A stretch of 64,000 bases of DNA from Candidatus Hydrogenedentota bacterium (GTDB taxonomy: Bacteria > Hydrogenedentota > Hydrogenedentia > Hydrogenedentales > JAEUWI01): positions 1 through 64,000 of the forward strand of contig JAXMOL010000004.1 in assembly GCA_034669905.1 (NCBI GenBank). The letters are read 5' to 3'. The position numbers and the translations under genes are program-made. The notes beneath the pieces are model-generated. The model was not told the origin of the DNA and made no database searches. It saw only the letters and a list, made by a program, of their open reading frames with translations. Below, piece after piece: positions 1-64,000 of this stretch; the first letter of the stretch is position 1; every line of letters begins with the position of its first letter.

Positions 1-1
1 C

Positions 2-613
2 GGGGCACCAAACGAAACTACCCCGGTATCTTCCTTTGGAATACGGTCATTACTCATCAATAGGCTCCTTGCCCTCAACACTAATTCTTACAAGGAGACT
101 GTCTCAACTATTCTGGCACAGAGGGTATGGGACGAGGTTCAGAATTTTACCCTCACGCAGGACCTGTTCGTGGATCGTGTCGCCGATTCGGGCGCGAGCT
201 ATGTTGGCGGGACCAGCGGCAATTATTTCATTAAGGCGGGTACCGTTGTATCCAGCCACTACGTGCAGTGGGACCCAGCCGGGTCGGCGAGTGTTCAGGC
301 GACACTCAATTTCGACTCCGATATTTTTGCCTTTATTACAGGCGATAATCGGTTGGATAACAGCGACTATCTTGGGTTGCCGGGAATCGATTACGGCAAC
401 TTCAGTCTCCGTGGTCTGGAGGGCGGCGACACTACCAATTTCAACGGAGGCAGTGTGGACATAGATTGGACGGCCAACTCACCGGGGGACTGGACTCGGT
501 TGATCACGGCCGTGTCGCCCGGCGCAGCTCCGGTTCCGGAGCCTGCAACGATGAGCCTCCTGGGCATGGGCTTGGCCGGTCTGGTTTATCGTAATCGGAA
601 GCGGACCGCATAG
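2..613 (+). CDS. PEP-CTERM sorting domain protein; start unresolved, possibly 5'-partial or N-terminally truncated
   Basis: C-terminus is VPEP-ATMSLLGMGLAGLVY-RNRKRTA (PEP motif, TM helix, basic tail). The frame is open from position 2. The first in-frame start is GTG at 170 and no signal peptide is visible. Confidence 0.8.
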   Translation, partial: GAPNETTPVSSFGIRSLLINRLLALNTNSYKETVSTILAQRVWDEVQNFTLTQDLFVDRVADSGASYVGGTSGNYFIKAGTVVSSHYVQWDPAGSASVQATLNFDSDIFAFITGDNRLDNSDYLGLPGIDYGNFSLRGLEGGDTTNFNGGSVDIDWTANSPGDWTRLITAVSPGAAPVPEPATMSLLGMGLAGLVYRNRKRTA

Positions 614-633
614 CACCAATAGAAGCTAGCATC

Positions 634-675
634 AAAAGCCCCCGACGCTGAAAGGTTCAGGGGGCTATTTTATTT
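634..675. terminator. Intrinsic terminator, likely bidirectional
   Basis: AAAAGCCCCC...GGGGGCTATTTTATTT hairpin flanked by A and T tracts, between convergent genes. Confidence 0.7.
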
Positions 676-694
676 ACGCAATATTGAGTGGCGT

Positions 695-1276
695 TTATTG
701 TTCCAACACGCTGTAGTCCACGGGCACATGGTTACCTTCCTCGAGAAAGCGCGCCATGATATAGAGCGAGTCACTCAGGCGGTTGATGAAGGCGAGGATG
801 GCCGCGACCTCAAATTCGGGGATGACATCCTTTAGTTGGACCAAGGCCCGTTCCAACTCTCGCGCCACCGTGGCGACCACGTCGGCCTGGGCGGATAGGC
901 TGTTGGATGCCGACACGATGAAGGACTTGGGCAGACTCACCCGGGCTTCCAGGGCAGACTGAATTTCTTCCAGTCGGGTAAGGTGGGTTTCATCCAGATC
1001 CGCCTGACGGTATTCCGGGTGCTTGCCGCTCGGGTCGTTGACCGCCGTCCCAATGAGGAAATAGCAGTGGAGGAGCCAGAAGAGGGGCTCGTCTAATTCG
1101 CGTTGTTGCGCCGTGCCACGTTCGAGAATCTGCATGCGCAGCAGGGCTGTCTGGGCGCGAAGGGAGTCGACCTTCCCCGTTGTCTGAAGGATGGGGTGCG
1201 ACTTGGGCAGACGTTCGCCGGCCAGAATCATGGTCGTGCCGGTGTCGCCGCGTTTCGTGGTGACGGGGGATGTCAT
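695..1276 (-). CDS. PduO-type ATP:cob(I)alamin adenosyltransferase
   Basis: N-terminal TKRGDTGTT motif, a VARELER segment and FINRLSDSLYIMAR. Start moved to ATG 1276 (MTSPV). Confidence 0.85.
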   Translation of the reverse strand: MTSPVTTKRGDTGTTMILAGERLPKSHPILQTTGKVDSLRAQTALLRMQILERGTAQQRELDEPLFWLLHCYFLIGTAVNDPSGKHPEYRQADLDETHLTRLEEIQSALEARVSLPKSFIVSASNSLSAQADVVATVARELERALVQLKDVIPEFEVAAILAFINRLSDSLYIMARFLEEGNHVPVDYSVLEQ

Positions 1277-1464
1277 AGGTACTGCTCCGTTTCGAGGCAA
1301 TGGGACAGCACGTGGGGCAAAAGTCCCGGTAAGAAGCGGAGGGAGTACCGAAGGGACTTCGGTACAAAACTCCGCCCGATTGTTGTATATATAACGACGG
1401 ACATCGATGGCCCCGACGGTTCTGGACAATGCTACCCGAAGGGGCACGGGAAATCAATTGCCTG

Positions 1465-2235
1465 TTATTCGACGGTAATCCCGACGGGGCAGTGGTCCGA
1501 TCCCATCACATCCTGCAGGATGAAAGCGTCTTTCACCCGGGGCATGAAGTCCTTATTCACGAGATGGTAGTCGATGCGCCAGCCGATGTTGCGGGCCCGG
1601 GCCCGGGTCCGATAGGACCACCAGGAATATTCATCCACCGCATCGGGATGGAGGTGGCGGAAGGTGTCCACGTAGCCGTGCTTGAGGAAGCGGGTCATGG
1701 CTTCACGCTCTTCGATGTAATAGCCCGCATTGTTTTCATTGTCCTTGGGGCGTGCGAGGTCAATCTCGGTGTGGGCGATGTTCATATCCCCACAAAGAAT
1801 GACATTGTTTCCCTCTTTTACGAGCTTATTGGCAATCTTCGTCTTGGTCTTGCAGTAGTCGAGCTTGTAGTCGAGCCGTGCCCGCTTGGCCTGACTGTTG
1901 GGCCAGTAGCCATTCAGGATGGTGAACTCCTCGAACTCCAGAATCTGGATGCGCCCCTCGTCGTCGAAGCGCTCGACGCCGGAGTTGCGGACGGACTTTG
2001 GGGTGAGGCCTTCCTTCACGAAGGCGGCCGTACCGCTGTAGCCCTTTTTCTTTGCCGGATTAAAGTAGGTGGTGTAGCCTGCGGGCCGCAATACGGACTC
2101 TTCCAGATCGTCCGGAAGGGCGCGGGACTCCTGGATACAGAGGATGTCGGGTTGGGTGGCTTCAAACCACTCCAGGAATCCGTTTTTGAGCACGGCGCGC
2201 ATGCCATTGACGTTCCAGGAGAGAATGGTAGTCAT
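1465..2235 (-). CDS. xth: Exodeoxyribonuclease III / AP endonuclease
   Basis: SWNVNG, LCIQE, GYSG, CGDMNIAH, YSWWSYR, GWRIDY and SDHCP motifs. Confidence 0.95.
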   Translation of the reverse strand: MTTILSWNVNGMRAVLKNGFLEWFEATQPDILCIQESRALPDDLEESVLRPAGYTTYFNPAKKKGYSGTAAFVKEGLTPKSVRNSGVERFDDEGRIQILEFEEFTILNGYWPNSQAKRARLDYKLDYCKTKTKIANKLVKEGNNVILCGDMNIAHTEIDLARPKDNENNAGYYIEEREAMTRFLKHGYVDTFRHLHPDAVDEYSWWSYRTRARARNIGWRIDYHLVNKDFMPRVKDAFILQDVMGSDHCPVGITVE

Positions 2236-2421
2236 TAAAGAATCCTTCCACGAACCGGGTGTTCTTTCGTAGGGGGAAATGGGGCAAAAAGAGGGAAAAA
2301 TATGGACGAAGCATACCGTTCACAGCCGGGAAGATGCAACCACCGAAGATGGAATCAGGGCTTCCCGAATCGCGTTCAATGGGCTATGATAGAGGTGGGC
2401 GTGCAAAAGCAATTGAGGAAC

Positions 2422-3249
2422 ATGACGATGCGCATTCGCAAACCAGCAGTCTCGGGCCGCTTCTATCCTGCCGATCCCCCGACCCTCCGACGAACCATCG
2501 AAAAACACCTGGCCGCCGCGCCGATCCACGCGCGACCGGAAGCGGTGGCGGCGGTAATCGCGCCCCACGCGGGTTATCCCTATTCCGGGCTGACGGCGGC
2601 CCACGCCTATAAACGCCTGCTCGGCAAGAAAGTACGGCGGGTAGTGTTGTTGGGCTGTTCCCACCATTATCAGTTTGATGGCGCATCGATCTTTCGTGAT
2701 GGCGGCTATGAGACCCCCCTGGGCATCGTCCCCATCGATGAATCACTGGCCCGCCACCTGGTCACCTGCTTCGGGAACACCTGCCCAGAGGCCCACGAGA
2801 ACGAGCACGCATTGGAAGTCCACATCCCGTTTCTTCAAATGGCCCTGGAAGGAGATTTTAAACTCGTTCCCATTCTCTTCGGCAGCCGCCCGGGAGATCA
2901 TCACGAGGAAATGGGGGCGGAACTTGCACGCTGCCTGGAACCTGACGATCTTGTTCTGGCCTCGACGGATCTTTCCCATTTCCTGAGCGAATCGGAAGCC
3001 AACGCCCTGGACCAGCGATCACTCGATCAGGTGCTTCGCAAGGATGCCCACAAACTGTGTGAGGCGGCGGCCCGGGGGCGCTGTTCCTTGTGCGGAGCCA
3101 GTGCCGTTGTGTCGGCCATGGCCTACGCCAATGCAATCAAGGCGACCCACTGGGAAGTCCTCGACTATCGAACGAGCGCCTGGGCCAGCGGAGAAACGGA
3201 CCGCGTCGTCGGATACAGCGCAATATCCATGGAGCGGGACGTGGCATGA
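2422..3249 (+). CDS. amrB: MEMO1-family protein (AmmeMemoRadiSam system protein B)
   Basis: RKPAVSGRFYP, APHAGYPYSG, EHALEV, STDLSH and VVGY motifs. GAGG RBS before ATG 2422. Confidence 0.88.
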   Translation: MTMRIRKPAVSGRFYPADPPTLRRTIEKHLAAAPIHARPEAVAAVIAPHAGYPYSGLTAAHAYKRLLGKKVRRVVLLGCSHHYQFDGASIFRDGGYETPLGIVPIDESLARHLVTCFGNTCPEAHENEHALEVHIPFLQMALEGDFKLVPILFGSRPGDHHEEMGAELARCLEPDDLVLASTDLSHFLSESEANALDQRSLDQVLRKDAHKLCEAAARGRCSLCGASAVVSAMAYANAIKATHWEVLDYRTSAWASGETDRVVGYSAISMERDVA

Positions 3250-3333
3250 CGGCGCCAGGTTTGTCCCGCAACCCGGCAGCGGGATATAGTGATTGCTGGT
3301 TTTTATAGCAAGTCACCATGCAGGGAGTTCCAC

Positions 3334-4443
3334 ATGCCGGTTACGATTAAGCAGGTTTGCAATGCCATGGAGCGCTGGGCACCCTCCGGCCTGGCCTACG
3401 AGTGGGATCGGGTAGGTTTACAGGTGGGGGACCCCAAAGCTCCGGTCACGAAGGTGATAACGTGTTTGACCGTGACAGAAGAGGTGGTGCGCCGTGCTGA
3501 ACGGTGGGGCGCAGACCTCATTGTCGCGCACCATCCCCTGCTTTTTCGGCCCCTCAAGTCCTTGCGTACCGATGATGTGCACACGCGTCTGTGCTTGCGT
3601 CTCGTGGCCGCAAATGTCGGTTGTTTCGCGGCCCACACCAATCTCGATGTGGTACCCAACGGTGTCAATACGTTGTTGGCCGAAACCCTGGGCCTGCAGC
3701 AGATTCGTCCCCTCATTCCGATCGCGCAGGGCGTGCAGGTGAAGGTCGTCACGTTCGTGCCGGAAAGTAACCTTGATGCACTGCGTGAAGCCATGGCGGC
3801 GGCCGGGGCCGGTCACATCGGGGACTATCAGTCTTGCAGTTTTACTACGCCGGGCACAGGTACGTTCCTTCCAGGCGATAGCACCCAACCCTATGCGGGC
3901 AAGAAGGGCGCGTTGAATCGTGAGGCCGAAGAGCGGCTGGAAATGTTGGTTCCTGAGGTTCTTCTGGGAGCCACCCTTGCCGCCCTCCGAAAAGCGCACC
4001 CCTATGAAGAACCGGCCTACGACGTCGTCGTCTTGAAAAATCAGGATGCCCGGTATGGGCTGGGAGCCCGGGGCGTGCTGGAAAAAGCATTGAAGCTGGG
4101 GGACTTCGCAGAGCAGGTGCGCTCCGCGCTCAAACTGTCCCACGTGCGTATGGTTGGTCGTCCCGGTTCACCGGTAGAGCGTATCGCGGTATGCGGAGGC
4201 GCTGGAGGGGGAGAAATCGGCCAATTGCCGGACGATATCGACGTCTTCGTGACCGGTGACTTGAAATACCATGAAGCCGATGGTGCCCGGGAGCGGGGGC
4301 TGTCTCTCATTGACGCGGGCCATGTCGGGACGGAGCGGGGGATTGCCACCCATATGGCCCGTTATCTGCGAAAGGCCGTGGGCGGTATTACCGTCAAGGC
4401 CGTCGTGGAGGGGGAAATCTTTCAGGTGGTTACGGGAGGCTGA
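3334..4443 (+). CDS. Nif3-like dinuclear metal-centre protein (DUF34/YqfO type with PII-like insert)
   Basis: WDRVGLQVG, HHPLLF, HTNLD, HPYEEPAYD (insert), TGDLKYH and DAGHVGTE motifs. Confidence 0.9.
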   Translation: MPVTIKQVCNAMERWAPSGLAYEWDRVGLQVGDPKAPVTKVITCLTVTEEVVRRAERWGADLIVAHHPLLFRPLKSLRTDDVHTRLCLRLVAANVGCFAAHTNLDVVPNGVNTLLAETLGLQQIRPLIPIAQGVQVKVVTFVPESNLDALREAMAAAGAGHIGDYQSCSFTTPGTGTFLPGDSTQPYAGKKGALNREAEERLEMLVPEVLLGATLAALRKAHPYEEPAYDVVVLKNQDARYGLGARGVLEKALKLGDFAEQVRSALKLSHVRMVGRPGSPVERIAVCGGAGGGEIGQLPDDIDVFVTGDLKYHEADGARERGLSLIDAGHVGTERGIATHMARYLRKAVGGITVKAVVEGEIFQVVTGG

Positions 4444-4532
4444 CGGCAGTCAGATAGCTTCGTTCTGGCCGTCACGGTGCACGAAAGCCGCGTAATCTGA
4501 TAAAGTATCCGTCATAGTGCGTTTTAACCGAA

Positions 4533-6014
4533 TTGGAAATTGCACCCTTGAAAAAGCCCTTGAAGATTCTTTTCGCAACGGCCGAAGTGGCCCCCCTGAT
4601 GAGCACGGGCGGACTGGCCGATGTGGCGGCCGCCTTGCCGAAGGCCTTGCACAAGGCGGGCCATGATGTGCGCCTCGTTCTTCCCTTTTATCAAAAGCTG
4701 CCCCGTCTGCCCGAATCGTGTCGGCGCAACATGTGTCTGGCCCATTTGGGCACCCATACCGCCTACGGATGTATGTGGGAGACGACCTTGCCTGATAGCG
4801 AGATTCCGCTCTATCTGGTGGAGCACGAAAACTATTTCGGACGCATGGCCCCCTACGGCGATGGGAACCATGAGTACGGCGACAATGCCGAGCGCTTTTG
4901 TTTCTTCTCTCATGCCGCGCTGGATGGTATCGCCGGCACCGGATGGAAGCCCGATGTGGTTCATTGCCATGACTGGCCCACCGCGCCCATCCCCCTGAGT
5001 CTGAAGACGACCTATGCCAATCACCCGGTGTGGGCAGGGGTTCCCAGTGTGTACACCATCCACAACCTGGCCTACCAGGGGCGCTACGGCGCGGAAAAGA
5101 TGGCAAGCACTGGCTTCGGACCGGAGCTCTTCAATCCCGAGTGCCTGGAGTATCACGGCGACCTCAATCTGATGAAAGGGGCCATCACCTCGGCCGATCG
5201 AATCTCTACCGTGAGTCCCCGCTACGCACGGGAGATCCAGACCATCGAATACGGCGAAGGGCTCGATGGCATCCTGCGAAACCGCAAAGAAATTCTCAGT
5301 GGGATCCTCAATGGGGCGGACTATAGCCTCTGGGATCCCGCGACCGATCCCCACATTCCCGCTAATTACAGTGCAAAAGACATGTCGGGTAAGGCCACCT
5401 GTAAACAGACTTTCCAGCAACAACTCGGTCTACCCGAGCGGGATGTGCCCCTCTTCGGTATCGTGAGTCGTCTGGTGTGGCAGAAGGGAATCGACCTCGT
5501 AATGGAAAGCGTTCTCGGCCTGCCCGAAGACGTGGCCCAGATCGCGGTGTTGGGGACCGGAGAGCGTGGCGTGGAAGACGGGCTGAAGCATCTGGAATCC
5601 CAACGGCCCGATTCCGTCCGGGTTATGCTCGACTTTAACGTGCCCATTGCGCATCAGCTCCAGGCGGCATCCGATTTCTTCCTCATGCCATCGCGCTATG
5701 AACCCTGCGGCCTGAGCCAATTCTACAGCTTTGCCTACGGCTCCATTCCGATCGTCCGTCGGAGTGGGGGCCTGGCCGATACGGTGTTGGATTGCAATCC
5801 GGTCAATCTGAAACGGGGTGTCGCCAATGGCTTCTCTTTTGTGCCCCTGACGTCCCATTCCCTGAGTAAGCGGCTTCAGCAGGCCGTGGCACTTTACAAT
5901 GACCCCGCAGCGTTCCAGCAGGTCCAGGCGGCCGGTATGGCCCAGGATTTTTCTTGGAATCGTTCGTGTGAAACCTACATCGAATTGTATCGAGATTGTA
6001 TAGAAGCGGCCTGA
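4533..6014 (+). CDS. glgA: Glycogen synthase (GT5)
   Basis: STGGLADV, HCHDW, TIHNLAYQG and MPSRYEPCGL motifs. TTG start is uncertain (4533, 4548 or 4560). Confidence 0.92.
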   Translation: MEIAPLKKPLKILFATAEVAPLMSTGGLADVAAALPKALHKAGHDVRLVLPFYQKLPRLPESCRRNMCLAHLGTHTAYGCMWETTLPDSEIPLYLVEHENYFGRMAPYGDGNHEYGDNAERFCFFSHAALDGIAGTGWKPDVVHCHDWPTAPIPLSLKTTYANHPVWAGVPSVYTIHNLAYQGRYGAEKMASTGFGPELFNPECLEYHGDLNLMKGAITSADRISTVSPRYAREIQTIEYGEGLDGILRNRKEILSGILNGADYSLWDPATDPHIPANYSAKDMSGKATCKQTFQQQLGLPERDVPLFGIVSRLVWQKGIDLVMESVLGLPEDVAQIAVLGTGERGVEDGLKHLESQRPDSVRVMLDFNVPIAHQLQAASDFFLMPSRYEPCGLSQFYSFAYGSIPIVRRSGGLADTVLDCNPVNLKRGVANGFSFVPLTSHSLSKRLQQAVALYNDPAAFQQVQAAGMAQDFSWNRSCETYIELYRDCIEAA

Positions 6015-6499
6015 TGGAATTATCATTCGAAACCCAAAGTCCGGAAGAAACCGAAGCGGTAGGCTATTTATTGGGAAGCATGCTGCCCGGCGGTACCCTG
6101 GTGGCCCTGGAAGGGGACTTGGCGGCAGGCAAGACCTGTCTGGTGCGGGGGATGACCCGCTTTTTCGCCCAGGACGCCCCGGTTCACAGTCCCACGTTTA
6201 CCCTCGTAAACCAATACGGTGACGTGGAGGCCCCCCTCTATCACCTGGATCTCTACCGCCTCGGCGGTGCCGAGGAATTGGCGGAGTTGGGCTACGAAGA
6301 AATCTTCGATTCTGCTGGTATTTGCGTGGTGGAGTGGGCGGAAAGGGCGGAAGGTCTCCTGCCAAAGTCACGCATCCATATCCAGTTGGCCCATGGCGGC
6401 GGCGACCGAAGGACCTTTCACATGGGCAACCATGGTATTGATTTGCCGGAAGACTGGACCGAGCAGATTCAGGCCGCCGTGGCCAAGGCATCAACCTGA
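6014..6499 (+). CDS. tsaE: tRNA t6A biosynthesis ATPase TsaE (YjeE)
   Basis: GDLAAGKT P-loop, HSPTFTL, HLDLYRL and VVEW motifs. TGATG overlap with glgA. Confidence 0.93.
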   Translation: MELSFETQSPEETEAVGYLLGSMLPGGTLVALEGDLAAGKTCLVRGMTRFFAQDAPVHSPTFTLVNQYGDVEAPLYHLDLYRLGGAEELAELGYEEIFDSAGICVVEWAERAEGLLPKSRIHIQLAHGGGDRRTFHMGNHGIDLPEDWTEQIQAAVAKAST

Positions 6500-6505
6500 C
6501 GCGGC

Positions 6506-8812
6506 TCAGGTACCGACTGCGCGCAGGGCGTTAAGGAACTCCTGGGCACTGCCAAAGCGCTCCTCCGGTTTCTTTGCGATGGCCTTCATTACCACGGCGT
6601 CCAATTCATCCGGAATGCCGTCGACCAGCATGCCCGGTGGTTTCGGTACCTCGGTCAGTTGCCGTTCCATGACATTGCCCGTTTCAAAGACGATCTTTCC
6701 TGTCAGAAGTTCATGGAGCACAAGCCCCATGGCATAGAGATCCGATCGGGGCGTGGCCTCTTCTCCCCGTGCCTGTTCGGGGGCCATATAGCACGGCGTC
6801 CCCATGACCACGTTGCTGCCGGTCAGGTTGGCACCATGGCCCTTGGCGAGACCAAAATCCATCAATTTGACCAGGTTCCCTTTGGCAATGAGAACGTTGT
6901 CCGGTTTAACGTCCCGATGTACAATCCCGGCCTGGTGAATGGCCTCCAGGGCGGCACAGGCCTGTCCAACAAGGTTCACCGCTTCCCGGGGCGGTAGTGC
7001 CCCTTTCTTCTTAAGGTACTGATTCAGGTTCGGGCCCTCGATATACTCCATGGCGATATAGGAACTTCCTTGCTCCACACCAATGTCGTAGACGCTGAGG
7101 ATATTGGGATGGGAAACCTGGGCGGCCGCCTGGGCCTCTCGCTTGAATCGCTGACGAAATTCCTCCGAACCGTCCACAAGGGTGCCCAGAAACTTGAGGG
7201 CAACGGGCCGGTCCAATTGGGTGTCGCGGGCTTTGTAGACGACCCCCATGCCACCTCGTCCCAATTCACTTTCCAATTCGTAGCGGTTTTGCAGGGTCTG
7301 TTCCACCATGGACATGACGGGCGATTTCTGGTTCCCCGATGGAGGCGTGACCATGGTGGCCGAATGGGCAATGCCCTCGCCACCCCCCGCGATGGAAATG
7401 CGGGATTGCACACTGGAAAGCCGTTGGGCGACGTCCCGGAACTGAACGTCCACGGTGCGAATTTTCAAGAGGACGTCCTGAGACTTGTCCAGTTTTCCCA
7501 ACTGTTCATAGGCCAGGGCCAGCATCCAGAAATAATCCATGTTATCCTTGCGCACCCGCTCGTTCAGCAGATGATTCTCCAAGGTGGCCGCACTATGGGC
7601 GAAGTCTTTCAACTCATAAAAGGCACGCCCCAATAGTCCACGGGAGGAATTAAAGTGGGGGTGATCCTCCGGAAGTTGCTGCAAAAACTTTACGGCCGCC
7701 TCCCATTTGTGGGCGTGAACCATGGCCAGACCGGCGCCATAGTATTCCCTCGCGCGCTCAAAGTTTTTTCCCGCCTGAATCGGATCATTGGCCTTCCAGA
7801 AGCAGTCACCGGCTTTCCGGAAGTTGCCGCCCCCTTCATAGGCCATACCGGCCTCTTTCCACTGCTGCCGGGCTTCATAGTAGCGACCTCCGATTTCGGA
7901 GGCCCGTTTTGTTTCACCGGCCTGGTGCATGCATTTTGAGGCGGTTTCCAGTTGTCCGGCCTGCAGATAGGCTTCTCCCGCCTGCACGTATTCACCGACC
8001 TGATGATAGAGACGTCCCGCCACCTCGGGGCGTTGGCTTGCCAACATGATCTTGGCACATTGGAGCGTAATGGTTCGGAGTTTCTCTTTGGAAATCTTTG
8101 CCGTGGCCCGTTGATCCTCCAGAAGGCGGAGACAGGCCTCTGCAGCGATGGCCCGCTCCGTGTCTATCGCCTTGGAGTCCGCAAAATAGACGTCATAGAG
8201 ATCCGCACTCTCTACGGGCTTGCCCGCGAGATGGTAGGCTTCGGCGGCCTGGGGCAGGGCATCGCCCCGCACAAAGGCCTTTGCGGCCTTGAGATATTTC
8301 TTTTTTTCCAGATAGTACTGGGCTGCGGAGCGATAGTCCCGCGCTTTTTCGAGCAGTTTTGCCGCCTTCAGGGGGTAGCCCGCCTTTGCCCATTCCATAG
8401 CCGCTTTCTTGCGGGCACCCGCCTTGGTGTAGGCCTTCGCCGCTTCCTTATGACGACCGAGTGCGGCGAGGACTTCGGCGAGCTTTTCAAAATCGCCTTC
8501 TTTCCGTAGTCGCGCCACGGCCATATCAGGATTACTGAGGGCATCGGCGCGTTCGGTTTCGGAAAGTTGGTGCGTTCCAGCGCCGTCCGTCTGGTGCAAT
8601 TCCCGTTCATAGCGCTTACGACGCCGACGATCTTTGATCCGCAGATAGATCTCATAGCACAGGAGGAGAAGGCCAATGGTACATCCCGTCTTGAAGGCAA
8701 TGACCTTCCAGGAGGCGTCCATCGCGACTCCGAGGTAAAGCTCTACCCAGCCCAGGGGGATGTTTAGAATCCCCTCCCAATACATGCCTGCAATTCCACC
8801 CATCGCGTCCAC
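6506..8812 (-). CDS. Membrane-anchored Ser/Thr protein kinase with TPR-like repeats and a C-terminal kinase domain
   Basis: N-terminal hydrophobic segments, AxxY helical repeats, then GRGGMGVVY, VALK, HRDVKPDN, DFG and GTPCYMAPE. Start uncertain. Confidence 0.9.
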   Translation of the reverse strand: MDAMGGIAGMYWEGILNIPLGWVELYLGVAMDASWKVIAFKTGCTIGLLLLCYEIYLRIKDRRRRKRYERELHQTDGAGTHQLSETERADALSNPDMAVARLRKEGDFEKLAEVLAALGRHKEAAKAYTKAGARKKAAMEWAKAGYPLKAAKLLEKARDYRSAAQYYLEKKKYLKAAKAFVRGDALPQAAEAYHLAGKPVESADLYDVYFADSKAIDTERAIAAEACLRLLEDQRATAKISKEKLRTITLQCAKIMLASQRPEVAGRLYHQVGEYVQAGEAYLQAGQLETASKCMHQAGETKRASEIGGRYYEARQQWKEAGMAYEGGGNFRKAGDCFWKANDPIQAGKNFERAREYYGAGLAMVHAHKWEAAVKFLQQLPEDHPHFNSSRGLLGRAFYELKDFAHSAATLENHLLNERVRKDNMDYFWMLALAYEQLGKLDKSQDVLLKIRTVDVQFRDVAQRLSSVQSRISIAGGGEGIAHSATMVTPPSGNQKSPVMSMVEQTLQNRYELESELGRGGMGVVYKARDTQLDRPVALKFLGTLVDGSEEFRQRFKREAQAAAQVSHPNILSVYDIGVEQGSSYIAMEYIEGPNLNQYLKKKGALPPREAVNLVGQACAALEAIHQAGIVHRDVKPDNVLIAKGNLVKLMDFGLAKGHGANLTGSNVVMGTPCYMAPEQARGEEATPRSDLYAMGLVLHELLTGKIVFETGNVMERQLTEVPKPPGMLVDGIPDELDAVVMKAIAKKPEERFGSAQEFLNALRAVGT

Positions 8813-9103
8813 CTGTCAGCTCGATAAATCCAAGTACTGTCAGCAAGTACCCAAGTAATTGCTGACAGCCATCCTACGTCAAGCTACTGGATTTTGACAA
8901 GGTTCTTAATTTTAGCGCTTTCTGGCGCAGGGATCGGGCGTTCCTTTCGAAGGGGCCCGTTGCTTCCATCCGCCGTTGCCGCGCTGTATCCCGCTACTTT
9001 TCAACCGCTTGAGATAGGCATCTTCGAATATTTATTCGGCTCCTCGCTTGAAAATACGCCAACTTCCGTGCAAAATAGGGGGCAGAGCAAGCGGGGTTGT
9101 TTC

Positions 9104-9131
9104 TTGACAACTGTCGTGCTTGCGATAGACT
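9104..9131 (+). promoter_or_regulatory. Candidate sigma70 promoter
   Basis: TTGACA-N16-TAGACT upstream of the metallophosphoesterase-hisBH run. Confidence 0.45.
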
Positions 9132-9216
9132 GCCCATAGAAGGGGGCGCCAGCAGGAAGCTCGCGTGGTGGATTGGCATTGCTTATCTGCGGTCGCGAAG
9201 CGGGAGAGACCATACA

Positions 9217-9942
9217 TTGAGGTATGCCATCGTATCCGACATTCACGCCAATCTGGAGGCCTTCTGCGCTGTCCTCGAACAGATAGATGAGATGGGCGTT
9301 GACCAGATCGTTTGTCTGGGAGATGTAGTCGGATATAACGCCAATCCAAACGAGTGCGTCGATCTCATTCGCTCCAGAAATATTCAGACCGTCCTCGGAA
9401 ATCACGATGCGGTCGCGTGCAGCATCGAAGAGCCCTGGGGTTTCAATCCTGTGGCCCTGGCCGCGGCCATCTGGACCCGGGAGCATCTCACGGAAGAGAA
9501 TCTGGAATGGATTCGTAATCTTCCGGATGTGCTTAATTTCGAGACCTTTGCGACGGTCCATGGAGCGCCCAAGAACCGAAACACCTATCTCTTTACCTGG
9601 GAAGATATTCTTCCGCACCTGACCTTCCTGGAAGAACAGAATTGCAATATCTGTTTCATCGGGCACACCCACAGTCCCGGGATTTTCTCCACCGACGGTG
9701 TTTACTCCGTGGACGACGACTCCAAGTTTTCGCTGGGTACCGGGAAGAGCTTTTTCATCAATCCAGGGTCAGTCGGACAGCCCCGCGATGGCAATCCCCA
9801 TGCCGCGTTTGGTATCCTAGACACCGACGAGAATGTTTTCGAGCAAGTGCGCATTAAGTACCCCATAGAGAAGGCGGCTAAACGCATTGTAGAGGCAGGA
9901 TTACCCCAGTTTCTTGCCGATCGTCTCTTTTTGGGTAAGTAA
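9217..9942 (+). CDS. Calcineurin-like metallophosphoesterase
   Basis: SDIHAN, LGDVVGY, GNHD, VHG, GHTH and NPGSVGQPRD motifs. TTG start with GGGAG RBS. Confidence 0.9.
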   Translation: MRYAIVSDIHANLEAFCAVLEQIDEMGVDQIVCLGDVVGYNANPNECVDLIRSRNIQTVLGNHDAVACSIEEPWGFNPVALAAAIWTREHLTEENLEWIRNLPDVLNFETFATVHGAPKNRNTYLFTWEDILPHLTFLEEQNCNICFIGHTHSPGIFSTDGVYSVDDDSKFSLGTGKSFFINPGSVGQPRDGNPHAAFGILDTDENVFEQVRIKYPIEKAAKRIVEAGLPQFLADRLFLGK

Positions 9943-9954
9943 GGAGTTTACAGA

Positions 9955-10545
9955 GTGCGCCGCGCACAGTTGGAACGAAGCACAAACGAAACCGCTATTT
10001 CCCTGGAAGTCGCCATTGATGGCAAAGGGGATTCGGATATCGACACCGGGGTCGGTTTTTTCGACCACATGTTGGATCATCTCGCCCGCCATGGGCTCTT
10101 TGACCTCACGGTGAAGGCCAAAGGAGACCTCCACATTGATGCCCACCACACGGTGGAAGATGTGGGAATCTGCCTTGGCAAGGCCTTCCTCGAGGCTGTA
10201 GGTGTACCCAAAGGCATCCGCCGCTATGGGCACGCGGTTGTTCCCATGGACGAAGCGCTGGCCGAAGTGGCTGTCGATTTCAGTGGTCGGCCCTATCTTG
10301 TCTTCAACGCTGATCTCCCGAAAGGTAGTCTGGGTAATTTTGATCTGGAGTTGGCGCAGGAGTTCATGCAGGCTTTTGCCGTCAACGGGCGGCTTACCCT
10401 CCACGTTAACCTGCGCTATGGTAGCAATACGCACCACTGCATCGAGGGGATTTTCAAGGCATTGGCCCAGGCATTGCGCCAGGCCCTGGAGATGGATCCC
10501 CGAAACACGGGAATCCCGTCGACCAAAGGAATGTTGGAATCGTGA
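9955..10545 (+). CDS. hisB: Imidazoleglycerol-phosphate dehydratase
   Basis: FFDHML, DAHHTVED, NTHHCIE and PSTKG motifs. Confidence 0.97.
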   Translation: MRRAQLERSTNETAISLEVAIDGKGDSDIDTGVGFFDHMLDHLARHGLFDLTVKAKGDLHIDAHHTVEDVGICLGKAFLEAVGVPKGIRRYGHAVVPMDEALAEVAVDFSGRPYLVFNADLPKGSLGNFDLELAQEFMQAFAVNGRLTLHVNLRYGSNTHHCIEGIFKALAQALRQALEMDPRNTGIPSTKGMLES

Positions 10546-11186
10546 TAGCCATCGTGGATTATGGAATGGGTAACCTGCGCAGCGCACAAAAAGGGCTGGA
10601 GCAGGTTGGCCACGAAGCGGTGATTACGGACGATGTGGGCTTGATCGAACGGGCGGACGGCGTCGTATTGCCCGGTGTAGGTGCATTCAAAGATTGTATC
10701 GACGGTCTTACGGAGCGTGGACTTGTGCCGGTGGTAAAAGCCGCTGCAGCCAGTGGTCGGCCCTTCCTCGGGATTTGCGTCGGTCTTCAACTGTTGTTTG
10801 ACTACAGTGAAGAGGGCGAGGGCGCCGAAGGTCTGGGTATTTTTGGTGGACGTGTCGTCCGCTTTCCGGATGCCGCCACCACCGGATTAAAGGTCCCTCA
10901 TATGGGATGGAACGCCATTACGCCCACCCAGAACCCCATGGCCTCGGAAATTCTATCCTATACGAGCAAAAGCCCGTATACTTACTTTGTACACAGTTAC
11001 TTTGCCCAACCGGAAGATCCCGGTATTGTGCTGGCGACCTGCGATTACGGGGTATCATTTCCGGCGATCGTAGGACGTGATAACATTTATGCAACGCAGT
11101 TCCATCCGGAAAAAAGTCAGCACGAGGGCCTGGCGATATTGAAAGCCTTTGGCAATAAAGTGGTTGCAGGTGCAGGTATTGCCTGA
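10542..11186 (+). CDS. hisH: Imidazole glycerol phosphate synthase, glutaminase subunit
   Basis: DYGMGNL, LPGVGAF, GICVG, PHMGWN and QFHPEKS motifs. Confidence 0.97.
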   Translation: MIAIVDYGMGNLRSAQKGLEQVGHEAVITDDVGLIERADGVVLPGVGAFKDCIDGLTERGLVPVVKAAAASGRPFLGICVGLQLLFDYSEEGEGAEGLGIFGGRVVRFPDAATTGLKVPHMGWNAITPTQNPMASEILSYTSKSPYTYFVHSYFAQPEDPGIVLATCDYGVSFPAIVGRDNIYATQFHPEKSQHEGLAILKAFGNKVVAGAGIA

Positions 11187-11201
11187 TCAGGAGGGAAGTC
11201 G

Positions 11202-12035
11202 ATGATCAAAAGAATTCTGGTGCCCACAGATGGCAGCGAATCTTCGGCGTTGGGGGTGGAATATGCGGTAAGTCTGGCCAAATCCTTTGATGCGCACATT
11301 CAGGGGATTTACGTCGTTGATGTGAAACTGCTTGAAGGGCCCTTTCTACAGGATCTTTCCGCCTCACTCGGTACCGCACCCTATGTGAATTACCAGGGCA
11401 ACATCTCGCTCCTCTTGGAAGAGCGGGGGAATAGTGCCCTCAAGTACCTTTCGAAAGCCTGTGAGTCGGCCAACGTGCCCTGCGAAGTGACGCAAGCTTC
11501 CGGTGTGGTTGCGAAGACAATCACAGACCACAGCGGCCTCGCTGACCTCATTGTGATGGGGCGGGGTGGAGAGCATAGCGAGTGGCTTGAAGGGCTTATC
11601 GGGTCCACGGCCGAGGCCGTCATCAGGCGCTCGACCTTACCGGTACTGATTACCGGGCAGAGCCGTGTCGGGCGGGACAACATCCTGGTTTCCTACGATG
11701 GTAGCAGCCATGCGAAGAATGCGTTGAAAACGGCCGTGGCATTTGCCGAAGTCTGGAAGACGAAATTGCAGATTCTGGTGGTGGGCGAAGAGTCCAGTAC
11801 CGAAGGCGTCGTCAGTAAGCTGCGAGGCTATCTGGATGCCCACGAAATCGAGGACGAGATCCTGCGGGCCGAAGGGGATCCCAGTGAAGTCATCGTCGAT
11901 ACGGCCGCCTCTGTAAATGCGGATCTCATCGTTATGGGCGCATATGGTCACTCAAAAGTTCGGGAGCTCGTGGTGGGTAGTGCAACAACGTATGTTATCA
12001 ATCATGCCGGTTGCCCTGTACTTCTGGCACGTTGA
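11202..12035 (+). CDS. Tandem-domain universal stress protein
   Basis: Two USP domains: ILVPTDGS...DLIVMG...GSTAE and ILVSYDGS...DLIVMGAYGHS...GSATT. Confidence 0.9.
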   Translation: MIKRILVPTDGSESSALGVEYAVSLAKSFDAHIQGIYVVDVKLLEGPFLQDLSASLGTAPYVNYQGNISLLLEERGNSALKYLSKACESANVPCEVTQASGVVAKTITDHSGLADLIVMGRGGEHSEWLEGLIGSTAEAVIRRSTLPVLITGQSRVGRDNILVSYDGSSHAKNALKTAVAFAEVWKTKLQILVVGEESSTEGVVSKLRGYLDAHEIEDEILRAEGDPSEVIVDTAASVNADLIVMGAYGHSKVRELVVGSATTYVINHAGCPVLLAR

Positions 12036-12066
12036 GTCGGTAGTAGAAACCTAAAGGAATGCTGTG

Positions 12067-12936
12067 ATGGACGAAGCCCTGATTGCTGAGCGGGTGAATG
12101 GATTTGTAGGCGATTTGCCAGCTCTTCCCTCCGTTGTTGCCGAAGTGCTTCGTATGACGGAGGACCCAGGGACTTCGACGGGAGAAGTCAGCGAAATAAT
12201 TCAGAGTGATCCGGCCATGACCGCGAAGGTCCTTCGCGTGAGTAATTCCTCCTACTACGGAATGAAGCAGTATGTCGGCACCCTGAAACTGGCGCTGGTC
12301 ATACTGGGTGTCCGTGAAGTGCGTAACATCGTCCTGGGGATTTCGGTCTTCGAGACGGTGAGCGATCGCAGTACGGATCTGAAAGTCGCGCAGGATATCT
12401 GGCATGGCTCACTCCGCACCGCGGGTATTTGTAAGAAGCTGGCGGAGTCGATGAAGCTGGGCTTGCAGGGGGAAGAGTTCATTGCTGGCCTTCTCGCTGA
12501 CATTGGGGTTATGGGCCTGCTTCGAAGTGAGGACACAACATACCGCGCCCTTTATGACTCGTTGGGAGAAGACCGGCTGGCCCTGCGAAAGGCAGAGCAG
12601 CTTCATTTTGGCTTTACCCACGCTGCGGTTTCCAAGGCGATGGCGGAGCGTTGGAATCTTCCCTACACCCTTTCCGATTCCTTAGGAATGCAGTATGCCG
12701 GGGAGAAGATTAGCCTGACGAATGCGAAAGATCCGAAGTTGGCCGCCCTCCTGCGCATTGCGCGCACCATAGACCACAACGAGGAAGGTACATCCCAGTT
12801 GACCCGTGCTCTCGCGGAAACCGAGGCTTGGTCCGTTTTAAAAGACGCCAAGCACCCGATCCCCGAAAAAGAGCGTCAACCATTGATTATGGAATATATC
12901 GAAGAGTTGAACGGAGTGGCGGCGATCCCCCTCTAG
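12067..12936 (+). CDS. HDOD domain protein
   Basis: LPALPSVV, DPAMTAKVLRVSNSSYYG, GLLADIG and GFTHA...ERWNLP motifs. Confidence 0.85.
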   Translation: MDEALIAERVNGFVGDLPALPSVVAEVLRMTEDPGTSTGEVSEIIQSDPAMTAKVLRVSNSSYYGMKQYVGTLKLALVILGVREVRNIVLGISVFETVSDRSTDLKVAQDIWHGSLRTAGICKKLAESMKLGLQGEEFIAGLLADIGVMGLLRSEDTTYRALYDSLGEDRLALRKAEQLHFGFTHAAVSKAMAERWNLPYTLSDSLGMQYAGEKISLTNAKDPKLAALLRIARTIDHNEEGTSQLTRALAETEAWSVLKDAKHPIPEKERQPLIMEYIEELNGVAAIPL

Positions 12937-12978
12937 GAATACCCCAATACGGGCAGGTTGAATTAAAGGCAGTATCCT

Positions 12979-13296
12979 ATGGCAGGCAAAGAAAAAGTTT
13001 CGATTAAACGGTCCGACCAATTCCAGGAGGTGGATGAGGAACTCTCCCGTGTCATGGAAGAGTTGGACATGACCATTGAGCGCGTCAGTGCGATTTTTGA
13101 TGGTAAATCAGAAGAAGATCTGGAAGCGCTCATCGCCGCCAAAGAAGATGAAGCGTCCGAAGAACGTGCACCCGAGTCTGCCGAAGTCACGGAAGTGAAC
13201 GGGGAGACTACGTCTGAGAACGACGCACCGGTCCCCGCCGCAGAGGTTGAAGCCACCGAATCGAAGGAAGACTCAGTGGAGCCGGATGCAGGATAG
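12979..13296 (+). CDS. Hypothetical acidic protein
   Basis: ATG with AAGG RBS, fills the gap in the operon. N-terminal helix followed by an E/D/A-rich tail. Confidence 0.65.
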   Translation: MAGKEKVSIKRSDQFQEVDEELSRVMEELDMTIERVSAIFDGKSEEDLEALIAAKEDEASEERAPESAEVTEVNGETTSENDAPVPAAEVEATESKEDSVEPDAG

Positions 13297-13326
13297 TCCT
13301 GTTCCGTCTCGCTGCCCCACCCGCCC

Positions 13327-14466
13327 ATGCATATTCTCATTACGGACCCCCACACCGATGGTGGCGGGCAGGTCCGTTATATCCAGTCTCTCGTGCGAGA
13401 ATTACTATCGCTGGGCCACCGTGTCACCATTGGTTGCCGGGCCAACAGCATCCTGGCGACGATCGCCGCCGATCTTGGCTGTGACTGCCTGCCGGAATTC
13501 CATTTTGCCCGGGGGCTACGGCTGCGCAAGTGGTATCAGGACGTGCAAACGATGGGGGCCTTCCTTCGTAAAGAGCGTCCGGATGTCGTGCATGTCAATG
13601 GCTCTCAAGACCACTGGGTGGCCGCGTTGAGCAAATGTTTCGGTCTCCGCGAAATCTGCCTGCTCCGTTCCCGTCACAATACCTACGTGGTAAAGGACAA
13701 CGTGACCAATCGGTGGTTGAATCGACGCATGACCGACTACCAGATATGTGTCTGTGATATGGTTCGCCGTGACTTGGCCGCCCACAGGTCCTTTGACGGA
13801 AGCCGGATGGTCGCGATTCACAACGGTGTCGATGCCGAAACCTACCGTCCCCAGAAAGCCTTGCGAGAGCAGGCCCGTTCGGAGCTGGGTTATGGTCCCG
13901 ATGACCTCGTGTGTGGTATCGCCGCCCGCCTGGTGAAAGCGAAAGGGCACACCTATCTTTTCCAGGCGCTTGCACAGTGTATTGAGACCATACCGCAGGC
14001 GAGGGTTCTGGTCTTGGGCCAGGGGGCGCTGGAGAAGACACTGGCGGAAGAAGTCAGGGCCCTTGGCCTCACGGATGTCGTCCAGTTCGGTGGTTTTCGA
14101 GATGGCATGGAGAAATGGATACAAGCCTTTGATATCGGAGTGCTTCCCTCGATAGACTGCGATACGTCGTCCTTCAGCCTGAAAGAGCAGATGGCCGCAG
14201 AGATTCCGGTGCTGACTTCCGACTACGGCGGACTGACAGAAATTGTCGACGACGGAGTGGAAGGCCGTGTGGTCCCTCACGGCACGGTAGCGCCCTTGGC
14301 GTCAGCGTTACAGGCATTATTGTTGGATGAGCAGGAACGAAGGGCGATGGGGCAGCGAGGTCGTCAGCGGGTGTTGCGTGAGTTCACCGGTTCCGTCTTT
14401 GCCGAACGGACTGTGAAGGCCTATGAACGGGCGAGGGAGATTGCCAGTGAACATACTTCATCTTGA
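13327..14466 (+). CDS. Glycosyltransferase family 4
   Basis: GGG...HNGVD, ARLVKAKGH and SDYGGLTEIV motifs (GT-B fold). Confidence 0.9.
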   Translation: MHILITDPHTDGGGQVRYIQSLVRELLSLGHRVTIGCRANSILATIAADLGCDCLPEFHFARGLRLRKWYQDVQTMGAFLRKERPDVVHVNGSQDHWVAALSKCFGLREICLLRSRHNTYVVKDNVTNRWLNRRMTDYQICVCDMVRRDLAAHRSFDGSRMVAIHNGVDAETYRPQKALREQARSELGYGPDDLVCGIAARLVKAKGHTYLFQALAQCIETIPQARVLVLGQGALEKTLAEEVRALGLTDVVQFGGFRDGMEKWIQAFDIGVLPSIDCDTSSFSLKEQMAAEIPVLTSDYGGLTEIVDDGVEGRVVPHGTVAPLASALQALLLDEQERRAMGQRGRQRVLREFTGSVFAERTVKAYERAREIASEHTSS

Positions 14467-15547
14467 CGAACAAACGGGTTGGCGTGGTGGTGAACAACAG
14501 GCCAGTTGGTTGATTCAAGGGACCGCCGCCAAGGGACACACCGTGTGGATTGCGGGCAAGGCAAACAGCCCCTTCCTCAATGCCGAGCACGGTGGTGCTG
14601 CGGTGGAGCGTATCGCCGTGCCCTTCTGGAATGAAGTGGATCCCGTTACGATTTGGAAGCTTGCCCAGCTCTGCATGCAGGAGCAGATCGACATAATCCA
14701 CGCCCATAGCAGCCATTCCCACATGATCGCGGCCCTCGTCGGTATCGTGGCGAGTCGCCCCTCGGTCGTGGTGTCTCGGCGGGTCAGCTTTCCCCCGAGG
14801 ACCGACTTCATCAATCGTTGGAAATACCGCGCGCCCGATCGAATTCTGGCTGTCTCCCAGAAAGTCGCCGACGTTCTCGCCGACTATGGGCTTTCGTCGA
14901 AGCAAGTGGTGCGGGTCTATAGTTCCATCGATGTAGAACGACTGAATGTTGAGGCGGCCGACCGGGGCGAATTGGGGATCCCCGATGACCTTCCTTTGTT
15001 TTTTAACGCCGGCGCACTGGTGGGCCACAAGGATCACGAAACCCTGCTTGAGGCCATCGCGCTGGTGCGGGATCGTATGCCCCGCTTTCATCTCCTCATT
15101 GCGGGCGAAGGGGCCCTTCGCCCGTCCCTGGAAAAACAGATTGCACGCCTCGATCTCGACGATTGGGTGACCCTTGCGGGCCATCGGGACGATGTGCCCC
15201 AATGGATGCAGGCCGCCGACTGCTATGTTTCCTCAAGCTGGTCAGAGGGCTTGGGAACATCGGTCCTGGAAGCCCTGGCCTGTGGAACGCCGGTGGTCGC
15301 CGCTGAAGCGGGGGGCATCCCGGAAATGGTACTCCCGGAGAAAACGGGGTATCTGGTGCCCAACAGAGATCCCGAGGCCCTGGCCGATGCGCTGGTGAAC
15401 TGTCTTGAGCATCCGAAAAAGGCCCGTCAGATGGCCGTGGCCGGTGAAAAACTGGTCCGAGACACGTTCTCTACGGCAAGAATGGTGGAAGACACCCTGG
15501 CCCAGTACCACGCGCTCGTGGCCGAGCGGTTGGGGCTAACGGCATGA
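14447..15547 (+). CDS. Glycosyltransferase family 4
   Basis: WRGGEQQ, KDH and EGLGTSVLEA (Ex7E) motifs. GTG start at 14447. Confidence 0.9.
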   Translation: MNILHLDEQTGWRGGEQQASWLIQGTAAKGHTVWIAGKANSPFLNAEHGGAAVERIAVPFWNEVDPVTIWKLAQLCMQEQIDIIHAHSSHSHMIAALVGIVASRPSVVVSRRVSFPPRTDFINRWKYRAPDRILAVSQKVADVLADYGLSSKQVVRVYSSIDVERLNVEAADRGELGIPDDLPLFFNAGALVGHKDHETLLEAIALVRDRMPRFHLLIAGEGALRPSLEKQIARLDLDDWVTLAGHRDDVPQWMQAADCYVSSSWSEGLGTSVLEALACGTPVVAAEAGGIPEMVLPEKTGYLVPNRDPEALADALVNCLEHPKKARQMAVAGEKLVRDTFSTARMVEDTLAQYHALVAERLGLTA

Positions 15548-16359
15548 GCGATTCTCAGGACCCGAAACTGGCCCCCGGTAAGCTTACCGTGCTCATTCTG
15601 GTACCCAATGCAGAAGAGAAAATTGCCCGGTGCCTCGAGAGTGTTCAGTGGGCGGACGATATCTTCTGCATCATCGATACGAAGACCAGCGACGGCTCCG
15701 AGGCCATCGTGCGTCAGTATACCGAGCACGTGGTCTTTCACACCTACGAGAACGCGGCCGCCCAACGCAATTGGGCGTTGCCCCAGGTGACAACGGAATG
15801 GACCCTGGTTCTGGATGCCGACGAGTGGGTTTCCGAGGCGCTTCGCGAACGGGTCCTCGCTATTGTCGCGGCCCCCGACAGTCTGCACGGGTACGATATC
15901 AAACGCTATTCCTATTTCTTTGGTCGACTGATTCGCCACTGCGGTTGGCATCGTGATTACAACCTCCGGCTTTTTCGGACGGCGGAAGGACGGTACCTGG
16001 ACAAGAAGGTGCACTCCCGGGTCGTTGTGGAGGGGGCCGTGGGGACTATCAATGACGTGATGTATCATGATACCTACAACAGCTTTGAGGAATACTTCAC
16101 CACCTTCCATCGCTTTACGACCTGGGGCGCCGAAGATGCCTACCAACGGGGTAAACGGGCCACCTTGTTAGACCTGACCTTTCGCCCGGCGCTCCGTTTT
16201 GTTAAAATGTATGTTTTTCGGCAGGGATTTCGTGACGGCTACCACGGCGCGGTCTTATGTGGACTGGCCGCCTGCTCCGTTTTTACCAAGTATGCCAAGC
16301 TGTGGCATCTGGCCCGCCAGGAATCTGCTTCTCCTCCGGACAACCGCGACGCATCATAG
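15544..16359 (+). CDS. Glycosyltransferase family 2 (WaaE/KdtX-like LPS core transferase)
   Basis: CLESVQWAD, QRNWAL, LDADE, RLFR, VHS and GFRDG motifs. Confidence 0.88.
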   Translation: MSDSQDPKLAPGKLTVLILVPNAEEKIARCLESVQWADDIFCIIDTKTSDGSEAIVRQYTEHVVFHTYENAAAQRNWALPQVTTEWTLVLDADEWVSEALRERVLAIVAAPDSLHGYDIKRYSYFFGRLIRHCGWHRDYNLRLFRTAEGRYLDKKVHSRVVVEGAVGTINDVMYHDTYNSFEEYFTTFHRFTTWGAEDAYQRGKRATLLDLTFRPALRFVKMYVFRQGFRDGYHGAVLCGLAACSVFTKYAKLWHLARQESASPPDNRDAS

Positions 16360-16374
16360 ACAGGTAGTAGTTTC

Positions 16375-18258
16375 ATGAGTTTGATACGGCTCGACCGCAT
16401 TCAGAAAAGTTTTGCAGGCCAGGAAGTGTTGACAGACGTCGACTTTCGGGTGGAAGAGGGGGAGCATATTGGCCTCATCGGTCGGAATGGGACGGGTAAA
16501 TCCACTATTTTCCGCTTGATTACGGGTGAGATGGATCCCGAACGGGGCACGGTGGACCGGATGAAACGGGTGCGGATTTCGTGCCTTTCCCAGCTCCATC
16601 GCGTGGAGGACAATAAGACCATCCACGATATCGTCATGGAGTCCTTCGCCGATATTCTCGAACTGGAGAAAGAACTCGCGGTACTCGAAGAACAGATGGC
16701 CTCTGGCGATCCGGAAATTCTCGATATCTACAGCGAAAAGCAAGAGATGTTCACCATTCGTGGGGGCTATGACTTCCGCGTTCGTGTGAAGCAGGTCCTG
16801 CAAGGGCTCGGCTTCTCCGAAAGTGAATTCGACCTGCCCTTCATGGTGCTCAGTGGGGGGCAACGGACCCGGCTCATGCTGGCGCTCGTGCTCCTTCAGG
16901 ATGCCGATCTGCTCCTCTTGGATGAGCCGGAGAATCACCTGGACCTGGAAGCCCGAGAATGGCTGGAGTCCTACCTCAAAGACTGTACGAAGGCCGTCGT
17001 CGTCATTTCCCACGATCGGCAGACCCTGAACCACGTGGCCAACCGCATCGTGGAATTGGAGCGGGGGCAACTGCGCAGCTATCCGGGCAACTATGATGCC
17101 TATCTGGAGCGCAAGGCCCTGCTGCGCGAACAAAATCAGGCCGACTACGACCGTCAACAGGAGTTCATTCGAAAAGAGCAGGCCTGGATAGATCGCTTCC
17201 GCTATAAAAACACCAAGGCGAAAGCCGTCCAGAGCCGGGTGAAGCGCCTGGAGAAAATGGAGCTGGTGGAACCGCCCCTCGCCGAAGCCAGTACTGTCCG
17301 GCTCAAGACGGGCGACGTGGCCCGCTCGGGAGAACTGGTGTTGGAAGCCCGTGAGTTGAGCATGGGATACGATGATCTGACCCTGTACGACTCCGTCTCC
17401 TTTAAAGTGAGTCGCGGTGAGCGGGTGGGGATTGTGGGACCCAACGGGACCGGGAAGACGACCCTCCTTCGCCAGTTGGCGGAACAGCTGGAAGGACGGT
17501 CGGGCGAAGTGTCCCTCGGTCACAAAGTCCAGCGGGGATTCTATGAACAAAACCACGAATCGCTGAACCCCTCCAACGATATTCTTACCGAGGTGCTCTC
17601 GGCCCGTCCGGAGTGGATTCCGGAACAGATTCGCACCTATCTGGGACGCTTTCTCTTTACGGGGGACGATGTCTTTAAGAGTATCGCGAGTTTGAGCGGG
17701 GGGGAAGTCAGTCGCGTGGCCATGGCCAAACTGCTACTCGGTGAGTTCAACCTCTTGCTGCTCGACGAACCGACCAACCACCTCGATCTTGTTTCGCGAG
17801 AAGCCCTCGAGAACCTCCTGGTAGGATACGAAGGCGCCATCATCCTCGTGAGCCACGACCGGACATTGATCGACAAACTGGTCGAAAAGCTCGTGGTGAT
17901 TGAAAATGGGAAAGCAACGGTGCACCTGGGCAATTATACCGACTATCGTTGGGGCCAGGTCGGTAAGCCGGAAGAGCCCACCGAAAAGACGACGGATGAC
18001 GTGCTCAAGATCCGCCGGGAAACAACGCGAAAGAAAAAGAAGAGTACCGATCGCGAGAAGAAAAAACAGAAGGACCAGTTGGCCAAACTGGAGCAGGATA
18101 TTGAGTCGATGGAGACCCTGATCAACGAGCTCGAGACCCAATTTACCCAGGTGGCTCCCGATGACTATCAGACCCTGGAGAAACTCAAAGGGGAGTATGA
18201 CGCCTTGAAGGCGGATCTTTCCGAGATGTACCAATCCTGGGAGTCCCTTGCGGGCTAG
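16375..18258 (+). CDS. ABC-F family ATPase
   Basis: Two NBDs (GRNGTGKS/LSGGQ/LLLLDEP and GPNGTGKT/LSGGE/LDEPTNHLD), a GNY linker, a C-terminal coiled coil and no TM domains. Confidence 0.93.
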   Translation: MSLIRLDRIQKSFAGQEVLTDVDFRVEEGEHIGLIGRNGTGKSTIFRLITGEMDPERGTVDRMKRVRISCLSQLHRVEDNKTIHDIVMESFADILELEKELAVLEEQMASGDPEILDIYSEKQEMFTIRGGYDFRVRVKQVLQGLGFSESEFDLPFMVLSGGQRTRLMLALVLLQDADLLLLDEPENHLDLEAREWLESYLKDCTKAVVVISHDRQTLNHVANRIVELERGQLRSYPGNYDAYLERKALLREQNQADYDRQQEFIRKEQAWIDRFRYKNTKAKAVQSRVKRLEKMELVEPPLAEASTVRLKTGDVARSGELVLEARELSMGYDDLTLYDSVSFKVSRGERVGIVGPNGTGKTTLLRQLAEQLEGRSGEVSLGHKVQRGFYEQNHESLNPSNDILTEVLSARPEWIPEQIRTYLGRFLFTGDDVFKSIASLSGGEVSRVAMAKLLLGEFNLLLLDEPTNHLDLVSREALENLLVGYEGAIILVSHDRTLIDKLVEKLVVIENGKATVHLGNYTDYRWGQVGKPEEPTEKTTDDVLKIRRETTRKKKKSTDREKKKQKDQLAKLEQDIESMETLINELETQFTQVAPDDYQTLEKLKGEYDALKADLSEMYQSWESLAG

Positions 18259-18455
18259 GAAACTTCCGTCCCCCCGGGAGGCATTCTGAGAAAAGTGCGG
18301 TGTGGGGGCAGGGTACGGATTTGGCGTGGACTTCGCGGGGCCCCGATTCGGGTGACTTGTCTAAGCCCTTGTCAGATAAGAATCAATCCCATGGCGTAAT
18401 AGATGACGGACTGGGTGGTAGAATAGGCAGAAAGCCGCGCTACATGGAAAAACAA

Positions 18456-18498
18456 TTGACAATAAAAGGTTTACATGGTATTACAATGTCTGTAAAAT
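18456..18498 (+). promoter_or_regulatory. AT-rich candidate promoter and operator of the micro-protein unit
   Basis: TTGACA(18456)-N17-TATTAC and TTTACA(18470)-N17-TAAAAT. Also a TTTACA-N15-TGTAAA inverted repeat. Confidence 0.55.
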
Positions 18499-18686
18499 AA
18501 TGCCAGATGATGGTCCCATCAACGAACGTGGTTACCCCATGGCACCACGCGCTGTTACGTTGGGCGAATCAGAAGCCACAACTCTAACTACAAAAGTGTT
18601 GGATGGGGAACGCACGCGGATCGTGGGTGAGCCCGATGGAATCACCCGATTCGGTCCGACCGCAGAAAAACAGGAGAACGTCTCGC

Positions 18687-18812
18687 ATGAAACACCACCG
18701 GTTGGTGAGCAAAATGCCGCAACAATCTCAGAGTAACTTTCAGTCGAAGGTTGATTTTATCGTCAGTCTGACAGAGCGGATCGTCGAATTCACTTTCAGT
18801 AAAACGGCATAG
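18687..18812 (+). CDS. Micro-protein A, 41 aa (MKHHRLVSKMPQQSQSNFQSKVDFIVSLTERIVEFTFSKTA)
   Basis: AGGAG RBS at 18672-18676 before ATG 18687. Clear paralogy to the next ORF. Confidence 0.7.
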   Translation: MKHHRLVSKMPQQSQSNFQSKVDFIVSLTERIVEFTFSKTA

Positions 18813-18834
18813 GTCCTGGAAAGGCGTCATAATC

Positions 18835-19047
18835 ATGAAATCACACCTTCGTTTTGTTACCAAGTCTCCCTCCTGTGCGCAGAGCAACTTTCAGATTAAG
18901 TTGCAGGGCGTACTTGATATTGTAGACACCCTGCTGCTCGCGCAGCGCCAGTCCATTTGGAAGGCATTCTTCCCTTCTGAAGGTGCGACCGGTGAGAGCG
19001 GCGGTACCGATACCGGTGGTGACCTCGGCCTCGGTGGCGATCAATAA
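18835..19047 (+). CDS. Micro-protein B, 70 aa, paralog of micro-protein A with a Gly/acidic tail
   Basis: MKSHLRFVTKSPSCAQSNFQIKL... with a GAAAGG RBS-like site, followed by a terminator. Confidence 0.7.
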   Translation: MKSHLRFVTKSPSCAQSNFQIKLQGVLDIVDTLLLAQRQSIWKAFFPSEGATGESGGTDTGGDLGLGGDQ

Positions 19048-19081
19048 GCCCTTCGCCCAAGCGATTCCAATAGAACTTATG

Positions 19082-19123
19082 ACACCCAAGACCCCGCGCA
19101 ATGCGGTGGGCTTGGGTGTTTTT
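19082..19123 (+). terminator. Intrinsic terminator
   Basis: ACACCCAAG-ACCCCGC-GCAAT-GCGGTGGG-CTTGGGTGT-TTTT. Confidence 0.8.
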
Positions 19124-19213
19124 CGTTGGAGGGAGACAACGGGGCATTTCGCCGAAAAAAATCCCCTCGGGAGCGAGGGGAAATGTAGAGGACGTTGACG
19201 TTGTAGTGGGGGA

Positions 19214-20050
19214 CTAGATGCGGCTTTGCGCCAGCTTCGTGATGGCGATGCGCAACATGTCGCAGTCCGCAAAGCGATCCTTCGGGTTCTTAGAGAGGGT
19301 CCGCATGATAATGTCGCCGAGTGCCTGGGGGCACCGGGGATTCACGATCGTAGGGTGCTTCGGCTCAACGGAAAGATGACACTGATAGAGCCGTTGAAGG
19401 CTGTCTACCTGGAAAGGTACTTGTTCCGTAAACATCAAGTAGAGCGTGACGCCCAGGGAGTATTGGTCGCTCTGGGGAGAGGGGCTGTCGTTGCGAATGA
19501 TTTCTGGCGGCACGTACATGGGGGTAATCTGTTCACCGGCACCCCGATCGATAAGCTCGATGAGCAGGCTACTGCCGTACAGTGAGAAGTCGGCCAGTTT
19601 CACCTGTCCCGTACGGGTGAAGAGGATATTCGCCGGCTTAATATCGTGGTGAATGATTTTCTGATCATGGAGATATTGGAGGCCCGAGCATATCTGCCCC
19701 ACAATATTGATCCGCTCGTTCAGGTTCCACGGGCGGTTCTGGAGGTACCACTTCAGGTCGGGACCGTCAATGTACTCCATGATCATGCAGCGGCCGTCTT
19801 CACCGTCTATAAAATCATATATCTGGACGACGAAGGGATTGCTGTATTTCTTAAAGCGTTTGACGGATTTTACCAAATCCCGCAGGTGGAGTTTGTTGCG
19901 AAAGAAATTCTCTCGAAACAACTTGATTGCAACAACCTCACCCTTCTTGGTGTCGATGCCTCGATAGACACGGCCTGTGCCGCCCTGACCCAGGATGCGG
20001 TCCAACTTGTAATGATAGAGTGATGCCCGATCGGGGGTAAATTGATCCAC
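19214..20050 (-). CDS. Cytoplasmic Hanks-type Ser/Thr protein kinase with atypical motifs
   Basis: GQGGTGRVY, VAIK, HHDIKPAN, DFS, YVPPE and SDQYSLG motifs. Confidence 0.88.
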   Translation of the reverse strand: MDQFTPDRASLYHYKLDRILGQGGTGRVYRGIDTKKGEVVAIKLFRENFFRNKLHLRDLVKSVKRFKKYSNPFVVQIYDFIDGEDGRCMIMEYIDGPDLKWYLQNRPWNLNERINIVGQICSGLQYLHDQKIIHHDIKPANILFTRTGQVKLADFSLYGSSLLIELIDRGAGEQITPMYVPPEIIRNDSPSPQSDQYSLGVTLYLMFTEQVPFQVDSLQRLYQCHLSVEPKHPTIVNPRCPQALGDIIMRTLSKNPKDRFADCDMLRIAITKLAQSRI

Positions 20051-20080
20051 AGTGCTGCCTCGCTGTAGTTATGAATATCT

Positions 20081-20479
20081 TCAGGAATTAGAATCCAATA
20101 CCAAGGCGATGCTCGGTGCATCCGCCCAGAGTCCGTCCAGGTCGAAGAATTCCCGAGACTTTTCACGGAAGACGTGAAAGATAACATCGCTGAAGTCTAT
20201 CAGAAGCCACCCGTCCTGAAAGGAGCCTTCCGAGTAGATGGGGTTGGCACCGTTCTCTTTCATGCCTTCACGGACGGCGTTGAAGATAGCCTTGATCTGC
20301 GGTTCGCTGGTCGCGGTGCAGATGACCAGGGCGTCGGTTGTCAGGGTAAGCCCCGTGACGTTGTAGGCCTTGATGTCGGCAGCTTTCTTCTCCTGCGCGA
20401 ACTCCGCCATCATTTGGACCTTGGTCTCAAGACGCTCGGTATCGGATAGGGGGGTAGTCTTTGGCGTTAATGTAGCCAC
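20081..20479 (-). CDS. rsfS: Ribosome silencing factor (Iojap)
   Basis: EKKAADI, WLLIDFSDVIFHVF and REFFDLDGLW motifs. GTG start after AGGAG. Confidence 0.9.
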   Translation of the reverse strand: MATLTPKTTPLSDTERLETKVQMMAEFAQEKKAADIKAYNVTGLTLTTDALVICTATSEPQIKAIFNAVREGMKENGANPIYSEGSFQDGWLLIDFSDVIFHVFREKSREFFDLDGLWADAPSIALVLDSNS

Positions 20480-20489
20480 ACGTAATCTC

Positions 20490-21920
20490 CTAAGTGGATA
20501 GCTGCTTCCGCAGGATTTCATTTACCATTTTGGGGTTGGCTTTTCCTTTGGTGGCCTGCATCACCTGGCCCACCAGAAAGCCAATCACCTTTTCCTTGCC
20601 ACTGCGGAATTCTTCCACCTGGGCAGGATTCTTCTCCAGCACCGCCGCGATCATCTGCTCCAGTTCACCCGTGTCACTAATCTGGACCAGCCCCTTGGCC
20701 TCTACGATGGCTTTCGGGTCGTTGCCGGTCTGGAACATGTCCACAAGGACTTCCTTGGCGATCTTTCCACTAATTGTACCATCTTCAATGAGGTTTATCA
20801 TCGACGCCAATTGGAGCGGCGTGATTTTGATGGTGCTGAGGTCCCCTTCTTCCTGGGTTATGAGGGCCTGCAGATCGCCCATAATCCAGTTGGCCGCCTT
20901 CTTGGCATCGGGTACCTCCGCCGCGGTGGCTTCAAAATAATCGGCCATTGCCCGGGTCTGGGTCAAGACGCCGGCATCGTAGGCGGAGAGGCCAAAGGTT
21001 TCGATGAGACGTGTGCGGCGGGGCGTGGGCAGCTCGGGCTGGCCTTCCTTGATCGCCGCTTCCCAGGCCTCGTCCACCACGATGGGCACGAGGTCAGGTT
21101 CCGGAAAATAGCGGTAGTCATGGGCCGACTCTTTGGCGCGTTGAGAAAAGGTGACTCCCCGGTCGTCGTCCCAGCCACGGGTTTCCTGGATAATTTTGCC
21201 GCCGTCATTCAGGACCTGGATCTGGCGGGCAATCTCAAATTCTATCGCTTTGTAGGTGCCGCTGAAAGACGCTACATTCTTTACTTCCGTCTTGGTGCCA
21301 AAGGGCTCGGTGCCAACAGGGCGCACGCTGATATTGGCCTCAGCACGAAGTTTTCCCTCTTCCATACTGCAATCGCTGACTTCCAGGTACTGGAGAATCT
21401 GCTTGAGCTCCGTGAGATAGGCATAGGCCTCGTCGGCGCTCCGGATGTCCGGCTCGGTGACGATTTCCAGCAGGGGAAGGCCGCAACGGTTGAAGTCGAC
21501 GCCACTCTGTCCACCACCCAGCGTGTGGGTGTTGCGTGCTGTGTCTTCTTCCATGTGGGCCCGCGTGATACCGATACGCTTCTTTTTCCCGTCAACGTCG
21601 ATATCCAGAAAACCATCGTGGTTTATGGGGAGGTCATACTGACTGATCTGGTAATTCTTCGATTGATCGGGGTAGAAGTAGTTCTTCCGATCCATCTTGG
21701 ACCAGCGGGAAATGGTACATCCCAAGGCCAGGCCCACGGCCACGGATTTGGTGACCATCTCACGATTCAGTACCGGCATGGCGCCGGGCATGCCCAGGCA
21801 AACCGGGCACACATTGGTATTGGCCGGGGCGTCAAAATTGGTGCTGCAGCCACAAAACACCTTGGACTTGCAATTGAGCTGCACATGGACTTCCATGCCT
21901 ATTACGGCTTCATATTCCAT
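20490..21920 (-). CDS. gatB: Asp-tRNA(Asn)/Glu-tRNA(Gln) amidotransferase subunit B
   Basis: VIGMEVHVQL, RKNYFYPD, HMEED and DYRYFPEPDL motifs, plus a C-terminal YqeY-like tail. Confidence 0.97.
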   Translation of the reverse strand: MEYEAVIGMEVHVQLNCKSKVFCGCSTNFDAPANTNVCPVCLGMPGAMPVLNREMVTKSVAVGLALGCTISRWSKMDRKNYFYPDQSKNYQISQYDLPINHDGFLDIDVDGKKKRIGITRAHMEEDTARNTHTLGGGQSGVDFNRCGLPLLEIVTEPDIRSADEAYAYLTELKQILQYLEVSDCSMEEGKLRAEANISVRPVGTEPFGTKTEVKNVASFSGTYKAIEFEIARQIQVLNDGGKIIQETRGWDDDRGVTFSQRAKESAHDYRYFPEPDLVPIVVDEAWEAAIKEGQPELPTPRRTRLIETFGLSAYDAGVLTQTRAMADYFEATAAEVPDAKKAANWIMGDLQALITQEEGDLSTIKITPLQLASMINLIEDGTISGKIAKEVLVDMFQTGNDPKAIVEAKGLVQISDTGELEQMIAAVLEKNPAQVEEFRSGKEKVIGFLVGQVMQATKGKANPKMVNEILRKQLST

Positions 21921-22001
21921 GTCTGTCGTCTCCTATATAGGCGGCCTCACGTGGCCGGGATAAGTAGTGAAGAGCGGATAGGGAAACCCGGTCCCGCGAA
22001 A

Positions 22002-23468
22002 CTACGACAGGGCGGGAAGGCCCAGGTCGTTACCCCCATGCTGTTCATAGCAATAGGCGGTTTGCAGGAGTGTCGCTTCGTCGAAGGCCTTGCTCAGCAA
22101 CTGGAAGCCCACGGGAAGGCCCGAGGCGCTCTTGCCACAGGGCAGCGAAATTCCGGGAATGCCTGCGAGATTTGCCGAGATGGTGAAGATGTCGTTTAAG
22201 TACATCTCGAGGGGATCGCTCGACTTTTCACCCATCGCAAAGGCCGTCGAAGGCGTCGTGGGCGTCAGGATGATATCGCAGGCCTTGAAGGCTTCGTCAA
22301 AGTCCCGCGTGATGAGCGTGCGCACCTTCTGGGCTTTCAGATAGTAGGCATCATAGTAGCCGCTGGACAGCACATAGGTGCCCAACATGATACGGCGTTG
22401 CACTTCTTCACCGAATCCTTCGCTCTTGGACTTCACATACATCTCCGTGACGTTCTTGGCATCGGGATGGCGAAAGCCATAGCGGACACCGTCGAAGCGC
22501 GCCAGGTTGGCGCTGGCCTCGGCCGGGGCCACGATGTAATAAACCGAGACGGCGTATTCGGTGTGGGGAAGAGAGACTTCCACAATCTCCGCGCCCTGCT
22601 CTTCCAATACCTTGGTGGCCTTTTCCACCAAGGTGCGCACTTCGCTGCCGAGGGCATCCACGAAGTATTCTTTGGGTAGCCCGATCTTCAGGCCTGCGAT
22701 GGACGCTCCGAGTTTCTTCGTGAAGTCCTCGGCAGGAAGATCGGCACTGGTCGCGTCTCGCGGATCCTTGCCGCTGATCACATTCATGGCCAGGGCTGCA
22801 TCGCGGACATCCCGGGTGAGGGGGCCAATCTGATCGAGTGAGGAGGCAAAGGCCACCAGCCCATAGCGGGATACCCGTCCATAGGTGGGCTTGAGCCCCA
22901 CACAACCACAAAAGGCCGCGGGTTGACGAATCGAGCCGCCCGTGTCACTTCCGAATGAGATAGCCGACGTGGCGGATGCAACCGATGCGGCGGAGCCACC
23001 GCTGGAGCCACCGGGAACGCGGGAAAGGTCCCAGGGATTGGCCGTCTTCTGAACCGCGCTGTTCTCCGTGGAGGAGCCCATGGCGAATTCGTCCATATTC
23101 ACTTTGCCCAGGACCACGGCATCATCTGCCAGTAGCTTCTGGGTCACCGTGGCGTCGTAGGGACTTTGAAAGCCTGCGAGAATCTTGGAGGAACAGGTGG
23201 TTTCGCCTGCCTGGGTGCAGATGAGTTCCTTGAGGGAGATGGGAACGCCCGCGAGCGCGCCGACCGGCTCTCCGGCGGCGATCTTGGCGTCCACGGCATC
23301 GGCCTGCGCGAGCGCTTCGTCACGCCAGACCTGGGTGTAGGCACCCACCTGAGCGTCGACGGCATCGATACGGGCGAGGAAAGACTCGGTCACCGCCCGT
23401 GCGGATACGGCACCGCTTGCTACGGCCTCACGAATCTCAAAGGCAGACTTCTCATACCATGGGCTCAT
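22002..23468 (-). CDS. gatA: Amidotransferase subunit A
   Basis: Amidase signature GGSSGGS and [12 protein letters not shown], plus [11 protein letters not shown]. Confidence 0.97.
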
Positions 23469-23773
23469 GCACCACCCCCTTCAGCATCAAGAATTTTGGG
23501 GACCATGAAATACTCTTCGTCATGTACCGGCGCGCCGCGAAGAGCCAGTTCCCGGGGAAGGGAGGGGGCGACTTCGTCTTCACGAAATACATTGGTCAGG
23601 GCCATAGCGTGCATCATGGGTTCCACGGCATCCGTATCCAACTCATTCAACTTGGCCATGTAGTCCAGGATACTGTTCATCTCATCCACCAGCCGCTCCG
23701 TCGCGGCCTCGTCCATATCGAGTTGCGCCAGACCGGCCACATACGCGACATCCGAACGGGTAATCGTGCTCAT
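23465..23773 (-). CDS. gatC: Amidotransferase subunit C
   Basis: VAGLAQL...ILDY...LDTDAVEP...FRED...FMVPKI. Start ATG 23773. Confidence 0.93.
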
Positions 23774-24112
23774 AAGTCTTGCTTTCACCTGATTGTTACA
23801 CTGTGTGGGAGGCCCCACCCTGCGGATGCGAAGGAGAGGCACGCGAAGTGCGTCGCCGGAACCGCGACGGGATGGAAAATCCCGGAAAGGCAGTCCCTTA
23901 AGGAACAAGAGGATAGCACAGGAACGGGAAATGAATCCATCCAAGTGGCTGTATCGCCATAAGATAGGGGGCTCTTGGGCATGTCGCCCTCCGGTTATGC
24001 TACACTCCTACTGACTCCGGCAACGGTGTGGTATACCGGGTGCGCAAGCCCGACACACGGTGCTTTGGGGTCCGCATTCCCCTGCTCCTTCACCTGAAGA
24101 AAGTCAAGAGAC

Positions 24113-24856
24113 GTGCTTCCTGAACACTATGCCCTGGAACAGCGCCCTGGCCAGTGGGCTATTGCCCTGGCTGAAGAGCGGGAAGCGGTGTGGGCGGCGT
24201 TGCTGGAGGAGAAAGGCTGTGTCGCGATGCCGGACACGGGACGCGCAGCAGTCTCCTGTTTTCCTCTGCGCTCGGGGGAGGGCATTCGCCGAAGCTATCG
24301 GCGGGGAGGCCTGGTGGGTAAGGTGTTTCACGACCAATTTCTGGGAAACCGGATGCGTCGTGAATTCGACGTATCGCTGGCCTACTACCAGCTCGGAGGA
24401 AGCATTCCGGAGCCACTGGGCGTGTGTTGGCGGCGGACGTGGGGGATTTATCGGGGTGCCTACGCCGCGCGGCGCGTGGAGGGGGTTACCTTGCTAGCCT
24501 ATCTGCAGGAGGGTGCGCATTCGAGCGAGGGCGTCCTGGAGGCCGTGGGGCAGATGGTCCGCCATCTACACGATGCGGGATTCTGGCATGCCGATTTGCA
24601 GGTGAAGAATATTCTTGTCGCGCAGGGAAAACCCTGTTTGATAGATTTTGATAAAGCGCAGCGGTATTCGAAACTGGGGCGCATTCCACGTAGCCGGAAT
24701 TTGTTACGGCTACGACGTTCATTTGAAAAGCAGGGGCTTTCTCTGGATAATTTCGCCTCACTTCTTCATGGGTACGGAGACATTGTCATCCCCGGCTGGC
24801 TTCAGGGTCTGTACCGGTTGCGGGGAGTGAGTGCCGGACTCCGGGGAGCACCTTGA
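24113..24856 (+). CDS. Kdo kinase KdkA-like LPS kinase
   Basis: RSYRRGGL, HADLQVKNIL, IDFDK and NLLRLRRSFEK motifs. Confidence 0.75.
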   Translation: MLPEHYALEQRPGQWAIALAEEREAVWAALLEEKGCVAMPDTGRAAVSCFPLRSGEGIRRSYRRGGLVGKVFHDQFLGNRMRREFDVSLAYYQLGGSIPEPLGVCWRRTWGIYRGAYAARRVEGVTLLAYLQEGAHSSEGVLEAVGQMVRHLHDAGFWHADLQVKNILVAQGKPCLIDFDKAQRYSKLGRIPRSRNLLRLRRSFEKQGLSLDNFASLLHGYGDIVIPGWLQGLYRLRGVSAGLRGAP

Positions 24857-24932
24857 ATCGACCCGACGGGCCGTAAAACTTGGGAACATAGCCGATTCAC
24901 GCCAGGTGAATGGGACAGAAAGCACGCCAACG

Positions 24933-25733
24933 ATGGCATCACTTTGTATCGATGACACGATAGTAAAGACCCGAAAGGGTCTGGCTACGATCTATTGCCG
25001 ACCGCACATTGCGCCCGAACGGGTCTGGGAGATCTTGGAGGCGCCTGGTGAGGAAATAAAGGCGTCCCGCAAATCCATCGTGCGCCGGGTGGACCAGTTT
25101 GTCATTAAGAAAAGCACCTTTGCGGGCGGCAGTGGACCACTGAAGCATACCTTTCAACGGGGCCGATACCGTCGTGCCTGGTTTGCTGCCCATCATTTGT
25201 TGAAGCATGGCGTACTGGTGCCTGAACCGATTGCGTTCATCGAATGGGGACGTCTCGGCTATGTGGCCGGCAATGCGATGATTGCCTCCAACCTGACAGG
25301 TCAGCACAATGTGGAAAAATTCCTCATGGCGTTGATTCGAGAGAATGCCGGCGCGGACACCATTCACTCATTTCTCGGGGCCCTGGCTGTTGCGATCAAT
25401 GATTTCACAGCCTGCGGCGCACGTCACGGCGATCTCTCCGGAAAGAACGTCTTCACCTCCGACGGACGGCGATTTACCTTCATCGATTTAGACGATGTGA
25501 CCCTCGAAAGCACCTTCGATGAAGAACAGCTGCTCAAGAATCACGTCCAATTGTATGATTCCTTCTGCGACGTGTTGAGCGACAGCATTATGGTGCCCTT
25601 TATGCAGAAGATTCTTCCGCCGGAAATCGACATCCGGGTTTGGATGCCGCGCGTTCGGACAGCCCAGCACGTGCGTCGGGAGGCCGTCGAAGAGCGGTGG
25701 AGTCGTGAGGGGAAAACCGGCAGTTCGGGCTGA
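24933..25733 (+). CDS. Kdo/WaaP-family lipopolysaccharide kinase-like protein
   Basis: GVLVPEP, HGDLSGKNV and FIDLD motifs. Confidence 0.7.
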   Translation: MASLCIDDTIVKTRKGLATIYCRPHIAPERVWEILEAPGEEIKASRKSIVRRVDQFVIKKSTFAGGSGPLKHTFQRGRYRRAWFAAHHLLKHGVLVPEPIAFIEWGRLGYVAGNAMIASNLTGQHNVEKFLMALIRENAGADTIHSFLGALAVAINDFTACGARHGDLSGKNVFTSDGRRFTFIDLDDVTLESTFDEEQLLKNHVQLYDSFCDVLSDSIMVPFMQKILPPEIDIRVWMPRVRTAQHVRREAVEERWSREGKTGSSG

Positions 25734-25754
25734 GCCTGCGCGGAGACGAGAGGG

Positions 25755-26612
25755 TTAAGGGGCGCCCATTATTTCGTGGGTGAATTTGGCCTGACGACGT
25801 CCACTGACCGGGCCACATTCGAGACGTACGGCGTCCAGGGGCTCGCCGTAGGCCTTTTCCAGGGCGTCAAGATCCAGCAGGAGGGTGACGGTGACCCCGG
25901 TTTCAACCGTTACGGGACGTCTTGGGGTGAGCACCTCGTTGTGGTAAATCCAGACATCTCCAGGGGCAATGCAGGGCTGAAAAGAATCCTGCCCGGTCGC
26001 TTTGCAATAGATGGTTACATCGTAGGCCAATTCGCCCGCCTGAGGCGCCGTGAGGGAGCCACTCCCTACGAAAGAGGCGGTGTGTTGACCGTTGTTTTCC
26101 ATGAAGAGCGCGAGATAGGGGGGGGCCGCCTGCTCGATTCGAAAATCTACCTGGGCACGCCAGAGATGAAACCACGCCAGCCCCAGGCACAAGGCGGTCA
26201 TGAGCACCACGGACAGGCCAATCGTAATAAAGTCCTGTCGTTCCCATCGGGTAAACTGCAAGGGACCGGGTTTCTTTTCTCCCAACGCCGCCGCGTAATC
26301 CGGGAGTGACATGGCGACGGGGCCACCCAGTTCCTCGGCGCGGTTCACCTTCAGGAGGCGATTGAGCTGCTGGATGCGATGCCGTATGGGGGCCAGATCG
26401 GCTTCCGAGGCGTTCTGGGCCATGCCAGCCTGCAGTCGGCTTCCCGCTTCCTGAATCGCCTGCTCGGCTTCGGCGCGCACTGCCTGAATGCCCCGGGCGG
26501 CCTGTCGGCGAAACCGGGCGCCCCCGTAGGGCACGTTTTCCGCAGTCCGCTGCAGGGCCTCCTGCCACGAGAGCAGCAGGCAGAGACGTTGCGCCGAAAC
26601 CTTCAGATCCAT
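25755..26612 (-). CDS. Hypothetical single-TM membrane protein
   Basis: N-terminal coiled coil, a TM segment (ITIGLSVVLMTALCLGLAWF) and a beta-rich C-terminal domain. Starts 6 nt after the pyrG stop. Confidence 0.7.
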   Translation of the reverse strand: MDLKVSAQRLCLLLSWQEALQRTAENVPYGGARFRRQAARGIQAVRAEAEQAIQEAGSRLQAGMAQNASEADLAPIRHRIQQLNRLLKVNRAEELGGPVAMSLPDYAAALGEKKPGPLQFTRWERQDFITIGLSVVLMTALCLGLAWFHLWRAQVDFRIEQAAPPYLALFMENNGQHTASFVGSGSLTAPQAGELAYDVTIYCKATGQDSFQPCIAPGDVWIYHNEVLTPRRPVTVETGVTVTLLLDLDALEKAYGEPLDAVRLECGPVSGRRQAKFTHEIMGAP

Positions 26613-26618
26613 ACTACC

Positions 26619-28238
<1,620 letters not shown>

Positions 28239-29000
28239 TTATCCTTTTGCAGCGTGATGCTGTAACAATTCTTCTACTTTTTCGAGATCGGAAGGTACAT
28301 CAACGCCGATCGCGACATAGCTTGTCGTTATTACCGCGATCTGAAACCCATGTTCCAGAACGCGCAGTTGCTCAAGTTTTTCCGCCCGCTCCAACGGTGT
28401 GGATGCGAGCGTGCTATAGGTTAATAAAAAGTCTCGCCGATACACATACAGTCCGATGTGTTGCCAATAGTTTCCCGAAGGCATTCCGCCATCCCGAAAG
28501 TAGGGGATAGGCAGTCGGGAAAAATAAAGGGCATTCCCATCGGTGCCGCAAACTACCTTCACCACATTCGGATCCTGGATCGCTTCCGGATCGTCCAGGG
28601 CGCGGCGGGCCGTGGACATGACAGGCTCCGGATCCGCCAGCAAAGGGCGGATCGTGGCGTCAATGGTCTCTGGATCGATGACCGGCTCGTCGCCCTGCAC
28701 ATTGACAATGAGCTCCGCGTCAATGCTGCGGGCCACTTCGGCGATGCGATCAGTGCCTGTCGGGTGTCCGGGATCTGTCAGGACCACTTCCACGGGGTAG
28801 GGGGCCAAGGCGGCCACTACTGCGGGATCGTCGGTGGCGACGATTATCCGATCAATGAGCGTCGCTCTTTTGACCTGCTGCCAGGTATGGTAGACGAGGG
28901 GATGGCCCATGAGTGGCGCGATGATTTTGCCCGGGAATCGGGTCGAGGCAAGTCGGGCGGGGATCACGGCGACAACGCGTGGTTTATCACTTTCCGCCAT
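28239..29000 (-). CDS. kdsB: 3-deoxy-manno-octulosonate cytidylyltransferase
   Basis: IPARLASTRFPGK, GTDR, VNVQGDEP and EKLEQLR motifs. Confidence 0.95.
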   Translation of the reverse strand: MAESDKPRVVAVIPARLASTRFPGKIIAPLMGHPLVYHTWQQVKRATLIDRIIVATDDPAVVAALAPYPVEVVLTDPGHPTGTDRIAEVARSIDAELIVNVQGDEPVIDPETIDATIRPLLADPEPVMSTARRALDDPEAIQDPNVVKVVCGTDGNALYFSRLPIPYFRDGGMPSGNYWQHIGLYVYRRDFLLTYSTLASTPLERAEKLEQLRVLEHGFQIAVITTSYVAIGVDVPSDLEKVEELLQHHAAKG

Positions 29001-29223
29001 AGGTAAACCCGTCCCTGAGATACATGCAATGCGCCAACATTTAGGTGAGAAATCGTAATGAGGGAGGCTGGGGGAACCCGTTTCCCTAACGGGATCGTAA
29101 GATAACACAGGAGGCCCCTGAGAATCAATCGATTTGCCCGCTGGAAAGTCCGTCAGGAATCCGTTATAGTAGTTTTAGCATGTGTTACCGTTATCTGGAA
29201 TTACAACCCATTCTACCAAGGGC

Positions 29224-31638
29224 ATGATGTATACGATTCCCAAATCAGGCCACCGCTGGGCGCGCTTATGCCTGGTCCTCGGCACGTGTGCCTTGCCCGC
29301 CCTAAGCCCCGCAGGTGACTTCAATAATCGGGTCAAGCCCCTCTTGTCCCAACATTGTTTCGCCTGTCACGGGCCCGACGCCAAGCAACGTAAAGGGGAC
29401 CTGCGCCTCGACGTGTCGCCCCATGATGGCGCCATGCCCCCCGAGCGTTTTGCCGAGATTTTTGGCCAGGATCGGAAGACCAGTCTTCTCTTTCAACGAA
29501 TCACGACCCACGATACCGATGATCGTATGCCGCCGGTGGAGAAACCCGGCCTTTCTGACAAGGACATCGCTGTTCTGGGAGACTGGCTGGATGACGGTGC
29601 GCCCTACGAAAAACACTGGGCCTTCGTGGCTCCGAGTTGGCCGGATATCCCGGACGTGGGGGAGAGCGACTGGGTCAAGAACGATATCGACCGGTTTATA
29701 CTTCGGCGACTACAGGAGGAGGGCATCGCGCCTGCCCCTCTCGCCGAGCCGGAAACGCGCTTGCGCCGGGTCTATCTCGATCTGGTGGGCCTATTGCCAC
29801 CGCCCGTCGCTATTGAAGCCTTTACAGCTTCCCCCACCGATGCATTATATGCCCGGATTGTAGAGGAATTACTCGCCTCGCCCCATTTTGGGGAGCGGTG
29901 GGGAAGGCATTGGCTTGATGCCGCCCGCTACGCCGATTCAAACGGATACAGCATCGATGGCCCCCGTGAAATCTGGCCCTATCGGGATTGGGTAATCGAC
30001 GCGGTCAATGCCGACAAGCCGTTCGATGAATTTGTGGTGGAACAAATCGCCGGTGATCTTCTGCCAGATGGGACCCGCGACCAGCAGGTCGCCACGGGCT
30101 TCCATCGGAACACCATGATTAACCAGGAAGGCGGCATCGATAAAGAGGAGTTTCGGATCGAGGGGATTGTCGATCGGGTGAATACCACCGGCGCCGTCTT
30201 TCTGGGGCTGACGCTGGGCTGTGCCAAGTGCCATGATCACAAGTATGACCCGGTGTACCAGGATGAGTACTACAAGCTCTTCGCCTTTTACAACAACGAC
30301 GATGAAATCGACTTGGAGCTGCCCAGTGAGGAACAGGCGGCTCGCATCGCTGCGCTCAAGGCAGAAATTGCCGGTATTGCGCCTGCCCGTGACGCCTATC
30401 GGGCGGAAGCAATTCAGGGAAAACTCGAGGTCTGGCTGGCCGGGCAATCTGAGGAAGCGGTCAAGAATTGGGGCCTGAAAGAACAGGCGGCGCAAAGGAC
30501 CCCGCGGTCCGAATGGACCGAGGAACAGGAACGGCTCATTCAGAAGCGTTTTCTCCAGGCGGATGAGACGTACCGGAATTTCGAAGCGCAGATTAATGCC
30601 GTTCAGGGAAAAATGCCCAAGGTGCCTAGAACCATGGTGCTTCGAAAGCGGAAAGAAGCCCGGGAGTCCCACCTCTTCGAGCAGGGGGACTTCACCCGCC
30701 TCGGCGAAAAGGTCCTTCCGGGCACCCCAGCCGTCTTACACGCCTACGATGGCCCCGAATTCGGGAATCGGCTCGACCTCGCCCACTGGATTGTTTCCAG
30801 AGAGAACCCCCTGACAGCCCGGGTCACCGTGAACCGTTATTGGCAGCACCTCTTTGGCCGGGGTCTGGTTGAGACAGAAAACGATTTTGGCTATCAAGGT
30901 GCCCTGCCGACTCACCCCGAACTTCTGGACTATCTCGCCAACCAGTTTGTCGCCCGGGGATGGTCGACCAAACGGGCGATTCAGGAGATGGTCCTGTCCG
31001 CCACCTATCAACAATCCTCTCGACACCGCGATGATCTGGAGGTGGTGGACCCCCGGAATTATCTCCTGGCCCGACAGAACAGAGTCCGCCTGGATGCGGA
31101 GATTATCCGGGATGTGACGTTGACGGCCTCAGGCGCACTGAATACCACCATCGGTGGCCCGGGCGTCTATCCGCCCCAGCCTGACGGCGTCATGAAGCTG
31201 GGGCAGCGTAATCGCCCCTGGGATGCGAGCGAGGGCGGCGACCGCTTTCGACGGGGAATGTACACCTTCTACTGGCGGGCCACGCCGCATCCGGCATTGG
31301 CGGTCTTTGATGCGCCCGATGCCATGGTGGCCTGTACCCGTCGGAGCCGCTCCAATACGCCCCTGCAAGCCCTCACCCTGTTGAACGATGCGGCCTTTGT
31401 CGAGCAGGCCGAATTATTTGGCGCACGCCTTGCCGCGGCCCCCATGGAGACCGATGAGGAGCGCATACGCTATGCCCTTCAATTGAGTCTGAACCGTGCT
31501 CCCAGTGACCACGAGATGGCCATCCTGCGGGAGCTTGTGGCGGATGTTCGAATGCAGAACGATACGAAGGCCGCCACGGAATGGGTTCATGTGGCACGGA
31601 CCCTCTTTAATCTGGATGAGTTCATTACCCGCGAGTGA
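29224..31638 (+). CDS. Planctomycete cytochrome c / DUF1549 / PSD1 (DUF1553) protein
   Basis: Signal peptide, two CxxCH motifs (CFACH, CAKCH), GERWGRHWLD, NPLTARV and NTPLQAL. Confidence 0.9.
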   Translation: MMYTIPKSGHRWARLCLVLGTCALPALSPAGDFNNRVKPLLSQHCFACHGPDAKQRKGDLRLDVSPHDGAMPPERFAEIFGQDRKTSLLFQRITTHDTDDRMPPVEKPGLSDKDIAVLGDWLDDGAPYEKHWAFVAPSWPDIPDVGESDWVKNDIDRFILRRLQEEGIAPAPLAEPETRLRRVYLDLVGLLPPPVAIEAFTASPTDALYARIVEELLASPHFGERWGRHWLDAARYADSNGYSIDGPREIWPYRDWVIDAVNADKPFDEFVVEQIAGDLLPDGTRDQQVATGFHRNTMINQEGGIDKEEFRIEGIVDRVNTTGAVFLGLTLGCAKCHDHKYDPVYQDEYYKLFAFYNNDDEIDLELPSEEQAARIAALKAEIAGIAPARDAYRAEAIQGKLEVWLAGQSEEAVKNWGLKEQAAQRTPRSEWTEEQERLIQKRFLQADETYRNFEAQINAVQGKMPKVPRTMVLRKRKEARESHLFEQGDFTRLGEKVLPGTPAVLHAYDGPEFGNRLDLAHWIVSRENPLTARVTVNRYWQHLFGRGLVETENDFGYQGALPTHPELLDYLANQFVARGWSTKRAIQEMVLSATYQQSSRHRDDLEVVDPRNYLLARQNRVRLDAEIIRDVTLTASGALNTTIGGPGVYPPQPDGVMKLGQRNRPWDASEGGDRFRRGMYTFYWRATPHPALAVFDAPDAMVACTRRSRSNTPLQALTLLNDAAFVEQAELFGARLAAAPMETDEERIRYALQLSLNRAPSDHEMAILRELVADVRMQNDTKAATEWVHVARTLFNLDEFITRE

Positions 31639-33110
31639 GCGAAGGGATGGTCATGCGTAGTACACCCTATCAACAAGCCCTGCAAGGCGTCACACGGCGT
31701 CATTTTTTCAAGCAATGTGGCATTGGGCTGGGCTCCATGGCCCTCGGCTCTTTACTGAATGATCAGGCCGCTGCCCGAACGGTCGGTAATGAAATGGGGA
31801 TTTACCAGGGGCAGGGGCAACTCCCAGCCAAGGCCAAACGGGTTATCTTCATGTTCATGGCGGGTGGCCCCAGCCAGCTGGAGCTTTTCGACTACAAACC
31901 CGCTCTCCAGAAGTACAACGGCCAGCCTATACCCCAATCCTATATTGAGGGGAAACGCTTTGCCTTCATGGATTCCTTTGGTAACGATGGGCCGCCGAAG
32001 CTCCTGGGTACGGTGCGGGATTTCAAACAGCATGGAAACTGCGGGGCCTGGGTGTCGGAATGTCTTCCCCACACCGCAGGTATTGTCGATGATATTTCCT
32101 TCCTGAAGACCGTGGCCACCGACGTGCCCAATCATGCCCCTGCCAAGATCTTTATGAATACCGGTTCAGGCCAGTTCGGACGTCCGAGCATGGGGGCCTG
32201 GGTGAACTACGGCATCGGCAGTGAGTCCCAGAATCTTCCCGGCTTCGTCGTCCTTCAGTCGGGCCCCCGGGGGCCCCGTGGCGGCCAGCCCAACTGGGGG
32301 AGCGGTTTTCTGCCAGCGGCCCACCAGGGCGTTCCCTTTCGGTCCACCGGGGATCCCATCCTGAATCTGAGTACACCCGAATCCATCTCTGCGGATAGCC
32401 AGCGTCGCGTCATTGACGCGGTCAATGGCCTCAATCGCGCCCGACTGGACGTGACTGGGGACGGCGAAATCGCCGCCCGTATCAGTTCCTATGAAATGGC
32501 GTACCGCATGCAGAGCAGTGCCCCTGAATTAATGGACCTCTCCAAAGAGAGCCAACATACCCTTGATCTCTACGGTGCGAAAGTCGGGGAGCCGTCCTAC
32601 GCCATGAATTGCCTGCTCGCCCGGCGGCTCGTGGAGCGGGGGGTACGGTTCATACAGCTTTACCACACCAACTGGGACCACCACGGGGGCAACTCCGAAA
32701 ACCTTTCGAACAGCCTCGACGAAGTCTGCCACGATGTGGACCAGGGTTCCGCTGCGCTGGTGAAGGATCTTAAACAACGGGGGCTTCTTGAAGATACGCT
32801 GGTAATCTGGGGGGGCGAGTTTGGAAGAACCCCCATGGGAGAGATTCGCGATACGGTGGGACGTAACCACCATATTGAATGCTCCACCATGTGGATGGCC
32901 GGAGGCGGTGTAAAGGCGGGCTATACCCTCGGCGAGACCGACGAACTGGGTTTCAGCCCGGTGGATGCGCCCGTCCATGTCCACGATCTGCAAGCAACGA
33001 TTTTACATCAACTGGGAATTGATCACGAAAAGCTGACCTACCGATTCCAGGGGCGCGACTTCCGCCTCACCGATGTGGCCGGTCATGTGCAACACGATCT
33101 ACTTGTTTAG
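31635..33110 (+). CDS. DUF1501 domain protein with a Tat-like signal
   Basis: TRRHFFK, FMAGGPSQLE, WDHH, WGGEFGRTP and GRDFRLTDV motifs. Confidence 0.9.
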   Translation: MSEGMVMRSTPYQQALQGVTRRHFFKQCGIGLGSMALGSLLNDQAAARTVGNEMGIYQGQGQLPAKAKRVIFMFMAGGPSQLELFDYKPALQKYNGQPIPQSYIEGKRFAFMDSFGNDGPPKLLGTVRDFKQHGNCGAWVSECLPHTAGIVDDISFLKTVATDVPNHAPAKIFMNTGSGQFGRPSMGAWVNYGIGSESQNLPGFVVLQSGPRGPRGGQPNWGSGFLPAAHQGVPFRSTGDPILNLSTPESISADSQRRVIDAVNGLNRARLDVTGDGEIAARISSYEMAYRMQSSAPELMDLSKESQHTLDLYGAKVGEPSYAMNCLLARRLVERGVRFIQLYHTNWDHHGGNSENLSNSLDEVCHDVDQGSAALVKDLKQRGLLEDTLVIWGGEFGRTPMGEIRDTVGRNHHIECSTMWMAGGGVKAGYTLGETDELGFSPVDAPVHVHDLQATILHQLGIDHEKLTYRFQGRDFRLTDVAGHVQHDLLV

Positions 33111-33124
33111 GGGGATACGGTATC

Positions 33125-34048
33125 GTGCCTGTAAGTATTCAAGTTCAGATAACCACCTGTGTTACGAAAATCGTGGCTACGGAGCCAGCGTCCGTCCTCG
33201 ATGTGGGCTGTGGCTTCGGAAAGTGGGGCTATCTATGCCGGGAATACCTCGATGCCTTTAACGGGCGGTGGCGTCCGGAAGATTGGACCACCCGCATTGA
33301 TGGGATTGAGTTTTTCGAACCCTATATTCTCGCCCATCAGCGGGCCCTGTACAGCAACATCACGATTGGAGATATTCGGGATCTGTGCCATAGCATCGAC
33401 GAATACGATCTCATTATTGCCGGTGATGTAATTGAACACATGCATAAAGATGAGGCCGAGGAAGTGGTCGAAACCCTCTATGCAAAGGCGCGGAAGATGC
33501 TCATCGTCAATATCCCCCTGGGCAAGGGGTGGGATCACCCGGCCCAATACGGCAACCCTGCGGAATTGCATCGCAGCGAATGGTACACGGAAGATTTCGA
33601 GGGCTATGCCACCGAGCGTGAGACCTATCGTTTGCCGGCGGGAATTGACTACGGTTCCTTCTATTGTGAGAAGGGACTCGATCCCCATGTGCGTATCGCG
33701 GGCTTTGTCAATGCGTCCCTCTTTTATGACAAACAAGGCGACTCGGCAAACGCCCTCCGGTATCTGGAACGGGCCCAGCGTGTAGAGGCGGAACCGCTGG
33801 AATCTACCTTGTTACTCGCAGATACAATGATTCAGTTGGGGAAAGTGGAAATGGCGCAAGAGCGCCTTGGCTGGGCGATAGAACAGTTACCGGAAAACGG
33901 GATGCTACGCCTCTTTCTTGCAAAGCTGTTGTACGCCCGGGGGCAGCAACGCGAAGCGCTGATTACCCTGCAGGAAGTGGCAGCATTGGAAAACCTGGAG
34001 CCCGCGTTAAGGCAGGAAACGGAAGGCTTGATGGCAAGCTGGACGTGA
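33125..34048 (+). CDS. Class I SAM-dependent methyltransferase with C-terminal TPR
   Basis: VLDVGCGFG and GDVIEH motifs, followed by a helical TPR-like tail. Confidence 0.75.
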   Translation: MPVSIQVQITTCVTKIVATEPASVLDVGCGFGKWGYLCREYLDAFNGRWRPEDWTTRIDGIEFFEPYILAHQRALYSNITIGDIRDLCHSIDEYDLIIAGDVIEHMHKDEAEEVVETLYAKARKMLIVNIPLGKGWDHPAQYGNPAELHRSEWYTEDFEGYATERETYRLPAGIDYGSFYCEKGLDPHVRIAGFVNASLFYDKQGDSANALRYLERAQRVEAEPLESTLLLADTMIQLGKVEMAQERLGWAIEQLPENGMLRLFLAKLLYARGQQREALITLQEVAALENLEPALRQETEGLMASWT

Positions 34049-34054
34049 GCCGGG

Positions 34055-35077
34055 TCAGGCCTTGTTCTGGACGATTTCTTTGACCAGATCTTTGCGTACG
34101 GAATAGGAGCGCTTGCCGTACTGGATGAAGTAGTAGGGATCCTTGTCTTCGATCTTGTCGGCGGGCTGTGTCAAGCCGCTGTGGAACTGGATGACGTAAG
34201 GATAGCCACCGCCAAGGGGCTGACCGGGGCCGGGACGTTTGGGTGTGGCGTCCTTTTTCGACCCGTCGCTACGGCCATGGGTGGCCCGTGACGCCGTCAT
34301 CTTCGGGAAGCGGGGACGGGTCAGGGTGCTCGTGTCCCCTGCATATTGCTTTACACGAACCACATACTCCCGCGTCTCTTTGAAGGGCGGAACTCCGCCG
34401 TGTTTCTTTACATTGCCCGGGCCAGCATTGTAGGCGGCCAACGCCAGGGTCGTGTCGTTATCGAATAGTTCCAGCATCTTTGCGAGATACTGGGTGCCGC
34501 CGGCGATGTTCTGTGCGGGGTCAAAGATATCCGAAACGCCCATGTCCCCCGCGGTGCCCGGCATGAGCTGCATGAGACCACAGGCCCCTGCACTGGATCG
34601 GGCATTGGGGTTCCAATTGCTTTCGGCCTTGATCACCGCGTAGACCAACGTATCATCCACGCCGTAAAGTTTAGAATAGTGAGAAACCAGTTTGGAGTAG
34701 TCGTTGGAGCTATACCCCGTAGGTTTTCGCGCCTTGCGGTATTCCGGGTGGATTACGATGGGGTCAAATTTCAGTCGGTCCTCACGAAAATCCGGGTGCC
34801 GCTTATACTTCGAGATGCGGTTGGTGAGGGTGGGCGTCCCGGAACTGCTCTTGAACCGGCGCATCCCCAACTCACTACGGCGCTTTGTGGCCGAGTTTCG
34901 CCGGTTGACCATGTGTGATTTGCCAATGGTCTTGGGGGCCACTTCCTCCTCGGCAAGGCTTGCAGAGGGCCAGCCGAGCCCAGAAAACAACCCCGTTACC
35001 ATCAGAATGGCAACAGGCAGACACTGGGTCCGGAGCCGGTCAAGAGAAACCGGTTTTTTCAAGATTGCATACATCAT
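34055..35077 (-). CDS. Lytic transglycosylase (SLT domain)
   Basis: [21 protein letters not shown] and ETREYV motifs, with an N-terminal hydrophobic segment. Confidence 0.9.
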
Positions 35078-35213
35078 CGTCAATAGTATACGTGTCCCTT
35101 TGAGAAAGCACAAGGCAAAATACCGCCCAATCCAGCCCGGCTACGATTTGCCCTTGCGTGACTACCGGTACCAGTGATACCGTTGTGCCAACCTCCAAGG
35201 AAGCTCCCTGCCG

Positions 35214-35690
35214 ATGGCCGATTCTATCGAAGCCCAGATCATACAATATCTTGATGAAACGAAAAAAACCGTGGCTACGGCCGAATCCTGTAGCGGTGGT
35301 CTGATTGCGCACCGCCTCACCAACGTTCCCGGCTCATCAGGCCCATTCCCGGGCGGTCTGGTGGCCTACAGCAATGACGTCAAGAAGGCGTTGCTTTCCG
35401 TTCCAGAAGAAACCTTATCTGTCTACGGCGCCGTAAGTCAACAGACGGCCATCGCTATGGCGGAGGGTGCGCGGGCACAATTCGGTACCGATTACGCGGT
35501 TGCCGTAACCGGCATTGCGGGCCCGGGTGGTGGCACCGAGGAGAAGCCGGTCGGGCTGGTGCACATGGCGGTTGCCCGTGCTGCGGCAACCGAGGCATGC
35601 CATCACCACTTTGAAGGTGACCGGGAAATTATTAAACTGAAAACATCCGAGGCCGCTTTGGCCCTCTTGTGGGAGAACATACGTAAATGA
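35214..35690 (+). CDS. pncC: Nicotinamide mononucleotide deamidase (CinA C-terminal domain only)
   Basis: TAESCSGG, YSNDVK, GAVS and TGIAGPGGG motifs. Confidence 0.88.
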   Translation: MADSIEAQIIQYLDETKKTVATAESCSGGLIAHRLTNVPGSSGPFPGGLVAYSNDVKKALLSVPEETLSVYGAVSQQTAIAMAEGARAQFGTDYAVAVTGIAGPGGGTEEKPVGLVHMAVARAAATEACHHHFEGDREIIKLKTSEAALALLWENIRK

Positions 35691-38600
35691 GTTCCGGATT
35701 CGTCCATCTTCATGTCCATTCGGATTACAGCGTGCTGGATGGTGCCTGTAAGACCAAAGAGCTGTTGGATCGCTGTGAGCAGTACGGCATGAACGCCTGC
35801 GCCCTGACGGATCATGGCAATCTCTTTGGTGCCGTTGAGTTTTACCAGATGGCGAAGTCTCGGGGCATCAAGCCGATTATCGGTTGCGAGTTGTACGTCG
35901 CGCCCGCCGATCGAAAAGATACGAGTACCAAGTATCTGGGCTCCTACAACAACCATTTCCTGCTCCTGTGCGAAAATGAAGCCGGGTACCATAATCTCTG
36001 CAAATTGAGTTCCAAGGGGTATCTCGAGGGCTTTTATTACAAGCCACGGGTCGACGATGAGTTGCTGGCCAAGCATTCCGAAGGGTTGATTGCGACGACT
36101 TCCTGTCTGGCGGGCCGCGTGCCCCAGGCCATTATGCAGGACAACATGGATCTGGCGGTTTCCCAATTGGAGCGCTATATCGAGATCTTCGGCAAGGACA
36201 ACTACCTCGTCGAACTCATGCACCACGGTATTGAGGAGCAGGAGAAGGTGAACCCTGTGCTTCAGCAGTTGGCGGAAGACTATGGGCTCATGTTGGTCGC
36301 CACCAACGACTGCCACTACATTGACCAAAGTGATTCCGAAGCCCACGAGGCCTTGCTCTGTGTGCAGACGGGTACGACGCTGGAAGACGAGAAACGCTTT
36401 AAATTCCCCACCCAGGAATTCCACTTCCGCACCGAAGAAGAAATGCGGGAAGTCTTTAAGGATTGTCCCGAGGCCGTCGACAATACGGTTAAGGTGGCAG
36501 AGCGCTGTAACCTCGAGATTCCTCTGGGCGAAAGTCTGATCCCGGCATACCAGCCCGACGGGGGCTATGTGGACGGGGCGACGCCTCTGAGCTACCTGAC
36601 GGAGCTCGTCATGACCGGCGTCGAGCAGCGCTACGGCACACCGCCCCCGCCGGAATACGTCGAGCGGGCGGAGTTCGAGCTCAGTGTTATCGAGCGCATG
36701 AAGTTTGTCGATTATTTCCTCGTGGTATGGGATTTGATTAATTTCGCCAACCAGGAAGGCATCCCCGTAGGCCCAGGGCGTGGTTCGGGTGCCGGTAGTA
36801 TCGTGGCTTACGCGCTCAAGATCACCAATATTGATCCCATGCGCTACAACCTCCTGTTCGAGCGCTTCCTCAATCCCGAGCGGGTATCCATGCCCGATTT
36901 CGACATCGATTTCTGCTACAACCGCCGGGAAGAAATGATCGCCTATTCGTATGAGAAGTACGGACGGGAGAATGTCAGTCAGATTATTACCTTCGGCCGT
37001 ATGCTCGCCAAGAACGTGATCCGTAATGTGGGCCGCGTCCTGGGGATGAGCTACGGGGATGTGGATCGTATTGCCAAACTGGTGCCCGACGAGCTGAAGA
37101 TCAAGCTTCAAGACGCGGAAGACCGGGTCGAGGAGTTGCAACAGCTTATTGAGCAGGACCCACAGATCCGCAAGCTCTGGGGACTGGCCAAGCGCCTTGA
37201 GGGGACGATCGGTAACTGCGGCACCCACGCGGCCGGTGTGGTGATATGTGACCACGACCTGACGGACCACGTTGCCCTCTATAAGGCAAGCAATTCCGAC
37301 ACGGTCGCGACCCAGGTGGAGATGAAGTGCGTGGAGGAGGTGGGACTCCTCAAGATGGACTTCCTCGGACTCCGTACCCTCACGGTGGTGCATGAGGCCG
37401 TACGCCTGATCCGCGAGGGACGCGGGATCGAAATTGATATCGATAATATTTCCTGTGATGACGACACGACCTACAGTCTCCTGCGTTCGGGCCAGACCAC
37501 GGGAGTCTTCCAGTTGGAAAGCTCCGGTATGCGTGATTTGGCACGGCGTATCGGGTTGCAGAGCCTGGAAGAGATGAGTGCCCTCGTGGCCCTCTTCCGA
37601 CCCGGTCCCATGCAGTTCATCGATACCTATATCGAGGGTAAGTACAACCCGGAAACGATCAAATATGACCACGAACTGACCCGCTCCATCCTGGAAGAAA
37701 CCTACGGTATTGCCGTTTATCAGGAGCAGGTGATGCAGCTGGTACAGGCCTGTGCCGGATTCAGCCTGGGACAGGCAGACATCGTGCGTCGTGCCATGGG
37801 TAAGAAAAAGAAGGATCTGCTCGATGAGCAGAAGGCCAAGTTTATTGCGGGGTGTGCCGAAAAGGACATCGATGCGAAGCTGGCCGGGGTCATTTGGGAC
37901 AAGATTGAAACCTTCGCGGGGTATGGCTTTAACAAATCTCACAGTGTGGCCTATGCCTTCGTGGCCTACCAGACCGCTTATCTCAAGGCGAATTATCCGG
38001 TAGAGTTCATGTGCGCCCTGCTGACCAGTGAATCGGGGAACCTGGATAAGGTGGCCATGTACGTCGATGAATGCCGACGGATGGGTATCGATGTGCTGCC
38101 ACCCGACATCAATCACAGTTGGAATTATTTCGCCGTGGACGGTCAGTCCATTCGCTTTGGCATGGGTGCCATTAAAAACGTGGGGGAGGGGCCCACCGCA
38201 GAGATTACCCGGGAGCGCACCGAGAATGGTCCCTTTGAAGATCTCTTCGACATGTGCAAACGGGTAGATACGCGCATCGTGAACCGTCGGTGTATTGAAA
38301 GCCTCAACCGTGCCGGTGCCTTTGTTGGAATGGGCTGGAATCGGAAACAGGTCGAAGCGGTGCTTGACCAGGCCCTGGGCGAAGGGCAAAGCGCCCAGCG
38401 GGACCGGGATGCCGGCCAGTTCTCACTCTTCGATATGGATGGCATGGCCGACACAATGGCCACCATGCACCAGAAGCCCGAGCTGCCGGAATATCCCGAC
38501 CATGAAGTGCTTCAGATGGAGAAAGAACTGCTGGGGCTCTATATCAGCAGCCACCCCCTCGATCCCTATCTGGATATCATCGACCGCTTCGGCACGGTCA

Positions 38601-39220
38601 ATCTGATCAACCTTGCGGAATACAAGGAGGGCCAGATGATCAATGTGGCCGGGTCGGTCAGTACGGTGCGCATTCACGTCACGAAAACGAACAAGCGTAT
38701 GGCCTTCCTCGGGTTGGAAACGCGCCAGGGCCTGATCGAGGTGACGGTGTTCTCCGACACCTTTGAGCAGAAGGCCGGGCTCCTCGCCCAGGACATGATC
38801 GTCATGATTCAGGCGCGGGTCAATTATCGCAACGATGAACCGGGCCTGGTGGCAAACGATGTGTTCGCTATCGAAGATGCTGAGCGTCAACTGGTGAAGG
38901 CGGTTCACATCACGCTGGAAGGAGAGGCGCTCCAGGAAGAGCGGGTGGAGAAACTGGCCGAACTGCTTGGAAACGCCAAGGGGGAATGCGACGTCTATCT
39001 CCACTGCACGACACGTCAGGGCAAGAAGGTAGTCATTCATGCTACCGAAGCCTGCCTGGTTCCGGCCACCCGTCAGTTTTCCTATGCCATTGAAGAAATT
39101 GCAGGCATGGATAGTGTCTGGTTTTCTGCCGGTATGGGGCTTCCGACCCACCGTCCGGAGGAGATTAAAGTTCGGGAACCCAAGCCGTGGGAACGGAAAA
39201 AGAAGAGCCAGCCCGCGTAA
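35687..39220 (+). CDS. dnaE: DNA polymerase III alpha subunit
   Basis: PHP domain (HLHVHS), GPGRGSGAGS, PDFDID, KMDFLG and GFNKSHS motifs, plus an OB domain. Confidence 0.98.
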   Translation: MSSGFVHLHVHSDYSVLDGACKTKELLDRCEQYGMNACALTDHGNLFGAVEFYQMAKSRGIKPIIGCELYVAPADRKDTSTKYLGSYNNHFLLLCENEAGYHNLCKLSSKGYLEGFYYKPRVDDELLAKHSEGLIATTSCLAGRVPQAIMQDNMDLAVSQLERYIEIFGKDNYLVELMHHGIEEQEKVNPVLQQLAEDYGLMLVATNDCHYIDQSDSEAHEALLCVQTGTTLEDEKRFKFPTQEFHFRTEEEMREVFKDCPEAVDNTVKVAERCNLEIPLGESLIPAYQPDGGYVDGATPLSYLTELVMTGVEQRYGTPPPPEYVERAEFELSVIERMKFVDYFLVVWDLINFANQEGIPVGPGRGSGAGSIVAYALKITNIDPMRYNLLFERFLNPERVSMPDFDIDFCYNRREEMIAYSYEKYGRENVSQIITFGRMLAKNVIRNVGRVLGMSYGDVDRIAKLVPDELKIKLQDAEDRVEELQQLIEQDPQIRKLWGLAKRLEGTIGNCGTHAAGVVICDHDLTDHVALYKASNSDTVATQVEMKCVEEVGLLKMDFLGLRTLTVVHEAVRLIREGRGIEIDIDNISCDDDTTYSLLRSGQTTGVFQLESSGMRDLARRIGLQSLEEMSALVALFRPGPMQFIDTYIEGKYNPETIKYDHELTRSILEETYGIAVYQEQVMQLVQACAGFSLGQADIVRRAMGKKKKDLLDEQKAKFIAGCAEKDIDAKLAGVIWDKIETFAGYGFNKSHSVAYAFVAYQTAYLKANYPVEFMCALLTSESGNLDKVAMYVDECRRMGIDVLPPDINHSWNYFAVDGQSIRFGMGAIKNVGEGPTAEITRERTENGPFEDLFDMCKRVDTRIVNRRCIESLNRAGAFVGMGWNRKQVEAVLDQALGEGQSAQRDRDAGQFSLFDMDGMADTMATMHQKPELPEYPDHEVLQMEKELLGLYISSHPLDPYLDIIDRFGTVNLINLAEYKEGQMINVAGSVSTVRIHVTKTNKRMAFLGLETRQGLIEVTVFSDTFEQKAGLLAQDMIVMIQARVNYRNDEPGLVANDVFAIEDAERQLVKAVHITLEGEALQEERVEKLAELLGNAKGECDVYLHCTTRQGKKVVIHATEACLVPATRQFSYAIEEIAGMDSVWFSAGMGLPTHRPEEIKVREPKPWERKKKSQPA

Positions 39221-39300
39221 TCTCTTTGCAAAAATCCGCTTTTCTACGGTAAACTTTAGGCTGGGTATACCTAACGTACTACTCTTGAGGTACTTAAGAT

Positions 39301-39942
39301 ATGTTTTATGCAATGCTCCTTACGCTCGCGGGACTCGCAGCCACCATGGAAGTCTCCAATGAACCCGTCGCCTTTGTGGTGGACTATGGGGAGATGAAGG
39401 ATATTTCCCTCACCGCCCAGGATGTGTTGGTGTTCTCCTTCGACCTTCCGCAGGTGAGGACCATCGAAAACAGCCAGGTGACCTACGCCAAGCGGAGCAT
39501 GGCCGAGATGATGGCCGCCATCGTCCCTGTCGAACCTCCGGATAGCAAACCTACCTTGCCCAATGAAAGCCGCAAGAAAAAGCGTCTGGACCATACGCCA
39601 CCCTTTACGGGCACGGTCACTGGGGACGTGACGATCCTGAAAAGTGCGGTCAACCAGCGCATTATTCTGGTTTCCAACATTCAGGGCGATGGGTTGATGC
39701 AGGTCCTGGTGCGGGGGAACACGGCGAAAAAGGCTGATGGCGCCGAAGCCAAGGCCCTCTTGAATACGCCGTTGGTCATTGTGCGCAATTCCAAAGCAGC
39801 GACCGAGGTGGTCGTCGATGGCGCTAAATCACAGAAGATCGAAGACGTGGCGCCCGCAGTGAAATCGTCGCTCACCTCCCATTTCAACGGAGCGCTTCCC
39901 GAAAACCTGCGGATCGTGGAGCAGACCATCACGGTAGAGTAG
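39301..39942 (+). CDS. Hypothetical exported protein
   Basis: N-terminal hydrophobic stretch and host-like codon use. No recognised family. Confidence 0.6.
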   Translation: MFYAMLLTLAGLAATMEVSNEPVAFVVDYGEMKDISLTAQDVLVFSFDLPQVRTIENSQVTYAKRSMAEMMAAIVPVEPPDSKPTLPNESRKKKRLDHTPPFTGTVTGDVTILKSAVNQRIILVSNIQGDGLMQVLVRGNTAKKADGAEAKALLNTPLVIVRNSKAATEVVVDGAKSQKIEDVAPAVKSSLTSHFNGALPENLRIVEQTITVE

Positions 39943-40080
39943 GCCGTCCCCGTCGGAGTGTACTCGGCCCCAGTCCAACGTGTCTGCAGTCGTGCCGAAA
40001 GCGCCGTCAGGTTGTAGTACCGATTGAGTTTCCCCATTGCGCGTTGCGCGAGCCCCCCGTCCAGGGGACCCGCTACCGGA

Positions 40081-40109
40081 TTGACGGCATGGGGGATTTT
40101 TGCTAAACT
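40081..40109 (+). promoter_or_regulatory. Candidate sigma70 promoter with extended -10
   Basis: TTGACG-N17-TAAACT with TG immediately upstream of the -10 (TGC-TAAACT). Confidence 0.55.
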
Positions 40110-40153
40110 CAAGGCAATCAACTGGATACAACTATGAGGTCCTGTCTGCGCTT

Positions 40154-41095
40154 ATGGGACTGAATCCGATAGATCGCTCGAAAGAGCAACGCCCTCAAAC
40201 GGCCTCACCAGAGATCCTGGTCATTGGTGGTGGCAAGGGCGGCGTGGGAAAGACCTGCTTCTCCGTCAATACGGCCGTGGAAGTGGCCCGCCGTGGCTGG
40301 CGCGTTATCCTGCTTGATGCCGATCTCAGCTGTTCCAATATTGAAACTGTGCTGGGTTTTCGTTCGGAAAAACGCCTGGATGATTTCTTCCTGCAGAAGG
40401 GCAAGAAACAACTCCAGGAAATCGTGTGCCAGACGCCCTATCCGAATCTGAGCCTCATACCCGGCACCAGCGGCCTGATGGATGCCGCCAATCCCCGCTT
40501 TCAGCAGAAGGTAGCGCTTATCCGGGAGTTGCGCCGGCTGGACGCCGATCTGGTCATGGTGGACTTGGACGCCGGTGCCCATCTGAACACCCTGGATTTC
40601 TTCCTGATGACCAATACCAACGGGGTCCTGGTCATTACCCCCGAGCGAACCAGTATCGACAACGCCTTCAAGTTCTTACGGGCTGCCTTATTTCGGCGCA
40701 TCGAGCGCTTTTATCGGAGTCCCGAAGTGGGCTTTCTCCTCAAGCGCAATGAAACCCTGACGGATTTTCTGATATCGATCAAGAAAGCGGACTGTTTTAA
40801 GACGTCCGTGAAAAAGCAGCTTTGTGATGAGTTGCTCGCCCTGGCGGCGGCATTCCGGCCCAAGATCGTGGTGAGCAAAGCCAGTAACGCCCATGAAGCC
40901 AAGATAGCGGCCACCATACTCGCCAAGTTCGCACGACAGCATCTCTGTATTGAGACGGAGAATCTGGGCTTTGTCTATTTTGATAAGTACGTTTCCGAAG
41001 CGGTAAACTCCGGGGTACCCTTCGTGGTGGGAAAACCACAACTGAAGATTTCAGGCTGCATCGTCGACATGGCGAACCGATTAGGATATTTTTAA
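40154..41095 (+). CDS. MinD/FlhG (ParA-superfamily) ATPase
   Basis: Deviant Walker A KGGVGKT, plus LLDAD, VDLDAG and VITPERTS motifs. Confidence 0.85.
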   Translation: MGLNPIDRSKEQRPQTASPEILVIGGGKGGVGKTCFSVNTAVEVARRGWRVILLDADLSCSNIETVLGFRSEKRLDDFFLQKGKKQLQEIVCQTPYPNLSLIPGTSGLMDAANPRFQQKVALIRELRRLDADLVMVDLDAGAHLNTLDFFLMTNTNGVLVITPERTSIDNAFKFLRAALFRRIERFYRSPEVGFLLKRNETLTDFLISIKKADCFKTSVKKQLCDELLALAAAFRPKIVVSKASNAHEAKIAATILAKFARQHLCIETENLGFVYFDKYVSEAVNSGVPFVVGKPQLKISGCIVDMANRLGYF

Positions 41096-41097
41096 TT

Positions 41098-41808
41098 ATG
41101 GCGCAAGATGACGTGAAAAAGGCCGAAAACACCCCCTTGGAACTCGACTTTGAGGCAGATGATGATTTCGACAAGCTGGACAAGGCCGGAAAGAAGGGGC
41201 TCTTGGGCCGCTTTAACAGCCGCTTTAATGACAAACTTCAGACCAGCCGAGGCCACGAACGCCAGCGGGATGCCGTTGCTGAAACGGCCAGCGCACCCAG
41301 TGCCAACGTGGATGAGCTGGCGATGCGGCGGGCTCGTACCGTGAGCAGTCAACGCATGATCATCCCCGAAGGGGTCATTATTGAAGGTTCGCTCAGCAGT
41401 GCCTCGGACACCGAAATCGGTGGACGGATCGAAGGTAATATCACCATTGAGGGACGCCTGCACCTCGGGCCCAGTGCCCTGATTTCCGGCAACGTACGGG
41501 CCGGTGCCTGCAAGATTGAAGGGCTGGTTGAAGGCAAGGTGGAGTGCTCGGAAGATCTCGAATTGGGACCCACCGGAAGATTAAATGCCGATATTCTTGC
41601 CGGGAAGCGAATACATATTGCAGGTCAGGTGTATGGTAATGTGACGACGCCCGGCATCTTGCGTCTGGCCGCCACGTCCGCCATTCATGGCGACGTTCGT
41701 GCCCGCAGCCTCGCGATGGAGGAAGGGGCAACCTTGAATGGCCAGTGTGTGATGCGTGCGCCGTCCCAGCAGCAACCGCAAACCGAAGGCAGTAAAAAGA
41801 AGAAGTAG
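41098..41808 (+). CDS. Bactofilin (polymer-forming cytoskeletal protein)
   Basis: Beta-helix repeats from IIPEGVIIEG to EEGATLNGQCVM, after an ~85-aa charged N-terminal tail. Confidence 0.88.
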   Translation: MAQDDVKKAENTPLELDFEADDDFDKLDKAGKKGLLGRFNSRFNDKLQTSRGHERQRDAVAETASAPSANVDELAMRRARTVSSQRMIIPEGVIIEGSLSSASDTEIGGRIEGNITIEGRLHLGPSALISGNVRAGACKIEGLVEGKVECSEDLELGPTGRLNADILAGKRIHIAGQVYGNVTTPGILRLAATSAIHGDVRARSLAMEEGATLNGQCVMRAPSQQQPQTEGSKKKK

Positions 41809-41814
41809 CACACC

Positions 41815-42495
41815 ATGTATTTCGATCCACTCTATATGCTCATTATTTTCGTCACGATGGGCCTCTCTCTCTGGGCCCAGGCCAAAGTAAAAGGTGCCTA
41901 CAACAAGTATTCCCAGATCGGAAGTCGTTCCGGGATGACGGGCGCCGATATCGCCCAGTGGATGATGGACCGGGAAGGTATTCACGATGTGGCGCTGGAA
42001 CAGGTGGCCGGTGAGTTAACCGATCACTATGACCCCGCTGCCAAGGTGGTTCGTCTGTCCCAGGGCGTCTACAGCGGACGGAGTATCGCGGCCCTTGGGA
42101 TCGCCGCCCACGAGGTGGGCCATGTGATTCAGCATGCCCACGGCTACGCTCCCTTGCATCTTCGTTCCATTATGTATCCCACGGCAAGCATCGGTACGAA
42201 ATTGGCCTTCCCGCTGATCTTTATCGGGATCATTGCCGCGCCCCTGCACTTCCTCACGACCGTGGGCGTACTCTTGTTCGCGGCGGCGACGGCGTTCACG
42301 TTGGTGACGCTCCCGGTAGAGTTTAATGCCAGCAGCCGGGCTCTCCATGCCCTGGAAAACGGTAACATCCTCACTGCGGACGAAATGCCGGGTGCCCGCT
42401 CTGTGCTGGGTGCGGCCGCCTGGACCTACGTGGCGGCAGCCGTCGCATCGGTCTTGATGCTTTTGTATTACATCTCACTGGCGAACCGGCGATAG
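41815..42495 (+). CDS. YugP-family membrane zinc metallopeptidase
   Basis: LTDHYDP, AAHEVGH, TLPVEFNAS and AAAWTYVAA motifs. Confidence 0.92.
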   Translation: MYFDPLYMLIIFVTMGLSLWAQAKVKGAYNKYSQIGSRSGMTGADIAQWMMDREGIHDVALEQVAGELTDHYDPAAKVVRLSQGVYSGRSIAALGIAAHEVGHVIQHAHGYAPLHLRSIMYPTASIGTKLAFPLIFIGIIAAPLHFLTTVGVLLFAAATAFTLVTLPVEFNASSRALHALENGNILTADEMPGARSVLGAAAWTYVAAAVASVLMLLYYISLANRR

Positions 42496-42520
42496 CGCAC
42501 GTAGCAGAAAACGGGGCCTT

Positions 42521-43651
42521 GTGAACCTATTTCGAAATGTACTGTGTGGCTGGAGCATCGTCCTGATGCTCCAGCTTTGCCTTTCTGCGGCGGCCGCTGA
42601 GGGTGAGTTGCGCCTGCGGGTGCGGGGTTCCGCTGCGGGGGTCGGTTTCGCCGCCCACCGGGAAGCCGTGGTTGCGGCCCAGCACGAAGTCATGCGGGAG
42701 ATTCTACGTTCCAAAGTGGCATCGGGCGACCTCCGTCCATTCCGTAGCATGATCCGCAAGGCGGAGCACTATGTGACGCGGGTGGAGGAGCTCCATATCG
42801 ACAACCACGAGGGCGAGACCCGGGTGGAAGTAGATGCCTACGTGGATATGGCCTCTGTGGAGCAGGATCTCGCCACGCTCGTATTGCCCCGGCTGCCCAC
42901 GCCACCCACCGTATCCTGTCTGATCGCCATCGAAACGGGCGGTGCGGTGGAGGTAGAGTCTCCGGGTACGACCGAAGAAGCCCTGGTAAAGGGGCTGGAG
43001 AACCTGGGCCTCGATGCACGGGCCCACACCGCCCACGACGCCCTGTTTTCCACCTCCGATTACCACGATGCCGTACTGGGGGATCTGACGGCAAGTGCCC
43101 GGTACGCCCGGGAAACCCTGGCAGACGTGGTATTGATTGGGGTGGTTTCGCTTGAGCGGAGTGAATCTCAAGACGGTGGCACAGCCGGTAGAACGCGGGC
43201 CAGTCTTAATCTTAAAGTCTTGCGGGGAAACGATGGGGATTTGCTGGACGTCTTTGCCCGCTCTGCCGCGATTACGGGCCTCGATCCTCAAAGTTGCCGG
43301 GAAGAGGTGCTCCGTGACGTGGCCGCAAAGGTGGTGGGGGATGTTACCGTGTCGACCGTGCTCTCCGTCCTCAGCATGCAAAAGCAGGACGAGGTGCTGA
43401 TCACGGTCCAGAATCCGGGAGCCCGCTCTCGCCTCGCGGCGTTTACGGAAGTCTTCCAGCGGGAGCCCCTGATCGATTCCATATCGGAGTCCTTTTTCTC
43501 GGAACGACTGGCCCGGATACGGCTCGGCTACACGGGGAGTCTCGCCTACCTCGTCGACCAGATTGACCAACAAATCTATGAAGGGTGGCGCCTCGAGGTC
43601 AACGAAGTCGTCGGCCGCGAGATGACCCTGTCATTCATCCCCCAGGAGTGA
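42521..43651 (+). CDS. Hypothetical secreted protein
   Basis: Sec-type signal ending in AAAA-E and a long ORF in the operon. Family uncertain. Confidence 0.65.
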   Translation: MNLFRNVLCGWSIVLMLQLCLSAAAAEGELRLRVRGSAAGVGFAAHREAVVAAQHEVMREILRSKVASGDLRPFRSMIRKAEHYVTRVEELHIDNHEGETRVEVDAYVDMASVEQDLATLVLPRLPTPPTVSCLIAIETGGAVEVESPGTTEEALVKGLENLGLDARAHTAHDALFSTSDYHDAVLGDLTASARYARETLADVVLIGVVSLERSESQDGGTAGRTRASLNLKVLRGNDGDLLDVFARSAAITGLDPQSCREEVLRDVAAKVVGDVTVSTVLSVLSMQKQDEVLITVQNPGARSRLAAFTEVFQREPLIDSISESFFSERLARIRLGYTGSLAYLVDQIDQQIYEGWRLEVNEVVGREMTLSFIPQE

Positions 43652-44705
43652 GTGGGCCGATCCCGTAGGGTTCTATTTGGGCTGCCGGGTGTTCAGAAGG
43701 CGACATGGTCCCCAGCGTTTCAAGGTCCGCAGCCGCGGCAGGATCCAGGTAGAGCTCATTCCAATACCGTAGCGCCATCCCCCTTGTAACCAGGGGAAGT
43801 TCCTCTGGACCGGTCCCCAGCAAAAGGTCCAGTCCAGCCGAGACTTCCCGGTACCCGAAGTGACTGCGGATAGGGGTCGTACCCGAGTACCGGGGATTTA
43901 TTTCAAAACAAACCGGGCCCCGGGGGGTATCCCTCAGCTGGATGTTACAGGGGCCAAGGGGCCGTAGTTTTCCCACGATACGCTCTGCCTCGGCACGAAC
44001 GGCAGAGTATTCACCCAGTGATGCCCGATAGGTGGTACCCGCGAGGAGTTCCCGTTTCATGCAGCAACTGGGGGCAAGGGTGCCATCGCCATAGTGAAAA
44101 CAGCCCACCGTGTATTCGTCGTCTTCAGTGCCCAACATTTCCTGGATAAGATAGTTGTCCTTCCCCAGGACATAGTCCAGATCCCGTTGATTGACAACCT
44201 CAACGAGTCCCCGGGAACCACCGCCCCGCCGGGGTTTGGCGATCAGGGGAAAGCCGCACTGGGCGACCAACGTCTCAACGGCCTGCTGGTCGGAAACTTC
44301 GGCATAGGCAGGATGGGCCAGACCGTGTTGCGACAGCCAGTGGCAGGTACGTAGCTTGTCGTCGCCGATTTCCATCACCGCTTCCGAACTGCAGAGGATA
44401 CGTGCCCCCGTCTCGTCTTCGATCCGGTGCTTGTGACGGGCCATCGCCATCAAGACGGGTTCCGCCCCGGAGAGGATGACCGATACGGATTCCGCCTTTA
44501 CACATGCGAGCAGCCAGGGAAGAAAATCGGGGTCATGGGCCCAAGGAGAAACGAACGCCTTGTCGACCGTATAGAGGCCCATCTGGGGCGGCGAAATGTC
44601 GGCGCCCAACACCCGCATGGGCCGTCCGTCGTGTCGCAGTCCCTTCAGAATGCCTTGACTCACGTTGCCGCCCACCGCCAGCACGAGTACGGTCGGATTG
44701 CTCAC
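43635..44705 (-). CDS. ATP-grasp domain protein (CPSase-like)
   Basis: DDKL, FPLIAKPRRGGGSRG, IQE and FEINPR motifs. GTGA overlap with the upstream glycosyltransferase. Confidence 0.85.
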   Translation of the reverse strand: MSNPTVLVLAVGGNVSQGILKGLRHDGRPMRVLGADISPPQMGLYTVDKAFVSPWAHDPDFLPWLLACVKAESVSVILSGAEPVLMAMARHKHRIEDETGARILCSSEAVMEIGDDKLRTCHWLSQHGLAHPAYAEVSDQQAVETLVAQCGFPLIAKPRRGGGSRGLVEVVNQRDLDYVLGKDNYLIQEMLGTEDDEYTVGCFHYGDGTLAPSCCMKRELLAGTTYRASLGEYSAVRAEAERIVGKLRPLGPCNIQLRDTPRGPVCFEINPRYSGTTPIRSHFGYREVSAGLDLLLGTGPEELPLVTRGMALRYWNELYLDPAAAADLETLGTMSPSEHPAAQIEPYGIGPLTPGG

Positions 44706-45670
44706 GGGCCGGTTTCCTCTCGAATCACGAAGTAGGGCTTGGCCTGTACCTCGATATAGATACGCCCTACATATTCGCAGAGCAGACCGGTGGCCACCAA
44801 TTGGCAACCAGAGAGGAAAAAGAAGATGGCCACCACCGAGCCCATCGTATTGATGTCGCCCACGGTCAGACGGATATAGGCCACCCATAGGCTCATGAAG
44901 AACCCGATGGCGGCAAAGCCCCAGCCCAGAAGGCCTATAAACTGCAAGGGCGCTGCGGAGATGCTGGTCACCAGGTCGAAGGCCGTACGCACCAATTTCA
45001 ACAGGCCGTATTTGCTCGTTCCATGGCTCCGTTCATCGTGCCGGACTTCCACTTCGGCCACCCGGCCGCCGAGGGCTGCCGCATCCACGGGAAGGTAGCG
45101 GCAGCGGTGGGTGAGAGTCAGCATGTGCTCCACCATCTCACGGCGAAAGGCCTTGAGCGCACAGCCATAGTCATGGAGGGGCACCTTGGTACTCTTCGCA
45201 ATATAGTGATTCAGGATGCGTGACGCGCCCGTACGGAAGAGACTGTCCTTGCGCTGAGAACGCCAGCCACTGACCATGTCGTAGCCTTCGTCCAATTTGC
45301 CAAAAAGGACGGGGATATCCTCCGGATAATTCTGAAGGTCGGCGTCCAACATCGCCACATAACGACCCCGTGCACGGGAAAATCCGGCATAAAGCGCAGG
45401 ACTCTGGCCAAAGTTACGCGTGAACACAATGACGCGGATAGCTTTTTCCCGCTCAGCCCATTCCTTCAATCGGACACTACTACCGTCACTGCTACCATCA
45501 TCCACGAAGATCACTTCGTAGGAGCCTTCCATCGCCGCGAGGGTGTCTAAGAGTCGTCTCACGAGTTCGTCGAGTGTATCGATTTCGTTAAAGACGGGTA
45601 CGACCACCGAATAGTCCGGTGTTGGAGCCGTTTTCGTGTGGGATGGGGTGGGGTCAGTGGGTGTCGTCAT
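44702..45670 (-). CDS. ArnC/GtrB-like polyprenol-phosphate glycosyltransferase (GT2)
   Basis: VVVPVFNE, VDDGSSDGS, RNFGQ and DADLQ motifs, with two C-terminal TMs ending EYVGRIY. Confidence 0.9.
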   Translation of the reverse strand: MTTPTDPTPSHTKTAPTPDYSVVVPVFNEIDTLDELVRRLLDTLAAMEGSYEVIFVDDGSSDGSSVRLKEWAEREKAIRVIVFTRNFGQSPALYAGFSRARGRYVAMLDADLQNYPEDIPVLFGKLDEGYDMVSGWRSQRKDSLFRTGASRILNHYIAKSTKVPLHDYGCALKAFRREMVEHMLTLTHRCRYLPVDAAALGGRVAEVEVRHDERSHGTSKYGLLKLVRTAFDLVTSISAAPLQFIGLLGWGFAAIGFFMSLWVAYIRLTVGDINTMGSVVAIFFFLSGCQLVATGLLCEYVGRIYIEVQAKPYFVIREETGP

Positions 45671-45789
45671 GTGCCAGAGCATAGTACAGGATTCTCCCAT
45701 TTTGCAACGGACCCACACAGCGGGACAGCAATTCACCTCGGGAAGCATCCGAGGTGCGGGATTTACGGGGTCGTCGCATCGCAATATGC

Positions 45790-45818
45790 TTGACCAATTC
45801 GAGCAGATCGCCTATCCT
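45790..45818 (+). promoter_or_regulatory. Candidate sigma70 promoter
   Basis: TTGACC-N17-TATCCT upstream of the porin pair. Confidence 0.45.
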
Positions 45819-45903
45819 GTTCAGACTGTGGGGTGTGCGTTACCGGCGTGTGGAGTGAGCCCGGGCGCTACCCATCGTCACCACCAGGAAGGATGGACGC
45901 ACG

Positions 45904-47409
45904 ATGGTAAGATACGGGGTACTTGTGGCGATTGCGCTGCTGGCGGGCAGTACGGTCGCCGAACTGCAGCAGGTGGAAGTCGGCGGCGAAATTCGGATTC
46001 GCGGACGACACTGGAACAGCAATTACAGCCGCAGCTTCATCGGGGTCGGCACGCCGCGCTATGAAAACTACCATTTTGCAGCCCGCCCTTTGGGGCCATT
46101 CGGTTTGCTGAGTCGTTTCGATTTCGACAATCGCGGAGACGATTTTACCTTTGTCGAACACAATACCCGGCTCTTTGTGAAGGCCGATTTTACCGATGAC
46201 GTCACCTCCTTCGTAGAATTTGAAAGCTTCAATATCTGGGGTTCCGATTTTCGAAGCAACTATCTCTCCGGGCAGGATGTATCGGGGGGCAGCGATGTGC
46301 AGCTCTATCAGGCGTACCTCGAAACCCGTCACCTCTTCGGCCTTCCGATTCGGGTGCGGGCCGGACGGCAGGAAATGCAGCTTGGAAAGGGATGGCTGGT
46401 GGGGGACAGTATTACCCCGGCCCTGGGTGTCAGTTTCGACGGTATCCGACTCACCTACGAGAATGCCGGGTGGGTCCTGGATGGCTGGTGGCACAAACTC
46501 GAGGAACGTAACCGGGGGGATGGCGATGTGGATTTTTATGGGATTTACGGTACCTATAGCGGCTTGGAATCGGTCAACCTGAGCGCCTATTGGCTGCTTG
46601 TACGGGATGGAGCGGTCCCCGTGGACACGACCGGCAGTCTCGGCACCGAGTGGCTAGAGGATCTCTTGGGTCTGGATGACTACGACTCCACCTGGTTACA
46701 CACCGTGGGCACCCGTCTGTGGGGTGCTCATGGAGCATTTGACTACGATTGGGAGCTCTCCTATCAGTTTGGGGAAGCCGACGCCGTCGGGGCCCAGTTT
46801 AACCCCCTGGTCTATGGGGATGACGGGGCCACCTTTGATGCCATCGGGACGGATTTAACCCTGGGATATACCCTCGACCTGCCCTGGTCACCCCGTGTCT
46901 ATGTGGGGGCGGCCTATCTGGAAGGTGAAGACAACCGGGACTTTCGATTTGGCGATAGGCTCTTGCATGGCCTGCGGGACACAGAATCCAGCATCTCCTT
47001 CAATCGTTTATTCAGTGACTATGGATATGGTTTGCTGTTGGATATCAATTCGGAGCTCTCCAACTTCCGCCAGGTACGGGCGGGATTTACGGTGAAACCG
47101 ACGGAAAAGCTCTCTGGAGGTCTCCGCGTGGCTTATTGGGAATTCAACGAGACCTTTGCCACGCCCGTCGTTCCGTTTCTACCGTTCTGGAATCGCGCGC
47201 ATGATGATAGCCTGGGATGGACGACCTTCCTGGTGGGCAAGTACCGATACAGCGACGACCTATCCTTTGGCCTGATCTGGGAGCATCTCTTTACAGGAAG
47301 AGGTCTGGAGGAGGGTAATTTTCTTTCCCGCAATGCCCTGGAGTTTACTGGCGGGACGGATGATGAGGATGCGGACTATATTCACTTTGACATTCATGTC
47401 ACCTTTTGA
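45904..47409 (+). CDS. Alginate-export (AlgE-like) outer-membrane beta-barrel, copy 1
   Basis: Signal peptide, LYQAY, RAGRQEM and SFDGIR motifs, and a C-terminal Phe beta-signal. Confidence 0.75.
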   Translation: MVRYGVLVAIALLAGSTVAELQQVEVGGEIRIRGRHWNSNYSRSFIGVGTPRYENYHFAARPLGPFGLLSRFDFDNRGDDFTFVEHNTRLFVKADFTDDVTSFVEFESFNIWGSDFRSNYLSGQDVSGGSDVQLYQAYLETRHLFGLPIRVRAGRQEMQLGKGWLVGDSITPALGVSFDGIRLTYENAGWVLDGWWHKLEERNRGDGDVDFYGIYGTYSGLESVNLSAYWLLVRDGAVPVDTTGSLGTEWLEDLLGLDDYDSTWLHTVGTRLWGAHGAFDYDWELSYQFGEADAVGAQFNPLVYGDDGATFDAIGTDLTLGYTLDLPWSPRVYVGAAYLEGEDNRDFRFGDRLLHGLRDTESSISFNRLFSDYGYGLLLDINSELSNFRQVRAGFTVKPTEKLSGGLRVAYWEFNETFATPVVPFLPFWNRAHDDSLGWTTFLVGKYRYSDDLSFGLIWEHLFTGRGLEEGNFLSRNALEFTGGTDDEDADYIHFDIHVTF

Positions 47410-47659
47410 GATAGTCCGCAGGAGAAGTAATCCCCCCCTTTGAACGTTGATTCTACCGCAGGATTCGACTAGGATATTGATGTGGGAAGAAGGGGCGCGT
47501 GGAACCGCAAATCGGGAGTTTGCATCCGCGCGCATTCACGTTCCTATTGCATCGCAGGACGGCTGTCGTGGGCTTCATGCGATGTGCTTTGAAGCTGTCT
47601 TTGTCGGCGTGTCTCCGACTTCCATACGCTGGTCTCTACCTAATGAAAGCAGGAAGAAT

Positions 47660-49168
47660 ATGACAAAGAGACTCATGTTGTGTCTGGCCCTCCTTGGATT
47701 GACAACGGGTGCCGTTGCCGAACTCCAATCGGTGGAGGTCGGGGGGGAAGTGCGAATACGCGGTCGCTTCTGGAACGACAACTACAGTAACGCGGTCGGG
47801 GGACCGGCGACGCCGCGGTATACGGGGTCGAATTTTGCCGCCCGCCCGCTTGGGCCCTTCGGGCTTCGTAGCCGCTTTGATTTTGATGATCGGGGGAGCG
47901 ATTTGGCCTATGTCGAGCATCGTACACGCCTGAACGTGAAAGCAAACTTCACCGATGACGTCAGCACGCTGGTTGAATTCGAAAGCTTCGACATCTGGGG
48001 CAGCGACTTCCGCAGCAATTATATCTCCGGCTTAGATGGGGCGGGGGGATCGGATGTGCAACTTTATCAGGCCTATATGGAAACCCGAAACACCTTCGGA
48101 TTGCCGCTGCGAATGCGTGCCGGCCGCCAGGAGATGAAGCTTGGAAAAGGATGGCTGGTCGACGACATCACGACTGCCATTATTGGACGTTCCTTCGACG
48201 GTATCCGTCTGACGTATGCGCAAAACGGCATTGAAGTGGATGGTTGGTGGACCAAGCTTTCCGAGACCTTTTCAGGCGATGATGACGTCGATTTCTACGG
48301 CCTCTACGGCACCTATAGCGCCCTGGAAAGTGTCAATGTCTCCCTCTATTGGATGCTGATTCGGGATGGCGTGACCGCCACCGATACGACACTCGGACCG
48401 GGTGGTGAGTGGGTGGAAGACCTCTTTGGTGTGGATGATTACAGTCCCACCACCTTACATACCATCGGCACGCGAATCTGGGGCGACGTGGGTTCCTTTG
48501 ACTACGATTGGGAACTGGCCTATCAATTTGGCGAAGCCGATAACGTGGGGGCTTTGTTTACCCCAATCGTGTACGGTGATAATGATGCCAACTTCGATGC
48601 AATTGCCACCGACCTGAGTCTGGGCTACACCTTCGACACGACGTGGAATCCCCGGGTTTACCTTGGGGGCGCGTTCTTCGAAGGGGAAGACAATCGGGAC
48701 TTTCGTTTTGGTGACCGACTTCTCAGCGGTATTCGAGGCACCGAATCCAGCGTATCCTTCAACCGCCTCTTCCCGGGAAAACCCTACAGTCTGATCCTCG
48801 GAATCAATCAGGAACTGTCTAATTTCTGGCAGCTCCGCACCGGCGTGAACCTGAAGCCTACCGAGAAGATTTCACTGGCCTTTAAGGTTGCCTATTTCCA
48901 GATTGACGAGGCATTTGAAACCCCCGTTATTCCTTTCATCGCCCCTTGGACAAGAGAAAATGATGAGGAACTGGGGTGGACGACCTTCCTGATGACGAAG
49001 TACCAATACAGCCAGGATGTGTCTATCGCGGTCATTTGGGAGCACCTCTTCACCGGCGACGGTCTTGAGGAAGGAAACTTCTTCGCGCGAAATGGCCTCG
49101 AATTTGTGGGGGGGACCGATGACGACGACGCCGACTACGTCCACTTCGATTTGCAGGTAAAGTTCTAG
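47660..49168 (+). CDS. Alginate-export (AlgE-like) outer-membrane beta-barrel, copy 2
   Basis: Collinear paralog of the upstream gene, with a signal peptide and C-terminal VKF. Confidence 0.75.
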   Translation: MTKRLMLCLALLGLTTGAVAELQSVEVGGEVRIRGRFWNDNYSNAVGGPATPRYTGSNFAARPLGPFGLRSRFDFDDRGSDLAYVEHRTRLNVKANFTDDVSTLVEFESFDIWGSDFRSNYISGLDGAGGSDVQLYQAYMETRNTFGLPLRMRAGRQEMKLGKGWLVDDITTAIIGRSFDGIRLTYAQNGIEVDGWWTKLSETFSGDDDVDFYGLYGTYSALESVNVSLYWMLIRDGVTATDTTLGPGGEWVEDLFGVDDYSPTTLHTIGTRIWGDVGSFDYDWELAYQFGEADNVGALFTPIVYGDNDANFDAIATDLSLGYTFDTTWNPRVYLGGAFFEGEDNRDFRFGDRLLSGIRGTESSVSFNRLFPGKPYSLILGINQELSNFWQLRTGVNLKPTEKISLAFKVAYFQIDEAFETPVIPFIAPWTRENDEELGWTTFLMTKYQYSQDVSIAVIWEHLFTGDGLEEGNFFARNGLEFVGGTDDDDADYVHFDLQVKF

Positions 49169-49226
49169 GGTACCTTCAACTGCCCATCACCCACGACGGG
49201 GTGCGACAATTCGAAGCATGATATCT

Positions 49227-49260
49227 GTGGCCGCAATGGGGCTTCTCCCATTGCGGTCAC
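49227..49260. terminator. Hairpin between convergent genes (terminator or stabiliser)
   Basis: GTGGCCGCAATGGG-GCTTCT-CCCATTGCGGTCAC, a 14-bp stem with a weak U-tract. Confidence 0.55.
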
Positions 49261-49303
49261 GTGTTGTTTAGCGGACAACGAATGGGTGAGACGGGTCGCA
49301 CGC

Positions 49304-50239
49304 TTAGTCTGGCTGGGGAATAGACGTGAGGTTCAGCACGCCCGGCAGGAGGGTAAACGTTGCGGGGAGATAGCCCACAAACTCACCGTCGGCTTCGATC
49401 TCTACGGCATCGGGGCTTGTGACCTCAATTGACACTCCGCGAAGATAACGCACCAGATCCCGACGTTCACTCAGGCGGCCGGCATAGAGTTTGGGCAAAC
49501 TGCGCAGTGCGTCCCAAAAGCCCACCGGGCCGATGTGGTAGCAGTCAAAGAGGCCGTTGTCGAGCCGTGCGTGGGGGGCCATACGCATGCCTCCGGCGTC
49601 ATAACACCCCTTGGCGACGGAGAAGTCTTTGGTGAGACTGTGTGTCGCATCACGTCCGTCGATCGTGATATGGAGCACACTATCGCGGTAGGTCGCCAGC
49701 GTCACCAGGATGGCGCGAAGATAGGATAGGAAGCCCCCGAGGGCCTTGCTGTGTTCGTTTACGTAGCGACAGGCGCTGGCACCAATGCCAACGCGGGCCA
49801 TATTGAGAAAATAGACCGGCTGCGGTGCGTCGGAATGGGGAGGGCGGCATGTTATGCAGCCGACATCGGCCTGCAGGACGGTCGCATTGCCTAAGGCCTC
49901 GATGCCCTGTATTCCCGGGAAGATACCCAGCGAGCGGGCAAGATCCGAACCCGTGCCCATGGGTAGAATCGTGAGGCGGGCATCCCGGTTTATGGGGACG
50001 CCCGCCGAAAACCATCCGTTAATGACTTCAAAATGGGTGCCATCGCCACCAGCGGAAATTATATGGGTGAACCCTTCCCGGAGCAATCCGCGCGTCAAGT
50101 CCGTGGCATGACCCGGTGCGTCAGTGGGGCAGTATTTCATTGGGCCCACCACCGTGCGCAAGGCGCCCTGTAGGGACTGCCAACGCCGGAGGCAGCGGCC
50201 CTGCCCAGCGTGCGGGTTGATGATGATGGCCGTCTTCAA
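49304..50239 (-). CDS. Diacylglycerol-kinase-family lipid kinase (YegS/BmrU)
   Basis: IINPHAG, GGDGT, PMGTGSD and ADGE motifs. Confidence 0.9.
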   Translation of the reverse strand: MKTAIIINPHAGQGRCLRRWQSLQGALRTVVGPMKYCPTDAPGHATDLTRGLLREGFTHIISAGGDGTHFEVINGWFSAGVPINRDARLTILPMGTGSDLARSLGIFPGIQGIEALGNATVLQADVGCITCRPPHSDAPQPVYFLNMARVGIGASACRYVNEHSKALGGFLSYLRAILVTLATYRDSVLHITIDGRDATHSLTKDFSVAKGCYDAGGMRMAPHARLDNGLFDCYHIGPVGFWDALRSLPKLYAGRLSERRDLVRYLRGVSIEVTSPDAVEIEADGEFVGYLPATFTLLPGVLNLTSIPQPD

Positions 50240-50251
50240 GCCCCGGGTACC

Positions 50252-51682
50252 CTAGACGCGCACGTCGGAGGCGACGCCCAGTCGGTCCTGGTTGCGGGCC
50301 AGAATGGGATCCACTTCATCTTCGATGAATTCCACCACCTGCATGGGGGCCCGTCCAACGAATTCATCCATGTCGAGGCTATTGTGAATTTCTTCCAGGG
50401 TCATTCCGATGGCCGGATCATTGGCCAGGCGTTCCAGCAGATCATTGTCTTTGCCTTCCTGCTTCACGACGGCACCGGCTGCGTGGCTGTGGGTGCGGAT
50501 GACCTCATGTAAATCCTGGCGGTCGCCGCCCTTTTTCACACCGGCCATGATGATGTTTTCCGTGGCCATAAAGGGCAGCTCGGCCCACAGGTGCTTTTCG
50601 ATAACCTTGGGATAGACCGCGGGGTTTTCCATGACATTCAGGTAAAGATTGAGCACGCCATCGGCGGCAAGAAAGGACTCCGGCAAGCTGAGACGCCGTA
50701 TCGCGGAGTCGTCGAGGGTCCGTTCAAACCACTGGGTCGCTGTGGTAAATTCACTGTGGAGGGGCTGGACCATGAGAAAACGGGAAAGGGCACAGGCCCG
50801 TTCACAGCGCATGGGGTTACGTTTATAGGCCATGGCCGAGCTGCCTACCTGGGTCTTTTCGAAGGGTTCTTCGATTTCTTTGAGATTCTGCAACAGGCGC
50901 ATATCGGTTGCAAACTTGTGCACACTCTCGCCAATGCCGGCCAGGACCCGCAGCACCAGTGTATCCACCTTACGGGGATAGGTCTGACCGGTGACGCCGT
51001 AGGAGCTCTTAAAACCAAGCCGTTCGGCGACCAACTGGTCCAATTTCCGGACCTTGTCAGAATCGCCCTCAAAAAGGGCCATGAAGGAGGCCTGGGTGCC
51101 GGTCGTGCCTTTGACACCACGACAACGGAGGCGTGCCAGAATATCCTCCAGGTCTTCCACATCCATCGCGAGATCCTGTGCCCAGAGGCAGGCCCGCTTT
51201 CCAACCGTCACCACCTGGGCAGGCTGATAGTGGGTGAATCCGAGGGTGGGGAGGTCTTTCCATTTCAGGGCGAATTCTTTCAGGCGCTCCAACACCGCAA
51301 CGGCTTTGGTCAGGATGATCTCGAGGGACTCCCGAATCTGAATCAGATCGGTGTTGTCGCCCACGAAACAGCTCGTGGCACCCAGGTGGATGATTGGTTT
51401 GGCCTTCGGAGCGATATCGCCCAAGGCATGGATATGGGCCATGACATCGTGGCGCGTCTCCCGCTCATAGGCACGGGCCTTTTCGAAATCGATGTCTTCC
51501 AAATGGGCTTTGAGCTCTTCAATCTGTTCATCCGAGATGTCCAGACCCAGTTCCTGTTCCGCTTGTGCCAAGGCCAACCAACAACGACGCCAGGTGGAGA
51601 ATTTCTTTTGTGCGCTCCATACTTCCGCCATTTCGCGGGTTGCAAAGCGTTCCACCAGGGGAGAGGTATATACGTCGTTCAT
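50252..51682 (-). CDS. purB: Adenylosuccinate lyase
   Basis: [22 protein letters not shown] and [11 protein letters not shown] motifs. Confidence 0.97.
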
Positions 51683-51791
51683 GAGATTTCCTTTTGAAAC
51701 TATAAGACAGAAGCGGAGGGGCGAACACGGCTTGCGTTCGGCCTGCTGCTATTGTAATTGGAACGGTAGCAGACTACGAATTGGACGCCAA

Positions 51792-52442
51792 TCAGGCGGA
51801 GGGCGCAGCATCTTCTGCACGAAGATCGAAGCCAGAACCATTGTCCAGGGCGGCGACGGCCGTCACCGGATTGGTCCGTTCTGCGAAAACGCCCCCGCCG
51901 AGAATGAAGGCACACGCTTCTTCGGTGTTGGTGGCCGAGTACGCGCCGCCCTGCTCCAGGGTAATCGAGTTTTCTTCGTAGGTGGCGACGTAGAAGAACG
52001 TGCCCGGCTTCATGGGCAATTGACGCACCTCGATACCATCGTGGCGAACCGTCGCAAGCCAGGCGGAATTATCGCGCTTGTCGGCGACCGCACTGACCCG
52101 GGGCGTGTTGTAGTCATCTTTCTCGTAGTCCAATGCCAGGCTGGTCAGGGCAAGTGCGTCACGGACGGGAAGCCCCTGGGCGATTTTTTCGGCAATGGGG
52201 TCCGTCTGAGAACCATTGGTCACCACGGCGACCTGGCCATCGCAGACCACCTGCACGCAATTGTAGGCGATATAGGGATTCTTGTGGATGTCCCCTTCGT
52301 GGCCCGCTTTGGGCACAATGGAAACCTTGGTCTCGGCCGGGACCGCCGTCCGATTGGGAAATGAACGGCTGGAGACGCGGTATACGGCACCGAGTTTACC
52401 TTCGGGCGTCTGAACCACACTGACAATACGACCAATATACAT
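51792..52442 (-). CDS. purO: Archaeal-type IMP cyclohydrolase
   Basis: MYIGR, YRVSSRSFPNR, NPYIAYNC, NGSQTD, DYEKDDYNTPR and ATYE motifs. AGGAG RBS. Confidence 0.88.
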   Translation of the reverse strand: MYIGRIVSVVQTPEGKLGAVYRVSSRSFPNRTAVPAETKVSIVPKAGHEGDIHKNPYIAYNCVQVVCDGQVAVVTNGSQTDPIAEKIAQGLPVRDALALTSLALDYEKDDYNTPRVSAVADKRDNSAWLATVRHDGIEVRQLPMKPGTFFYVATYEENSITLEQGGAYSATNTEEACAFILGGGVFAERTNPVTAVAALDNGSGFDLRAEDAAPSA

Positions 52443-52563
52443 GCAAAGGGCTCCTGGTTGGGGTGTTTTCGGGGAATTGGATGGGAGGTAGTATACCCAA
52501 TTCCACATTCGACACGCTACCCGAAAGCCAAAAGTCGTGGCCCCGCGCGTGGTGGCACGGGGC

Positions 52564-55400
<2,837 letters not shown>

Positions 55401-55404
<4 letters not shown>

Positions 55405-56585
55405 CGGCTACTCAATTCTGCCCAGGAAAAGGGTACTACCTTGCCGCTGCGCAATACAGTAGGCCACACCTGATGGCAGGCCTGGTGCATCTCCGGTCCC
55501 AGCGCGAGCGGCGTGCCGAGACCGATATCAAAACTCCCCAGAGATTCCAGTCCATCGATAATGGATTCACGGGTCAGGGGGCCCTCTACAGTTTCCAGGC
55601 CGCGTGTCAGAATCTGACCAACAATATAGCCTTCCAGCGACCCGAAGGTGGGTGCAGGCGGTGTATCCAGGGCTGCCAGGGCCGCGTGATAGACCTGCAC
55701 GACAGGCAGGTCGGCATCAAGATGAGGAACGACCTGGGTAACGATTACACCGTCTCCCTGGGGGCCCAAGGCCTCCGCAAGGGGGGCAGAACCCACGAAT
55801 GAGACATTCAGGAATACCGCATCAAGCCCGATGTCCCGGGCAAGTCTTATGAAGGCCGCACAGGGTTCATACGCACCCACCATGATGACGGCCCGGACAG
55901 GAACTGCCGCAGCGAGAATATCGGCCAACCCGTTTTCTACGGCATCCGTGTTGCGCTCGTAACGCCCATGTGCGACCCGGATGTCATCCACCAGCCCATG
56001 ACGCTTCAGGGCCTCCAGGCCCCCTACATAGCCTGCGTCCCCATAGGAATCCCGCTGGGTGAAAAAGCCGATTTCGGAAACATCGATACCCCCTTCGGTA
56101 ATCAGTCCATCGACCATAGCGGCGGTCTCTTCCGCATAACTCGCCCGATAGTTAATGACGTAGCGGTCTGGGGGGGTGCGACGCAATACGCCTGCTCCCG
56201 TGTAGGCGCCGAACAACAAGGTTTTCTCACGATTTGCGATTGGCACCGACGCCACGGCAGTGGGTGTACCCACATTGCCGACCACTGCGAGCACCTTGTG
56301 TTCTTGTATGAGGGTCTGCATATGGGGGGCGGTGCGGCTCGGCTCGTACCCATCATCCAGCGCAATGAGTCGAAGTGTTCTGCCGTCTATTCCGCCCTTA
56401 CGGTTTGCTTCTGCCAAGGCGGCACGGACGCCGTCCAGCATGTTGAGCCCCAGTTTGGCGGCAGGGCCGGTGAGGGCGGTGGACATCCCAAGGGGAATTT
56501 CATTCTCAACCTGTGCCTGGACAGACCACCCAAGTAACACCGTAGCTGAAAGCAAGCAACGTAGCATGGACCCTTTTGCACGCAT
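55401..56585 (-). CDS. Class I periplasmic binding protein (LivJ/K-like)
   Basis: Signal peptide, ALTGPAA, DDGYEP, GNVGTPT and NYRASY motifs. ATGA overlap with the kinase. Confidence 0.88.
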
Positions 56586-56821
56586 AGAATTCCTCGTCGG
56601 GAAGGCGCACTGGGGCTTTCGTGCCCTGGCAAAAGACTGAAATGCCCGAAGTTACCTGTCCACTTCGTAATTAGCGACAATGCCGTACGAGTTTTTGACC
56701 GCTTTCAATATAACATGAATTACGCCAATATCGAAGACAATTAGAGCATGATAGTGGAAAAAGAGTGAAACCTGTGTTCCAAACAGAGACCGCGCGTCAA
56801 AGCTGGCCCCGGAGAGATACG

Positions 56822-56861
56822 AAAAAACCGACTGTCCAATTGCTTGGCTGGACAGCCGGTT
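56822..56861 (-). terminator. Intrinsic terminator downstream of the spondin gene
   Basis: Minus strand reads AACCGGCTGTCCAG-CCAAGCAA-TTGGACAGTCGGTTTTTT. Confidence 0.75.
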
Positions 56862-56914
56862 ATTGACGGGAAAGGTTCCAAACCTATTCCGTCTGGAATA
56901 GGATCGATAAGCCG

Positions 56915-57682
56915 TTACAGGGCTGTAATGGTAATGAACGTCACCGGGCCGGACCAATCAAACGCCGCGGGGATATCACCTGCGCCGGTGATGCCAGTGT
57001 GGGCACTGATGGTGCCAACCGGATTGGTGCCCACGCGCTCATTGTCGCCGGGAACGTCATCGTCGGGCTCGTCTCCGGGAATAACCGCGGGCCCAAGAAT
57101 GGAGGCGCCATCATCAATGTTTTCGTCGAGCTCGTCGTTTTCTTCCGTTCCTGCGTCAAAACCCAGTCCAAAATAGAGCAGGGTGCCGCCCGGTGAGGGC
57201 AGGTTAACGCTGTCGACACCCCAGAAGCCGTCGTTGGTGCCGATTAACATGCTGGCCATCGATATGACGTCGCCGGGAACACCGTCGATAGTCACGATCT
57301 GCGTGTCCACGAGGTCGGCGCCGCCATCATCAAAAGGCCCGAAGCGGGGGACCGTCCGCCCCATGGACGGGAAAGGAATGCCCGAATTGACCACATCCGA
57401 TACATTGGCGGCCGCGTTCATTTCAGCCACCAATGTCGCGGGTGAGCCCAGTTCGGCCACTTCCTGAATTCCGGCACTGGCCGCCTCTCCATTGGTCCAG
57501 AAGCTGGTGGAGGCGGCGTGGGTGGCAAGGGCAACGGGCCCAAGGGGCTGGTTGCTGATATTACGGATCGTAATGACGTAACGGGTACTTCCGGGTGCGG
57601 GACAGCCCACGAGTGTGGCGGCGATACCAAGCGCCACGCAACCGGCAAGGGCACTTCGAAACACATTCTGTACGGGGAGCAT
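56915..57682 (-). CDS. Spondin_N-domain lipoprotein
   Basis: Lipobox LVG-C, plus ASAGIQEVAELG, SMLIGTNDGF and DAGTEENDE motifs. Confidence 0.8.
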   Translation of the reverse strand: MLPVQNVFRSALAGCVALGIAATLVGCPAPGSTRYVITIRNISNQPLGPVALATHAASTSFWTNGEAASAGIQEVAELGSPATLVAEMNAAANVSDVVNSGIPFPSMGRTVPRFGPFDDGGADLVDTQIVTIDGVPGDVISMASMLIGTNDGFWGVDSVNLPSPGGTLLYFGLGFDAGTEENDELDENIDDGASILGPAVIPGDEPDDDVPGDNERVGTNPVGTISAHTGITGAGDIPAAFDWSGPVTFITITAL

Positions 57683-57765
57683 CGTAGTTGATTCCTTCTA
57701 GGTAAGAACAAGGGTTAACTAGTGCATCATACTACGAAATACTTGGGTAATCTGTAAAGGATTAA

Positions 57766-58752
57766 TTACTTCTTTGGTGCCACCGTGTTTACCGGGCTCG
57801 GTGGCGTGGCCCCCTGGAGTACCGCAATAATGTTATCTGCCGCCAGATTGGCCATGGCCGCCCGGGTCTCCAGGGTGGAACTGCCGATATGGGGTAGCAA
57901 CACGATATTCTCCTGCGCGAGTAGGCCCGGATGAACCGTTGGTTCGTCTTCGAAGACATCCAGCCCGGCGGCGAAGATGGTCTTTTCCGTTAATGCGCGC
58001 GCAAGGGCATCTTCATCGACGACCGGTCCACGGGTTGTGTTGACGAATACGGCAGAGGATTTCATCGCGCGGAAGGTATCGCCGTTAAAGAGGTGGTGCG
58101 TTTCGTCAGTCAGGGGGCAATGGGGCGACACGATATCTGACTCAGCGAGGAGGGTGGGGAAATCCACATAGGTCAGGCCCAGGGTCTTTTCTTCCGCAGA
58201 TGAAAGTCGGGTGCGCGAGTGGTAGAGGACCTTCATATTGAAGGCAGCGGCGCGTCGGGCCACCGCTTTTCCGATTCGGCCGAGTCCATAAATGCCGAGC
58301 GTCTTCCCGAATACATCGACGCCGAGCATGAAGGTGGGGGACCAACTGGACCACGCGCCGGAGCGGAGGAAGTGCTCGGATTCCGTGAGTCGGCGGCAAG
58401 TGGCGAGAATCAAGGCGAAGGTAAGGTCGGCCGTGGTTTCCGTTAGTACATCGGGCGTATTGGATACGACAATGTGACGTTCAGTAGCGGCGTCCACGTC
58501 GATGTTGTTATACCCCACCGCCATGTTGGCGACGACACGCAATCCTTCACCCGCCATATCGAAGACTTCGCCATTCATGGATTCCGTTAACATGGACAGG
58601 ATGGCATCGGCCCCGGGGACACGGGCGATCAATTCATCACGCTGGATCGGTCGATCTTCGGGAAAGACGTCGACGCTGTCTTTTCCGAAAGCAGCCTCGA
58701 GCCGCTCAATGGCACTTTCGGGAGGACGACGGGTAATGAAAATCTTGGGCAT
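57766..58752 (-). CDS. D-2-hydroxyacid dehydrogenase (glyoxylate/2-ketogluconate reductase family)
   Basis: AVGYNNID, GLGRIG, NTTRG, GLDVFEDEP and PHIGS motifs. Confidence 0.92.
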   Translation of the reverse strand: MPKIFITRRPPESAIERLEAAFGKDSVDVFPEDRPIQRDELIARVPGADAILSMLTESMNGEVFDMAGEGLRVVANMAVGYNNIDVDAATERHIVVSNTPDVLTETTADLTFALILATCRRLTESEHFLRSGAWSSWSPTFMLGVDVFGKTLGIYGLGRIGKAVARRAAAFNMKVLYHSRTRLSSAEEKTLGLTYVDFPTLLAESDIVSPHCPLTDETHHLFNGDTFRAMKSSAVFVNTTRGPVVDEDALARALTEKTIFAAGLDVFEDEPTVHPGLLAQENIVLLPHIGSSTLETRAAMANLAADNIIAVLQGATPPSPVNTVAPKK

Positions 58753-58846
58753 GGAATTCTCCTACTGTCAGGCACGTGTGAGGAATCGTAGAGCGCACAG
58801 GGTGACACAACGAATCGGCGTGGCTCAAGCTATGGCATGGAAAGAC

Positions 58847-59419
58847 TCACGAAGGGTCTTCTTCGAGTTCCAGGAAGGCCTCTACACGGGACACGGCGAG
58901 CGCGGCATCGGATTCCGAGGAAAAGGCGCGTTTGGGAATGATGAAGGCATTGATCCCGCCCATGAAGAGATAGATGGCCTCCGGGGTTTCCGCGATGTCA
59001 GCGACATTTTCCCAATCCAGACGCCCGATCCCCCGGTGGGTTTCGACCGTCATTCCATCGGTCTCCAGCTGTATATCGGTTTCGGTGAACATTCCCTTCT
59101 GCGGCGACATTCTCAAGGCCGCCTGGGCGATGCTGGGCCAGAGGCGGGTAATGCCATACCAATAGCCACCGCCAAGCAGAACCCCGGATATAACCATGTA
59201 GGCCGCGAAGTAGCCCGGGTGAGCGATCCCGAATTTCGGATGATCATACTCCCGCCATACGAAGAGCAGGAAGGCCGCCACACCGATAGCGTAGAGCCGT
59301 CGCATATGCCGACGGCCCGTCATCGTATGGGCGTAAAAATAACGCAGGTATTGCTCGTAATCCGTCCCCGTCAGGGTGAATCGGGCCGTAATTTCGCGCG
59401 CAGGGTCATCTGGAGCCAT
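58847..59419 (-). CDS. YcxB-family membrane protein
   Basis: Two TMs followed by LDWENV...AIYLF...FIIPKRAF. Alternative start at 59476. Confidence 0.8.
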   Translation of the reverse strand: MAPDDPAREITARFTLTGTDYEQYLRYFYAHTMTGRRHMRRLYAIGVAAFLLFVWREYDHPKFGIAHPGYFAAYMVISGVLLGGGYWYGITRLWPSIAQAALRMSPQKGMFTETDIQLETDGMTVETHRGIGRLDWENVADIAETPEAIYLFMGGINAFIIPKRAFSSESDAALAVSRVEAFLELEEDPS

Positions 59420-59491
59420 ATCAGTACCTCTATGAACAACGCCCCAGAGGGCTCTCCGGGGCGTTGTTGTTCGCATGAAACTATCGTAACA

Positions 59492-60949
59492 CTATACGTT
59501 ATAGGTCGTCGAAGCCGTATCGCCACCACGTCCCGTCCAATTGGTGTGGAAGAACTCGCCACGGGGCTTGTCCAGGCGCTCATAGGTGTGGGCACCGAAG
59601 TAGTCCCGCTGTCCCTGGAGCAGGTTCGCCGGGAGAACCTCTGCCCGGTAGCTGTCGTAGTAGGAAATGGCGGAGGAAAGACAGGGCATGGGAATGCCGG
59701 CCTTTACCGCTTCGGAGACAACCCACCGAAGTGCCGGCTGGGCTTTGTCCACCGCGTCCTTGAAGTACGGCACCAACAGCAGGTTTACGCAGTTGGGATC
59801 GTTATCAAAGGCCTTCTTGATTTCATCCAGGAACTGGGCCCGGATGATGCAGCCGCCACGCCACATGAGGGCGATATCACCGTAATTGAGGTCCCAGCCG
59901 TTTTCTTTGGCAGCGTACTGGATGAGCTGATAGCCCTGCGCATAGGAGCAGATTTTGGCCATGTAAAGGGCCAGGCGAAGATTCTCCAGGGCCTCGGCCT
60001 TGTCGACGGAGAGTGTCGTGCCTTCGGGACCGGTAAGAATCTTGGAGGCCGCTACGCGCTCGTCTTTCACCGCGGAAAGGCAGCGGGCGAACACGGCTTC
60101 CGCAACGGTGGGTACCGGCGCACCGAGGTCGAGACCGCTGGTGGAGGTCCACTTCCCCGTACCCTTCTGGCCGGCCGTATCCAGGATGACGTCCACCATG
60201 GGCTTTCCGGTCTCATCATCGGTCTTGGCCAGAATCTCCGCCGTGATCTCGATGAGATAGCTGTCCAGTTCGGTCTTGTTCCATTCGGCAAAAACTTCCG
60301 CCTGCTCAGAAGCCGACATGCCCAGGAGGTTTTTCATGACGGAATAGACTTCGCAGATCATCTGCATGTCGCCATACTCGATGCCATTGTGCACCATTTT
60401 CACATAGTGGCCGGCACCGTCGGCGCCGATATACTCGCAGCAGGGGGAGCCGTCAGCCACTTTGGCGGAAATGGATTGGAAGATGTCCTTTACGTGCGTC
60501 CAGGCTTCTTTGGAGCCACCGGGCATGATGGAGGGCCCCATGAGCGCGCCTTCTTCGCCACCGGAGACGCCGGTACCGATAAAGAGTAAGCCCTTTTCTT
60601 CGAGGTACTTTGCACGGCGAATGGTGTCGGGGAAGTAGGTGTTACCCCCGTCAATGATAATATCCCCCTTCTCAAGGTGGGGGATAAGCTGTTCGATAAA
60701 GGCGTCGACCGCATCACCGGCCTTGACCAGCATCATGACGCGGCGCGGCCGTTCCAGGCTGGCGCAGAGCTCTTCGATGCTGTGGCATCCCTTGATGTTC
60801 TTGCCCTTGGCACGCCCCTCTACAAAGGCATCTACTTTGGCTACGGTGCGATTGTACACCGCCACGCCATAACCGTTGCGCTCCATATTGAGCACCAGGT
60901 TTTCGCCCATAACTGCCAGGCCGATCAGGCCGATATTCATTGTATCCAT
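59492..60949 (-). CDS. gnd: NADP-dependent 6-phosphogluconate dehydrogenase, decarboxylating
   Basis: [24 protein letters not shown] and QRDYFGAH motifs. Confidence 0.97.
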
Positions 60950-61064
60950 TGGTATCCGATCTCCGGGTTTTCGTCTGGTTGGTGGTTTCCTGTGGGCGCA
61001 CATACAACCGGTGTCGCGGCGCACCACATGCCGTATTGTTGTTCAACCCCGACGTATTGCGTGA

Positions 61065-61283
61065 TTAGCTTGGCTGAAAGCCTGCGGCGCGCTGCCGTTC
61101 TGCGGGGCGCCGAAAGTGGTGGACGATACAGGTCGTCTTGCTTTCCAACTCCAGCGGTGTGACATGCGAGAGCTCCCAACCCTCCTGTCCCATCGCGTTC
61201 AACTGTTCGTCCATCGTGTCATCATGAACGTGACCGTTGAACACGTTGATGGGCAATGTCTTATATTCCCAACCTTGAGGCAT
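61065..61283 (-). CDS. DUF4177-like small protein
   Basis: WEYKTL...LNAMGQEGWEL...FRR. GGAGA RBS. Confidence 0.8.
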   Translation of the reverse strand: MPQGWEYKTLPINVFNGHVHDDTMDEQLNAMGQEGWELSHVTPLELESKTTCIVHHFRRPAERQRAAGFQPS

Positions 61284-61298
61284 GTGTTTTCTCCCAAT

Positions 61299-62591
61299 CT
61301 ATCCCTGTTCGCGTGCGGCCTGCAACTCATAGGCAGGTAGTTTCTTGTCGGCGAACTTCTTCACAAAACGCGTAAAGCGTTGACGTCCGCCGATGACGGG
61401 TACACTGGGCCAATCCTCGCCGATGAGGGGCGTAGCATAGTCCAGAAATTCATCGGTCACATCGATTTTATTGTCGGCGATCCACTCCGCCGGGAAGGTG
61501 CGCTCTGAGTTGGCGACCTTCTCCAGGGGAACCTTATCATATTCCACATTGTAGATCAGACCCGGTGCGCGGAGGATGGTCGACATCCAGCCGTTCTCCC
61601 CACTGGCTGCGATCTCCGCCGCTTTCTGACCGACACGGTAGGCTTCGTCCAGGTCGACGATGGATGCATACGCGCAGGTATCGCGCTGATCACACCCGGG
61701 AACCTGGCCCCGTGCCGCGCCACGGGCGGCGAGACCTTTGTCATTCAGCAGGTTAACAACCTTCTGGGCTACGGTCAATTTGGAGGCACCAAACTGGGCG
61801 TGTCCGAAGGAGTCTTTTACTTCGCCGAGATCGCCCACATCAAAGCCTTCACTGACGACCACGACACATCGGCCATCGGTCTTCAGTTGGTCATTGATAT
61901 TGTCGCACATTTCTTCGGGGCTCACATCCGATTCGCGCATATAAATCTGGAGGGGCATCTCCCGCTTCGGGTCGGCCAATCGGGCGGCTGCCGGGATATA
62001 GCCAATCTTGCGGCCCATAGCCTGCAACACCAGGACCGGGTCAGCAGGGCAGGAGCCGGCATTTTCTTCGTTCGCATTCTGAACGATGCCCATCCAATAG
62101 CGGGCCACACTGCCGTAACCGGGCGTGTGATCAATGAGCTTGAACTCCGAATCGCCCACATCGTTGTCGATGGTTTTCGGGACGCCCACCGCAATGAGGT
62201 CCAGCCCTTTTTCCTTGGCGAGGAGAGCGACCTTGTTGGCCGTATCCATGGAATCGTTGCCGCCATTGTAGAAGAAGTACCCGATGTCGTGGGCCTTCAT
62301 CACCTCAATAAGCCGATCGAAATCTTCGTTTTGATGATCTTTGAGCTTGTATCGGCAGGTTCCGATCGCGCCCGCCGCGGGCGTGTAGCGGAGCAGGGCT
62401 ACTTCATCTTCACTCTGCGCCGAAAGATTGAGCAACTCTTCTTTGAGCACCCCTTCAATTCCGTGCCAGCCGCCGTATATCGTCCCAAAGGTATCGGGGA
62501 AGGCCTTACAACCGTCGATGACACCGCGTAGCGAGCTGTTGATTACCGGACTGGGACCGCCGGACTGCGCCACGATTACGTTTTTTCCCAT
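61299..62591 (-). CDS. pfp: Phosphofructokinase, PPi-dependent type
   Basis: QSGGP, GGNDS, PKTIDND, MGR and VSEG motifs. Confidence 0.85.
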   Translation of the reverse strand: MGKNVIVAQSGGPSPVINSSLRGVIDGCKAFPDTFGTIYGGWHGIEGVLKEELLNLSAQSEDEVALLRYTPAAGAIGTCRYKLKDHQNEDFDRLIEVMKAHDIGYFFYNGGNDSMDTANKVALLAKEKGLDLIAVGVPKTIDNDVGDSEFKLIDHTPGYGSVARYWMGIVQNANEENAGSCPADPVLVLQAMGRKIGYIPAAARLADPKREMPLQIYMRESDVSPEEMCDNINDQLKTDGRCVVVVSEGFDVGDLGEVKDSFGHAQFGASKLTVAQKVVNLLNDKGLAARGAARGQVPGCDQRDTCAYASIVDLDEAYRVGQKAAEIAASGENGWMSTILRAPGLIYNVEYDKVPLEKVANSERTFPAEWIADNKIDVTDEFLDYATPLIGEDWPSVPVIGGRQRFTRFVKKFADKKLPAYELQAAREQG

Positions 62592-62669
62592 GGTCAACTT
62601 CCTTTCCGCTATTTGGCAGACCAGGTGTCTGCCGGAGGCGAAGTGGCCGACACCGCTTCGTCTTCGTTA

Positions 62670-63317
62670 CTACTCTGACTTCACATCTTCCTGCGGTGGG
62701 CCCGTTTCCGAATGGGCGCCCCCGTCGGAAAACCAACGCATCAAAAAGCCTCGGTTCTTATCCAACATACAGGCCTTAACATAGTGGGCTGGCGGATAAT
62801 CTGGAAACTCGGCCAGCACGTGATTGATGGCTTGAACTCCGGCCAGTTTGCCATCACGCAAATATACCGCCACCGCCTCATAAAGACGTAATTCGGGCAC
62901 CAAATCGGCAGAAGACGCCCGCTTGGCTATGCCCGTAAGGGTGCGATCATAGGCCAGATTGGCGGCTTCCCGGTTCCCCAACTGGTCCCATAGTATACCT
63001 TCCAGCAGGTGGGCCTGTACATAGGCGGGCGATCGGGCGCCGAGTTTGGAACAAATCTCCAGCGCCTCTTCAACCCGTCCCGTGCGTCCGAGCAGGGTGG
63101 CGTAGACCCAGGCCGCCTCATCATAGTCGGGGTCCGTATTGCAGGCCGCACCGGCCAGCGACGTAGCCTCTTCGACCTTCCCCGAGGCCAGCTCTAATGC
63201 CGCCCGCTCGAGGAGTCGCAGGGCTTCCTGTTTCGGCACATAGGCGGCGGGCTCGGCGTCTGGATAACAGGCGCCCAGCAGGGGCAGCAGGGCGAAAAGG
63301 ACCCACGGACGCGCCAT
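62670..63317 (-). CDS. TPR-containing lipoprotein
   Basis: Lipobox LGA-C followed by TPR-like helices. TGATG overlap with the upstream gene. Confidence 0.7.
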   Translation of the reverse strand: MARPWVLFALLPLLGACYPDAEPAAYVPKQEALRLLERAALELASGKVEEATSLAGAACNTDPDYDEAAWVYATLLGRTGRVEEALEICSKLGARSPAYVQAHLLEGILWDQLGNREAANLAYDRTLTGIAKRASSADLVPELRLYEAVAVYLRDGKLAGVQAINHVLAEFPDYPPAHYVKACMLDKNRGFLMRWFSDGGAHSETGPPQEDVKSE

Positions 63318-64000
63318 CAGGTCTCCTTAATCCGATAGAGGATTTCTCCCGCATTGTGGACGACAAGGATACCCTCGTCCTCCCGGTTCTCATAGGCGGC
63401 TACATCGATGGTAGTGATGTCCCGGTATCCCAGGTTAATGGAGGTGCAGACTTCTTCCGGAATCGAGGTCGCCAGGGTAACGTTGACCCGGGGGGTCTCC
63501 ACCCCGTCTTCATAGTGCCCCGCACCCTTCACGTGGGTGGAATGTGCCTTGATCGTGCCTGGAATATCTTTGAAGCGTTCGGTCTGTTTGGTGAAGTAAT
63601 CCCGCACGTGGTAGCCGACCTGCTTGATCAATTTGTCGTGGGTTACGCTGACCTCGTGGATGTGGTCTCCGTAGATAATCAGTTCTCCGCCATCGGCCAC
63701 CACCGGCTCCAGTTTGTACATGCACTTGCCTGCCACCCAGATCTCGTCATACATGGGCGGCGCCAGGGCCAGCACCGTGTGGAAGGGCTTATCTTTGTAG
63801 ACGATATGGGTCTCTTTGGAGAGATCGGCCGCGGCGCTCCAAGCGTCCAGCGGTTTCCCGTAAAAGACAGCACGGGTGTCTTTGCGTTTTACCGTGAGAC
63901 AGAAACATCGGGTATCCACGGGTACCAGACTGGCTGCCTTGTTGATCACCGCGCGCACGGGCGTGTCTTTTGTCCCGTTGATACTGTAATTGGTAATCAA
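63317..64000 (-). CDS. Lactate racemase (LarA) superfamily protein, C-terminal part (5'-partial)
   Basis: K..YKLEPVVADGGELII, HSTHVKG, VTLAT and NLGY motifs. The ORF runs off the window edge. Confidence 0.7.
   Translation of the reverse strand: MITNYSINGTKDTPVRAVINKAASLVPVDTRCFCLTVKRKDTRAVFYGKPLDAWSAAADLSKETHIVYKDKPFHTVLALAPPMYDEIWVAGKCMYKLEPVVADGGELIIYGDHIHEVSVTHDKLIKQVGYHVRDYFTKQTERFKDIPGTIKAHSTHVKGAGHYEDGVETPRVNVTLATSIPEEVCTSINLGYRDITTIDVAAYENREDEGILVVHNAGEILYRIKET

Follow-up and report, generated by a model that had tools for sequence, protein, structure and literature searches.

A conserved pair of small leader-bearing proteins in Hydrogenedentota: likely satellite precursors of a phylum-wide, SCIFF-derived, cysteine-free peptide system

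Locus Organization

The window (the whole 64,000-nucleotide stretch of DNA that was analysed) carries two small open reading frames, ORF A (41 aa) and ORF B (70 aa), between an upstream ABC-F gene and a convergent Ser/Thr kinase gene. The following features were assigned to the unit and its two neighbours:

16375..18258, + strand: ABC-F ATPase, upstream neighbour (context, outside the unit)
18456..18498, + strand: sigma-70-type promoter block, with TTGACA-17-TGnTATTAC, an overlapping TTTACA-17-TAAAAT and the palindrome TTACA-N5-TGTAA
18499..18686, + strand: 5' untranslated leader, variable among relatives, with an AGGAG ribosome-binding site at 18672-18676
18687..18812, + strand: ORF A, 41 aa; leader residues 1-15, then a short helical core with an F-x-F-x-K-T ending
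18687..18731, + strand: leader of A (MKH...PxxSQ), His3 and Pro11 invariant in 34/34 orthologues
18819-18824, + strand: ribosome-binding site of ORF B, GAAAGG
18835..19047, + strand: ORF B, 70 aa; leader 1-16, predicted helix 19-42, R-Q-x-x-W-K end, variable Gly/Thr/acidic tail
19081..19124, + strand: terminator-like hairpin and T run (fold z -3.4 for 19040-19200)
19214..20050, - strand: Ser/Thr protein kinase, convergent neighbour (context, outside the unit), adjacent in 27/40 loci and kept where the pair is lost

A complete unit of promoter-like region, ~190-nt leader, two ORFs and terminator had been described in a sequence-only reading of this DNA, and its coordinates and AGGAG site were reproduced. 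ORF A is indeed hidden in a longer call, a 69-aa ORF in the same frame that starts at 18603. In the promoter, TTGACA at 18456 is followed, after a 17-nt spacer, by TG-n-TATTAC at 18479 (18456-18484). The TTTACA/TAAAAT pair is the single site returned by a promoter scan, but shuffled sequences average 0.9 sites, so the scan alone is at chance level. The promoter block is near-invariant in 7/7 aligned genus sequences, and TTGACA was read by eye within 300 nt upstream in 26/35 loci. This 43-bp block, palindrome included, is almost unchanged in the genus, unlike the leader behind it; it may hold the site of a regulator. At the other end of the unit, the terminator hairpin is absent from the pattern-scan list, though the region folds well (z as above).

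The 5' leader varies in length and sequence among relatives. Its 190 nt fold no better than shuffles (z -1.6), and an Rfam search gave no match, with nothing under E 1.8. A structured RNA in the leader was rejected on these grounds.

Two observations concern the surroundings. The kinase is short and consists of the kinase domain only; it stands behind gatB and a gene that we take to be rsfS-like throughout the order, even in genomes without the pair. The order ABC-F, pckA, (pair), kinase appears to be ancestral (loci L100-L103 and L106), pckA being our presumed label for the gene between ABC-F and the kinase in relatives. In the genus of the window, this site lacks pckA.

Anatomy of the Two Proteins

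ORF A and ORF B are paralogues, with 11/31 identical positions, a pairwise E of 4e-7 and a profile-profile probability of 98.6. A 15-nt DNA repeat at 18729 and 18880 with a synonymous difference, noted earlier, is present (AGT vs AGC, both Ser), and the window holds only these two copies. The encoded QSNFQ occurs at only these two places in the six-frame translation of the 7.44-Mb genome. QSNFQxK had been put forward as the motif of a family. It is exact in only 2/34 A and 4/32 B orthologues (6/66 in total), QSNFQ recurs in 1/150 database relatives, and the motif is a local coincidence. The family signature is the leader, M-K-H-x-x-x-[IVL]-[ST]-[RK]-x-P-x-x-[AS]-[QT]. Its His is found in 34/34 A and 32/32 B orthologues and its Pro in 34/34 and 31/32, respectively. 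At the Pro-x-x-Ala/Gln junction, Ala or Ser is present in 30/34 A orthologues and Ala in 31/32 B orthologues.

A orthologues carry inserts between the Gln and the helix that reach 27 residues and in many cases consist of Gly/Thr runs. The His-Pro distance is constant and inserts never fall between these two residues. Because the inserts sit behind the Gln and the His-Pro spacing is fixed, the leader and the helix can be regarded as separate modules. The separable basic leader of ~15 residues proposed before is thereby supported. A cut before QSNF had been suggested as well; since the Gln travels with the leader, cuts before and after it are indistinguishable.

The predicted structure of B (pLDDT 67.5) consists of a disordered leader, a single helix of 24 residues (19-42) and a disordered tail. 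A helix behind the leader, as anticipated, is thus supported; its amphipathic character is not, as the hydrophobic moment does not stand out from shuffles (p 0.14 for the window's A, 0.40 for B). The helices are mildly hydrophobic, with a best 19-residue hydropathy of 0.59 (A) and 0.97 (B). Cysteine behind residue 16 is found in 1/34 A and 0/32 B orthologues. The C-termini vary among orthologues; in the window, A ends with Ala and B with Gln. A Lys at the end of the helix occupies the aligned column in 22/34 A and 26/32 B orthologues and, by a looser test, is present in 42/42 of the main-operon peptides described below.

Conservation, Selection and Expression

ORF B alone as a query matched 31/41 genomes searched. 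In profile searches of the 135 phylum genomes at E<=0.01, B was found in 101 and A in 114; these weak matches include cross-hits between the paralogues and may include main-operon peptides, which inflates co-occurrence. At E<1e-5, the B profile is still found in 85/135. At the 40 loci examined, A-type ORFs neighbour B-type ORFs, and ribosome-binding sites are present. In L001-L020, the search pattern missed four B ORFs, which had themselves been the matches by which these loci were selected. Compared with the window, pN/pS is 0-0.38 for A and 0.05-0.34 for B (8 genus loci each), values to be read with synonymous sites near saturation. Selection on the protein, as the synonymous repeat difference had been taken to indicate, is purifying within the genus.

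In RNA libraries of three studies, single contigs run through the leader and A and across most of B. They come from a close relative, with differences at 31-41 of 500-580 letters; two start near the predicted start, at 18490 and 18496, and one at 18381. Such contigs give neither strand nor level and may derive from contaminating DNA, so they are supportive only. The runs had been selected by this stretch, so a lack of contigs on the neighbours carries no weight.

A search of 1.84 billion representatives yielded 155 clusters, and small proteins account for 147 of the 150 listed. The remaining three of these A relatives, long repeat proteins matched internally, were not considered further. Pfam, NCBIfam, PHROGs and PDB sequence searches with A, B and the alignments gave chance-level matches only, in line with the earlier statement that no named family is recognizable. 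The best ESM Atlas score, 0.79, belongs to an unnamed protein. In the mainly open-access literature covered on peptides, small proteins and radical SAM enzymes of Hydrogenedentes/Hydrogenedentota, and on lipopeptide systems with CPBP proteases and GNATs, no description was found. ORFs A and B are a real, conserved gene pair.

A Family of Leaders and an Unlinked Operon

Leader searches revealed about ten further small ORFs with the same leader in the genome, so dispersed paralogues, which had been named as possible support for a family, do exist. Five of them form an array on contig C9, and single ones are found on C30, C21, C10, C5 and C56. The C9 array is followed by genes for two GNATs, for a CPBP protease, for the ATPase and the permease of an ABC transporter, and for a SPASM-GNAT protein of 613 aa, hereafter the scaffold. 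This main operon is unlinked to the A/B pair. The earlier remark that no processing enzyme adjoins the pair is true for the window; the likely processing genes sit on this other contig. The gene order is the same in most of the loci of 20 relatives, with leader peptides recognized by pattern in 16/20. The GNATs are of the RimL/RimJ type, and their best structural matches are RimL/SpeG-type. In the CPBP protease, the EExxxR, FxxxH and HxxxN motifs are kept in the consensus of 20 orthologues; we take these to be its catalytic motifs. The palindrome of the pair's promoter occurs once in this genome, and no regulon common to the pair and the C9 operon was found through TTACA-N5-TGTAA.

The kinship of the leaders was assessed with a profile built from main-operon peptides only (42 kept; 10 of 52 candidates dropped as noise). 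It ranks B 21st and A about 103rd among 94,241 candidate ORFs, and A/B orthologues in other genera reach the top 3-10. A profile from relatives only places A first of 168,097 starts. The strict leader pattern is found in 31/34 A, 24/32 B and 24/42 main peptides and in 5/94,241 background ORFs. The ORF A profile also matches a peptide of the main-operon type, P0136. Similarity between the cores of the pair and those of the main peptides is only slightly above that of shuffles. B carries long Gly/Thr tails, as do the main peptides.

Several members of the leader family were observed outside the array. The 38-aa ORF on C30 (L022:4720-4836, - strand) has a top-scoring leader and no hydrophobic helix; it immediately precedes two M42 aminopeptidase genes and is kept in 4/5 genus genomes. 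Single leader ORFs with hydrophobic cores are located at C56:15270 (-), C21:100676 (+), C10 about 101700 (-) and C5:10081 (+), the one on C56 being conserved in 5/5 genus genomes. In some relatives (L018, L073, L078, L080 and L085), a third leader-bearing ORF is present upstream of the pair. The second GNAT is duplicated in the main operon of some relatives (L060 and L061).

A CteB-Like Scaffold

The scaffold is a CteB-like fusion of an RRE, a dead radical SAM-SPASM protein and a GNAT. Positions 4-419 are homologous to CteB (5WGG, E 6e-40), which is also the top Foldseek match, and the modelled N-terminus, with three strands and three helices, is RRE-type. Among its orthologues, the SPASM cysteines are conserved in 22/22 and the radical motif CxxxCxxC in 0/22. 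This RRE-SPASM partner is thus present in the genome on C9, not beside the pair. A search for plasmid-borne relatives of the scaffold gave distant SPASM proteins only.

CteB is the maturase of SCIFF peptides, and in the part of PMC6231123 considered here the leader of its precursor CteA adds as a strand to the RRE sheet. In the rows viewed of the PMC10288494 supplement, most SCIFF precursors start with MKH[IV]KT[ILV][NS]; the precursor table holds 1571 occurrences of MKH and 2002 of the class name. The pages considered of PMC8172795, a further paper on CteA, add nothing about the leader His. Here, the leader segment H-x3-[ILVM]-[NST] is present in 34/34 A, 32/32 B and 40/42 main peptides. By eye, the first eight leader positions match SCIFF precursor leaders in the same register, and the likeness stops at position 9. 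Leader profile searches of the PDB did not retrieve the CteA chain at E<=10, and the six-cysteine SCIFF core has no above-cut-off match in the genome.

Joint Absence of the Pair and the Operon

The scaffold was found in 123/135 phylum genomes. Ten of the 12 genomes without it also have neither A nor B; for the remaining two, completeness is 60% and 88%. Nine of these ten belong to one family (four genera), and the tenth is an outlying genome. In all four of the nine that were inspected, the assemblies cover the ABC-F/pckA/kinase region and show a clean absence of the pair: the pckA-kinase gap measures 9-41 bp in three, and another gene fills it in the fourth. The second GNAT has no close orthologue in these four genomes. 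Genome G027 gave no leader-family match even at E<=1. In a quick GatB tree of 25 rows, eight of the genomes without scaffold and pair fall in an unresolved group of that family. The joint losses lie in one family and possibly represent a single loss event.

Conversely, eight genomes have the scaffold and no A/B match. Of five looked at more closely, G094 has a diverged pair, and in G126 and G131 the neighbouring kinase is also missing from the assemblies. G040 has the scaffold and an assembled kinase site with no pair; in G041, the leader peptides of the operon are diverged, and both kinase and pair are missing. In G041, which belongs to another family, three diverged MKH/MxxH leader peptides (L105:7072-7872, - strand) lack the Pro-x-x-Ala-Gln end. 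Because G040 and G041 have the operon and no pair, the operon can exist without it. The pair seems to need the operon, which does not always need the pair.

Proposed Role and Alternatives

The pair is likely a satellite locus, as yet undescribed, that encodes precursors for a SCIFF-derived peptide system free of cysteine and spread across the phylum. The reading that we favour, with some confidence, is that A and B are satellite precursors that share the leader of the C9 peptides and are likely processed in trans by the C9 proteins. The gene content of the operon and the joint loss suggest that A and B would undergo leader-dependent modification and leader removal. The RRE of the scaffold, which resembles CteB, would first bind the His-x3-[IVL]-[ST] segment in the form of a beta strand. 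One of the three GNAT domains would then acylate the core, at the new N-terminus or at the Lys near the end of the helix. Since this Lys is found in only 22/34 A and 26/32 B orthologues, the new N-terminus or an optional modification is favoured; the nearest solved GNATs include the RimL/RimJ N-terminal acetyltransferases. The CPBP protease would cut at Pro-x-x-Ala/Gln, and the ABC-2 exporter would carry the helical cores to their destination, membrane or envelope, for a housekeeping role there. Such a role is preferred to a library of toxins or signals because the cores are conserved phylum-wide, not hypervariable, and the promoter is of the consensus type.

More speculatively, the SCIFF leader and the dead radical-SAM protein might be the phylum's address-and-export route for a dozen helical proteins at several loci. 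Within this route, A and B would be the best-conserved clients encoded off site; once cut and acylated, they might co-assemble into an envelope layer or filament. We advance this extension only tentatively, as a doubtful possibility.

It is rather unlikely that A and B bind the scaffold by their leader and stay unmatured, as stoichiometric partners, chaperones or decoys that tune the main-operon machinery. A common leader and joint loss fit such a role equally well, a third of A orthologues can do without the Lys at the end of the helix, and the C30 ORF shows that a helix-less leader peptide exists. However, the Pro-x-x-Ala/Gln junction is conserved as in the main peptides, as expected of a cut site, and B has long tails like theirs; the pair also has a strong promoter of its own.

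That A and B are membrane-associated substrates or regulators of the convergent kinase, their leader likeness being mere ancestry, is improbable. The kinase adjoins the pair in 27/40 loci, the leader Ser/Thr is invariant, and G041 is without both kinase and pair. However, the kinase is intact in 4/4 empty-site genomes and in G040, the pair occurs with no kinase beside it in 13/40 loci (within the fetched DNA), and the same Ser/Thr is found in all main-operon leaders.

The leader had been loosely likened both to class III and to RiPP leaders. The RiPP-like logic held; the class III (prepilin) comparison did not. A type IV pilin or class III signal has a Gly-Phe...Glu5 junction followed by about 20 hydrophobic residues. 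A and B share with pilins a short basic N-terminus, an Ala before the junction and, in B, a single 24-residue helix, but the Gly-Phe...Glu5 junction is absent, the leader has no hydrophobic stretch, and the best 19-residue hydropathies (0.59 and 0.97) are low. It is very improbable that the pair encodes pilin-like subunits with a class III/Sec signal, handled by general peptidases independently of the C9 operon: general peptidases leave the joint loss unexplained, and Pfam, NCBIfam, PHROGs and PDB gave no match. A non-coding RNA or attenuator leader with incidental ORFs, which a 190-nt untranslated leader and the RNA-library contigs might suggest, is already largely refuted and hardly credible, given a pN/pS of 0-0.38 in the genus, frames and ribosome-binding sites kept across families where the leader is not, no Rfam match and a convergent next gene.

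Comparison with Known Systems

Among the closest known systems is the SCIFF/ranthipeptide class (CteA precursor, CteB maturase; 5WGG, 5WHY; TIGR03973/TIGR03974). The leader likewise starts with M-K-H-x-x-x-[ILV]-[NST], and the partner is likewise a full-length CteB homologue with an RRE-type N-terminus and SPASM cysteines. SCIFF peptides have a six-Cys core and an active CxxxCxxC maturase, whereas the A/B core is near Cys-free and the scaffold has the motif in 0/22 orthologues. Unlike SCIFF, the present system also has a GNAT fusion, two more GNATs, a CPBP protease, an exporter and many precursors at several loci.

Precursor genes that are scattered, some alone, and share a common leader and one maturase are described in the part considered of PMC10783134 for the prochlorosins (ProcA/ProcM), and scattered precursor genes with a common leader are found here as well. 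Prochlorosins have a Nif11 leader with double Gly, a LanM, lanthionines and hypervariable Cys/Ser/Thr cores. Here, in contrast, the leader has 15 residues and no Nif11 match in Pfam or NCBIfam, the operon has no LanM, and the cores are conserved across the phylum. Daptides, in the available text of 10.1101/2023.03.08.531785, comprise several short hydrophobic helical precursors with RRE recognition, an intramembrane peptidase and ABC transporters; in that text, they have an RRE-fused site-2 protease, an invariant C-terminal Thr and four Dmp-forming enzymes. Unlike these, the C9 operon has no Dmp-forming or RRE-site-2 genes, and A and B end with Ala and Gln. Selidamides, in the portion considered of PMC8784127, are ribosomal peptides whose Lys or ornithine is acylated by GNAT maturases. 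They have NHLP or Nif11 leaders and lanthionine rings, and the GNATs here resemble RimL/RimJ N-acetyltransferases. A conserved leader separable from the core, as in RiPPs in general, is found in A and B. By analogy, the system works like a RiPP pathway, yet it lacks defining features of SCIFF peptides, prochlorosins and daptides, and selidamides are set apart by leaders and rings as described.

Significance

Known leader-guided peptide systems are patchy and yield diverse secondary metabolites, whereas this one is near-universal in its phylum (scaffold in 123/135 genomes). This distribution, the purifying selection on the substrates and the service to genes outside the operon point to a core cell function. 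Judging from the pair's sequences, the C9-type system likely also acts on products of genes located away from its operon. It would illustrate how a maturase of the radical-SAM type, together with its leader, can find a new use without radical chemistry. The leader offers a 15-residue tag amenable to tests with purified proteins or in E. coli. If the envelope-layer extension is true, a housekeeping structural polymer would be made by RiPP-type machinery.
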